A DNA stretch of 63,935 nt, counting the filler, from Reticulomyxa filosa (Eukaryota; Protista; Foraminifera): assembly GCA_000512085.1 (NCBI GenBank). It is 18 parts of 18 records of this genome, joined end to end, with 100 filler letters (N's around TTAATTAATTAA, not from the genome) between each part and the next. Parts side by side here need not be neighbours in the genome. Positions count along the whole stretch, not along the records: positions 10,366 to 20,222 come from ASPP01020499.1; 17 more parts are not named here. The stretch is one strand, 5' to 3'. The notes beneath the pieces were generated by a model that saw nothing but the letters and a program-made list of their open reading frames with translations, was not told the DNA's origin and did not search any database. This document shows, one piece after another, positions 1-63,935 of the stretch. Each line of letters starts with the position of its first letter. The stretch's first letter is position 1. Both the position numbers and the translations under genes were made by a program.

Positions 1-808
1 TACTAATCTTGTAGTTTTTAAATATTAAATTCCTTTTTTTTTTTGCATATTTCTTTATTGTATTTCTAATTGATATTTCAAAATTTTGATATTTAAAATG
101 GTGAAACATTTGATTGCTTTTAAGAAAGGAGTTGTTTAAGCGTAAAATGTGATAAAAGACAAAGGAAACGGCTGGAACAGTTCGCATCACGCAATGTACA
201 AATGGTCTTGCAGTAATGAAGGAACTATGCGTAGAAGCTATCGTACGATGGCGGTGACGAAGCGATTGATGGTACACGTGTGATGACTGAATGAGGACAG
301 ACGATTACAATTAGACTATCGACAGAGTTTGGTGGCATGCCATTGGAATTTGTGCAAAAGTGCAACCTGCAAATCAACTCGGTAATTGTGACCTTGAATC
401 ACTTGACGATGTTGACACACAGCGGGTATGACGCATCACTATCATTTTGGCAAATCCGTCAATACGTAGGATCAAGTTTTACTCGATACAGTTGAAATTT
501 CAAAGGATACACCAAAAACACAATTTTCTAGAACTCAACGAGTTTACACGTTTTTTGCTTTTTAAAAATTTTCCTTTTACAAACATTTTTTGACATTGTC
601 GAAAAAGTCTGAAATATATTTATTTTTTTCATTTTATCAGCTTTGCTTTATCCATTATCACTTTTGCATTTTGTCATTTTATATTTTGTGTCTTTATTCA
701 GTCAAACATACGAATAAAAGATTTACTAAATTCATTAACTTTCTCTTTATCGCTGTCAACAATACCCACTATTTCAAACCAAAAAAAAGCGTGTAAACAA
801 AAATTTAC

Positions 809-1301
809 TTACAAAAGGGGGACTATATAAACAATAGCAAAAAAAAGAACGTAACTTGATAGTACTGTATAATTTACTTTTTTGTCAAATAAGAAATGAA
901 AGTATTTTTGTTTGATTTGCTGAAATGAAGTCCAAATAATTTGGAATAAAGGTTCATTACTTTCAAATTCTTTCTTTACATCTTCATCTGATTTAATAAT
1001 GTTGTTCTTTATATTAATCAATTGAATCTCTACATTTCATTATTGATTTTTTGGATTTTAATTGTCTGTGAAATGATGATTTATCTGATATATCATCACA
1101 AACACTTACATATTTCATTACCAACGTATGTCCATTTCTTCCTTTCCAATCAGATCCAAAAGACAACAAAGATATTTCGTTATTATCTTTGTAATTATTA
1201 TCTATCAGTTTCACTACAGATTGTCTATCTATTTTAACATGACTTGTATTCGTTTTTGAGTGTATGATAAAAATGACAATCTCTTTGTTGATAACTTCCA
1301 C
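809..1301 (-). pseudogene. Degraded kelch-like beta-propeller family fragment
   Basis: VVKLIDNNYKDNNEISLLSFGS...HTLVMKYVSV matches VVKLVENGNNNKDINQITLLSFGG...HTLMMKYVSVW of the intact gene at 52202-53440. The flanks do not continue in frame. Confidence 0.7.
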
Positions 1302-2069
1302 AAATAGTTATTTCGTGTTTGTGCAGCACACATTGAGATTGAGTATGCAAATCCTTCAAATTTTAAAAAGAAGTAGAAGTAAGAATATGTTAACTTTGTT
1401 TCGTTTGTCTTTTAAAAGGTTTTTGTGTTGTAGTCCAATTCCCCATGTATTAATGTTGCTGAATTTTTTGATTTTTAGGCATTCCATAATCGAATTATAT
1501 TATCTAATGAACATGATATAATAAATTTACTATCTGGAAAAAATTTTGTACGTATTTATATACTTGTAAAATCATTGATAATTCAAAACATACTATCTAT
1601 TTTTAAAAAAATAAATAAATTACTTATTAATTATTTGTTAATCAGTTTTATACTTACCAATTTTAAAATTTTTTCATTCTTCCATTTACTTATTTTTATT
1701 TTCATATGAATTGGTTTAATTGCATACTTTCTCCAATAATATGTATAATCTTCAAGTTTTTAAAATTTCATAACAAGTAAGTAATTGATAATATTGAAAA
1801 ATATAATCTTCATTATATTTAATTGATAATACTGTTCTCCAACAAAATAATATAATTTCATTTTTTGATTTTGCATCTGATCTTTCGAATTGAAAAAAGT
1901 TATTTTTCGTCAAAATTAATACAAATAAACATAGTACATATCAACACAGATAGCAATCCTGGAAAGTATTTTTAAAAAAAGAAATTGTTGATCATTGATG
2001 TTCACGAGTAACTTGCTGAAACAACAAACATATCTATCTTTTGGAATAATGTAAATACAAAAACTGATA

Positions 2070-2169
2070 NNNNNNNNNNNNNNNNNNNNNNNNNNNNNNN
2101 NNNNNNNNNNNNNTTAATTAATTAANNNNNNNNNNNNNNNNNNNNNNNNNNNNNNNNNNNNNNNNNNNN
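2070..2169. other. Artificial contig linker (N44-TTAATTAATTAA-N44); first of 17
   Basis: Identical 100-bp linkers at 2070, 6499, 9124, 10266, 20223, 25022, 28686, 31372, 32658, 37272, 38550, 45865, 51003, 53673, 55043, 60527 and 62807. The core has stops in all six frames. Adjacency across linkers carries no biological meaning. Confidence 0.98.
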
Positions 2170-2238
2170 AAGATTAAAATTTTTGAAAAAATTAGAAAGA
2201 CTTAATAAAAAATAAAAATGATATTTAAAAACTACACG

Positions 2239-2355
2239 ATTTGTAGATATTTTTAAAAAAATTTTGGTTAAATGCTGTTTTTTCATTGAGAAACACAATC
2301 ATCTATATAAGGTGGCATTTTAGGTGTCAACTTTCTTTTTTATCTTACTGTATTA
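2239..2355 (+). repeat. Dispersed ~100-bp AT-rich repeat, copy 1
   Basis: ATTTGTAGATATTTT...TTTTTTCATTGAGAAACAC..TCATCT.TATAAGGTGGCATTTTAGG...AACTTTCTTTTT recurs at 10366-10461 and, more diverged, at 10603-10692. Confidence 0.85.
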
Positions 2356-3229
2356 CTATTCTTAAAATATAACAAAAAATAAATATAACTTACATGTATT
2401 GTAGATAAATGAAAATTATATTTTAACGACTAATTTATCTACTATATATATGTATGTATATGTTATAATAGAATAATAGACATATGTCATAATTATATAT
2501 GATACAATGTCATAATTTTATTGAAACTTTTTATTATTTATATTATTATAACATATAATAAAATTATTATTAAATATATTTGATAAAATGATTTTTATTT
2601 TTATTTTTGCATTTTACTGTATTTGCAGAATATTCAAATTTTGAATGAAGTGAAACACTTTCTTATTGTGAGATTATAAAGAAATAATTTTTGTTTGCAT
2701 TGTGAAAGTCTAAATGATACAAATATTTTATTTGTTTAATTAAAAGTTTAATAACATCATTTGTTTCTTTTCTTGAAGGGGTGAACAAAGAAACTTTCCT
2801 TCCATAAACTTTTTTTTTTTTAGTAGCGAATAGACATCAACATTTAAGTCTTCTGGAAATACAAGATCATTGTGCTAAACGTGACTTCAACTTACTGGTT
2901 CAAACATACAAGTATCATCCATCCATCAAAAAAAAAATCATCAATACATATTTTTGTAACCAAGTTTACTAGTAGGCAAGCAGCGGTTCGCGAAAGACCG
3001 CGAAATTTTCAAACTTGTAACAAGGCAAAAAACAGGAGGGGAGGGAAAGAAAGAAAACAGATTTATAAAAAGATATATGTACATAGAAGGTAAAGAGCAA
3101 ACGTATTGTATTTCTTGTGTTTTGTTTTGTGTATCGGGGAAAAAAAAATATGTCGTGGATGAATGGGACGCTAGAGCTAGATCAGATAGAGAGAGAAAAT
3201 ATTTGATAGTATAAAAAAAAAGAATAGTG

Positions 3230-3919
3230 ATGACAACGACGTGTGTGAATCGACTTCGAAAAGAGTTAAAAAAATTAGAAAATGACAAATCGTCAATGGA
3301 AGCATTTGAAGCGAAGCCATTGGCAAATGATATTCAAACGTGGCATTATATAATAAAAGGGCCAAAGGACACACCATTTGAAGGGGGATACTATCACGGA
3401 GTGTTGGTATTTCCAAAAGACTACCCTTACAAACCACCGTCGATTCAAATGCTTACTCCAAATGGACGGTTTCAAACGCGAACGAAGCTGTGCTTAAGCA
3501 ACAGCGATTTCCATCCGGAGAGCTGGTCACCTTTTTGGAGCGTGAGCAATATACTAATGGGGTTTATTTCATTCATGTGTGAAGAAGGGACGGCTGGAGT
3601 TGGGAGTATGAACAGCACCGCCGAACATAAGAAATGTTTGGCTTTACAAAGTTTGGAGTTTAATTTACAAGACAAAACCTTTATTAAATTGTTTGGCAAA
3701 AAATATCAAGCCATTTATGACCAACAGATACAGACCCGAAAAGAACAGTTGTCACTATTGGGTCAAAGGAATTCAAACAAAGCCTTTAAATTTTCTTCTT
3801 CTTCTTCTAGCCTCCCCTCACATGGAGAGCTGCTCAAAAAAAAAGAATCGTGGTGGGATTGGCTTATCATTAGTATTGTTGTTTTTTGTATTGGATACGT
3901 CATCAGAATGATTTTGTAA
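3230..3919 (+). CDS. UBC6: Ubiquitin-conjugating enzyme E2, Ubc6/UBE2J-type, tail-anchored
   Basis: Intronless ORF with WHYIIKGPKDTPFEGGYYHG..FP.DYPYKPP, TPNGRF..TKLCLSNSDFHPESWSP (catalytic Cys) and a C-terminal hydrophobic helix WWDWLIISIVVFCIGYVI. Confidence 0.93.
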   Translation: MTTTCVNRLRKELKKLENDKSSMEAFEAKPLANDIQTWHYIIKGPKDTPFEGGYYHGVLVFPKDYPYKPPSIQMLTPNGRFQTRTKLCLSNSDFHPESWSPFWSVSNILMGFISFMCEEGTAGVGSMNSTAEHKKCLALQSLEFNLQDKTFIKLFGKKYQAIYDQQIQTRKEQLSLLGQRNSNKAFKFSSSSSSLPSHGELLKKKESWWDWLIISIVVFCIGYVIRMIL

Positions 3920-4250
3920 AAAAAAAAAAAAACAAAAATTTTTTTTTAGAAAACGAAGAAAAAAATCTAGATCCCCTTCTCTTTCTTATTGTTCCCTCTT
4001 CTTTCACTTTTCATCATTAACTATGCACGCGTAAACTATTTCATAATATTCCAACAACTACTTTCTTTGATTTTTTTTTGGTTTTTTTTTGCTTGTGTTT
4101 TGTTGTTGTCGCTGGCTTTTTTTCTTTTTTTTGCTCTCCTCTTCAATGCCCTAATTCTATTACTTTTCCTATTTCTTTTGGATTGCTTTGATAATTAAAA
4201 CGCGTCTTTTGGTACGTTCTTTCGCTGGTCTTATGGCCACTAGTGTTTGC

Positions 4251-4308
4251 TACCCCTTTTTTTTGTTTTTGCCACCCTTTTTTTTGTTTTTGCCACCCTT
4301 TTTTTTGG
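4251..4308. repeat. Short imperfect tandem repeat (~21-bp unit CCCTTTTTTTTGTTTTTGCCA)
   Basis: About 2.5 adjacent copies are directly visible. Confidence 0.75.
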
Positions 4309-5411
4309 ATTTGCACTCTGTGAAAGTCACGTAAACATTAGGTCACAATTTTGGAGTTTGTTTCTTTTTTGACATGACCACTCAATGTTGTTGGATAACA
4401 TTTAGGACTTGGAAATTCATCGTTGGCTAATTTACACGAAAAAAAAGCGCACTTTTGTGCTATATCTTTAAAATGCACAAAGTGTATGATCAAAGTAAAT
4501 CTACTGCTTCTCCAGCAAGGCAAACCCCCCAAAAATATTAGACTATTTAAAATGGAGAAATTGAGTTTTAACACAAATATTTATCAAAAAGCAACTGCTT
4601 TTTGATCGGCATCCTTTTTTAGAAAACTAAAAAGACAAGCAAAAGCATGGCTCTTAAAGTTTTGATTTTGTAGGATAAGACTAACCTTGGAATTATATTT
4701 TAAGGAACCTTTTTTATACCTTATCTTGCCAAATTTTATTTGTTTTCGTTTTGTTGAAATTTGTCCAAATAAAAGAATTTCGAATTATATAGTTTAGCTG
4801 ACCCGCTTCCAACAGCTTTTTTTAGTTTATTAAAGATGTACTTATCAGTTGATATGATAATAATTTCAATTTCTTTATTTTCATGAAAGTAATTTCGCTC
4901 ATTGATGGTCAAATGAAAATATTTTAAAGTTTAATAGTTTACAAAATGGCAAACTTAATATAACTCGATTTCTCCATAAAAACACTTAATCCTAAATTTA
5001 AAAAATATCTTTGCATTTTTAAATAATTTTTGATTTTAGAAGTTTGATTATAGAAAGATTAAAAAATTAAAATTTTTTTGTGATTTTGTCAAAGTAATTC
5101 CAGCATAACTTTTGTTATTGTGGATATTCTTCATTATAATTCTTTTTTTTTTGGATTATTGGCTTGTTTGTTTATTCAAATATCACAACAAAGTTATAAA
5201 AAAATATTTAAAAGTGTCTCTTTACTGAGCCAAAAAATAAGCCATTGAAATTATTGTTTTTTCTTTCGTCTTCTTATTAACTTATCATTTGACGAGTATT
5301 TTATTCAAAAAATCGATTTTTCGCACATAATTGACGAATACATAATTAGTGAATTTTAGACCTTTTTAATAAGAAAGAAAGAGCATAAAAAAAATTCGTA
5401 AACAATCGAAA

Positions 5412-6443
5412 TTACAATTTTGAAGAGCGTGTCTTCGGATCATGAGCAAACTGAGTGGTCAACACGGGGGGCTTCCATCCCTTGCATATGTCCTTGACAA
5501 AATCAATTCGATCTTGTCCCCAAACAATCCTATCATAATCACCGTTGACCGCGTACATAGGCAGCCCAAAGATTCCTTTATCAAGAGCAAATGCGGTGTT
5601 ATCTTGAAGAGCCTGTTTGATCTTTGGATCCTCAGTCTTGGCAATAAGTGCCTTGCCATCAAATCCGTTTTCATCCAACAATTTGCTCAAAACTATACAC
5701 AGCAATAGCGTGAATGAAGTATAATATAATGCCCATCTTCACAAAAATATATACATATATACATACGTATATGTATATGTGTATAAATGTATACACCAAA
5801 CCTTCGGCGTTGCTAATATTCAAATCATATTGCCAAGCACCTCTGAAAATGCAATCAATGGTTCGATTGTCCGCCAAATAAACGCGCAAAGGCAAGATAG
5901 TTCTCAAAGGAAAGTGAGAAGAAAATTTGATGGCCGAGCCATTGCAACTGAACCAGCGCGCCATCTCTTTGCTCATATAGTTACGTTTCGCATCAGTGAG
6001 AGCTAAGATGGGTGCATTGGGTGTGCCAATGGATTTGAAAATGGCACCCAGCAACACCGGTTTCCACTCAACCTCACCAAATCCACGGAGTTCATGTCCC
6101 CTCAGATAGGCAAGAAAAGTCCACGGACTAGCAAAATCAAAAAACACTTCGATTTTATTTTTCCCCTTGTTTGCACCGGTACTTGGGCCCTTATCACCAA
6201 AGGCGATGCGATGGATAGGAGGACGTAACAATGAACGTAATCCCAATCGCAAGCGCGTTTCAATGTAAGGTAATCGATCCATTCCAAAGTAAAAGTCTTT
6301 GTCAAAGCTGTTATTTATCACAAAGGTGGGCACCCCAAATATCCCGTTCTTCACTGCCTTGTCCGTCTCTTCGCGTAATTTTGTTTTCACTTCCTCGTTG
6401 CCGATTATGTCTCTATTTGCAATTTGCATACGATGCAAATTTT
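5412..6443 (-). CDS. GST-kappa / 2-hydroxychromene-2-carboxylate isomerase (DsbA-like) protein with tandem domains and C-terminal SKL; 5' partial
   Basis: KIEVFFDFASPW, WKPVLLGAIF, GIFGLP and WGQDRI motifs. An upstream second copy of the C-terminal motif reads GIFGVPTF...FGMDRL. Intron 5693-5801 (GT..AG, phase 1) joins the two ORFs. The protein ends SSKL*. Confidence 0.85.
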
Positions 6444-9223
6444 CTTGACAATGATGTGGAAAACGGGTTATAAAAAAAAGGGGGGTTATAAAAAAAAGNN
6501 NNNNNNNNNNNNNNNNNNNNNNNNNNNNNNNNNNNNNNNNNNTTAATTAATTAANNNNNNNNNNNNNNNNNNNNNNNNNNNNNNNNNNNNNNNNNNNNAT
6601 TGCTTTTGCATTTCTGTGCATCCACTTCTTTTTCTTCATTTGCGGCTCCATCATCTACACCACCAGTGAACTTGACACATCCTAGTTGTTGTAACCACAA
6701 AGACAACAAACAACAACTTAATTCAAACTGCTTTAAAAGAAAGACAAAATAATCAATATTTCCTAACTTCGATCTTCTTTCAAATGTATAATAATAATAT
6801 AATGAAATCATCCAATTCAATCATTTCTTTTCAATACTCCCTTGACGACAATGCCAATGTTCTTTTGTCATCAAATTGCAATATACCAAAGTTTTGATAT
6901 CTTCCACCAAATCAACACAAAGACCATACCAATTCTATATCGGAAATGCCTCCATGCGTCTTTGGTGCGTCGCCATCGGGAGCCACATATACATAATCAC
7001 AAATACATATGAATGATAAAAACTGGTATTTGATTAATTATGCATATGATGAGTTGAGCGAAAGTTGTGTGCTAATTTGGATGTGGTTGTGCGACCATAA
7101 GCACATAATGTTCATTGCCACTTCACTTCATCTTAATTAATATCATTCATAACAACTCATAGTCTTGGTGGCACATGTCAACGCCTTTTAGAGATTGATT
7201 GTGCCGATTCTCTTTATTTACACTTGCTTCTTTTGATAAGTTCATCTTGCACGATCCATTAGCACTTGTGATATTTTTTACATTAATCCATATGTTTATA
7301 ATACCATTAATTGTCATTTTTTTTCCTTTCTTTTTCTTTTTTCCTTCCTTATTGTACTCTTCTTCTTCTTCTTTTTTTTCTCACTGCAAACCTGAAGCAA
7401 ATCACTGTACAATGAAAAGGTCTATGTCCACATTGTTACATTGAAAATATGATAAAAATAAGATATATACCTTGAAATAGAACTTCTATGATTGATCTTT
7501 GCCGTTTTGTGTGCTTGGAGTTCAAATGATAACAGGATTATATGTTATAAGAGAAGTTGTTCGTGGAATACGCATTTGCTCGAACATTCAATCTATTCTT
7601 TACCACTCGTATTAATATTCATCACAACTCTGGTAAAGTTATTTTCTTGGGTTGATGTATTGTGAATTGCGTGGATGGACTTGAGCTTACCACAAAGCAA
7701 TCCGCTTTTGAATTGTGATCATAATATATCAAAAGAGATCGAGTTTGATGACGACATAATTGTACTGCACTTTGTCGATAGATTGGATCAATATCGTATC
7801 GGTCCTCGGTGGTGACTCGTGACACGGATTACATCTTAAGATTTGGCAATTCAATTGTAGATTTTTTCTCAGATTTCATTGACTAATTTGTGGAGCTAAT
7901 GTCAAGGTTACTAAACCTGATCCCGATTTATTTGCCTGTTTGTTGTATTAATAAATTAGTTATTTGAGTAGCACTATTTATTGGAGATGCTCATATGGAT
8001 TATAAACAGTGCAAATACAACCAAAACATGATCAAGTATAATATACCGACTCAACTTTGGACAAACTATTCACAAGTTCCAACGATTTCTTCTATATATG
8101 TACATACAGGCATAACACACCAATTATAGATTATTAAAGAAAGAGAAAGGTAACTAATTGTTTCCCAAATTTAATTCAACAGATTGGTCTTTTTCTTCTT
8201 TTGATAGCGATGTTTGGGCACATACAATTTGGTCTTGGATGTCTTTCAACTAGTAATCATGCAACTATCGATAATACGGAATATTTCTTCGAATTGAAGG
8301 TAAGAGAGTCATACTTTGTAATACTCGAGTCTGCATAAGGTTCGGACATAGATAAAGCTGGACTATTGGACAAATATGGTCCACTTAGTAGCAATTTGAA
8401 AACATTTCCAGAAATGGCTTGGAAGCGCAAATTGTCCAAACAAATGTATGTGTGGCTTTTTTTAAAATGGGATTAGATAGTGCGATTGTCGTTGCTGTGA
8501 TTGTGGATTTTTTGATTTAGTGTTTGCAATTGATCATAGCGTTTGATAGGCTGTTGACACGTACTGTTGGAATTTGGAATTAAAGTATGTAATAACATGT
8601 TTGTCCACAGAAACTGTATGCAAACAACGAATATACATTTATTTCTGCAATTATACTTCACATATGTTGACGCTGGCTCAAAAGTAGATCAATTAAAGAA
8701 GTGGATTGAGCTAATATAATATTATCCATTGCATAATTCTTGCCAAAAATTCACTTGCTATCTTCGCAAATCAAACTAACATTCATTTCGCTTTTGATTG
8801 CTGGCATTATCGAGTCCAATATTCTTTGTTCGTATTGCTGCATAATTGGTTCTTTTCTTGGCTCTCGTTCTCGTTGCTTTTTGTTTCATTGAATTTCTAT
8901 ATTTGATAAGTATGTTCAAATTTTTGTTAAACAAACACAAATTAAAAAAAGATCACTTAACTGCTGCTATCATCGCGTAAGATAAATAATTTTTTCATTT
9001 CTTATTCTTTTTTTTCTCTTTGTCAATTTTTTTTTTTCTTAATCAAAATATCCTTTTTTTTCTTTTCTTTTATCTTTTTCTTTTTTATTATTCCTTTTTT
9101 TTAATTTGTAATCCAATTTTTTTNNNNNNNNNNNNNNNNNNNNNNNNNNNNNNNNNNNNNNNNNNNNTTAATTAATTAANNNNNNNNNNNNNNNNNNNNN
9201 NNNNNNNNNNNNNNNNNNNNNNN

Positions 9224-10070
9224 ACAGCCGATAATTGACAGCCAATAAGCCAATGCCAAGCAAGCCTCTCGCAAAGGTGGCTTCCGGCCACAATGTGCTC
9301 AAATAGAAGGCCGCACTCCACGAGGATGCCAGAGCATACCCATTTAAATCAGTCAAGAAAGTGGGCGAAAATCGATGCGTCAAATTGCTCAGTAGCAATT
9401 CCGCACTGCGTTGAAACTGGACACACACAATAGAATAGTCGATTTATAAACTTTAAAAAAAGAAAAGAAAAAAGAAAAAAATTGACTCAACGACAACAGT
9501 GTGCGGTTGCACAGCGCTAATGACTTGACTGCATTTTATTCGGTGCATAAAATGACTTGTTGATTTCGATGAGGATGAGTCAGTGTTATTTCATTTCCTT
9601 GTGTTGTGCCGAGGCTTGAACATCTAATACATTTTCGGCCTGTATATTGTCATCCGCACGTTGTTTGTACTTCGACATTTCCGATGCGGCCTTGAGTTTC
9701 AATTGCTTCCAACACTTTTTCACTGTCAATACGTCGTTATACAGTCTTTCTTGGTATTTTTTAAACAAACTGCGAAAGCTGTAACTGTCTTTCGCAATGA
9801 ACTCGTTCAATGCTCTTAAGGGCTTGGCCACAATGATTTTGGAGTGGTCTGTCAGGCCAACTTAGCCATTTTGCCAGTCTAAGAGTCCCAAACTCTTGTT
9901 CAAAGATTTCTGTATCATTTCTAGCAAGTTTTTCGATTTGGATCGCTGATTGTTCAACTTCTCCATCATCTTTTTTTTGAAGACAGTCCCTTTTCACTGA
10001 CTTTTTGAACACTGTAACTCCTCAATTTGCCACCTGCTTAAAATGAGCCAGTAATAAATTTTCCAAATTT
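9224..10070 (-). CDS. Internal fragment of an unidentified helical protein (spliced, apparent frameshift near 9850)
   Basis: Three coding-like ORF pieces on the minus strand, one separated by an intron-like A/T tract. No family recognised. Confidence 0.35.
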
Positions 10071-10365
10071 TTCGCTTCCTTTGAGTTATTACCAAGTAAA
10101 TAATTATATCATTCGACTATTCATAAACATATCTACTTCATTTACATCATATCTTTGCAATATGGTGAAAAGTCATGTAGTGTTCAATTTTGCTATGATA
10201 ACATACTTTAATGGAATAAGTGATCAAATCCATCCCATCAAATCTCTTTTTTCAAATTTTTGTACNNNNNNNNNNNNNNNNNNNNNNNNNNNNNNNNNNN
10301 NNNNNNNNNTTAATTAATTAANNNNNNNNNNNNNNNNNNNNNNNNNNNNNNNNNNNNNNNNNNNN

Positions 10366-10692
10366 ATTTGTAGATATTTTAACAAAAAAATTTTGATTAA
10401 ATGTTGTTTTTTCATTTAGAAACACAGTCATCTCTATAAGGTGGCATTTTAGGGTAAACTTTCTTTTTTTCCTACTGTATATTATATATATTGTTTGTGT
10501 TTTGTTATGTCTCTTTATTTTTAAAAAACTCTATACTTTTTTCTTTAGATCGCAAGATTGCCTCGTGAAAGAAATAATCTTTTTTTTCAATAAAAGACTT
10601 CAAATTTTTGATTAAATTTTGTTTTTTCATTGAGAAAATAGTCATCTTTATAAAGTGGGTTTTAGGTGCCAGCTTTCTTTTTTATTCTACTT
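10366..10692 (+). repeat. Dispersed AT-rich repeat, copies 2 and 3
   Basis: 10366-10461 and 10603-10692 align with 2239-2355. Confidence 0.85.
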
Positions 10693-11083
10693 TATACACA
10701 TGTATGTATATCTAAAGCATTACAAATTGTTCAAGATTTATAAACAGTTCATCATAATTTCAAGCTTAGTTTTTAAAATGCATGATTTTGTAACAACAAC
10801 AAAATAGACAGATTCCAAATAATCAGAAGACCTCCATGCTTGGGGATTCTGTCTTCATTGCGACTCCAAAGTTTTGTACTTTTTTTTTGTGTAATGTCAT
10901 TTGTGTATGCATTGCATATTCATACATTATTGTTCCAAAAAAACAGAAATCATTCGTTTTGGTTTCACCATGACTTCCAAGAGGTTCGCTCGGGTGTTTT
11001 CAGTGGAACGTTTCCCTCCAAAAAAAACTTATTTTCGTTGCAGGATCGAAAACCAAATATTAACAATTTCTTCTTTGAGTGAA

Positions 11084-13659
11084 ATGGCAACAAAAACAGA
11101 AAATGATGAAGGCGGCATAAAGGGTTTGCAAGAGCTGACCGCAATGCTGAGTTCTCACTTGCAACTAATGCAAGACCAAGACTCGTACGTTGAAAGTGCG
11201 ATTTCAATGTGTGAGAAAGCAACACAGACCCTGTTGAGAAAGGCAAAAGAGCGATCGTTAACGGATGAAAAAAAACTGCTCCAATCTTTGGGGGTCCTTC
11301 AATTGGGAACTTTTTGCGTGACACTGGTAACGTCTAAGTGTACGTATATACACGTTCAGAGAGAAAAAAGTATTTTTCTTTTTTTCACGGATACTTTTTG
11401 TACTTACATCTTTTTCGTTTTGCATCAAAAGTGTTGGTGGAGAGAATGTACGATGAAATGTACGAACCATTGCGTGAGGAGCAAAAGATGGCTCGCTCGT
11501 TGTACGCCCCAAAGTTAGAAGAATATGAAAAAAAGCCAAAGCCTGTAACCCAAGTTTTGAAAACACAAAAAAGCTAAAAATATAAAAAATTTAATGAAAA
11601 TAGCCGCTTGCATTTTAGCAATAATCCCTCGTCCATATGTAAACAAAATTTTTTAACATAAAATAAAACTAAAAAAGGGTGGTTCAATCGTGTCATTAAT
11701 GTTTTCCGCTCAAAACCTGTATTTGCCAGCATTTCAACAATTTGTCAACCAATTAAAAAAAAAATGCGACCAAAGTGGGATTACCGTGAAAAAAGTATCC
11801 AAAGTTGTTGTGAAAAATGTGGAAAGAACATTTTACAAAGTTTAAAATAACGAAGCATTCATAACACTTTTTTTTTTAGGTTATTCAAAGACAAACTATG
11901 TAATTATATACGTACATTTTTTTTGGTATTGCTTTGAAAAAAAAAAGACTTATTACGTTTATCGGGGTGATCATACACAACTGACCGACTTGTTACGATG
12001 TTCTTTTGTGTTTGATTCATTCGCGGATTTGTACAAAGCGTTTTCGGTATTGGAAGAGGTAGCCTCAAAAAATGATGACGTGAAAGGCATTCTGCGAGCC
12101 AAAGATAGATTTACGCCGGCAAATGTGCCGTTTGGCTATCGTGATTTACTTGTCAATCTGTATTGCCCAGGTAAATTGAAAAAAAAAGGGCATTGATAAG
12201 ACTAAACATATTTAACATGTTTATGACTACGTGCGACCAAAACACTTTTTTTAAAAAAAAAAATGTGTATGACAGGCACCGATTTAGTGTGCGAGGTGCA
12301 GTTCCATCACAATGTGTTTTACCAGTACAAGAAAGAAAGCCATTATGTATATAAAAGAGCAAGACTGTTCGAAAGTGGTGATAGAAACTTGGCTTATGAG
12401 TATGTCACAAAGCATATCAAAGACAAAGTTTCCAAAAATGAAAAATATGTTAAGTTGCACGCAAAACAAGAAAGGAAGAGGAAAAAACACCTATTTAAAT
12501 TTTTTGCAAGAATGTGAATAATTTGATTTTTCGTTTTTAAATAAAGAAACATGCATATGTACATATATGTTTGCCTTTGCATTTATATTGGGTGGGAATA
12601 TAGATTCCCCATGAGGAGGTAGACCACGACCACGCCGAAGAGAATGACGAAAAAGAGGAGGGGAAAGAAACGGAAGGACACACCAGGGAGGGCGAGAAGA
12701 AAGTAGATGAGAAGACGGTGGAGGAATTGGTGAAGGAGTGGATGCCTCCACAAGCGGCAAAGCAATGCTACGACGCACTTGCGGAACACGGATATGACAC
12801 ATTGGAGATGTTGGAATTGATCGCGAATACCGAAGAGGAGACATTGAACGAGCTGACGAAAACCATGGGATTTAAGGCCGGCCATGCCAAGTTGTTCGTG
12901 AAACGAAGGGACGAATATTTTCAATCCATTCGAAACAAAGAGAAGCAAAAGCAGCAAGAGAAAGAGCAGCTTAAGCAAAACTGGAACGACAAAGTCCAAA
13001 AAGACAAAGAAAGTGCAATGGCCGAGGAAGTTGCAAAAAAAACAAAAGAGTTCGATTCTGCGTATAATCGATTTTTAGTCGCAAGTGCCTTTATCACTGG
13101 ACAAACCGAAAAGACGTTCAAGTGTACTTGGTTTGGAAAGAATCCTTATCGATGGATCAACTCCGATTGGGAAGCGGCACCCCTTAGCACTCAAGGCAGT
13201 GGTCTGCCTGAACGCTTCGAATTGGAGGAGAAGACTTTGAAGGTGTTTTCTATTATCTGCCAATTCCGTGTCTCCAAATGCCGGGAAGGGGCACACCATT
13301 CGTCATTCCTTTCCTTTGAAAATTTTACCATGATCAAAGGTGACGATTTCTATGAATTCGATAGTGTCGACAACAAGTTTCACAACCTCGTCATCTCTGT
13401 CGATTTGAACAAAGGTAAATTTTGGTTTATGCTTGGCAGCAAAACTAAGTTCAAAGAATTGCAGATAACTGTTCCAGGAGGGGTTCTCAATCCTCATGTC
13501 TTGTACATTGGTTGTCACATCCATCGTGGCTTTAACAACGTCTACAAACGAATGGACGGAGAGATTGCAAACGTCAGGATTTACTCCATTCCGTTTGATA
13601 CTGCTTTGATGGAAACTGCCTTGGAATTTTACAAGGCTGTTAAACCACCAACACAATAA
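11084..13659 (+). CDS. Six-exon gene: RelA/SpoT-like nucleotidyltransferase domain + acidic linker + SAM domain + coiled coil + LamG/ConA-like domain (~663 aa)
   Basis: Exons 11084-11339, 11432-11553, 11678-11839, 11948-12170, 12276-12448 and 12604-13659. All introns are GT..AG and phase-compatible, giving a 1992-nt open frame (alternative upstream ATG at 10970). Motifs: VKNVERTFYK, LTDLLRCSFV, AKDRF...GYRDLLVN, CEVQFHH, HYVYK; SAM-like QCYDALAEHGYDTLEML...LNELTKTMGFKAGHAKLF; LamG-like DNKFHNLVIS...LYIG...MDGEIANVRIYS. Confidence 0.8.
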
Positions 13660-13920
13660 AAAAAACGAGCGATTAATTCGTTCAAGGTTATTTGTTTGTT
13701 TGTAAATTTTTTCGTTTTAATTGTTGCTGGTCTTGCGCAATTCTGGTCAACATGCATAACATAAAAATATACTTCTAATAATTCCAGTTGTTTTTTGGCT
13801 AGTTCCAATGTAACAACAGCAAATATTTTTTAACACATCTTCGTCTAAGTTTTGAAAAATTGTAAACAAAGCACGTTCATTTTTTAAAAAAAAGCAAGTT
13901 AAATTTGGCAAATAATCCAA

Positions 13921-18244
<4,324 letters not shown>

Positions 18245-20415
18245 ACATATAAAAGTGGATTTTGAAAAACACAATTTTTTTTTTATGAGATTTGACACTT
18301 CTTTAAAGTACATTGTTCTTTTTTGAAAAAATTGCTATTTTGACTAGTTTTTATGAATTTTTGCAAACAAGAAACACCACTCTTGTAATAAAACATATAC
18401 ACTGTTTTCATTGTTTCCTTGCAATGTTAGCAATTGATAAACATAATTATAAAATAGAATTTCTCTACTTAGAGAGCCAGTGCTAATAGCTTTGATAAAA
18501 AAAATCATCTAGACACATTTATGATCATTTCAACTTTTTAGAAAAAATTAGTTTTTAAGAAGATTTGTATTTGAGTTGTTGCAGACTTCGACATCTATCC
18601 AGATTTGAAATTCATTTTGAAAAGTCAACGTCAGTATTTCAGCTTCTAAAGGTGTGTTGAAATTTCTTGAAGAATTTTTCCTTATCAGAAATCATTGGAA
18701 AACTGTTATCACAATAAATATAGTATAAGAAACAGCTCAAAGTGAAAAAATAAATGAAATACAAATTAAAGCAATTTCACAATATTGTATAACAATCGAA
18801 AATAGTATTTAAATCAAATACACAAAAAAATTATCACGAAATTTGTGATCATAATTTGTTGAAAATTATATTAATCAATTTGAATATTCAACTTCATTTT
18901 CGATTACGAAAGACAATAAGTGTTGATATATTTCAACAAATATTGTATCTAAATACTATCAAAAAATATGTAAAAGATAAATAATAAGTCACTGAATTGC
19001 ATTAATATCATTGTGATGATTCTTTTAAAAAAATAAAAGCAAATCACATTATTAAGACCAAAACTAAAAGAGTAGTCCCCACAAAGAATTGACAGCAGCC
19101 CAGAAAAAGAAACTTTTGGGGGTTGCTGAACTCGAAGGGTTCAGCGACTGCCCCCAAGACCAGGAAACACCAAGAAAATCTCTAAGTTCCAGCTTTCAGG
19201 AAAAGATCAGGAAAAATTTCTCAAAATCATACAATCGACAACAACAAGCGAAAAAACATATTCAAGTTTTGGTTAATTATTGAAATATAAAATCTCAAAT
19301 GTTGTTTGGTGAGATCAATCGACAGATGTGAAAACAATTTTAGCTCTTCCATGAAAAAAAAATTTCATTGTAACTACTTCATAATCGATACTATCTTTTG
19401 TTAAAAAAGTCGTATTTAGAAGGAGAAAGCGTTCGAAGAGGCAATATTCGTTAACATCTTAGCGTTTTTGAAAGAAATTTTGAAAATTAATTTCGATATT
19501 TTAGTTGATAAGAAATTGCTTAAAGTTAAAGATCAAATGGTAATGAAAATAAAAAATCAGATGATGATGAAATCTTATCGTTAAAACATGAATTAGCAGA
19601 GATGAATCAGCATTCCAGCAATTACAATACTTATTGTAACATTGATGCAAATGGGGATTGGTAATCGATCAAGAGATGAAATTAACATTGCGAATACCAA
19701 TATGCAAACAGATTTATGATCAGTAGTCTATTGGTATTACCAACGGATTTTATTCCAAGGCCCAAATATTAGAACAGAATTTGCATTATAAGCAGCCATA
19801 TGTCTGTTTATTGCAAGAAGGAGTTAGATTGAAGAAGAAGGATATCAATTATAATTTCCAGCATATACACGTTCATCACTGGAGTGAGACAGGAAGATCT
19901 TTTTTTTTTTTTTTTAGATGATGGCTATAAGCCAAATGCAAACTTTCTTTCCAAGTCGAAGAAGCACATCGTCAAAGCATTGACATAGTACTTCGTAAAA
20001 AGAAAACAAAACAAAACAAGGAAAGACTCAAATTTTCAATCATTACAATTTTGTATTAAAGTGTTGAAACAAAATAAAAAAAAATAAAATTGGTTTTTAC
20101 TTAAAAATTTGAAAAGGAAGCATCAATAAGGTCAGTTGCAAGTTGTGAATGTTGTCCAACATCTATGCAAGCCTTTAACTCTAATCAAAAATCATTTCAA
20201 AACTCAACCTGTTCACACAAAANNNNNNNNNNNNNNNNNNNNNNNNNNNNNNNNNNNNNNNNNNNNTTAATTAATTAANNNNNNNNNNNNNNNNNNNNNN
20301 NNNNNNNNNNNNNNNNNNNNNNTTTTTTTTTTTTTTTTTGTATTATTTGTTTGATGGTACTTTTCTCTTTATCCCTTCCTCCTCCTCAAAAGTACTCATT
20401 TATGTGTCAACACAC

Positions 20416-21288
20416 TTGCAAAATGCGCTCAAAGAGCGGAAAGACTTTGTGCTTTTTGATGCGCTCTTCGATGGTCTTGCTCAAGAATGTACCCAACACA
20501 GAGTCCAGTTCGGACATTGGCGTGGCTTGCAGATACAAAGACAAGCGACCACTATTGAATCCTCCGCGAGGCTTCCATCGATGGATCATTTTGGCGTCGG
20601 TGATATCAAATAAGATGGACACGAAGAACTCAATATGAGCAGCGTCTTGTCTGAGAAATTCGTCTCGAATTCGTTTATTCTGTTTCAGGGCTTGCCACAA
20701 GAATCTGATTGCGATGACACAATAGCCAATATCGATATCACGTCCGCCAATGGACAATTGGACATAGTCTCGAATGACGGACAACAGCAATGCCAAAGCC
20801 GGTTGGACGAATCGAATTTGGAATGACGAGTTGATCCTGTTAAGTTGGAAGAGCTCTCGGAATGACTTCAATTCAAAAGGGAACTGCAATTTTGTATTGA
20901 CCGCGCCACATTTCAGTGGCTCCATTCCAAATAATAGACTGAACAAAAAAATCCAAACTCGAGGATGTGGCTCCAATCTCGGCAACAGCAAGGCCAAGAT
21001 TTGAAACCCGCTCATTTCTGCAAATGTGGTCATGTAGTGATCGATCGACATCATCATCATCTTGTTCAACAGACACAAGGAACCCCGGTTTACTTGTCCT
21101 CCCACTGCAGGAGACAACATTTTCACAAACCAATAAATGTTTAGCTTTTCGCAGATGCGCGCGAAATTGTTGGAAAAATCGGTGTCAATTAGAATCTGAC
21201 GAAGAGCAATAGATTGGCCACTGCTTCCAACACTTTGTGTTTCATTGGAGAGAGTGATGTCATCATCGTCATTGTCATTGTCATTATC

Positions 21289-21323
<35 letters not shown>

Positions 21324-24300
21324 CATTGTCATTGTCATGTTCATTTTTATTATCATGTTCATTGTCATTGTCGCTTTTATCGTTCTCGTCCTCATCGTCA
21401 TATCCATCCTCATCAGTGTCGACATCTTCGTCTTCACGATGCTTGGCCTCAGTCTTGCTCTCCATGTGTCCCTCACCGTACTTGGCGTGTACAATCGCCG
21501 AGGTGCCCGTGCCGATAGACGCAATGAGCGTGTTGAAGTTGATTTGACTTCTCACGTTGTTTGTGATATTACTTGCGTTTTGTGCATTGGGCGCAGTGGC
21601 ATTGCGATTCATTTGTCTCATATGGACGCCATTGTTGTGGATATACACATAAAAAGTCTTCAAAAACTCGATTATGATATCCGCGGGTTTGATCAATCCT
21701 CCTTCCGTCCAAGTCCACATTTCACTCGGCTTTTTCGGTGAATTCGATCCGCGATGATAATGTCTGTCATATCCGTACATACTACTAAGCAGCTGATAGT
21801 TGCTGTCATTCTCAACTTCACATCTCATTTCGATTTCTTTCATTTGCACACTTTCTGGCAATATCGTTTGTTCTTCCTTCATGTTTTCTTCCCATTCTGT
21901 CGTGGAGTCATCTCGCACTACCATTGGCTTCTTTGTTCGAGATATTCCTTGTGCAGAGCTGGAGACGGGGATGGCATGTGCACTCGTAGCTGCATGCATG
22001 CGTGGATGGGCGTGCACGTGCGCATGTTCGCATTCAATACGTGTTGCAGTATGCATTAAGAAGGCTGCAATGAGTTGTAGCTCTTCGTCGCGAAAGTTTT
22101 CCATGACCAAACGTTCGGCAAATTGCAAAAGTAGCATTTTGATTTTGAGAGGAGCCCGCGGATGCGAGAGAACATAGAGAATATCGTTCATCGCTTCCAA
22201 TTCTCGCAAGCGTACGGCATTCCACTTTCTCGTAACAGGCGATGAGGACTTGGTAGCAACAGCATTGAAAGGAAGAGGTAAGCCGCTGATCTGACATAGT
22301 CGCAAGGTGTTTGGCATCGCCTCCATCGCACTAATAGGAGGACCATCAACGCACAAATCCTTGAGCCATTGATACAACTGGCATTGAATGGATATGTCCA
22401 CCTGACCCCAGATTTGATAGTCCAAAACCAGATACTTGATTGCTAATGTATTGGCAAGCAGAGTTTCGGTATTAATGTAATGTTCGCTGGAATCAAACAT
22501 GGACCCCTTTTGCAGTGCAGTCGCATTGCCGCCATGCCGTACCGACTCCGTAGTGTTCTTTTGCACAAAGCGCCGCTCAATGACGATAGGCAATTGCAGC
22601 AATGACAAGCCTTTTTGCTGTAATTCAATGTAATCCAAGCCCATGGACACATCGTCGTCGATCGCGAAATTGGCTTCGTTTGGACTTGCCGCGGACGCAG
22701 TGGTGAACGAGTCGCCGAGCATATTGCTGTCGGTTGTCCCATGTCTGTTTGCACTTTGAGGTGTCATGGCAGAGTCCAGCGAGGTACCATCGGTACTGCG
22801 ATTGTGCGAAACCAGGCGTGTGCGAGCGGATGTGAGATTGGCATTACTTGGCAGCGAATGGTCTATGGCTCCGCTTCCTCCTGTTACTCCTCCTATTCCT
22901 ATTCCTGTTCCTATTCCTATTCCTGTTCCTGTTACTCCTGTTCCTGTTCCTGCTGCTCCGACTCTCCATGCTTCCTCTGCGTCACTCAGCACTTGCGTCA
23001 CTGCACTGATCTTCTTTTTGTAAGAGAATTGCGGACAACCAATGTGGTTGTACAGCGCTACGCCTCTGTCCGAAATGCGCGTTTCACGGGTGCAATTGTG
23101 GTGACGTGCGAAATACTCGCGGATCATCGTCGGCACGCTATTGGTCACCATCGATATCACTATGGGCACCAATTGATCCGTTATCAACTCACTCTTTTCT
23201 TTCAACACATTGCCGAGCATTTCATAGCCTCCAATTCTCGCCATGTCCATCAAGTTCCGTGGATTATTCGCCAAAAAGGTTGCCAGTATGGCACAATGCA
23301 GGGACATTGCTTTGGGAGAATGCGCACGAGATATGAATCCAAATAAGTTCTTTTACACAACAAATGATATCGATTTTGAAAGAGAACAGGGAGTTACATA
23401 TATATGCATATACGTATATATATATATATAAATAGTATGGTTTTGACAAACTTCAATTCCTCCAAGGTAACGAATAGCATCTTCTAATGCAATTGGTCGA
23501 ATGCAGGTCACTCCTCCACACAAAAAGGCAAAAGGTCCTTGATGAGTGATCGGCGCCTCCACTGCGTGCGACGTGTTTTTGACGACTCCGCCCGGGGAAT
23601 GGAGTCCGGCGATGTGGATCACCTCTTGCAGGGGCGAAGGTTCGACTAAATTAGATTCGGTCGGGAATGGGGACAGTTCCTCCATTTCCAAATCGCTACG
23701 ACTGGAATACAAGGCCTTCTTTGCTTCGGCAAAGGAATAGTGCGACTGCGGATGGAACGAACATGCGATTGGAGGGAACGTGTCGATGCGATCGGGATAA
23801 TGACTGCTTTTCTCTTCCTTCTCTTGCACATAGTGCACGGCACGAGCGGCGTGGAATGTGCCTCCATAGTCTGGTCCGACGTCGAACATGGACATGGCAT
23901 GTTTGGACGACAAGACGCCAGTGAACACGAATGTGGGTCCGATCCACCACACAAGCGGCTGAGAGGAGCACGAGATGACCTTTTTCGAATGGGTTGAATC
24001 TATTCCAAGAATCAGTGCGCAATCACAGGAATGCAATATTGCGGCGTAAATGACTTTGTAAGACATACTTTCGGAGTGATGGCCGTGGCTGTGACCATAA
24101 CCATGACCATGACCATGACCATGACCATGACTATGACTATGACTGTGTCCGCGCTTGTAATCATGACCACTTTTATGATCACGCTTTTTATCCACAATCT
24201 TCTTTTGCAACCAAATGGTTTCGTGAAAGTGCTTGCGTTGGATGCCGTTGATAAAGATATACATTTCAAACGATTTATTTTTATTCTTCACGCTCGACAC

Positions 24301-24941
24301 CGTCGTCGACAACAACTGGAAAGTAATGGCAATGTGGTACCAACGGTGATGCTCGAATCTCACATCTGGACACATCAGGTACTCCGTAGGCGATTGGCTC
24401 GCCAACTTCACAAGGATACTCCCACTGCTGCAATGATAGTGCAGCTCCAATAAATTGGAGCCAGAACTGCTGTCGATAAGGCTGCACAAGACCAATTCCG
24501 GAGTCGCTTTGTTCGCATTGCGCAAGTTGAACCAAAACGCCAGTGAAAATCCCTTTTCCGGCACAAGGCTGAAATACGATCTCCCCACCATCTTTATGCA
24601 CGCCGTCGAGTGGCTGTAGCATTCAAACTCAAAGAATGGGAATTTGTGCTCGCCACTTAGGAATTGCATTAGGTCGTGGCTTCGTTGATTATGTTCACGA
24701 GCCCATCGAAACATTGTGTTCAATTCCATCGGCGACAAATGATGTGTGCCAAGTTCTAATCCATACATACATATATGTATATATGTATATATATATGTAT
24801 GTATGGATTAGAAGTATTGATATAAACAACAACAAAAAAGTTACCAACAATAAACCGGTTCAATACTCTTCGCAGTGGAGAATTGATCGATGCCTCCAAT
24901 ACTTGTGAGTACAGATCATACAGGTGCTGCACTGTCCCTTG
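20416..24941 (-). CDS. Internal (N-terminal/middle) part of a large BEACH-family protein with a ConA-like domain; partial at both ends
   Basis: GFSLAFWF...RWYHIAITF...YIFING (ConA-like), DAIRYLGGIE, NPRNLMDMARIGGYEML and LVLDYQIW are typical of neurobeachin/WDFY3/LYST N-terminal regions. Intron 23350-23451 joins the 471-aa and 966-aa ORFs. Contains GT/GI, HG and DN low-complexity tracts. Confidence 0.75.
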
Positions 24942-25148
24942 CTAACAACAACATATTCAAAGAAAAAGATACATTGGTTGTATTGTTTATTTGTAACACA
25001 AAAAAAAAAAAAAAAAAAAAANNNNNNNNNNNNNNNNNNNNNNNNNNNNNNNNNNNNNNNNNNNNTTAATTAATTAANNNNNNNNNNNNNNNNNNNNNNN
25101 NNNNNNNNNNNNNNNNNNNNNTGTGTGTGTGTGGGTTGGAGAGTACAG

Positions 25149-28100
25149 GTTTAAAAAAAACTTTTTAATGAGTCGAGGAGTAGAGAGCTTTAGCACAGAC
25201 GAATACGAAGAGATCTTTTGGAAAATCGTGGATGATGGATGCACACCATTATTTGTCGAGTATGGAAGCGAAATTCCTACCAGCAAGCAATGCAGTGGGT
25301 TCCCTCAAAAAAAGGACAGCCCTTTAGTGACCACGAGTTCAACCTGATGAATATTAAGACGGCAACGGGCAATGTGTTAAAGCATTTGGACAGAGACATC
25401 AGTGGCATGACATATCCATGGCTATGTTACGTTCCCCCTTTTTTTTTTTTTTTTTTCTGTCCTCCGTTGCATAATTTGTAGTGCAGATCCTATTATAGCT
25501 GCGTACAACAAGGAGAGAGAGGGGGGGTACACACAACTCAACAGATTGCGGGATGTTATTCACAACCTTTGGATGGCATTACGAAGATCACTACACATTC
25601 AGTGTGAACTACAATCATTACGGCGCAGTGAAACAATGGTACGGCGTGCCCGGACTGCAAGCGGGGGAATTGGAAAAAGCGCTGAAGCAGTACTTGCCGC
25701 ACTTGTTTGAGAAACAGCCCGACATATTGTATCATCTGGTCACGCATGTTTCTCCAAAGATATTGAAACAACAAGGCGTCAATGTGTTCAAAATCAGACA
25801 AGCCCCGGGAGAATTTGTTATCACATTTCCGCAAGCGTATCATTGCGGACTCAATTTAGGAGTTTTGTTTTGTTTTATTTCATTTGTTGCAAGACCTTAC
25901 CCGAAAACATACATGCATACACATATATACATAAATGTTAAGTTTAATGTCGCAGAAGCTGTAAATTTTGCGACTAGTGATTGGCTGGCCTATGGACTGA
26001 AATGTGTAAATCGCTATCGACTATTTGGACGTCGACAGGCCTTTCCGCACTCGGAATTGGTGTGCAAATTGGTGAACAAGTGTGAAAAGTTAGACAATGA
26101 GACCTTGGATGGCTTTGGGATAATTTTGTGTATATTTACAACGAACAATATGAGTTTTTGAAAACCATGTTGCAAGCCAACATTACCCGAGGTCGTCCTT
26201 GGGATTTTGATCCCACCGAATATGCAGCCCACAAAGAGGATGTCGAGGAGTTGGAAAAGCAAAAGTTGGAGTTGGATGGTATTTAAATCTATAAATATAA
26301 ATATATAAATATGTACATATATGTATGTATATCATATATATATATATACATATGTATGTATATGTTTATGTATATATGTATATAATGTTAAATAAGGGGT
26401 ATATGAAATGTTTTCATTTGATTTGAAGGCACTGGTCGCATGCGATACAGCGAAGACCAAGGACTAGCACCAGAAGACGCCGAATGTGCAATGTGCAATC
26501 ATGGACTGCATTGCACGATTGTGCGATGCCAATGTAAGCTCTCCGCGGTGACGTGTCATTTACATTTCAAAAAGTTTTGCAACTTGCGCCGTGAATGCAA
26601 AGTGGTTTGAGTATCGATACAACTTGACCTGGTTCGAAAAGATGAAAGATAAGTTGGGCAAGATGGTGAATGCCGTGTACGACCCGAACACGGGTCGGTT
26701 GTTGGCGAGCAAGTCCAGAGAGAACTTTGAAATCTTTACCAAATCCAGTGACGACATTGTCATTCATACCATTTCCATGAGTCCATTGGAACAACAAAAC
26801 GAATTTCGAAATCGTTATGGAAAAATCTTGGCCAATTATACCAGTCAACTTATTGCTAAAGTTTGTTTGTTTTTTTTTTGAAGTGTAGAAAAAGAAGAGA
26901 GAGAGAGAGAAAAATGAAATGTGATAATGCATTATGCGAAAAATAGTTGGATGACCGATTGCCCGTGGTGAAAAATAAAAAAGAAAAAATGGCATTCGAA
27001 GAATTGAATCATTTGAAACATGCGTGCGAGTGTGTGGTTTGGTGCCACTTTGACAACGAAGTGATCAATGAATACTTGGAGAAGGTGAGGACGTATTTCA
27101 ATGAAATGATATACCATTACAGTAAAGTGACGACGGTGTTATGGGATGCTTTGACCTGCTGTCGACAAATGAATCAGTTTTCCGAAGAATTGGCCCAATT
27201 GACACAGTCGGGACGACAGCACGAAATTGAAGAGTTTTTGAAGCGCACCACTATGTTCCCGAAGAAATTGAAGCTATCCAAGATACAACAGTCATATGAT
27301 GAAGTTCAAACTTTGCATGTGGATACGACCCCTTTTTCCAATATTCCGCAAATCATTAATTTTATCAGTTTCAAAAAAAAAAGAGAGTTGTCTGTGATAT
27401 AACGTGTATTTAATTGTTCTTCTCGTATGTGACGTTGTTACGCTTGAGCTAGCCGAACAAGAGGTAATTCTACAATCGGCGGTGAATGGGATCCTGTCGG
27501 TGACCTGGACGAATGAGGGGACAATTGAAGACCAAGCGAAACGCATTTTGGAATACATCCCACAAAATTTTCAACTTTGGTATGCCTCAATGATCAAGCA
27601 GCACTTTCCATTTGAGCTTTACAACGACAATGGGAATGAGAGCAGAAAGCGAGGAGAGCAGGAAAGTGAAAACGAGAAAACGGGAGAAAACAAGCATGTG
27701 TCAAAAAAGGGGAAGATGGACAAATTACAGCAAGCATCGGAAAAGTGTTTTGTGTTAATGTTGTTAAAATGGATTTTGGAAAAATTCAAATACAATATTT
27801 TGAATGCCGTGGAATGTGCAACAATGCCACGACTCAAGTCCATGATTTACGAAGGACATCACATGCATGAAAGTTTGAAGTCGTACGTATTCAACAAGTC
27901 TATGCATTTGCCAGAAGAAAGTTTGACTGAAATTGTCAACAAGGTTCTTTTTTAATAAATAAATAAAATAATTATTTTTTTTTTTTTTTTGAATGATACA
28001 CAATTTTTTAAAAAAAAAAAGTGTCGAAGCTATCAACTTCGTTTGCCATTGCTGAGCTACACGGAAGACATATACAACAAAGTGAAAGAGTGGAAAGAAA

Positions 28101-28620
28101 AAGCAAACGAATTATTGCACCACGGGGGATCGATGACGACGATCAATGAGTTGTATCGACAATATCGCGAGTTTCGAGTGATCATCGACGAAGGCGACCA
28201 GATACGAGCCATCACGCCGTCGCTGCGTCTATGGACGAGTGATGCCGCGGCATTGTTGGAGAACAATGACAATCCTCCAGCGGAAGAGTGTTGGAGACTG
28301 CTCATGGCATTGGACTCGTTGATCGACTTTGAGTTGACCACGAAGGAGCACGAAAGACTGTGCGAACTTGTCGGCATTACTGTGTGGAAAAGCCAACTGA
28401 AACAAGTGCTTGAACAGCAAGACGCCATTTCCAAAATGGACGCAAAAGCTATTGAAGAGCTGCCCGGCTATGATTTCAAACAAGACCTCCTTAAATTTGC
28501 CCATCTCTTGGACATGTCCAAAGACTTTCAAACCAAAGAATGCGTACGTCTGAAACAGCAATTGGCCGTAAAAAAGCAAATGGCCGAAGAGTTCTTTTCC
28601 AAAGCAGAGCCTGTTGTTGA
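25149..28620 (+). CDS. JmjC histone demethylase, KDM5/JARID1-like (JmjC + C5HC2 zinc finger + helical region); partial, multi-exon
   Basis: VEYGSEI, DISGMTYPW, FGWHYEDH..SVNYNHYGAVKQWYGVP, QAPGEFVITFPQAYHCG|FNVAEAVNFA, and ECAMC...CQC...TCHLH at ~26480-26565. One-base frameshift in the A-run at 25307-25313. Confidence 0.9.
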
Positions 28621-29935
28621 GTTGTTGTTGTTGTTTTTTTAAAAAAGTCACTCCATATTATTATATATATATATATATATATGTANNNNNNNNNNNNNNN
28701 NNNNNNNNNNNNNNNNNNNNNNNNNNNNNTTAATTAATTAANNNNNNNNNNNNNNNNNNNNNNNNNNNNNNNNNNNNNNNNNNNNGTATGGTTGCAGTGT
28801 TAGTAGTTGAATGAGCGTTGCAATCCAAAGTATCAGAACACTAGTGAATGTTAAGGACATAGGATTGCACCCATGTCACAAAAGCGACTAATGAAAATGA
28901 TGGACTGTTAATGCCTATAATGTCAGACTCAAAGTATTGGTATGCATAATAATATTCACTGGAAGGCTTTCGCTTGCCTCGCAATGCTTGTCTTTCAATG
29001 GTTAGCACAGGCTCTGTTTTTAATTCAAACGGTGAACATGGGTTGTACTGTTTCAACGTGCTGTTATTGATGGCACTGTTGCCTTTCCACATGCTCATAA
29101 GCCTCACAGTCACAGACTCCAAGCACATCAATTGACTGTTTCAACAATACAACAACTTTACATACATAAGCCAACAAGGATTGATTCAATTTCTTTTTTT
29201 TTTTCATATCAAAAAAAAAGACAAAATAGTACCTTCCAACTTGGTTCTTGTTTTTTTTTTTCATTCCAATACCGACCTTTCTCATCTTGTAACAATTGAG
29301 CTATATTTTTAGAAGCATGTCTTTTTTTTTTCAGACAATAAGTAACAACATCTGTTAAAAAAAAGTTAATAAAGTTATTAAAATAAAAAAAGAATGGAAA
29401 GAAAAGATAATGAAAGAAAGGTTGAATATAACTCAACCAACACTGGAGCCGGCATTGCAAGTATGTGTCTGTTGGAAACAGAAAAACAAAATAAAAAAAA
29501 ACTAGGTCCAAGGGGAGGAACAGAAACACACATGTTGGTACACATACAAGCAAAGAGAAAAAAAAAACAAACAAAAGACATAAACTCTTTCTTTCTTTTC
29601 ATCCTGCAAACAATTTCCATAACTTTTTCAATCTTTTTTCAATTTTCTTTCCATTGACCTCTGCATGCAATATGACGACGAGGCTCTTTCTTTTTGGCTA
29701 TGTTTTTGACAAAACAAAAATGATAAAGTATTGGACATTCACACATACATAAAAACACACTCCAAATATTGCTTTTTGTTTTTGTTTTTCTTAATAAAAC
29801 AATTTCAATTTACATCTTTTTTTTTTTAATTATCCATATCCATGTTTTTTTTGTTAGAAACGCAGTTAATTAATAATGATAATTATTTATTAAAAAAAAA
29901 ATATGTAAAATATAACTTAACTGTGTACAGCAAAA

Positions 29936-31371
29936 ATGATCGGCCGAAAACGCCCTCACGCTGAGGGACAAAGAGAAGATGCACCGGCTCCAAAACGTGT
30001 AAAGGTATGTAGTGCACAAAATAAAAATCACTATTTATGAATTGATATACATCTATTTATTTGAATGTTTATAAATTTTTATAATAATAGATGAGTGGTG
30101 GCATATGCCATAAAGTGATGAATTTAATGGCATCATTGATGCCAATTAACTGGTGTGCAAGACAGGCTAGAAGCAACGAAGAGCCTGCTTCAAATAGTTT
30201 GGAGCCTCTGATGAGGCATTCAGAAGTTAATCTATTTTTTATTTTATTCAATCAATACAACAAAATAGTCACTCATACACATGTCTATGTGCAATTTGTT
30301 CATAAATAAATCTTGTAATTATGTATAATATAAATGTGTTTATTTGTTGTTCCACCAAAATGAAATATATATTATATGTTATTGCACATACCATTTGTAC
30401 ATAGATTGCACAGGCTCCAAAGTCAGATATAGAGCCACATCAGCATGCATTAATGGAACAACCGAGGCAACCAGAGCAATCAGAGCAACCAGAAAAGCGA
30501 AGGAAGCATTCCAAAGGCAAAGGCAAAGGCAAGGATCGATTGAAGGGACAGCGACGACGACGACAGGCTCAACGAAAAGGTGAAAAGGCTGCCAAAGAGC
30601 CAAAAAAAGAAGACGTGGCTCCGCAGCCAATACATAAAAAGCTTCTTGTCCTTGATTTGGACAATACGATAATGTATTGCGGCCCTGAGGTTAGTCATTG
30701 TTTTTTGTTATATGTGTGTATATGTTTACATATCTAAATTATTAATACAAACAATAACATACAAATAGGAGTTAACAAACTCAGTTGGAAAAGTGGATCT
30801 GTTTTTGAATGGTCGAGTCCAAAATGCCTGCGTTAAGCCGAGGCCATTCCTGCAAGACTTTCTTGAGGGCTGCAGTAAATATTACGATATTATAATATTT
30901 ACTGCAGCAGGAAAAAAATATGCAGACGACGTGTTGGAGATAATAGATAAGAGTCATTATATAACACGTCGATTATATAATGACTCTTTGACTCTTGACA
31001 CAGAGTCTGAATTTTATAAAGTTAAATTTATTTGTGTATATGTAAATAAATATGATTTATATTTATAATTATGATAATAAATAATAGGACATTACTAAAC
31101 TGGGACGGCCGATGAGTGAAGTCGTCTTCGTAGACGACAGGAAAACCAGCTGCGCGAAATTCCCGTCCAACTCCATCTGCATTGACATTTATGCAGGTGC
31201 TGACAATGATACAGCGGTAACCTATATTTATTTTGTATATTTTCTTGTTTAAATATTGACATTAACATAAATATAAATATAAATTACCACACAATAGCTG
31301 GTGCGACTGTTGCCATTGTTATTGACAACATTGGCACAGGTGGATGATGTCCGCACCGTGTTGGATGCAAA
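29936..31371 (+). CDS. FCP1/SCP (NIF)-family HAD phosphatase; multi-exon, 3' partial
   Basis: KKLLVLDLDNT (DxDxT), VKPRPFLQDFL, IIFTAAGKKYADDVLEIID, DITKLGRPMSEVVFVDD, VDDVRTVL. Phase-0 spliced upstream exons start MIGRKRPH at 29936. Confidence 0.88.
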
Positions 31372-31471
31372 NNNNNNNNNNNNNNNNNNNNNNNNNNNNN
31401 NNNNNNNNNNNNNNNTTAATTAATTAANNNNNNNNNNNNNNNNNNNNNNNNNNNNNNNNNNNNNNNNNNNN

Positions 31472-32657
31472 TAATAATGGTATTAATCTTAATTCACGAT
31501 TTTTTTTATCTTCTATTTCTTTAAATTCTTCTAAATCATCACTTTGTAATACTTCATTTACAATATCTAAAAATGCTCTTAAATCAAATTGGTATAAGAA
31601 ATGCACATTAGATAATGATTCCCATGAAAAATATAATTTTGTGCATGCTCTGGCAAATGGTGTATAAAATTTACTAGCTTCTTCTACTTGTTGTAATATT
31701 TTTTCAGATTGTTCTGCTTTTTCTTGAACAACTCTAGCTTTTAATTTTAAATTTTCTAATGTGGTCATAATATTATTATCATCTAATATATTACCAGTAA
31801 TACTATTTAAAGCATCTAATAATTGATCTTCTAATTCTCTCAATTGGAATTTAAATTCACCTTGTAATCTTAATTGATCATTTCTTTGTTCATCTATATC
31901 AGGTGCTTCTGATCTTAATATTTGACTTAAGCATTGACTTTGTAAAGAACTGGGGGTTACACTAAAATTAACAAAAGTAACACGACTACATAAATCAGGT
32001 GCAAATGCAGCAGAAGGATCTCTGGTAACTAAAAACATAGTAAATGTAGGTGAAAAATCAACATCTTTACTTGCCAATCTAATTAAATTTCTACCACCAA
32101 CAGTTTGTATTTCTTTATTTAAAACAGGATTAATAATAGGATTTAAATTTTCTACATCTTCAATAACTAATGAATTACCAAAACGTAAACCATTTTCCAA
32201 ATTATTTAAAAATGCACTATCTAAGAATGATGTACGTACTATTTTACTTTGTTTATGATAATTTAATAAAAAGTTTGTTGCTTGTCCAGAAGGATCTACT
32301 AATAAAGGATAACGATTAAATCTTTTTAATATAATAGCATTTTCAACACATAAATCATCATCTGGTAATTGTGCTTGTTTCCATGCTATTCGTTCTGCTG
32401 GTGCAGATAAATAAGATGCTAATTCCATATGTTCATTATAAGGTAAATTATTAACAGTTAATATTTGTTTCCATTTTTGTATCAATATTTGACGATATGT
32501 TATATTATAATAACCAATATAAGTTAAAAATCCTGCTGATATTAAACAATCGCCAACTAACGTACATAATTGTTTTTCAAAGCTTTTTGTTGCTTCACTC
32601 CATCTATGTTTTTCTTCTGATAAATCTTCCAATAATTTTTTTGCTCTTGCCATAGAT
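31472..32657 (-). CDS. Cytoplasmic dynein heavy chain, internal fragment (stalk end/AAA5 region)
   Basis: LVGDCLISAGFLTYIG, LPDDDLCVENAIILKRFNRYPLLVDPSGQA, LRFGNSLVIEDVE, FAPDLCSRVTFVNFSVTPSSLQSQCL, LQGEFKFQLRELE..LLDALN, FLYQF. Confidence 0.95.
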
Positions 32658-32757
32658 NNNNNNNNNNNNNNNNNNNNNNNNNNNNNNNNNNNNNNNNNNN
32701 NTTAATTAATTAANNNNNNNNNNNNNNNNNNNNNNNNNNNNNNNNNNNNNNNNNNNN

Positions 32758-33757
32758 TGTGCTTAATCACGTCGAAGTTGTGGGATGGTTGTGGTGGGCT
32801 CCAAGTCCGATGCTGACGGAATACACTCGAAATTGAATGGCTTGTCTATTGGCAATGCCTCGCTTCAGGTTTGACTATTGTTTTGTTTTCTTATAACAAA
32901 CATCTTTTTTTTTTTTTTTTTTGACGTTTTCTGGAAATGGAAAATGACTCTGCTCTGTGCTTAGACTGTTATTGTGAAAGGGAATCAGCAAAACGTAGAA
33001 GTGGTTTTGCCTTCCAAAGGCAAAGCAAGCAAAATTACCGGCTCGAATCGAAAGGGCAAAACGTCGGTCCAATTTCGTGATCCGATAGCGGATTGCCAAG
33101 AAATATCCCCAATAATGAACGGTCAATCCATTCGGCAGGCCAGGGCACTTCAAAGATTGTTTGACAATGGAGGGGACGTGGATGATGATTTTGAATTGGA
33201 CGGTGATGATGACAATGACGATGGCGTTTCTGGTTTTAATGGCTTTACTCAGATCGAAGATGAAAGCGATGAAGATGTTGAGGTTTTCAATCAAGATATG
33301 ATCAAGGACCAGGATGTAGAGTTATCATTCTCAACTTTGATTATCACTTCCAAAAAAAAAATTTAAAAATTCGATTGGATGAAAAAAAAAAAAAAAAATA
33401 GATGGCCACAACTTTCATTGACAGACGATGATGAAGCAAAAATAATGGAAATCGAAGAGCAGGACGAGACTGACGAAGAAGAAGAAGAAGAACAGCACAT
33501 ACGCTTCTTTGATAAGAACGGCCAAGGAAAGAAAAAAGGAAAAATAAGGAAATAGAAAAGTAAAAAATAAATACGCATTTGGGCAAATGCGCGGAGTAAC
33601 TGCCACACAAAGTACTGCGCATGTGCAAGAACAAGAGCAAGAAAGAGAAAGAGGAAGAGAAAAGGGAAGAGGAAGAGGACGTGGACGAGGGAGAGGAAGA
33701 GGGAGAGGACGAGGGAGAGGATGGGCAAATAGAGGTTCAAGCAGAGGTCGAGGATAA
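32758..33757 (+). CDS. 3' part of a probable RNA-binding protein (RRM-like end, acidic tracts, possible RG-repeat tail)
   Basis: GMVVVGSKSDADGIHSKLNGLSIGNASLQ resembles an RRM C-terminal half and is followed by D/E-rich exons. An (RG)n frame ends at TAA 33755-33757 but is out of frame with the preceding exon. Confidence 0.4.
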
Positions 33758-33973
33758 ACAATGACAATATTTGACAATCTTGGAAAAGAAGTTCCATATG
33801 GAGCCATATTTGAGGATTTTTTTTAACTCTCAGTAGAAGTAGCAACTCGGGAAAGAGAAATGCCTGCATTATAATTTTTTTTTTTAATGAAAAAATTGTT
33901 TTATAAATGCTTTTATGTTAAACTGAAAAAAATTTTTGAACAAGGTTTCTGTTTTACAGATTCAATCCTCTTT

Positions 33974-35773
33974 TTAAGACACTTGCAATTTTGCTACAAT
34001 GACATCAGTCATAACATGTTGCGCGGCAGCGACCATGAAAAATAAATATTGTGGCCTGTAATATACCAATACACTCCAATATCTCATCATTTCCATATGC
34101 AACTTTCGTATGCACAACCAGTCAACAAATATATATAGTACCACTTCTATCACCATCCCTGCGACAACAAACCAAGTCGTTTTTTGAAATTGTTCATCGT
34201 TCACATCCAACGGCAGAAAATGTCGATTGTAACCATACTTGGCCCAATATAATCCCATGAGAAATGCAATCCCACTGCCAACTGAAATAATGTATCGCAA
34301 GGTATAGTCGATTGATAAACGTACACACCACATTTCGTATGTACTTGTATCATACAAAAGCGTAAAAAATGCGCCACAAACATTGGAGAAGCAGCACGAG
34401 GTGCTTGAAGATTGACTCTTTCTCTGATGAAGAGAGTGTTCAAATGCATTTTGGAGGCGACAAGTGATATTAAAATACTGTTTAGTCATTCGAATTGGAT
34501 AGACAACCATTTCAAACAAAATGTGACAGAATTTCATGATAATGAAGGTTTTTATACTGCTGACGTGTAAAAACAAGTTGCGATAAAATACGTAATAAAA
34601 GCAAGACATTAGAAATTCCATACAAATTTCCACACTGATGAAGGCATTGAGTTTGTTTCGATCCAACAGTCTTGCAGTGCGTTTACAAAGGAAGCGCAAG
34701 ATTTGCATGACAAGCCAAAAGATGGAATAAAGTAATACCGGAGTTTTACTGGAAAGTGATAACAAACCATCATTAGAATTCCACTGCCATGTCAAATATT
34801 CACACCAATAGTACGACCCAATGACAGTGAACAGTAACAAAAGTGATATAACAGATTGATACCGAAGATCCATAATGATAACCGAGTCCTCCATTCGATT
34901 GCTCTTTTTCGGGTTGTTCATTTCATCATTTTCCCACGATAACAAATGAGCTTCTTTGTCGTTTGTTTTGGACAGTTCTATCTCGCTTAAATCTGAAAAC
35001 GAATATCTTTTTGAGTGTTGCATCCACGTATAATAAAAAAAAAAAAAAAGCTATAAAATAGACTTGCCAAAAAAAAAAGAAAAAGTGCAAGGTATAATAA
35101 ACCTGACTAATTTGTCATTTTGTTTTTTAGGAATTTCCTCTTGTTTGCTGTCTTTGTAGTAACAATGTTTGTAGATACATCCCGCCATGAAACACGTGTA
35201 AACAATCATAGCTTGCACACTGCTACCCATTGTGCGATTGAATGATGATTTCAATCCTTGCTTATTGTGCGTCATCGTCACATATAATATTTTGTAGGTA
35301 ATGGAAACTGTTTGTGTTATCAATGGTAAAATTACAGCTTTAACTAGAATAGAGTCAATGACATTAGGTAGAGAGTAATCCGCGATCATTAATATAAGTG
35401 GATAACTGAATAGTTGATACATTTGTAAGTATAAAAGAAATAAATACAAGTTCACTTCGTTTGGATCATTGTCTGAGTTTGGTACCTGCAATGGCACCAA
35501 CAGACAAATAAAACATAACAAAATACTTAAACCAACAATTGATGTTATGCTATGTTTCGTCAGATATTGCCAAGATTTAATCAAATGCCAATTTTCGATT
35601 GGTAATAACGATTCGGCGTCATCTTCACTGTACAAGCCGCTGTCACCAAAAAAACGCAATGGTAAAGATAATGTTCGACGCTTACGTCCATCATAACCAT
35701 TTCTTTGCAACCATTGGAAATTATAGTACTTATCAAAACAACCCCAAAATTCAGAAGAAGGTAAAGATGGCAT
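33974..35773 (-). CDS. Multi-pass membrane protein of unknown family (two exons)
   Basis: ORFs of 240 and 349 aa with many hydrophobic segments, separated by an intron-like T-rich tract at ~35030-35100. Confidence 0.65.
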
Positions 35774-36456
35774 AATTTCTCAATTCAAAAGGGGAATGCA
35801 AAACATTATTCTTTACGAGAGTATAAAAGAAGTGCTTTAATAAAAATGGGTTTGTCTGTGTTGATTGAATTTTTTTCGTTTGTAAGCAAATTATCTTTTT
35901 TATTACACATTTTGAAGATAAAGAGCAAAGCTTTTATTTAACACTGTTAATAGCAGAATGAAGAACAATATGGATGCAAAAAAAAAAAGATAGTCTCTTC
36001 CACAAAACATATATATCACCACGGGAAATAAAGATAGAGTTCGTTGATGCTCAATCACCATTACTTTCTTTTGCGATTTTTCTTGTTTTTCTGTGTTTGA
36101 TACAAATCAATACATATGCAAACATAGAGAAAGGAAAAAAATTGGAGGAGGAATTGATGTATGTTTGTGTTTCTTTCTCTCCAGTGTTTATAAATAATAT
36201 TGCTGTAAAAGAGATACACTTTTACCGAAGATGCCATTTCCTATGGAACAAAAGCGCAAGCACAAATTTGACTTTGAAAAAATAAAACAAAGACAAAAAC
36301 AAAACTATATTATGTAGTTTAATAAACAAATCGTTTTCTTTTTTGATGCCTACAGCCTTGTCACAAAGCAATTCCAAGCCCGTTCGATAGAGTTTTTGAA
36401 TAAGCGTATTTCGGGGTCTGTTGCAAATTGTCATTAGTCATTTTATAATTCTCCTG

Positions 36457-37188
36457 TCAAGTCAAGTATTTTACTTCCCACTCCTTCCCCTTCTCGTATA
36501 CAAGCGACAATGAGATAATCTCAGTATACGTAATATAATATAACTCTGTTTTTTTGGACGTATCATTTGTATTGGAAAGACCATTTGTCGATCCCTCCGT
36601 ATTTTCTTTGGTTTCATTGTAATTGAAATTGGCATTAGAATCGGAATTGGAGGTGGGAGAGGTACTTGTCTCAAATTGTACATGTTCATGTTTGAGATTT
36701 TCTTCCAGAGTTTCGAGTAGTTGCTTTAAGATATGATTGGACTTGAATCTTCGTTCGACATCTGTCATTCCAGGAGTATTCATTTGCAATTTTTCAATGG
36801 CACAATTATCCAGAGTGAAATTGAAGGACTCCAACTTATGCAAAACGTCAGTAAAATAGCGATTGTTGAGATCGTGTACGTATTGAAAATGGTCTTTTTG
36901 TGTTTGCAGTTGCAACTGCAGCTGCTTCAATTCGTCTTGTTTCAGTTGCAGCTGCATGTCCATCTCTTTTTGCTTGCAGGTCATCTCATCCAAATGCAGC
37001 GCCTTCAAAGCAGATTTCTCTTCCTCCCATTCTTTCGTTTGTTTTTCCGCTTGCGCACGCAGCGTCTTTATTTCTCGAATCAGCACCAATTTCTCCTTTG
37101 TCAATTTCTCCATTTGCCTGGCAATTCTTCCCATCCTTTCAGCTGGCCAACGTCTGTGCACGTTCATTTTCAATTTTTGCAACTTCAC
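36457..37188 (-). CDS. Coiled-coil protein, partial
   Basis: 243-aa ORF rich in E/K/Q/L heptads, preceded by a poly-T acceptor tract. Confidence 0.55.
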   Translation of the reverse strand: MKLQKLKMNVHRRWPAERMGRIARQMEKLTKEKLVLIREIKTLRAQAEKQTKEWEEEKSALKALHLDEMTCKQKEMDMQLQLKQDELKQLQLQLQTQKDHFQYVHDLNNRYFTDVLHKLESFNFTLDNCAIEKLQMNTPGMTDVERRFKSNHILKQLLETLEENLKHEHVQFETSTSPTSNSDSNANFNYNETKENTEGSTNGLSNTNDTSKKTELYYITYTEIISLSLVYEKGKEWEVKYLT

Positions 37189-37760
37189 TTTCTCGAGCTT
37201 TCAGTTCTATTCAAATCAAACAATTACAAAAAAAAAAAAAAAAAAAACCAAAAACAAAAAAATAAACAAATNNNNNNNNNNNNNNNNNNNNNNNNNNNNN
37301 NNNNNNNNNNNNNNNTTAATTAATTAANNNNNNNNNNNNNNNNNNNNNNNNNNNNNNNNNNNNNNNNNNNNTCTTTCTTTTTTTTAAAAAACTTATTAGA
37401 TTATCCATTGATCATTTTGGTAAGAAGAACCTTGGTATCTTCGAAAACAAATAGGAGCAAAAGGACATTTGATGAAGGCTCAATCATGTTACAGCCAAGA
37501 ATTGACATATTCGATTTGAACACATGCAAATACATTAAACACTAATACTTAAGAACTTATATCCTTGAAGAGGTCAATCAAAATAATATAAGAGCAGTGC
37601 ACATGAGAACAAAAGTCGAAGAGTGGATGAAAAAGGAGACAAAGTTAGATCAATAATGAATGACAAAAGAAGAAGAAGAAGAAAGAAGTTTGGAAGAAAT
37701 TAAAAGGAGAATTGGAAAAAGATTTTTGAGAGAAATTTTATGTATTAAGTTTGTATTGCT

Positions 37761-38245
37761 TCATGATCCAGAACACAGATATCTATCATGATTAAATGGC
37801 GAAAATTCAATACAACTAATCCATTCAGTGCGCTCATTAAATATTTGTAATTGTTGATTATTTTTGATATCCCAAAAACGAATAGTTATATCAACTGATG
37901 AAGAGCAAATGACATTACGATTATAGTTATGATGATAATATGATGAAAATTTCACACATGTCACACAATCTGAATGTCCATTGAATGATTCAATTTGTTT
38001 ATTGCTATCAACATCACATATACGAATTATATTATCTTCTGATCCAGAACAAAGTTATCGAGTGTTAAATAATCAATACTACACAAAACATGAATTTATC
38101 CAGTAAATGTTTTATAAACAAAATGTTTCAAACATGAAACGAGCAGTTGCCTATGTCAAATAGTGAAATAAATAATTTCATAAAATAAATATTTCAATTG
38201 AAACAAAACGTAACATAATTGACAATAAGTTTGTCAAAATCACTG
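37761..38245 (-). pseudogene. WD40-repeat family pseudogene
   Basis: GHSDCVTCVKFS...ICSSSVDITIRFWDI, ISCIEFSPF..RYLCSGS* with premature stop and truncation. Upstream remnant SDFDKLIVNY. Confidence 0.8.
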
Positions 38246-38649
38246 TTCGACATTAATTTTCGAGACCAACATCAACTAATTCATCACGAATCGTGTACAA
38301 AATACAGTAAAAATCTAAAGCCGATCAAATTTGAAAGTTTGAAATAAAACTTATCAATTCTAGTTGGGCTGAAAGTACCCCTTCTTCCAATTTTTTTTGC
38401 ATTGACGTGATTTATTTGGAAATCAATTTTTATTTTATTTTCTATCGTACACTCAAAACGAATACAAGTTATCGACAACTGCAATGAAATTACTTTGTTT
38501 ATCTTTTGATGAATAATGAAATATGTGAGTAAAAAATTAAACGACCACANNNNNNNNNNNNNNNNNNNNNNNNNNNNNNNNNNNNNNNNNNNNTTAATTA
38601 ATTAANNNNNNNNNNNNNNNNNNNNNNNNNNNNNNNNNNNNNNNNNNNN

Positions 38650-39138
38650 TTGGATATCGAGTATTTCAGTACTGTTTTTGGCGAAACCGATGTCATTCAA
38701 CCAACACGTCATCCTCTTTTCATTCGAGAAATTTGTATCACGATTTGGAACGAAATGAAATTCAACTCCACAAAGGTAATTCAAGATCGAGAAAAAAGTC
38801 GGATTTGGCGGCATATCCTGCAAGATAATAGCTGTGAGTTGGCCACAGCTTTGCAAAAAGGTGTTGTTAGACCTCGCGTAGACGAATTGCTAAATCAACT
38901 GGCTCAAAAATGCGCTATTTCAATCGACGAGTTGAACAAATTTATCAAGGAAAATGGCACCGACACTAGCATTGATTTTGATGCATTGACAGATGAAGAG
39001 TTGGCTCGCATATGTGGGGTCGATAAAAAAAAGCTAAAGGACGATTTCGAAACCCACAAAACAAAAATGAAAAACTTTAAGAATAGCCAAGAAGAAGTGC
39101 ACAAACTACTGGCTAATCTTGAAAGTGGTAATTTTTAA
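38650..39138 (+). CDS. C-terminal fragment of an unidentified protein
   Basis: 162-codon coding-like open frame from the contig edge to TAA. No family recognised. Confidence 0.5.
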   Translation: MDIEYFSTVFGETDVIQPTRHPLFIREICITIWNEMKFNSTKVIQDREKSRIWRHILQDNSCELATALQKGVVRPRVDELLNQLAQKCAISIDELNKFIKENGTDTSIDFDALTDEELARICGVDKKKLKDDFETHKTKMKNFKNSQEEVHKLLANLESGNF

Positions 39139-39755
39139 ATATATTTCTAATTTTAACATACAAATGTTATTTGAAAAAAAAAGATTTACTGTTTAAGCAA
39201 ATATTTATCATTTAACCTTCAAAAATCCAAATCATTCTTTGGTTGCTTTTTTTCATGTTAAGACCGGCTTCAAAAGGAAAAATCTTTGATAAAAAAAAAA
39301 TTTATTTTATTGAAATGGCCGTTTCAATTTTTTCTGTTTGAAAATGGCGTAGCACAAGTTCCTACACTGGTACAGTGCTGCTCAAAATTAGATTTTTTAA
39401 AATTACTTGTTAAGCTGCTCCTCTTCTAATAGCCCTACAATAGATTGACAATTGCAGGCTATAGGTACATTATCTTAAAATTAGAATGTTGATCTCTTAA
39501 TAAAATTTAAATTATGATTCTGTCATCATTTTGTGAGATGGTGTAGAAAAAAGAATAATAGATGGCAACAACAAAACTAATGAACAGTGTGTAAGCCATT
39601 GTACCTCAGGTTACCTGGTTTTTTTTTTCCCCATATCTCGAAATATCTCAGTAAAACCAGGATGGGTGTCATCTAATTAAGGAACCTTTTTCAGAGCAAT
39701 CAATATATTCGGTAAAAGCACGTTGCTTGATAAAGTAACGAAAAAAAATAAACAG

Positions 39756-40740
39756 AGCGAAAAAGAGACTGACATAATTTTAGAACACTGGGCTCGCTCT
39801 TTATCAATTCATTGGGGATGAATTCCAGATCTCAATAAAATGATTGCACGATATGTTTAGTGTTGTTTTTTCTAAAGAATAATCTTATGCTCGCAAAGAA
39901 AAGGACAAACTTAAAAAAGCAGAGATTCAAGCAATTGAAAGTATTTTGTGAAGTTACAAGTGCAAAGTTTTCATCAGATGGCAAAAAAATAGTATCATCT
40001 TCTGGTGATGGAACAGTTCAAATATGGGATGTAAAAACAGGAACGAGATACAAATATGCAAAGCTATTCATATTCTGTTCATACGGCACAATTTTCATCA
40101 GATGGCCTGTTTTGTCATGTTCACGAAGCAACAAAATTCGATTGTGGCATGCAAAATCAGGACAAGAAATAACAATTGGAGGGACATTCATGGAGTACAA
40201 CAAATGCCGAATTTTCATCAGACAATCGAACGATAGTATCAATTTCATTGGATCAAACCATTCGATTGTGGCACGTCAAGTCTGGACAAGAGTTAAAAAA
40301 ATTGAAAGGACATTCCCATGGAGTGAAGATGTGAATTTTTCTCCAGATGGTAAAACTATTGTATCAACTTCTTATGATTATACCATTGGAATATGGAACA
40401 TAGAGTCTGGCAAAACATTACATGAATTGAAGAAACATTCTAAAATGAGTGAAAGAGCTCATTTTAGTTCGGATGGTCTCTATTGTTTCATGCTCAACTG
40501 ATGGCACAATTCAAATATGGGATGCAAGGTCAGGGAAAGAACTAAAAAATTCAAATTACAGTTCTATTTAACTGACGCAAGGTTAATGCCGAATGGCAAT
40601 CTCTTGTTTGCTCTTCGAATGAGACATAATTCGACTATTGGACGTAAAAAGAGGAAAAGAAATACAGTTTCGTTCGATGGCAATTTCATCATATCTCTTC
40701 TCAAGATACGACAATACGACTGTGGGGATAATGCATAATT
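39756..40740 (+). pseudogene. WD40-repeat family pseudogene
   Basis: FSSDGKKIVSSSGDGTVQIWDV and FSPDGKTIVSTSYDYTIGIWNI repeats interrupted by several frameshifts. In-frame TGA in the N-terminal box. Confidence 0.85.
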
Positions 40741-41219
40741 TACAAACGAAAAAAAGAAATAGACTAAATCTTTTTTTTAAAAGTAGATCAAATCAACCAT
40801 TATCTTTTGGGTTCATTCGGATTACTTTTCTGTAACTCTTTTTAAATTAAGTTTTAATTTTTTTAAAAAAATAATCATTCGAGCAATTCCCATTGAAATG
40901 TATATGATGTTTGTAACTATCTGATTTGGGAATGTTATTTTATGCAATTGCTTATGTTTTTTTTAATGTTAAGAATTTTTAGCCATGATATGTACATTTA
41001 AACAGTTTGATATCGATAAATTTTTTTCATAGGTTACAATTAATCTTGCAGTCATTTGTTCGCCAATATTTTTAAACAAAAAAACGATTTATTGGAACGT
41101 TTAGAAGCACTTTTTGATTGGAAGAAAACACATAAGTAGTTTGGCGATTAAATGTTGTGTTTTTTGTTTGTGAGTTTTGTTTGGGTGTCTAGCAAATTGT
41201 AACACAAAAAAAGGCTAAG

Positions 41220-43370
41220 ATGTCAGGTTTTCTAGATGCATATTCTGCATTTATTTTGTATGAAGTATTTGTCGTTATAACTGAAATCATCTTAGTTCCT
41301 TTTTTGTGTTACTTGTTATTCAATTTTTGGAAATATCGAAAGTTAGAGTTCATTCACCGAAGAAGACCACTCTTGACAGTAGTATTGGTCGTTTGCACGA
41401 TTTTGCAATTTAGTAGTTTAGTGAAAAGGCGATATATGAACATATGTAAGTATACATATACGGTACATACAAATATAAACCAATCCACACCCAAATAAAA
41501 ATATTCAAAAAAAAAGTAATACTTCCGATATGCGCATATAAATTGATGTTTGGCGCAAATTCCTTTGAACAAAAGCTATACAAATGGATTGGCTTGTCGG
41601 CATTAATCCACGAGGCATTGCTCGTGCCTCGTTTTTGGTTTTTGTATTTTGACTGGCAATTAGGTATGGATTTGAGTAAGTTAGAATGGACACGACAGTT
41701 GTATTTGGGTCGGTTGTATGAAAAAGAGCGAGTCGTCGCGCTGATCTCCTCTTCAATGTCTTCCTCGTCTTCGTCTCGTCCGCCATTGCAAAGCATCAAG
41801 AAAACGGACGTGGGTGTAGCAGGTGCAGGTATTGACGCAAGTACAATTACAGATGCAAATGGAAACGCAGGTGCAAATACAGATCTAAACATAATAGAAG
41901 AGGAGTCACTAGGTGTTGTTTTACAAAAGAAAACGGTGATGCAAAACAAGATTTTAGAGCCAAAGGTGGAACACGAAACTGATTTGAAGAAAGTGTTGGT
42001 GGTGGAAAATTCCGTAGTGAACCCATTTACAAAAGTAGAAACGCTTCGCTGGACATTGCGATATCGTTATTTTCTTGGTAACACACAAATTGTATTGGCC
42101 ATTGTTGTTATCTATTTTCTGATATATTTAGGGGGCGCCGCACTTATTCATTTCTTTGAAAGTGTCCTCGACGCCGTCTCCTTTGTCATTGTCTATGTCG
42201 CTTTTACGGACGTTGTCCTGTTGGTTTGCGCTTGTAAAATTACTGGCTGTTGTGATTTATTGGAAATTCAAAGTTTTTTTTTTTGCAAATGTCCCCCTCC
42301 ATAAATAAAATATATGTGTTAAACGTATAATAACAAACACAAATTTTTTTTTTTTTTAAAACATGTGTGTAAAAGGAGAATTAAAGATGACAGTAGCAAA
42401 TATAATGGTGTGGGAAACACTGATGGCGATTGGCTTGAGTGCATTTTATTCGACGAAATTTGAGAAGCAACTGTGTGTACTGCTATGTGAGAGTTGTCTG
42501 CTTTGCATAAACACGTGTATCATGCTGCGTCCCAAAGACTTGTATTACCGCGTGAAGAGACACAACTTGGACTGCTCTCTGAGAGAGCTGCGAGGTGTTG
42601 CTGCAACAGCTGCTCTCGTATCAATGTGGAAAATGTGTCGTATACGTAACCGATACGAAGTAGAGTACCAAATTATGAAAAAACATCCGTCGTTGAGTGT
42701 GCGTTCAGTATCGCAGTTAAGTAGTTTGGGATCGACGGAACACGAGAAAGAGCAGGAGAATCAATTGGCGATTGAGCGCAGTAAGCAGTTGACATTGGAG
42801 CAAGTGTTGACGAATGAAAATGGATTTGAGCTATTTGCTTCGCATTTGGTTAAGGAGTTGGCATTGGAAAATATTTTGTATTTAGTGGAATATATGCAAT
42901 TGAAGCACTTCATTTTCATTCGTCAATCGCAATTGCTTACCACTTCTGCTGGTAACAAAAATCGTGCTACTGGCGGTGCTAGCCAGCCCATCGGCAATCA
43001 TGACGCCCTTGGTTTACGTATCGATATTTGTCCGACCATTGTCGTTCACAGTTTACATCCCCACTTATTACGCATTGATATTCCTTTAACAACTTCGTGG
43101 CAGATTTGCTTGGATATGTTTCACTATTTGTATTCTCATTACATTATGGACGGATCTGTGGCCCGCTTGAATCTCTCTTTTGATTCCTGCACTTGTATTC
43201 AACAAGCCATGGCGCGCTTACATTTTCATTCGTCCGTTGATGTTTTGCCTCCCTTGTTGGAGGCCTTCGATACTGCCGCTTTTAGCGTTCTTCGTTTGTT
43301 AAAAGGGGACTCCTTTCGCAGATTTCAGAGAACTCCAGAGTGCATCAGATATTGTGAAGAGTTGGCCTAA
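41220..43370 (+). CDS. 7TM-RGS protein (seven predicted TM segments fused to an RGS domain), three exons
   Basis: Introns 41416-41516 and 42273-42375 (both phase 1, GT..AG). FIHRRRP after TM1 and DLLEIQ|RELK before TM6. RGS motifs LEQVL...GFELFASHLVKELALENILY, YIMDGSVARLNLS, FDTA...VLRLLKGDSFRRF. Confidence 0.85.
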
Positions 43371-44814
43371 ATACATTATCTTTTTTAAAATAGATTTTGG
43401 AGGATAAAGAAGAAAGGAAATATCGGGTTGAAAAAGGTGCGCATTACTCTTTTTGCTCTTATTCTTGGTGTTGTTGTATTTGTAAATTTTTCATTTCTTA
43501 TTTTTTTATTTTTTATGTATTGCTATCGTTCGTCCATGCCCCCTTTTGCTTTGTCCCTTGGTAACGAAAAAATCGTGTTAGTGAAACTTTTTTTAACAAC
43601 TTCGCTTTTTTTATTTTGTCAAAAATTAAAAGGAGGAAAGTATCATCACAATAGATCAACCGAAAAAGATAACATGTGATGCAGTGCAATATAATCTCTC
43701 ACACGTCACAAGAAATTTTTAAAAAAATCATTATATGTTCTTGTGCCGGTTAATACTTTTTTGGTGCGCGCTATCTGAAAGTGGTTAAAAACAACTACGT
43801 ACATGAAATTGCAATAATTCTTTTTTTAGAGTTTTAGTCTCTTGTTGAAAGTACAAGGAAGAGCCACAAGGAAGAGCCACTGAACATTTTTGTTACCAGA
43901 TGTACAGAAAAATCTTAACTTTCTTACTGCAGAAGGGAAGCTAACTATCGAGTATTTCCAATTACTGCATAAAAATATATTCAAAAAATCGAGTAATGAA
44001 AGACCCTACTGCGCTGTTTCCAAAAATTAACACCAACAATTAGTTTAACGAATGCTCAAAAATGAAAAAATGGAATTCTAGTAACATCAGCAACTCAAAT
44101 TTTTAGTTTCAATTCTAGAAAAAATTTGCAAAGTTAATGTTATATTTATTTTTGCTACTACACAATGTTTTTTCTTCTGTTCTCACAAACAGAAACTCGT
44201 GAAAGAACAGAAAAAAACTTGGTAACACCCGTGGATTCGAATTATGATCAAACACCAATCAAATGAAAATGTGATGAATGATCTCAAATTCTTCAGAAGG
44301 TACTTTCCATCTGGTTGATATAGATGTAAACGAAGACTGTTTAGCGTCGATGGTTCAACTCCTGTAAAGGATAATCATTACCAATGTTTTTATACAATTA
44401 AGACAGGGCTATCTTATGAAATAAAAGCCAAAAAAATTAGACAACATGCAACAAGTTTAGAAGATTTAATTAATCGAAGCGAATGTGCAATGACGAGTAA
44501 TGAAATAATAAATTTGGTGGCCGAATTACAAAAATAGTTGATAACAGTTGTAAAACAACACAAAATGAAAGATAGCGTGAGGTTATTGGAAAAGATTAAA
44601 TATGATTATAGCGGAGATTATAATTAAGTGTTTGATATTGGAAGATTCACTATTTTATGTGATAACTCTATCAAATTACAAACTGCAGTTGCAGTGATGA
44701 AGAAAGCCGAAAAATTTAATTGTTTCTGAAGATAAAGATTTCTTCGAGAAGCAATCAAAAACGCATCACAGATTCCACAACATCAGATTATATGTACCAA
44801 AGCACGATGTTTCT

Positions 44815-45830
44815 GTGGAAATGCAGGCAACATTGAAAAATTTTACAACATTGGAAGGATACACTGCCATTGAAAATCCAAAATTAAGTCATTCTCTTTA
44901 TGAATACATTAGAGCATGGAAGCCAAGTAATTCGAAAGAAGAAGAGCTGAAACTATATATCACATTGCAGGCAAATAGCTATCCACCTATGGACGATGAT
45001 AATCAAAAACATGAAACATTTGATTGTCTTCAGTGTGTGATTGCATTTTTGGAAAGAGAAAAAAAAATGAACACCAAAAAAATGTAATGATAATTCAAGG
45101 AAAATCAGGATCGGGAAAAAGTTTATTTTGTCGATATTTGGAAGAAGTACTATGGGATAATTATATCCTTGATTCAAAGCAACATATTCCAGTTTGCATT
45201 TCACTTGCAAAGAATTACAACAAACAAAATGAAAAGGATATCATTCTTCACGCTTTACAAGAAAAACACATAAGTAAGGAAACTATGAACGCAATTCGTG
45301 AAAAGTATCGTTTGTGTTATCATGGACAAATTTGATGAAATATTTGATATTTATTACAAAAGTGATTATGACAAATATTTTTATGATCGATTCAATTTGG
45401 ATCGATGGAAAGCAAAAGTTATAACCTATCGAAGTAATGTACTGAGCGATAATGATATTAACACTACCTTAATTGGTGTACCTCAAAACTACATATCCAT
45501 GATATACTTATGGCCATTTACAAAACAGCAAATGGACAATTACATTGAAAAATTCGCAAAAATAAAAACAAAAAAAAATATATCAATGAGAATGATAATA
45601 ACTGGACATCAAAACAATACGAGGAAACATTAAATGATTATCCAAATTTACAAAAAATGGTGGAAGAGCCATTCCTTCTTCATTTTATTTTGAATATACT
45701 GCCATGTTGATAAAACAATATGGCGCGGGCAGCAAAATATCCAGAACAAAAGTCTATGAAGTATTTAATATAGTTTTCTAAATTAGCAGAACTAAGAATT
45801 CAAAGTAACATCCAAATATATCAAATCCTA
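44815..45830 (+). pseudogene. NACHT/STAND-type P-loop NTPase pseudogene
   Basis: LYITLQA, VMIIQGKSGSGKSLFCRYLE (Walker A), IPVCISL, VIMDKFDE (Walker B), YLWPFTKQQMDNYI, EEPFLL, spread over at least four frames. Stop-containing remnants extend upstream. Confidence 0.8.
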
Positions 45831-46090
45831 AATTAAAATAATATTATTTTAATTTAGGATTTGANNNNNNNNNNNNNNNNNNNNNNNNNNNNNNNNNNNN
45901 NNNNNNNNTTAATTAATTAANNNNNNNNNNNNNNNNNNNNNNNNNNNNNNNNNNNNNNNNNNNNATTTTTTCTTCCCTACGTTGATTATTGTTAAGTGTA
46001 GTTTGTTTTCTTTTCTCCAAAAAAAAAAAAATATGATATGTATATCTTTCTCATTGTTTGAAACATACAAAAAAAAAAAAAAAAAAAAAG

Positions 46091-47382
46091 TAAACAGCTG
46101 TTTGACAGTGTTTTTGATGGTCGGGAGAAATCGTGAATTCCTCAAACGAATATTGAAAAGCAAATGTTGCCAGTGTTGCACTTGCATGTCTTGCTTTGTT
46201 TGCTGTTGTGTATACTATTCGTTTCGTACGTGCTCCGATACGTTTGGCCGTTCGACATCGGACACGATTGACAACACGAAGCACCACATTGTGTTGACAG
46301 CCGCCACAGCAGTGAACGAAGACACGACAGTCGCGTCCTCTGGACCGCAGAAAGAAGACGAGAGCATACAGCACGGCGATCGACAACAACAACAACCACA
46401 TGCGGAAGCCAACGGCAGTGGAGATCGCTCGCAGAATGGAGCGACCAACAATGCCATGACAATAAAGATAAACTCGCCGAAAAATAAACCGACTGATGTG
46501 TCGCAACATATTCGCGAGACGATTAAGTTGACGATTGCTCTCACTCAAACATTTGACATGGACAAGGAAGAGACCCACAAAGGCAGAAAGAGTCCAGTCG
46601 AATCGCTGCAGGACGGCGATGTGTCGCCCAATCTTCCCGAGGCCAACTCTCTCGATCGTGACTTGACCGAATGCCATGACCAAGAATGGGACGGCAAAAG
46701 CGACAACTCGATTGTCAATGAGCCAAGTGCATTCATGTGGCATTTGCAATTGTATGGAGTGGAATCGTCCAAATCGCAATCCTTTTCCAATGCACCTTTA
46801 CCTTCACCTCCACCATTGGCCTTGTCTTCAATGGACTCTTTGTCCAAGCACTCTCAACGTCGCAATCATTATCATAGCAATGATAATAATAATAATGATA
46901 ATAATAATAACAATAACAATAACAATAATAATAATAATAATAATAATGACGATAAAATTAATAATAAGAAAATTCTCGAGGAAAATTCCCCTTTTCATAA
47001 ATCACACATTTTTAACAAATCTAAAAATCCACACAATCCACACTCCGGCGAACATCTGCATGTACCGACATCCAATGCGTTCTTATCCTCTCCAAGTCAC
47101 AGTGCGGAAAATGCCAGCTTAACTCTTGAAATGAGTGTCAAAAGCACTTCCTTGCATCTTGCTCCGAGCCATTTCAATCACAATAACGAGTCTTTTGACA
47201 ACAAATTTGACTATCGTACCTCTGTTTCCAATGCTTTATTGCTTGGAAAAATCGGTGCTCTTCATGATCTGCAAAGAGTTGAAAGTGCACAATCGGATGA
47301 CTTACAATCTTTTCATCGTCCTATTGATCATGCAAAAGATGTTGAAGAAAGCGACGACGATAGCTACGAAACGCATTTATAA
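46091..47382 (+). CDS. Terminal exon of an unidentified protein with a Cys-rich juxtamembrane cluster and long disordered tail
   Basis: Acceptor at 46090. NSCLTVFLMVGRNREFL..KCCQCCTCMSCFVCCC is followed by ~380 aa of S/N/D-rich sequence including a poly-N tract. Confidence 0.6.
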
Positions 47383-48293
47383 AATCCACATTTTTTTTAA
47401 TTAAAAACACATCCAGTTTTTTTTTTTTTTTGATAAATAGTTAAATACTCGTTCTTTTTTTTTTTTTCCTTTGTCGATCTTTTTTCTTTTCCTTTTTCTT
47501 TTTTCCTTTTTTCGGTCGTGTATCTTTCTTGTTTGTGCGGTAATTGACCAACGTTTTTGTGGTTGATCAAACTAAAAAAGACCACAAATGTCGCATTTAG
47601 TGGTCTTCAGTTGTTGACTCATACCAAACACAAAAACCAAAAACTTTCATCGCCATGATTTACGAATGCAATTCACTTTAAAATAGTCTTGGAAAAGCAA
47701 ATGCCAAAACAAAGATTCTGGGTCTAATTTATCTTAACAAATCAAAATATACTAAGTTGCAATAAAGAAGCTGCATCAAGCCACAAATTGCTTAATTAAA
47801 TTTAACGCCCATCTTAACAAAGAGATTAATTTATTGATTTATTGATTATGTCAATGATAAACAAAACAACTAATCAATCAAATAATACTGCCACCAAACT
47901 AAAAACAATTGAAAACGCATAAATAGAAGTAAAGCGGAAACATTTAAATATTATGTGTCTGATATTTAATATACTTTGTAAGTGTGATCTTCTAAAATTT
48001 GTTTAATTTTGATTTTTATTAACGAGTTCGAAAGTCAAGTTCATGCAAGTTGTAATGGTAAAAAAAATTATACGTGTCGAGAACGAAGAAAGAATAGCTC
48101 AATGTACTTCTCTGATGCCCCTGTACTATCCAAAAAAATTGAACAAAAACACTCAGGCCAGACAAAGGGGTTGTGAAGAATTTTTCTAAATAAATTGAGG
48201 GCGTCCGAGGTGGATATCCCTCTTGAATTGTGAAATTTATTTAAATAGAAGTCAAACGAAGAAAACATGCAAAAATTTTTCTCACTTACGGCA

Positions 48294-49106
48294 ATGGAAA
48301 GTCTTATTTCAGAAAATAGAAGTTATTTACAACTCACACAGCGACAAATCAAACAAATACAAACAAACAAATACAAGCAAACATTGAAACGACAAATTTG
48401 CAAACAGAAATTGGCTTGCTACTGACTGGATTGGGGGTACTGTTCCTGGTTCTTGGCGTCATACTATTTTTTGATAGAGCACTGCTTGCACTTGGAAATG
48501 TAAGTTTGGTATCCTTTTATCGTCGATTAAAATAGCCCACAAATAAAACAGAAATAACACAACGAAAAATGAAAACTGAACAGCTGTTATTCTTACTGGG
48601 ATTAGTATTTGTAATAGGCATCGATCGAACAATAAAATTTTTTTTTCGGAAGCAAAGATTACCTGGTACAATCAGCTTTTTCCTTGGAGCATTCTTAGTT
48701 CTCTGTGGTTGGACTTTCATTGGTATTTTGGTTGAATTGTTCGGACTTGTTAATTTATTCAAGTTCGTCAATATCCTCTTTCAATACATACAATTTATTT
48801 TGTGATATTTTATGAAATTAATCAAATAATAAGAAAAACATAATTCTTTTCCTTGTTCATGTCAAAAACTTGGAATTGCTTTGTAACAATTAGAAACTTT
48901 TTTCCACAAATCCTTGGTTGGTTAACACGCTTGCCTGTAATTGGGCCCATGTTACGCTCCCCATTATTCCAAAAAGTTTGGTTAATTCTGAATTTTCACC
49001 TTTGTCCACCCCAAAGACAGATTTTTATTATTTATATTTGCACGATGCAAAAAAAAGCCATATTCACCTTCTCATGTTGAAGACTTTGCGTGTATTGTTG
49101 GGATGA
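48294..49106 (+). CDS. GOT1: Got1/GOLT1 vesicle transport protein, five exons
   Basis: MESLISENRK|IGLLLTGLGVLFLVLGVILFFDRALLALGN|LLFLLGL..IG..RT.KFF...GT..FFLG..LV..GWTFIGILVELFGLVNLF|NFFP.I..WL.RLPVIG. The symbol refers to yeast Got1p, not the aminotransferase. Confidence 0.92.
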
Positions 49107-49581
49107 CGTGAGATGGTAATAGATTATCAAGAGGTTTCGGGGTCCAATTTTGGCGACACAGAATACTGACTAAAACAAACGAAAGCAACTCTACAGAGTA
49201 CTTGCGCTATGCATCCAACAGTTCCATAGTTTTTTGCTAAAGACATAAGACATTCATTAACTTTGTTCTAGAAATTGCAACTGAGACGTTGCAAATAAAA
49301 AATTGTTTGTGAAAGTGCTTTTTTTGTAGATTGCCAACATGTTTGTTTTAATCTATCTCAAATCCAATATTTTATTTCAAAAAACTTCTTCCTGATTGGT
49401 TGCAGTTAGTTCAAACTATTTTCCAAAGTTGTTATCCGATTTGGAAAAACAACAAATTAAAGTTTCGCTGCGCACATGAAAGAAAATGCTTCGCATGGAC
49501 ACTTTTTTCACTGAAAAAAAGTGAGCCAATAACAAACAATATTCTCCACAATAAAAAAAAAACTACGCAAAATGAAATCAA

Positions 49582-50960
49582 TCACCCAGAAAAGGTTAGA
49601 GTTCTCATTGTCATTTCTATCTCATTTTCGCTATCCATAGATGAGCCCATGACAATGACCACACGGTCACGAGGCTATAACCAGAAAGAAAATAAACCAC
49701 ACAAAGAAATATTTGTAATGAACAATGCAAACAGCACTTGCTTTTTTTTATGTTGTTAAGTAGTGTTTACCTGCAAAATCTTAGCAGCGTGAGCAACCTG
49801 CATAGCTTTAGAAATAAGTGAGTCAGTTTCGGTCATGGATAATACCAGCATCGGGAATGATGCTTGTACTAGCATACAATGACGAGCAATTTTGTTGTTA
49901 TCTGTGATAGTCAAAACATGGCAGCTTGGTCGATATTTAGCAATGTATCTTACCATTCTCCCACTTTGAGTGAATACCATGATCAAAGCACATTTCGAAT
50001 CCAAAGCCGTCTTTACGGCTGATGACGCAATGGATTCGTGAGAAGAAAGTTTGTTCAATATATTATTTATTGGTTGTCCCCGTCTAAAGAATATCTGAAA
50101 TTTCTGTGTCGTCTCTTCTGTTCTAATCCCAACCTTGTCACGACCAGCATCATCACTTTTAAGACTATCACGTTTCTTCATAAGAGGAGAAGAAAGGGGG
50201 TGAAAAAAAACAAACCAAACTTTTTTTTTAAAAAAATTTTAACTTGAAAAATTTCAAAGATAAAAGAGTACCTCCGTGGTCCCTTTACTGGAAAGTGATT
50301 GCCGTGGTGTACCTCGATTAGATTGTGAAAATCCATCCACCATCATACGAAATAGAGTGGTGAATGAGTTTGCAGGAACTTTGGACGGATTGTTACTGTC
50401 ATTTAAGCTCACGATTGCCCGTTCCATGCTTTGTCGACCATACATATGTTGAAACAATGCAATATAATTTATAACATTTTCTGTTTCTTTGATGGTCACT
50501 ATCAGCTGTTCCAGCATCATTTTGATTTCGATCTGATTTTGAGTTGGAGACTTACGAATCATTCCACTTGACGGAATTGCAAGAAGAGGTGGTGTTGCCG
50601 GTTTCTCTAGACTCGACAATTCCACATCGTCCTCGAATGGGTTTATTAATGAAGACGATCGTGAAAGTCCTTTTTTTTTTTTTTTCCCGATTGAACATAA
50701 TGAGAAAAAAAAAAAAAAAAAATCAATACATATACAACTATGTATATATGTATATGTATTTATATACAATATAACAACAAAAAAAAAATCTAACCAGATT
50801 TATTGAACGAAACAAAATCAACAAATTTAAATTCCCTTTCGTTTGTCAAAATGATTCCATCGACGCCTTGAAAGATAATATTTTGTACAGGATCGTCACT
50901 TTGTAAGACAAGGTTCATAATTCCAATATATCCTTGACTTGTCTCCTCCTCATTTTTGTT
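49582..50960 (-). CDS. Pyruvate-kinase-like protein, C-terminal part with long insertions; 5' partial
   Basis: ESIASSAVKTALD...IMVFTQSGRMVRYIAKYRPSCHVLTIT...IARHCML...P and DRVVIVMG (PK C domain). Upstream QNIIFQGVDGIILTNE and TIKETENVINY align with PK NAVLDGxDxxMLSGE and ICxEAE. Confidence 0.75.
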
Positions 50961-51166
50961 TTCTTTTTCCTTTTCTTTTTCTTTTTCTTTTTCTTTTTCT
51001 TTNNNNNNNNNNNNNNNNNNNNNNNNNNNNNNNNNNNNNNNNNNNNTTAATTAATTAANNNNNNNNNNNNNNNNNNNNNNNNNNNNNNNNNNNNNNNNNN
51101 NNTAATACATAATAACAACAAATAAATATCCGATAGCCACTAAATGAAAAAAACAAAAAACTTAAC

Positions 51167-51263
51167 ATAATTGGAAACAAGTTTGTCAAAATCTTTGATC
51201 CACCCTAATTTAATATTAAATATTCAAATCCAATGTTGAATAATTAATTGGATTTCTTTTAAC
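51167..51263 (-). pseudogene. Exon encoding the conserved family box (WD40/kelch-like families) with in-frame stop
   Basis: KEIQLIIQHWI*IFNIKLGWIKDFDKLVSNY followed by a GT donor. Confidence 0.7.
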
Positions 51264-52201
51264 TGATTCAATCACAATTACAAATTATATGCAATAAAAC
51301 CTAAAGGCAACTTGTTTTTTTAAACTTGAAATAAGGCTTACATGAAAGTGTGTTGAAATTTCTTTTCCTTTTTAATTGTGGTCATTTTTCAGTACCTTTT
51401 TTTTTTGTCTTGAACTTGTTTTAAATGATGTAAGATGAATAAATGGTTAAACTTTTTTTCTCAAGATCAATGAAGGGGTCAAAAACACTTTGACGTAATG
51501 AAAAACAAAACTGAATAAATGCTTCGATTCTTTTCAATTCAAAGATATACATTTCAATAAATTTTTTTGAAAGAGTGTATGCATACGCTTGACAAAAGTT
51601 TTAAAAACACTTTAAAAAATGAAACATAATCTATAATTTGTACTAACAATATTTTACTTTTTTACGGCTGAAGTTTTATCATTTTGCTGCAATAGTACGT
51701 ATAAAATTATTAATGAAATGTAAAGTTTTTTCAAATTAAAAATATTTGTAGAAGACAATAATTTTGCTTAGATTTGGCAATGAATATCCTTTTGAATACT
51801 TTTGAGTTTTACAAAAGACATTCTTTGCACACATGTTTTGGGATAAAAAAATAAACAAATTGTGAAAATAACGTAACAATCGATGTAAAAATTTATCACT
51901 TTTAACTTAAAATGACTAAACTATCTTTTAATTGAACGAAAAATATTATGGATATAGACTAAAAAATCAATAAACACATTTCAAGATTCATATTTAAATC
52001 CCATTTTTGTGAGCACAAATAGAAAAAAATTGAAAAACTATAAGATAAAAACATTATCCTATCTTAAATTTGTATGATTAAAAAAGAAAGAAAAGAACAA
52101 AAATACAAAAGATATACTTATGAATTGAACTTGAAAAAAATATTTTTGAGTCCCCTTTTTAAAAAAATTATACAATGTAATAGTTTCTCAATCTTAACAA
52201 C

Positions 52202-53440
52202 ATGGGTAATCAAAATGCAAGTCATACTTCAACTCTCTTTCAAAGTTTGAAGGAGTTGCCCATTCCATTTTGGCAACATCAATGCATACTAAACAAAGAC
52301 GAACTCCTCATTTGTGGAGGTTGGAACCAAAAAAATTGTTATTCTTATCATACACTTAAAAACAAATACAAGTTTATCTGTAAGTATCCAACTGATACAT
52401 TACTTGGACACTGTGTAGTGAAACTAGTAGAAAATGGCAATAACAACAAAGATATCAATCAAATCACTTTGTTGTCTTTTGGTGGATTTTATAAACATAC
52501 ATTGATGATGAAATATGTAAGTGTTTGGAATGAAAATAAAATGAATAAATCGAAGAAATTAAAGACATCAAATAATTACAATGAATGGATTCCTTTCACA
52601 GACAATCACAATAATCCAATTATCATTGGAAGATATGAAGACAATTATTGGGGAGCGCGTGCAGTGATTGGTGGAAGCAATAGTCATTTGCTATTTATCA
52701 CTTATCGTGATAAAAATATTAGTATATTTAATTTAAATACATTTCAATTTATTAAACATGATACTTTACCAGCTGATAATGTAATATTTTACCATTGCTT
52801 TGTATCAACTCCAGAAAATGGACAAGGACAAAAAATGATAAAGACGAATAAAAAAATTTATGAAATGATATTGTTTTGTAAAAATACAGGATTATCAATT
52901 GAATATGATGAAGATAATAATACTCTTCAATTTCATCAACTACCTATTTGTGATGATATTGAACCACTTTTTGCATATGCATATGTGCGTATTAATGATA
53001 TCATTTTATTTTTTGGTGGGTATAATCACATTTATTCAAAATTAGTGTGTCAGTATTCAATACAAGAAAAAACGTGGATTACATTTAAGCATACTTTGCC
53101 TATTCCATTGTATCATTGTATTGGAATATTGAATAAAAACAACAACTGTATACATATTATCGGAGGAAATAATGATAAACATATAACAGTATCAACTCAC
53201 ATGAAGACAAAAATAAGTGAATGGAGGAATGCTTCAAATTTGGTAATTTCCATTTTCAATACTTTTGTGATTTTCTATTTTTTTATAATCAAATACGACT
53301 ACATTTTATTGTATAAAACTGAACAGTCAAACAATGAAATAAGACTTATTATTCAATATTGGATTCAAATTTTAAAGATAAAATTAGGATGGATTGATAG
53401 TTTTGATAAAATTATTATAAAATATATTAGAATAAGTTGA
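52202..53440 (+). CDS. Kelch-like beta-propeller protein of an expanded lineage-specific family
   Basis: ELLICGG..KNCYSYH, ILFFGGY, IHIIGG kelch-type blades. Probable in-frame intron at 53243-53326. C-terminal box EIRLIIQYWIQILKIKLGWIDSFDKIIIKY. Confidence 0.85.
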   Translation: MGNQNASHTSTLFQSLKELPIPFWQHQCILNKDELLICGGWNQKNCYSYHTLKNKYKFICKYPTDTLLGHCVVKLVENGNNNKDINQITLLSFGGFYKHTLMMKYVSVWNENKMNKSKKLKTSNNYNEWIPFTDNHNNPIIIGRYEDNYWGARAVIGGSNSHLLFITYRDKNISIFNLNTFQFIKHDTLPADNVIFYHCFVSTPENGQGQKMIKTNKKIYEMILFCKNTGLSIEYDEDNNTLQFHQLPICDDIEPLFAYAYVRINDIILFFGGYNHIYSKLVCQYSIQEKTWITFKHTLPIPLYHCIGILNKNNNCIHIIGGNNDKHITVSTHMKTKISEWRNASNLVISIFNTFVIFYFFIIKYDYILLYKTEQSNNEIRLIIQYWIQILKIKLGWIDSFDKIIIKYIRIS

Positions 53441-54394
53441 CCAGTAAGGATAATTAATTTGGATATTTGTAAATTTTTGAAAAAGTTGACAGTCTGTCTA
53501 ATGTTTTTCTAGTACATAAAGTTGTTTTCTTGAATGTATCTTATATTCGAATTGCACTCATAATGTGTTTTTTGAAATATTCAAATAAAATCATATAAAC
53601 AGCTTTTTATCTCATTTCGCGTAGCTTGAATTTGTAAAATTGATCATACAGTAAGTTGCAAAGAAAACTGAANNNNNNNNNNNNNNNNNNNNNNNNNNNN
53701 NNNNNNNNNNNNNNNNTTAATTAATTAANNNNNNNNNNNNNNNNNNNNNNNNNNNNNNNNNNNNNNNNNNNNCAAAATTAAATGAAAGACATTTGAGTGA
53801 TGATCAATGGATTAAACTATGAGATATTTTAGTGAAATTGAATGAGAGGCAATTGGAAGAGATTTTCAACGCCTTCATAAAATTCTTGAACACCAATCAC
53901 TTGAAAAAATATCTGTTGTTTGGGAATATAAAAAAAAAGAAATAGAATTATTTGCATTTGGTTTGCTGACATATAACGCACGGTATTGGACGTCAGAGAG
54001 TGCTTCCATTTTTCGAACTCCTTTTGAAAGTCTCATGGAATTGATTATGAAACACAAAAATGATAAGAATAATAAAGAGTATCTGCAAATGGATTCTTTG
54101 CAACCTACTGTAATTTGTTAAAACAATAAATAAAAATTTAGAAAAGTTGTTAGAAGGAAAAAATTTCAAAAATTATTGTCAGGAGGTAGTTTTTTTGTTG
54201 ACTTGCTTTAGTTGCAGTCATAATTTTCCATCTAAACTTTTTGTTTTTAATATTCCAACAAGTTTTTGTTTTTATTGTTATTCTTTGGCTTTTTCATGAC
54301 TCGCAAGCTGTCTGGAATACAACAATGAATTTTATTTGGATGAATACGTTTGAGAATGTCGTACTGTGAGGTTGGCCATCAATTTGTGATACAT

Positions 54395-54890
54395 CATGAC
54401 AAAGCAAAAAAAGTTTATTTCAGCATCCTTGACAGTGGAACCATTACACGCAAAAGAGGCTCTTAATGTCCTAAAATGTGGACTGATAGAGATACGCTTA
54501 ATTTACTCTGGAGAGGCACAAACAGCAGTAGATTTGCAGTGACTACTCGTACAAACATATAAAAGAGCGTTCTCCGTGAGCACTGTAAAGAACATTTTAA
54601 AATCCCAGTGTTTAAATGGTCGCATACGTATCAAAAAGCATCGGTTAACTAAGCGCCATAAAAAATTATGTTTATATTTCGCCAAAAAACAAAATCATGG
54701 ACCAAAAAAGTGAGTGGAGAAAAGTGATTTTTTCCGATGAAACGAAAATAAATCGTTTCGGAAGTGACGAAAAAGAATACATTTGGCGAAGATCTAATGA
54801 AATGATTTTCAATCGTACTACTAAGCCTACTTTGAAAGGTGGTGGAGGAAGCATAATGATTTGTGGATGCTGCCAAAATCACAGGAACTG
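54395..54890 (+). mobile_element. Truncated Tc1/mariner transposase remnant
   Basis: WRKVIFSDETKINRFGSD...IWRR...PTLKGGGGSIMICGC (first catalytic Asp region of Tc1-like transposases). Frameshifted upstream region; no terminal inverted repeats seen. Confidence 0.88.
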
Positions 54891-56262
54891 TTAACTCTGA
54901 ATTAATTCTTTTTTCATTGCAAACAATTATATAAAGCAAACACGTATAAATATCAAAAACTATAAAATTACATAAACCAAATTTAGAAAGAGAACGTAGT
55001 ATAAAAAACTGAAAATAAAATAAATATGAATATGTTCACTTANNNNNNNNNNNNNNNNNNNNNNNNNNNNNNNNNNNNNNNNNNNNTTAATTAATTAANN
55101 NNNNNNNNNNNNNNNNNNNNNNNNNNNNNNNNNNNNNNNNNNCGGATGTATCCATGCAGCTGAGGCTGGAGTGCCGATAGTTGAACCTGATTAACACAAT
55201 CACAAATACTCTACCAATGCAATGCCACAATCGAACAAACCACCTTTTGCAATCTTCAGTGAACCAGATTCTGGTATGTGATATTTTGCGATGGCATTGG
55301 AAGTGCAGGACTTGTAATTCAAGATCCAAGTATGCCAAAATGGTTGGAATCAATGGTATTACGATCAATATTGGTCTGAGATTGAAGCAATGAGACTTGC
55401 ATTGAAGTATATCGATTAGAGAGTACATTATTAAGGACAGTGTGGTCAAGAGTACCAGTTTAATGATTAAAGAATTCATAATCTAAAAAGGAAAAATTCC
55501 TATAAAAGAGTAGAGAAATTAATGAAAATGTAGTATACATAAGTATGGACAATGCCAAAAGTAGTATACGTAGCAATAGAAACGAAAATAATGTACACAT
55601 CCAGAAACGAAAAACATGGACGAAAAAAACTACGTTAAATATAGAAAATCCCAAAACTTCAAAAAAGTTCAAAACAAAAAGTTCAAAAGGAAAACACAAA
55701 GCTTAAAGAAAAATGAACTTCAACACCAATATTGCATATTCAGTAATAGAAGGAAAGAAAGGGAAATAATGAAAAGAAAAAACATAGCTCACATACTATT
55801 AGAACAAATTAACTCCAGTCTATGCGAAGTCAAAGAAAGAAATATAGAAATCCAAAAATTCTCCATACTAACCGACGAAAATTATAAGAAAATTAAAGAA
55901 TTAATTAAACTACAAAGATACTGCCAAAACATTGAAATCAACAAAATTATAATAAGATATGCCGGATGCAGCTGTCACAAATGCGAAACAAACAAAGAAA
56001 CATGCGTATTCAAGAAAACCAGAAAGATTCACAATAATCAGCTGAACTTTGAGAAACTCAAAGGACTGGGAAAAGAAAAAACTCTTTACTTTTTGTTTCA
56101 GTTTTTCTTACCTTTAGTGCGAATTAGCGTGGAGGGCAGATCGCTAAAATACGCAAATTTTACGTTTTTTACTAAAAGTATGCATAAAACAACTACTGCT
56201 AAGTGTAAAAGAAGTGTAAATGTGTGCTTGTTTAAACATTAAAACTAATCCCACTTAACGAG

Positions 56263-56318
56263 AATTATTGGAGCTTTGAGTCTATTAGAGACGAAAGCGC
56301 TACTCCAACGAAATAATT
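56263..56318 (+). ncRNA. Minimal type-I hammerhead-ribozyme-like motif with variant core, copy 1
   Basis: TTGGAG-CTTTGA-GTCT(ATTAG)AGAC-GAA-AGCGCT-A-CTCCAA: stem I, variant core, stem II, GAAA, palindromic stem III and a UA putative cleavage site. Confidence 0.6.
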
Positions 56319-58911
56319 TTCTAGTACAAGCAAAGATAGATAAATCAGAAATAAAAGGAGACCAGTCTATCAATAAAAGAATAAAAATAGAGTAGACGAA
56401 AAAATCCACTCCAGAAAATCCAGAGATATAGATAGGCAACAGAAATAATAAATACAGATCAAATAGATAAATTTATAACAGAAAAAGAAAGACAATGGCT
56501 GAAAGAACCATTGAGGCAAATTACAACATGAATGCAGATGATGAAGAAACAGAAGCATCAATTGACTTCAAGATCAATGGCAGAAACGCAATAGATAAAA
56601 GTACAGACCAAGAAATTAAAGAGGCATGCGAAAAATACTGGATAGAAAATGACAGGAATAGAAAAGAAGAATTCGAAGAAGAAGATTTAGAATACCTGAA
56701 CGCATTAAAAGAAACCAATATAATTCAAAATATGAAACACATAGATACACTTCAAGAATGGAAAAAGAAATAGGATAAACAAGAACACTAATAAAAGGAA
56801 TCACACAAATGACATGTATAAGATGCCCAGAAACAGTCAACCTGTGGCAATGGAAAAAAGAACTAGACAAATAATAGAAGAAAAAGAAATAAAAATAGAA
56901 ATGGGAATAAAGACAGATACATAGTATGGATCGGCAGAATTTACAAAGATGAATTATTCAAGTACTACATCAAATGCAGAAAAAGCACAGGACCAGAGAA
57001 CATCCCAGAAATCAGACTAAAAATTACAAGCAATGGAGACAAACAAGACAGAATTAATAAACAGAAAACATACTAATAACAAGAATGATAGAAAGTATGA
57101 TGAATAAAAAACAACTAATAACAGCAGAAATGATAAACTACTACATTAAATGGGAAGATGAGAACAACATACAAGAAGAATAGTATTAAAGGAAATCTGT
57201 GTTCCTGTTTGATAAAAGAGAGTTGCCAACAAACAGAACATGCGAAAATGCGGGAAAGCAATAAAAGAAGTAGTAATTGTAGATCATATTATTTATAAAT
57301 GTAGAAAGAAAAAAGATAATTTCAGCAGTAAAGAACTTATGCATAAATAGCTTAAATATCATAAATCAATTGCCTTACCAACAAACAAAAGAACCAGATG
57401 TATTCCAGATATAAGAACATTTCGATCGTAGACCTAACAGAAGAACTATCGCAAACCAGTATAAAAGAAGAAGTATGGGCTAATAACATAATAACACTAG
57501 GCAAAAATAACATCAAAAGAGCAAATATAATGCTATACGATGCCAGTATATTACTAGATGAAAAGAAGTAGGATATTGACAATCATAGCCAAAACAGAAA
57601 ATGGAATTGAAATTGGTCATATTAAAGAACTTAATAGGATCAACCTACACGTATTTGAGCAAGATATGTAAGAAAACACAGTGGACCAGAAGAATTAATT
57701 AAAGAATTTTTTGGTATCGATAATAAGAAGATGAACCCATGCAAAGCATGATGAAAGAAGCCAACAAGGAAGTACAAAAAATAGAATTTATGTTTCCAAA
57801 GATATCGGGATTGCCTATTCAAAATGAGCTACTTAGAAATGCTTAGTCAAAATGACGAAGAATTGAAAATGAAGAAATTAACACAATCAAGAAACAACTA
57901 CAAATCGAAGCAGAAATAAGGAAAATCACATAAGAAATAAGGAAAAAATAATGACTTTACATTGTACATCACACCCAAAACAGATATGGTACAAAGATAT
58001 GCAAACCCAGAACACCAGGTGCAAGGAAATGGAAAACACAAGCAATGTCCACAAATCAGATACAGATGGATCAGACTAACACCAAATAAAGAAAATACAA
58101 AATAGAAATAATAAATCTAATTAAAGAATTCATAAAATGCTGATATAACAAAAAAACAGTAGAAAGAACTTCCAATACATACAAATGGACACGGAGGAAT
58201 ACAGACTAAAAAAAGCACAAACAGAAGAAAGAAGAAAAGAATGGGAAACATTACCAAGAATAGCAACTTAACAGAAGAATATGAGAAATCAACGAAATAC
58301 TAAATACAAAAATCAAATGGACAAACAAAGGAATACCAAACATATACAGAATCATTAGAAGGAATAAACTCAGAAAGACAAATAACCGGAAACATGTAAA
58401 TTAATATACAAATAATCAAGAAACGAAAAACATGTACAAATAAAACTCAACAAATAAAAGAACGGAAAAAACAAAAGAAAACACGAAACAACAAACAACT
58501 AACACAAATAAATGGTTATAAAAAAAGAAAAGTTGAAATAAAACAAGGGAAACTCCAAGCTTAATAAGAATATAACAAACCAAGACAAGAAAATAATCAA
58601 AATCAACAATTGGGTCAACAAGAATAAAAGCAAATACTGGATTGCTAAAAGAAGAGTTGAAAATGGAATACGAGACAAGAACGAAAATATCGCTAACATG
58701 GATAAATCAAGCGAGAATATTCACAGAGAAATTCGAAAAGAAAGTTTCAAAACTCAGAAAACTCCAAGAGGTTCAAAGGGACCAAACAAAAAAATAACTC
58801 TTTAAATCAGTTTCTTAAAGTTTTTTACCTTTAATCTTAAGTGCGAAAACACGCAGGTTAGTTTTAATTATCCAAAAGTGCAATTAAAGGTTTAACATTA
58901 AACAAATAAAC

Positions 58912-58949
58912 TTGACAGCTTTGAGTCCAGAAGGACGAAAGTACTGCAA
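58912..58949 (+). ncRNA. Hammerhead-ribozyme-like motif, copy 2 (more degenerate)
   Basis: TTGACAG-CTTTGA-GTCC(AGAA)GGAC-GAAA-GTA-CTGCAA: same core as copy 1 with compensatory stem changes. Confidence 0.5.
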
Positions 58950-59130
58950 AAGAAACCTAATTACACAGAAACTTTCAAAACTAAAAAAATTTTTTCAACT
59001 AGTAAAAAATTTTTTTCTCAACTAGTAAAATTAGTTGACAACCGGTAAAGATAATGACAGAAGAAAATAAAAAAGATACACCAAATCTAAATGAACAAAC
59101 AAAGACCATACAAAGAAAAATGATTCCATG

Positions 59131-59290
59131 AATGAGGACCAATCCAATAAAAATGAATCCAGGAACGAAGACCAGTCAAACAAAAAAAAACGACTCCAAA
59201 AACGAAGACCAGTCTGACAAAAAAAACGACTTCAGAAATGAAGACCAGTCTACCAAAAAAAACGACTCCGGAAAAAATGACTTCAGAACA
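59131..59290 (+). repeat. Imperfect 33-37-bp coding tandem repeat (NEDQSxKKNDxR)
   Basis: GA(A/G)GACCA(A/G)TC units recur four times. Confidence 0.8.
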
Positions 59291-62200
59291 AATACAGAAC
59301 ACAGCTCAGGCGACAATATAAACAAAATAACCTTCGCAGAAAAAGCAACGAAACAAAAGATAGGTATGACAATGAAAATACAAGATACTGAATGGAATGA
59401 AGCATGGGAAATTAATGACAAAGAAAGTGACACACACAAGATCACAAGAATTACAAATATACAAGGAAAAGAACTCAGCATAAAATGGCTCAAGGAAACG
59501 CAAGGTCTAGAGCTTAAAGTTGAACATGACAAGAAAATAATCATATCAGTCAAGCAAGAACGGATTAAAGAAATAGCAATGCAATCATCACTGGAATCAC
59601 ATACAAAGTAATTATAATACAAGTAAAGAAGTTCCACAACGAAAGAATAAACATAGAAAGAATAATACAAGACAGAAAGTAATTAAAGTAATCAAAGAAA
59701 AAAATAACAATGATGAAATGGAAATTTGGTACATGATATCAGAAAACGAAATAAATACACTAATGGAAAGCAGGAAATATAATTATCAGGAACAACTAAA
59801 AATACGAACAAACAGCGTCAGATTAGTTCAAGCAAAGGAGAACCTGGAATTTCAAAAAAAGACTGGTTAAATGATATAAGAAAACAAAAGGAAACACAAA
59901 TACAAAATCAAAGAAGTCATAACAGGAAGAGCAAACTCTCAACATAAGACAACAAACAATGCAAAGACAAAGACTGGAACAAAATCTGATTAACAGCAAC
60001 ACAACTACACTACCAATAAGAAGCAATAGAAGAAGAAAAAGAAAAAAATGAAATAATCAATAAATACAAAGGAATACTATCACAAAACATAAATGAAATA
60101 AAAGAAAAATACAAAATTAACAGAGAAGCCAATGAACAAATAACCTCAAAGATGCAATAGAAACAATAATAAAAATAAAAAATATCAAACATGAAACAGA
60201 AATAACCGAAGAAGATGAATACATAATCAATGAACAATACTACAACAATAACGAAGAAAGTTCGGAAGAATACTTTATTAAAGAAAATAAATTAGAAGCA
60301 AATATGGAATCATTGGACATCAACGAATCAGACTTTAATAAGAAAGGAAAACTAAAAGTACAAATACTACAGGAGGACAACAGCAAATACAGACTATGCA
60401 CCAAATGTAAACACCTCAACTTCAAAGAAAAAGGAAACTATCTTGACAGAAACAAATGTGGCCAGTGTGATAATATACTAGAAAACCAAAAGAAATGGCT
60501 AAGCAGAATAGGACTAAGCAAAATATNNNNNNNNNNNNNNNNNNNNNNNNNNNNNNNNNNNNNNNNNNNNTTAATTAATTAANNNNNNNNNNNNNNNNNN
60601 NNNNNNNNNNNNNNNNNNNNNNNNNNAATAACAATTTGTGCAAGATCCTTAAAGCATTTTTCTTTTAAATAGATTTATTGAGAAAATAAAACTATGATCA
60701 TGTAACATTAATTTTATCGAATCCTTAAAATCAATTTGCTATATTTTGTGAAATAATTATCATGATTATAGAAAAGCAAAATTGAGGATACATAATGTTA
60801 AATTTAAAAAAATTAAAATTGAAAATAAACAATGAATAATACATTTGTTTGTTTGTTTGTATTAATCGTTGCAAAATAACTTTTTTCAACCTGACAGTAT
60901 CTGGAACACTTAAAAAAACTCTTCAGCCTACTAGTGTAGTGGTCTCCATAAAAATATCCAATTACCGCAATTCATAATACATTTATGTTTTTTGTATTAT
61001 GTAAATTACAAGATATATACGACTTGACTTTTATTTTCAGATATTTGTGGATAAGATTTAAAGCAATGATATTTTTATTAAACTCCAAAAACTAAAAAAA
61101 AAATATATTATAACTTTTTTTTTAAAAAATAAAACATAAAAGAAAATGATAAAGTATGATTCTTAAACGAATGCAAATGGAAAAAAATGAAATTAACTTT
61201 GTTATACTAGTTTTTTAATTTAACAAAAAAAAAGAGGCTATTAATGAATTATGTGTTTCTTTACGCTTGTATTCTTTGTCAGTTTCTATTTCAAAAAAAT
61301 ATTTAACGAGTATTATTGCATCAAATAAGTTGTGAAAAAAGAATTTGAAAATAATGATCTATATCTATAATTGTGAAAAATATATTGGTAATAAATGAAG
61401 AAGATATAATTTACTGTGGTTAATCAGCTGATAAATTCCACAATGACTTAACTATCGCACTTCATTTCACTTGGCTCTCGCATTTACTTTATTTTTTAAT
61501 TTTTTTTTTTGCGTTTATATCGCTTTTCCAAAATAAACCAAAAAAAAATTATTTTATTACTTTTTCATTATAGAAAAATAGTAAAAACTAAAGGACTACA
61601 TCAAGTGAATTTTTTATTAAAAAAAATTGAAGTCATTTCAACATTTTTGTCACTTACGAAAAAATGTCAAACATTGAGTTTTTGTATAAAAATAATGTGA
61701 AAAATGCTGACGATGTATCGAACAAACTTTTAGCAGGGACTTGACATTGAATAATTTGATGAAATATCGTGAAAAAGAAATTGAGTTTTGTTTTTGTTTG
61801 TTTTTAAAAAAAATTGCAATAAAAAAAAAGAGAATTTTGTCAAGAAGCAGAAATAAGTATACTAAGCAAAATTTCGCATTAAGAAAAATAAGTTGAAGTC
61901 AATGTCATATTTACTCAAATAACGAAAGATCAATGTCAACAAAGTTTCAATTGGACAGAATATCCGAAGAATATAAAAAATTTCAAGAAAACATGAAAAA
62001 ATTACAAAAAGAAAAGGGATCAGTTGAAGAAAAAGCTATCATGAAAAAAAAAGTGAATAAAATATTTGATGAAATTATTTTAAAAATAACACAAATAAAG
62101 AAAAGATCTTAAATGAACTAAATTTATTTACTGATCAAAAACTGAAAGAAGTTGATTGAATGATAGAAAAGTTAGCACAACAAGGATTGCAAATTAGTCA

Positions 62201-62459
62201 ATGGAATTTCAAATTCAAACAGTACTGGTATTGATACAAACGAAAAAAAAAATCGAATATTAGATTTGATCCAAGAAATATACATTCATTTGAGCCAGGA
62301 CGATTCGGCAGATGCTTTGGTTCAATCTGATTTTAATGTTGATATAAATTATGATTTAGCGTTTCAAGTTAATATGTTGTTTTTTTGAAAAATAAATACA
62401 ATAAAAGTTATTTTTGAATAGGCACTTTGTGAAAATATTCGATTTAAAAAAATATAAAA

Positions 62460-62700
62460 AGTGAAAGAAATCGTCAAGGAGACCTTCAAATGTGATGATT
62501 ATGGCTATAATTTATCTTCAAAATAAAACTTAACAAGACACAGACAATACTCTGGTTAATTGCTGTGTTTTACTTTTTGGTGATATGACCGACAAAAGAT
62601 CAAATAATACACAATATGATATAAACCATACGTTTGTGCTTATTGCAATAAATTTTACAGACAAAAAAAAAGATCTGAACAATCATTCTAAAGTTAAGGT
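62460..62700 (+). pseudogene. C2H2 zinc-finger remnants
   Basis: TFKCDDYGYNLSSK*NLTRH and KPYVCAYCNKFYRQKKDLNNH. The first has a stop and has lost a Cys. Confidence 0.5.
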
Positions 62701-62906
62701 TTTTTTTACAGTTGCTACAAAAAAAAATTAGCCACCCCTAAAATATGAACTTTTTGTGTTTCTAACAAAAATTTGAGCAGCAAATTGTGATGATTTTTTC
62801 TGGTTTNNNNNNNNNNNNNNNNNNNNNNNNNNNNNNNNNNNNNNNNNNNNTTAATTAATTAANNNNNNNNNNNNNNNNNNNNNNNNNNNNNNNNNNNNNN
62901 NNNNNN

Positions 62907-63317
62907 CTGGAAACCGGCTACTACCACCACACGGCCGGCGCTAAGGTCGGCACGCATGGCAGCGTCGTCGATGGACTGGATACGCGCTTTGGTGTGGGCG
63001 CTATCGGTGGTCACACGTACTTGCCAGCCGCAGTAGCTCTTGGCCGGTACGCCGATTTCGTTCAGGGCCATGGCCAGCAGGCCGATGGTGACCTGTTCGC
63101 CGGTGGACATGATCACGTCCAGTTCGCGCGGGTCCGGGTAATCCTGGATTTCCTTGGCCAGCGCGATCAGGCGGTTGGTTTCACCACTCATGGCCGAAAC
63201 CACAACCACCACGTCATGTCCCTGGGCTTTCCATTTGGCGACACGGCGGGCCACGTTCTTGATGCGCTCCGGGGAGCCCATCGAGGTACCGCCGTACTTT
63301 TGTACGATAAGTGCCAT
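62907..63317 (-). CDS. lysC: Bacterial aspartate kinase, 3' partial
   Basis: MALIVQKYGGTSMGSPERIKNVARRV, VVVVSAMSGETNRL, DPRELDV..STGEQVTIGLLAMAL, VVVAGFQ. The true start is 63317, not 63431. Confidence 0.96.
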
Positions 63318-63355
63318 GTTTGTTTTCTTGAATAGGGTTGGGATGTCGGACAATG

Positions 63356-63385
63356 ATTCTGTCCCGATAAGGGCCCTGCTGGCAA
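63356..63385 (-). promoter_or_regulatory. Possible sigma70-type promoter for lysC
   Basis: TTGCCA-N18-CAGAAT on the minus strand, ~40 bp upstream of the ATG. Pattern match only. Confidence 0.3.
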
Positions 63386-63574
63386 GGCACTTGCGCCGCA
63401 TTTCGATGCCTTTTTTGCGGCAAGGCAGCAAGCAGCAGCAGACTGTTCAATGGATACAAAATCCCATTGAAAAACCACGCCAACTGTATGCATGATTGAC
63501 AGCCCGATGCGGCCAACTAGCATGAAGGTAGACACTGCGGCAGCCGGTGCCCACGCCGGCAGACAGGACACACC

Positions 63575-63935
63575 ATGAAAAAGATCATCCTGATCGTCGA
63601 TGACTCCGCTTTGCTGCGCCAGATTTCCAGCGAGGCACTGACCGAAGCCGGCTACAAGGTAGTACAGGCGGCCAACGGCCAGGAAGGCCTGCAGCAACTG
63701 GATTTCATTACCCCGGCCCTGATCGTCAGCGACCTCAACATGCCGGTGATGAACGGTCTGGAATTCATCCGCACGCTACGCCAGCGCCCTGCCCTTAAAC
63801 AGCTGCCGGTGATCATGGTCACTACCGAGCTTAGCGACGCGCTGAAACAAGCCGGCCGCGATGCCGGCGCCACCGCCTGGCTGACCAAGCCGCTGCAGCC
63901 GCCGCTGCTGCTGAAAGCTATCCGCACCCTGCTGG
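63575..63935 (+). CDS. Bacterial CheY-like single-domain response regulator (stop just beyond the window; absent from the ORF track)
   Basis: MKKIILIVDDS...AANGQEGL...LIVSDLNMPVMNGLEF...LPVIMVTTE...AGATAWLTKP, preceded by an AGGA Shine-Dalgarno-like sequence. Confidence 0.93.
   Translation, partial: MKKIILIVDDSALLRQISSEALTEAGYKVVQAANGQEGLQQLDFITPALIVSDLNMPVMNGLEFIRTLRQRPALKQLPVIMVTTELSDALKQAGRDAGATAWLTKPLQPPLLLKAIRTLL

Follow-up and report, generated by a model that had tools for sequence, protein, structure and literature searches.

A spliced foraminiferan gene predicted to join a Tas1/Apk/EAS-type alarmone synthetase to SAM and LamG/ConA-like domains

Synthetase-only RSH enzymes transfer pyrophosphate from ATP to a 3′-OH and are toxic if unregulated. 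SAM domains drive the assembly of enzymes such as SARM1/TIR-1, which has the order ARM-SAM-TIR, and tankyrase, which has the order ANK-SAM-PARP. Tas1/Apk1 belongs to the Pseudomonas aeruginosa T6SS, Apk2 is a phage MuF protein, and SaEAS and VpEAS are exported alarmone synthetases. Apk1 and Apk2 make (p)ppApp, SaEAS makes both (p)ppApp and (p)ppGpp, and VpEAS and AaEAS make only (p)ppGpp (PMC12691689); the survey of Apk1 homologs in that paper does not mention eukaryotes. Alarmone synthesis by eukaryotes outside plastids is an old open question. According to one analysis, Mesh1 hydrolases are widespread, and cytosolic synthetases are known only as scattered, mostly untested sequences, with a precedent in the divRel SAS of Dictyostelium, ascomycetes and diatoms (PMC3153485). 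RelA_SpoT effector domains are also described in fungal NLRs (PMC4986451). Foraminifera are not mentioned in the accessible portions of either of these two papers, and a search for literature on ppGpp or RelA in foraminifera or Reticulomyxa, covering few subscription papers, returned nothing relevant.

The window analysed here is a stretch of 63,935 nucleotides of Reticulomyxa filosa DNA, composed of 18 parts of genome records joined with filler. In this window, contig ASPP01020499.1 carries a gene at 11084-13659 on the + strand (Table 1). Its six exons are phase-compatible and stop-free and comprise 663 codons plus a stop codon (1992 coding bases), while its five GT-AG introns are 92-155 nt long, with a GC content of 0.22-0.29 versus 0.34-0.44 in the exons. 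The NCBI annotation divides the gene into three models of 208, 148 and 413 aa, the last of which, RFI_23754, already connects exon 5 to exon 6.

Splice junctions were assessed by comparison with homologs and paralogs, and sequence searches used single exons or homolog proteins as queries. Proteins derived from Nonionella, Bolivina and Elphidium transcriptomes are collinear with exons 1-5, and several extend into the SAM domain. Contig L023 is intronless and, despite carrying frameshifts itself, aligns to all six exons without interruption at the five intron positions, at 49-75% identity across exons 1-5; in contig L003 the segment from exon 3 through SAM is one ORF. In the paralog RFI_04962, exons 4 and 5 and the start of SAM form a single unbroken genomic frame. 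A further paralog, RFI_03488, likewise places SAM after the synthetase and LamG after SAM, and its introns fall at corresponding positions. Together, these comparisons confirm the prediction of a single six-exon gene, including the junction 12448/12604 advanced in the preliminary description, for which L023, L003, RFI_04962 and the RFI_23754 model all speak. Of the six-exon, five-intron frame originally drawn, the exons, the phases and the collinearity with homologs hold, whereas the exon 1/2 junction probably differs, the homologs favouring donor 11327. The three separate genes of the NCBI annotation are ruled out by the collinear intronless homologs and the paralogs; bacterial contamination is ruled out by the introns at paralog-shared sites, the BEACH neighbour and the foraminiferan homologs. 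RFI_04962 (L004 3968-4570) lacks introns 4 and 5 and has one intron within SAM; its intron 1 lies one base off the best-fitting site of the window gene.

Table 1. Features of the gene in the window, all positions counted along the whole window.
Feature	Position	Strand	Remarks
Exon 1	11084-11339	+	Start codon and N-terminal helical bundle; donor 11340 (preliminary description) versus 11327 (homologs)
Probable one-base phase slip	11300-11307	+	Lies in short runs of G and A; the match to homologs shifts to another frame
Exon 2	11432-11553	+	End of helical bundle and linker; 63% identity to L023
Exon 3	11678-11839	+	N-terminal part of synthetase
K-x3-R-x3-K donor-phosphate motif	11813-11839	+	Exon 3
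Exon 4	11948-12170	+	Metal-binding Asp (11987), KDRF (12101), G-loop (12134)
DLLR, metal-binding Asp	11987-11998	+	Exon 4
KDRF	12101-12112	+	Exon 4
G-loop GYRD..N	12134-12157	+	Exon 4
Exon 5	12276-12448	+	Catalytic motif (12293), late His/Tyr/Arg motif (12341)
E-x-Q-x-H, catalytic	12293-12307	+	Exon 5
H-x-x-Y-x3-R	12341-12364	+	Exon 5
Exon 6	12604-13659	+	Acidic linker, SAM, spacer, LamG/ConA-like domain, stop codon
Acidic linker	12604-12708	+	Exon 6; homologous segment low-confidence in P0029 model
SAM domain	12709-12924	+	Pfam SAM_1 E 0.01 (weak); family SAM profile E 7e-14; homolog Z 10.8
Charged spacer, probably coiled coil	12925-13059	+	Assigned from composition; absent from RFI_03488 model
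LamG/ConA-like beta-sandwich and stop codon	13060-13659	+	Atlas features, TM, 45% identity to RFI_03488

The predicted product has the domain order helical bundle, RelA/SpoT synthetase, SAM, coiled coil and LamG/ConA. Its structure was approached through an AlphaFold model of residues 1-395 of a homolog, P0029, rather than of the window's own product. The P0029 model (pLDDT 93.5) comprises three long N-terminal helices (13-105), an RSH synthetase core and a SAM domain. The core resembles Rel (Z 13.6), SAS2 (Z 13.5), SaEAS (Z 11.7), CapRel (Z 10.4) and Tas1 (Z 9.9), and its top Foldseek and VIA matches are all RSH. The SAM domain has the five-helix SAM fold, with a Z of 10.8 and an rmsd of 1.7 Å to the SAM domain of EphA5, and its structural matches include SARM1 (Z 8.8) and tankyrase (Z 9.2). 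A single-sequence fold of another homolog, P0002, reached a pLDDT of 33. The last 200 residues of the window product match Laminin_G_3 clusters with Atlas feature scores of 0.96-0.97 and a structure TM of 0.60-0.72. The three folds assigned in the preliminary description were therefore retained: the RSH synthetase from the homolog model and profile matches to RSH, SAM from the family profile on exon 6 and the homolog structure, and LamG/ConA, a jelly-roll beta-sandwich, from Atlas features and TM, with no Pfam match to this tail.

Pfam returned nothing significant on single exons of the window gene, its SAM matches being weak, and searches of PDB sequences with single exons were uninformative. 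Specifically, PF04607 (RelA_SpoT) matches none of these exons and matches 29 of 128 homologs weakly (best 1.7e-6). Exon-level Pfam found no HD, TGS, ACT or NTPase domain in 11084-13659, which agrees with the earlier claim that HD, TGS and ACT are missing, and no NACHT/NB-ARC domain in any exon. An export signal or secretion-system domain was found neither by Pfam nor by hydropathy. No exon contains a strongly hydrophobic segment; the highest 19-residue hydropathy, at the end of exon 1, is just 1.58, which argues against a clear signal peptide or membrane segment.

The positions conserved across the family correspond to residues of FaRel2 with donor-phosphate, metal, G-loop and catalytic roles (PMC11782079). 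Among 65 close homologs, thirteen of these positions (K, R, K, D, R, K, G-Y, E, Q, H, H, Y and R) reach 90-100% conservation, and the window gene has every one. The family motifs read K-x3-R-x3-K, D-x-x-R-x-S, K-D-R-F, G-Y-R-D-x3-N and E-x-Q-x-H, whereas RelA, SpoT, Rel and RelQ have R-x-K-x3-S-x3-K, D-x-x-(A/G)-x-R, D-Y, Y-x-S-x-H and E-x-Q-x-R-T. Tas1 shares the first two family motifs, and the set also occurs in the bacterial and phage relatives described below, XopAD-type effectors included. A profile of six homologs matched three PDB sequences, all RSH; with a profile of 128 sequences, the first PDB match is Tas1 (E 5e-4), followed by B. subtilis Rel and SaEAS (E 0.003) and then by SAM domains. 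In a quick tree, a long branch (SH-aLRT 99) separates the ten Rel/SAS rows from the eukaryotic and Apk-like ones; being unrooted, based on 147 columns and built without Tas1, this tree names no donor. One Ralstonia row sits among the foraminiferan rows on a branch 3.35 long and was treated as an artefact.

These comparisons support the assignment of the predicted synthetase to the Tas1/Apk/EAS toxin branch and not to Rel/RelP/RelQ. The view that its motifs mirror those of RSH enzymes stands for the fold and for all catalytic residues, including the metal-binding Asp and the Glu, but the motif set is that of Tas1/Apk/EAS. A plastid or long RSH is ruled out by the motif comparison, the tree split and the missing HD, TGS and ACT domains, as the original synthetase-only classification had anticipated. 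Since members of the branch make (p)ppApp, (p)ppGpp or both, the assignment leaves the product unfixed.

Like Tas1, Apk and EAS proteins, the window protein has a synthetase-only RSH fold with K-x3-R-x3-K, Y-x-G-D, D-x-x-R, E-x-Q and a late H-x-x-Y-x3-R. Unlike them, it is encoded by a eukaryotic, spliced gene, lacks PAAR, MuF, LXG, a signal peptide and an adjacent immunity or hydrolase gene, and fuses the synthetase to a helical bundle, SAM and a variable domain. With long RSH (Rel/RelA/SpoT and plastid RSH1-4) and RelP/RelQ it shares the fold (Z 11-13.6, for the homolog), the metal Asp, Glu-x-Gln and the G-loop Tyr, but the family lacks R-x-K-x3-S, D-x-x-G-x-R, Y-x-S-x-H, E-x-Q-x-R-T and HD/TGS/ACT. 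The XopAD/RipS (SKWP) type III effectors, which have Rel-like domains, are linked to it by a weak NCBIfam XopAD match (E 3e-4) and by matches on a Ralstonia megaplasmid; the window protein differs in lacking SKWP repeats and in being made by a eukaryote rather than injected. Fungal RelA_SpoT NLRs and divRel, as described in the papers cited above, likewise place synthetase-only RSH domains in non-plastid eukaryotic proteins, receptor-like ones included, but the window protein has no NACHT/NB-ARC, and SAM is its assembly module. SARM1, tankyrase and cGAS/OAS offer a works-like analogy of sensor, SAM and nucleotide-consuming enzyme; the catalytic domain and product differ, and homology is confined to SAM.

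The window gene belongs to a large family. The profile search returned 2,046 clusters at E <= 0.001, of which 64 have E<1e-30; every named close match is foraminiferan, and the remainder are environmental contigs. R. filosa itself has at least five copies (the window gene and those on L001, L004, L024 and L025). UniRef labels the family proteins as uncharacterised or SAM-containing. Of the 35 close homologs whose tails are long enough, 30 have SAM after the synthetase; where a long tail extends beyond SAM, as it does in 14, the tails are mostly unrelated to one another. The conserved unit is helical-synthetase-SAM, with swappable partner domains. C-terminal partners include LamG, galectin, AbfB beta-trefoil, SPRY, TLDc, WW and DUF7495, N-terminal partners include Kelch, ubiquitin, Hint, WW, SPRY, C1/ZZ, kinesin with EF-hands and a choline-transporter domain, and 14-3-3 is also among the partners. 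The LamG tail occurs in just two R. filosa proteins, RFI_23754 and RFI_03488 (candidates of 227-723 aa), and in none of the proteins of the metagenome scan, ruling it out as a hallmark of the family. The closest transcript-like relative, L023 (949-2322), ends instead in a repeat-rich, probably beta-propeller tail with no Pfam match. P0048, P0049, P0052, P0058 and P0059 form a well-supported subclade; in the four members scanned, the synthetase lies behind a choline-transporter-like membrane domain. In P0028 (1-300), a ubiquitin-Hint-ubiquitin arrangement precedes the core and suggests autoprocessing.

Dozens of foraminiferan copies with differing partners suggest a sense-and-signal, possibly immune, protein family. 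Distant relatives include Guillardia proteins, diatom-rich clusters and proteins with TPR or LRR repeats. With some 2,000 clusters containing related domains, including cryptophyte, diatom-rich and TPR- or LRR-fused ones, the theme may be general in protists. No paper describing the architecture was found in a search that covered subscription literature thinly, in line with the initial statement that it was not known from described proteins; it is apparently a known catalytic class in an undescribed, lineage-expanded, receptor-like setting. Mostly missed by Pfam, the family has predicted active sites that are intact, members known from transcripts, a toxin ancestry and a modular make-up like that of receptors, and it supplies concrete candidates for assay.

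Bacterial and phage relatives were also recovered. Bacterial kin include a 3127-aa DUF4157/eCIS-type toxin that matches Tas1 at 2e-8, and XopAD. In Bordetella phage PHB04 (L012 571-2836), an unannotated Apk-type synthetase gene follows the portal gene and precedes a small gene and a gene for an alarmone hydrolase, which is the Apk2 layout (PMC10083569). Photobacterium DA100 (L010 5680-7512) has two tandem stand-alone Apk-type synthetase genes. A Candidatus Peribacteria protein (L007 1867-3739) ends in an Apk-type synthetase and is followed by a small gene, resembling a toxin-immunity pair. A tblastn search of phages with the foraminiferan domain, an examination of viral contigs for relatives and PADLOC gave nothing informative.

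We consider it somewhat probable, at roughly 55%, that the gene encodes a cytosolic (p)ppApp/(p)ppGpp synthetase of the Tas1/Apk/EAS branch that is switched on by ligand-driven clustering. The enzyme would move pyrophosphate from ATP to the 3′-OH of a purine nucleotide, yielding (p)ppApp and/or (p)ppGpp. Because it is toxin-derived and no hydrolase or immunity partner is present in the gene, it would have to be off at rest, and the conserved helical bundle probably holds it so. A glycan or protein ligand that binds the variable domain, here LamG, may then cluster the protein through SAM and turn synthesis on. The product could act as a second messenger or as an ATP/GTP drain, in a stress or defence response of a bacteria-eating cell.

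A more specific reading, which we hold only tentatively, is that a Tas1/Apk toxin has been domesticated into an expanded set of foraminiferan innate-immune receptors, in which lectin and protein-binding domains direct SAM assembly and cytosolic (p)ppApp/(p)ppGpp synthesis. If true, the nucleotide made would be an immune signal or a suicide metabolite, in parallel with the cGAS/OAS and TIR systems, and could supply the Mesh1-type hydrolases of eukaryotes with substrate. Arguing against an immune sensor, the ubiquitin, kinesin/EF-hand, choline-transporter, TLDc and 14-3-3 partners are not obvious pathogen sensors. The kinesin-EF-hand, choline-transporter, TLDc and 14-3-3 partners, together with C1/ZZ and WW, would sit more easily with a housekeeping or stress synthetase whose product would act like cAMP as a messenger in cytoskeletal, feeding or metabolic processes, the variable domains serving to localise the enzyme; a cAMP-like role was proposed for eukaryotic divRel (Atkinson 2011, PMC3153485). 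We think this unlikely, as the toxin-branch ancestry and the heavy shuffling of tails with several lectin-type folds are more typical of conflict systems.

That the copy in the window has recently become a pseudogene, or is cut short by a frameshift in exon 1, within a family that is otherwise functional is improbable. The case for a broken copy comes from a one-base slip against three independent comparisons. The family consensus at the end of exon 1 is F-L-x-x-x-x-L-x-E; a paralog and L023 match the first frame of the window gene to about 11300 and another frame after it, up to donor 11327, and the frame that ends at this donor fits acceptor 11431. With donor 11340 the frame is preserved, at the cost of four extra residues and of the conserved ones. 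Since the homologs switch frame here and fit donor 11327, a base seems to be missing from the window near 11300-11307. The explanation we prefer is a sequencing error in a run of bases, because a similar slip occurs in the paralog contig L001 of the same assembly; a genuine lesion, whether or not donor 11340 rescues it, may also account for it. Further against a pseudogene, the 1992 coding bases show no stop and no other lesion, and the in-phase donor 11340 would leave the frame open. A broken copy would be compatible with either family role. On L001, which lacks exons 1-3, the apparent one-base slip in RFI_03488 (1050-1140) lies in an A run after SAM, and the NCBI model bridges it by a short intron.

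Less probable again is modification of a macromolecule, either tRNA 3′-CCA, as by FaRel2/CapRel, or protein, in place of a free nucleotide. The fold is the same (CapRel Z 10.4, homolog model), and the toxSAS that modify tRNA rely on a helical extension at the N-terminus (PMC11782079), where the family has a conserved one; however, the motifs and profile favour Tas1 and SaEAS, which are nucleotide makers, and the tRNA modifiers retain the Rel-type R-x-K and D-x-x-G-x-R (PMC11782079), both of which the family lacks. Least credible is a role as an antibacterial weapon, in which prey or symbionts would be poisoned by release of the enzyme, or of what it makes, into food vacuoles or out into the extracellular network: the nearest characterised relatives are exported antibacterial enzymes (PMC12691689) and the same idea is raised for fungal NLR RelA_SpoT domains (PMC4986451), but the N-terminus has no signal-peptide-like hydrophobic stretch and the SAM, WW and ubiquitin partners are cytosolic.

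No antitoxin, immunity or hydrolase gene adjoins the synthetase gene; a BEACH/WD40 gene lies downstream, and no gene is called upstream on the contig. This BEACH-family gene (13921-18244, + strand), 260 bases downstream and covered by two NCBI models, has PH_BEACH, Beach and WD40 domains and appears to be of the ordinary neurobeachin type. Upstream of the synthetase gene, a 36-nt direct repeat (10387-10422 and 10602-10637) has copies that are 92% identical and 215 nt apart, and the similarity seems to extend further with small indels. A pyrimidine-rich, splice-acceptor-like AG (11030-11044) lies 40 bases 5′ of the start codon and points to a possible intron in the 5′ UTR.
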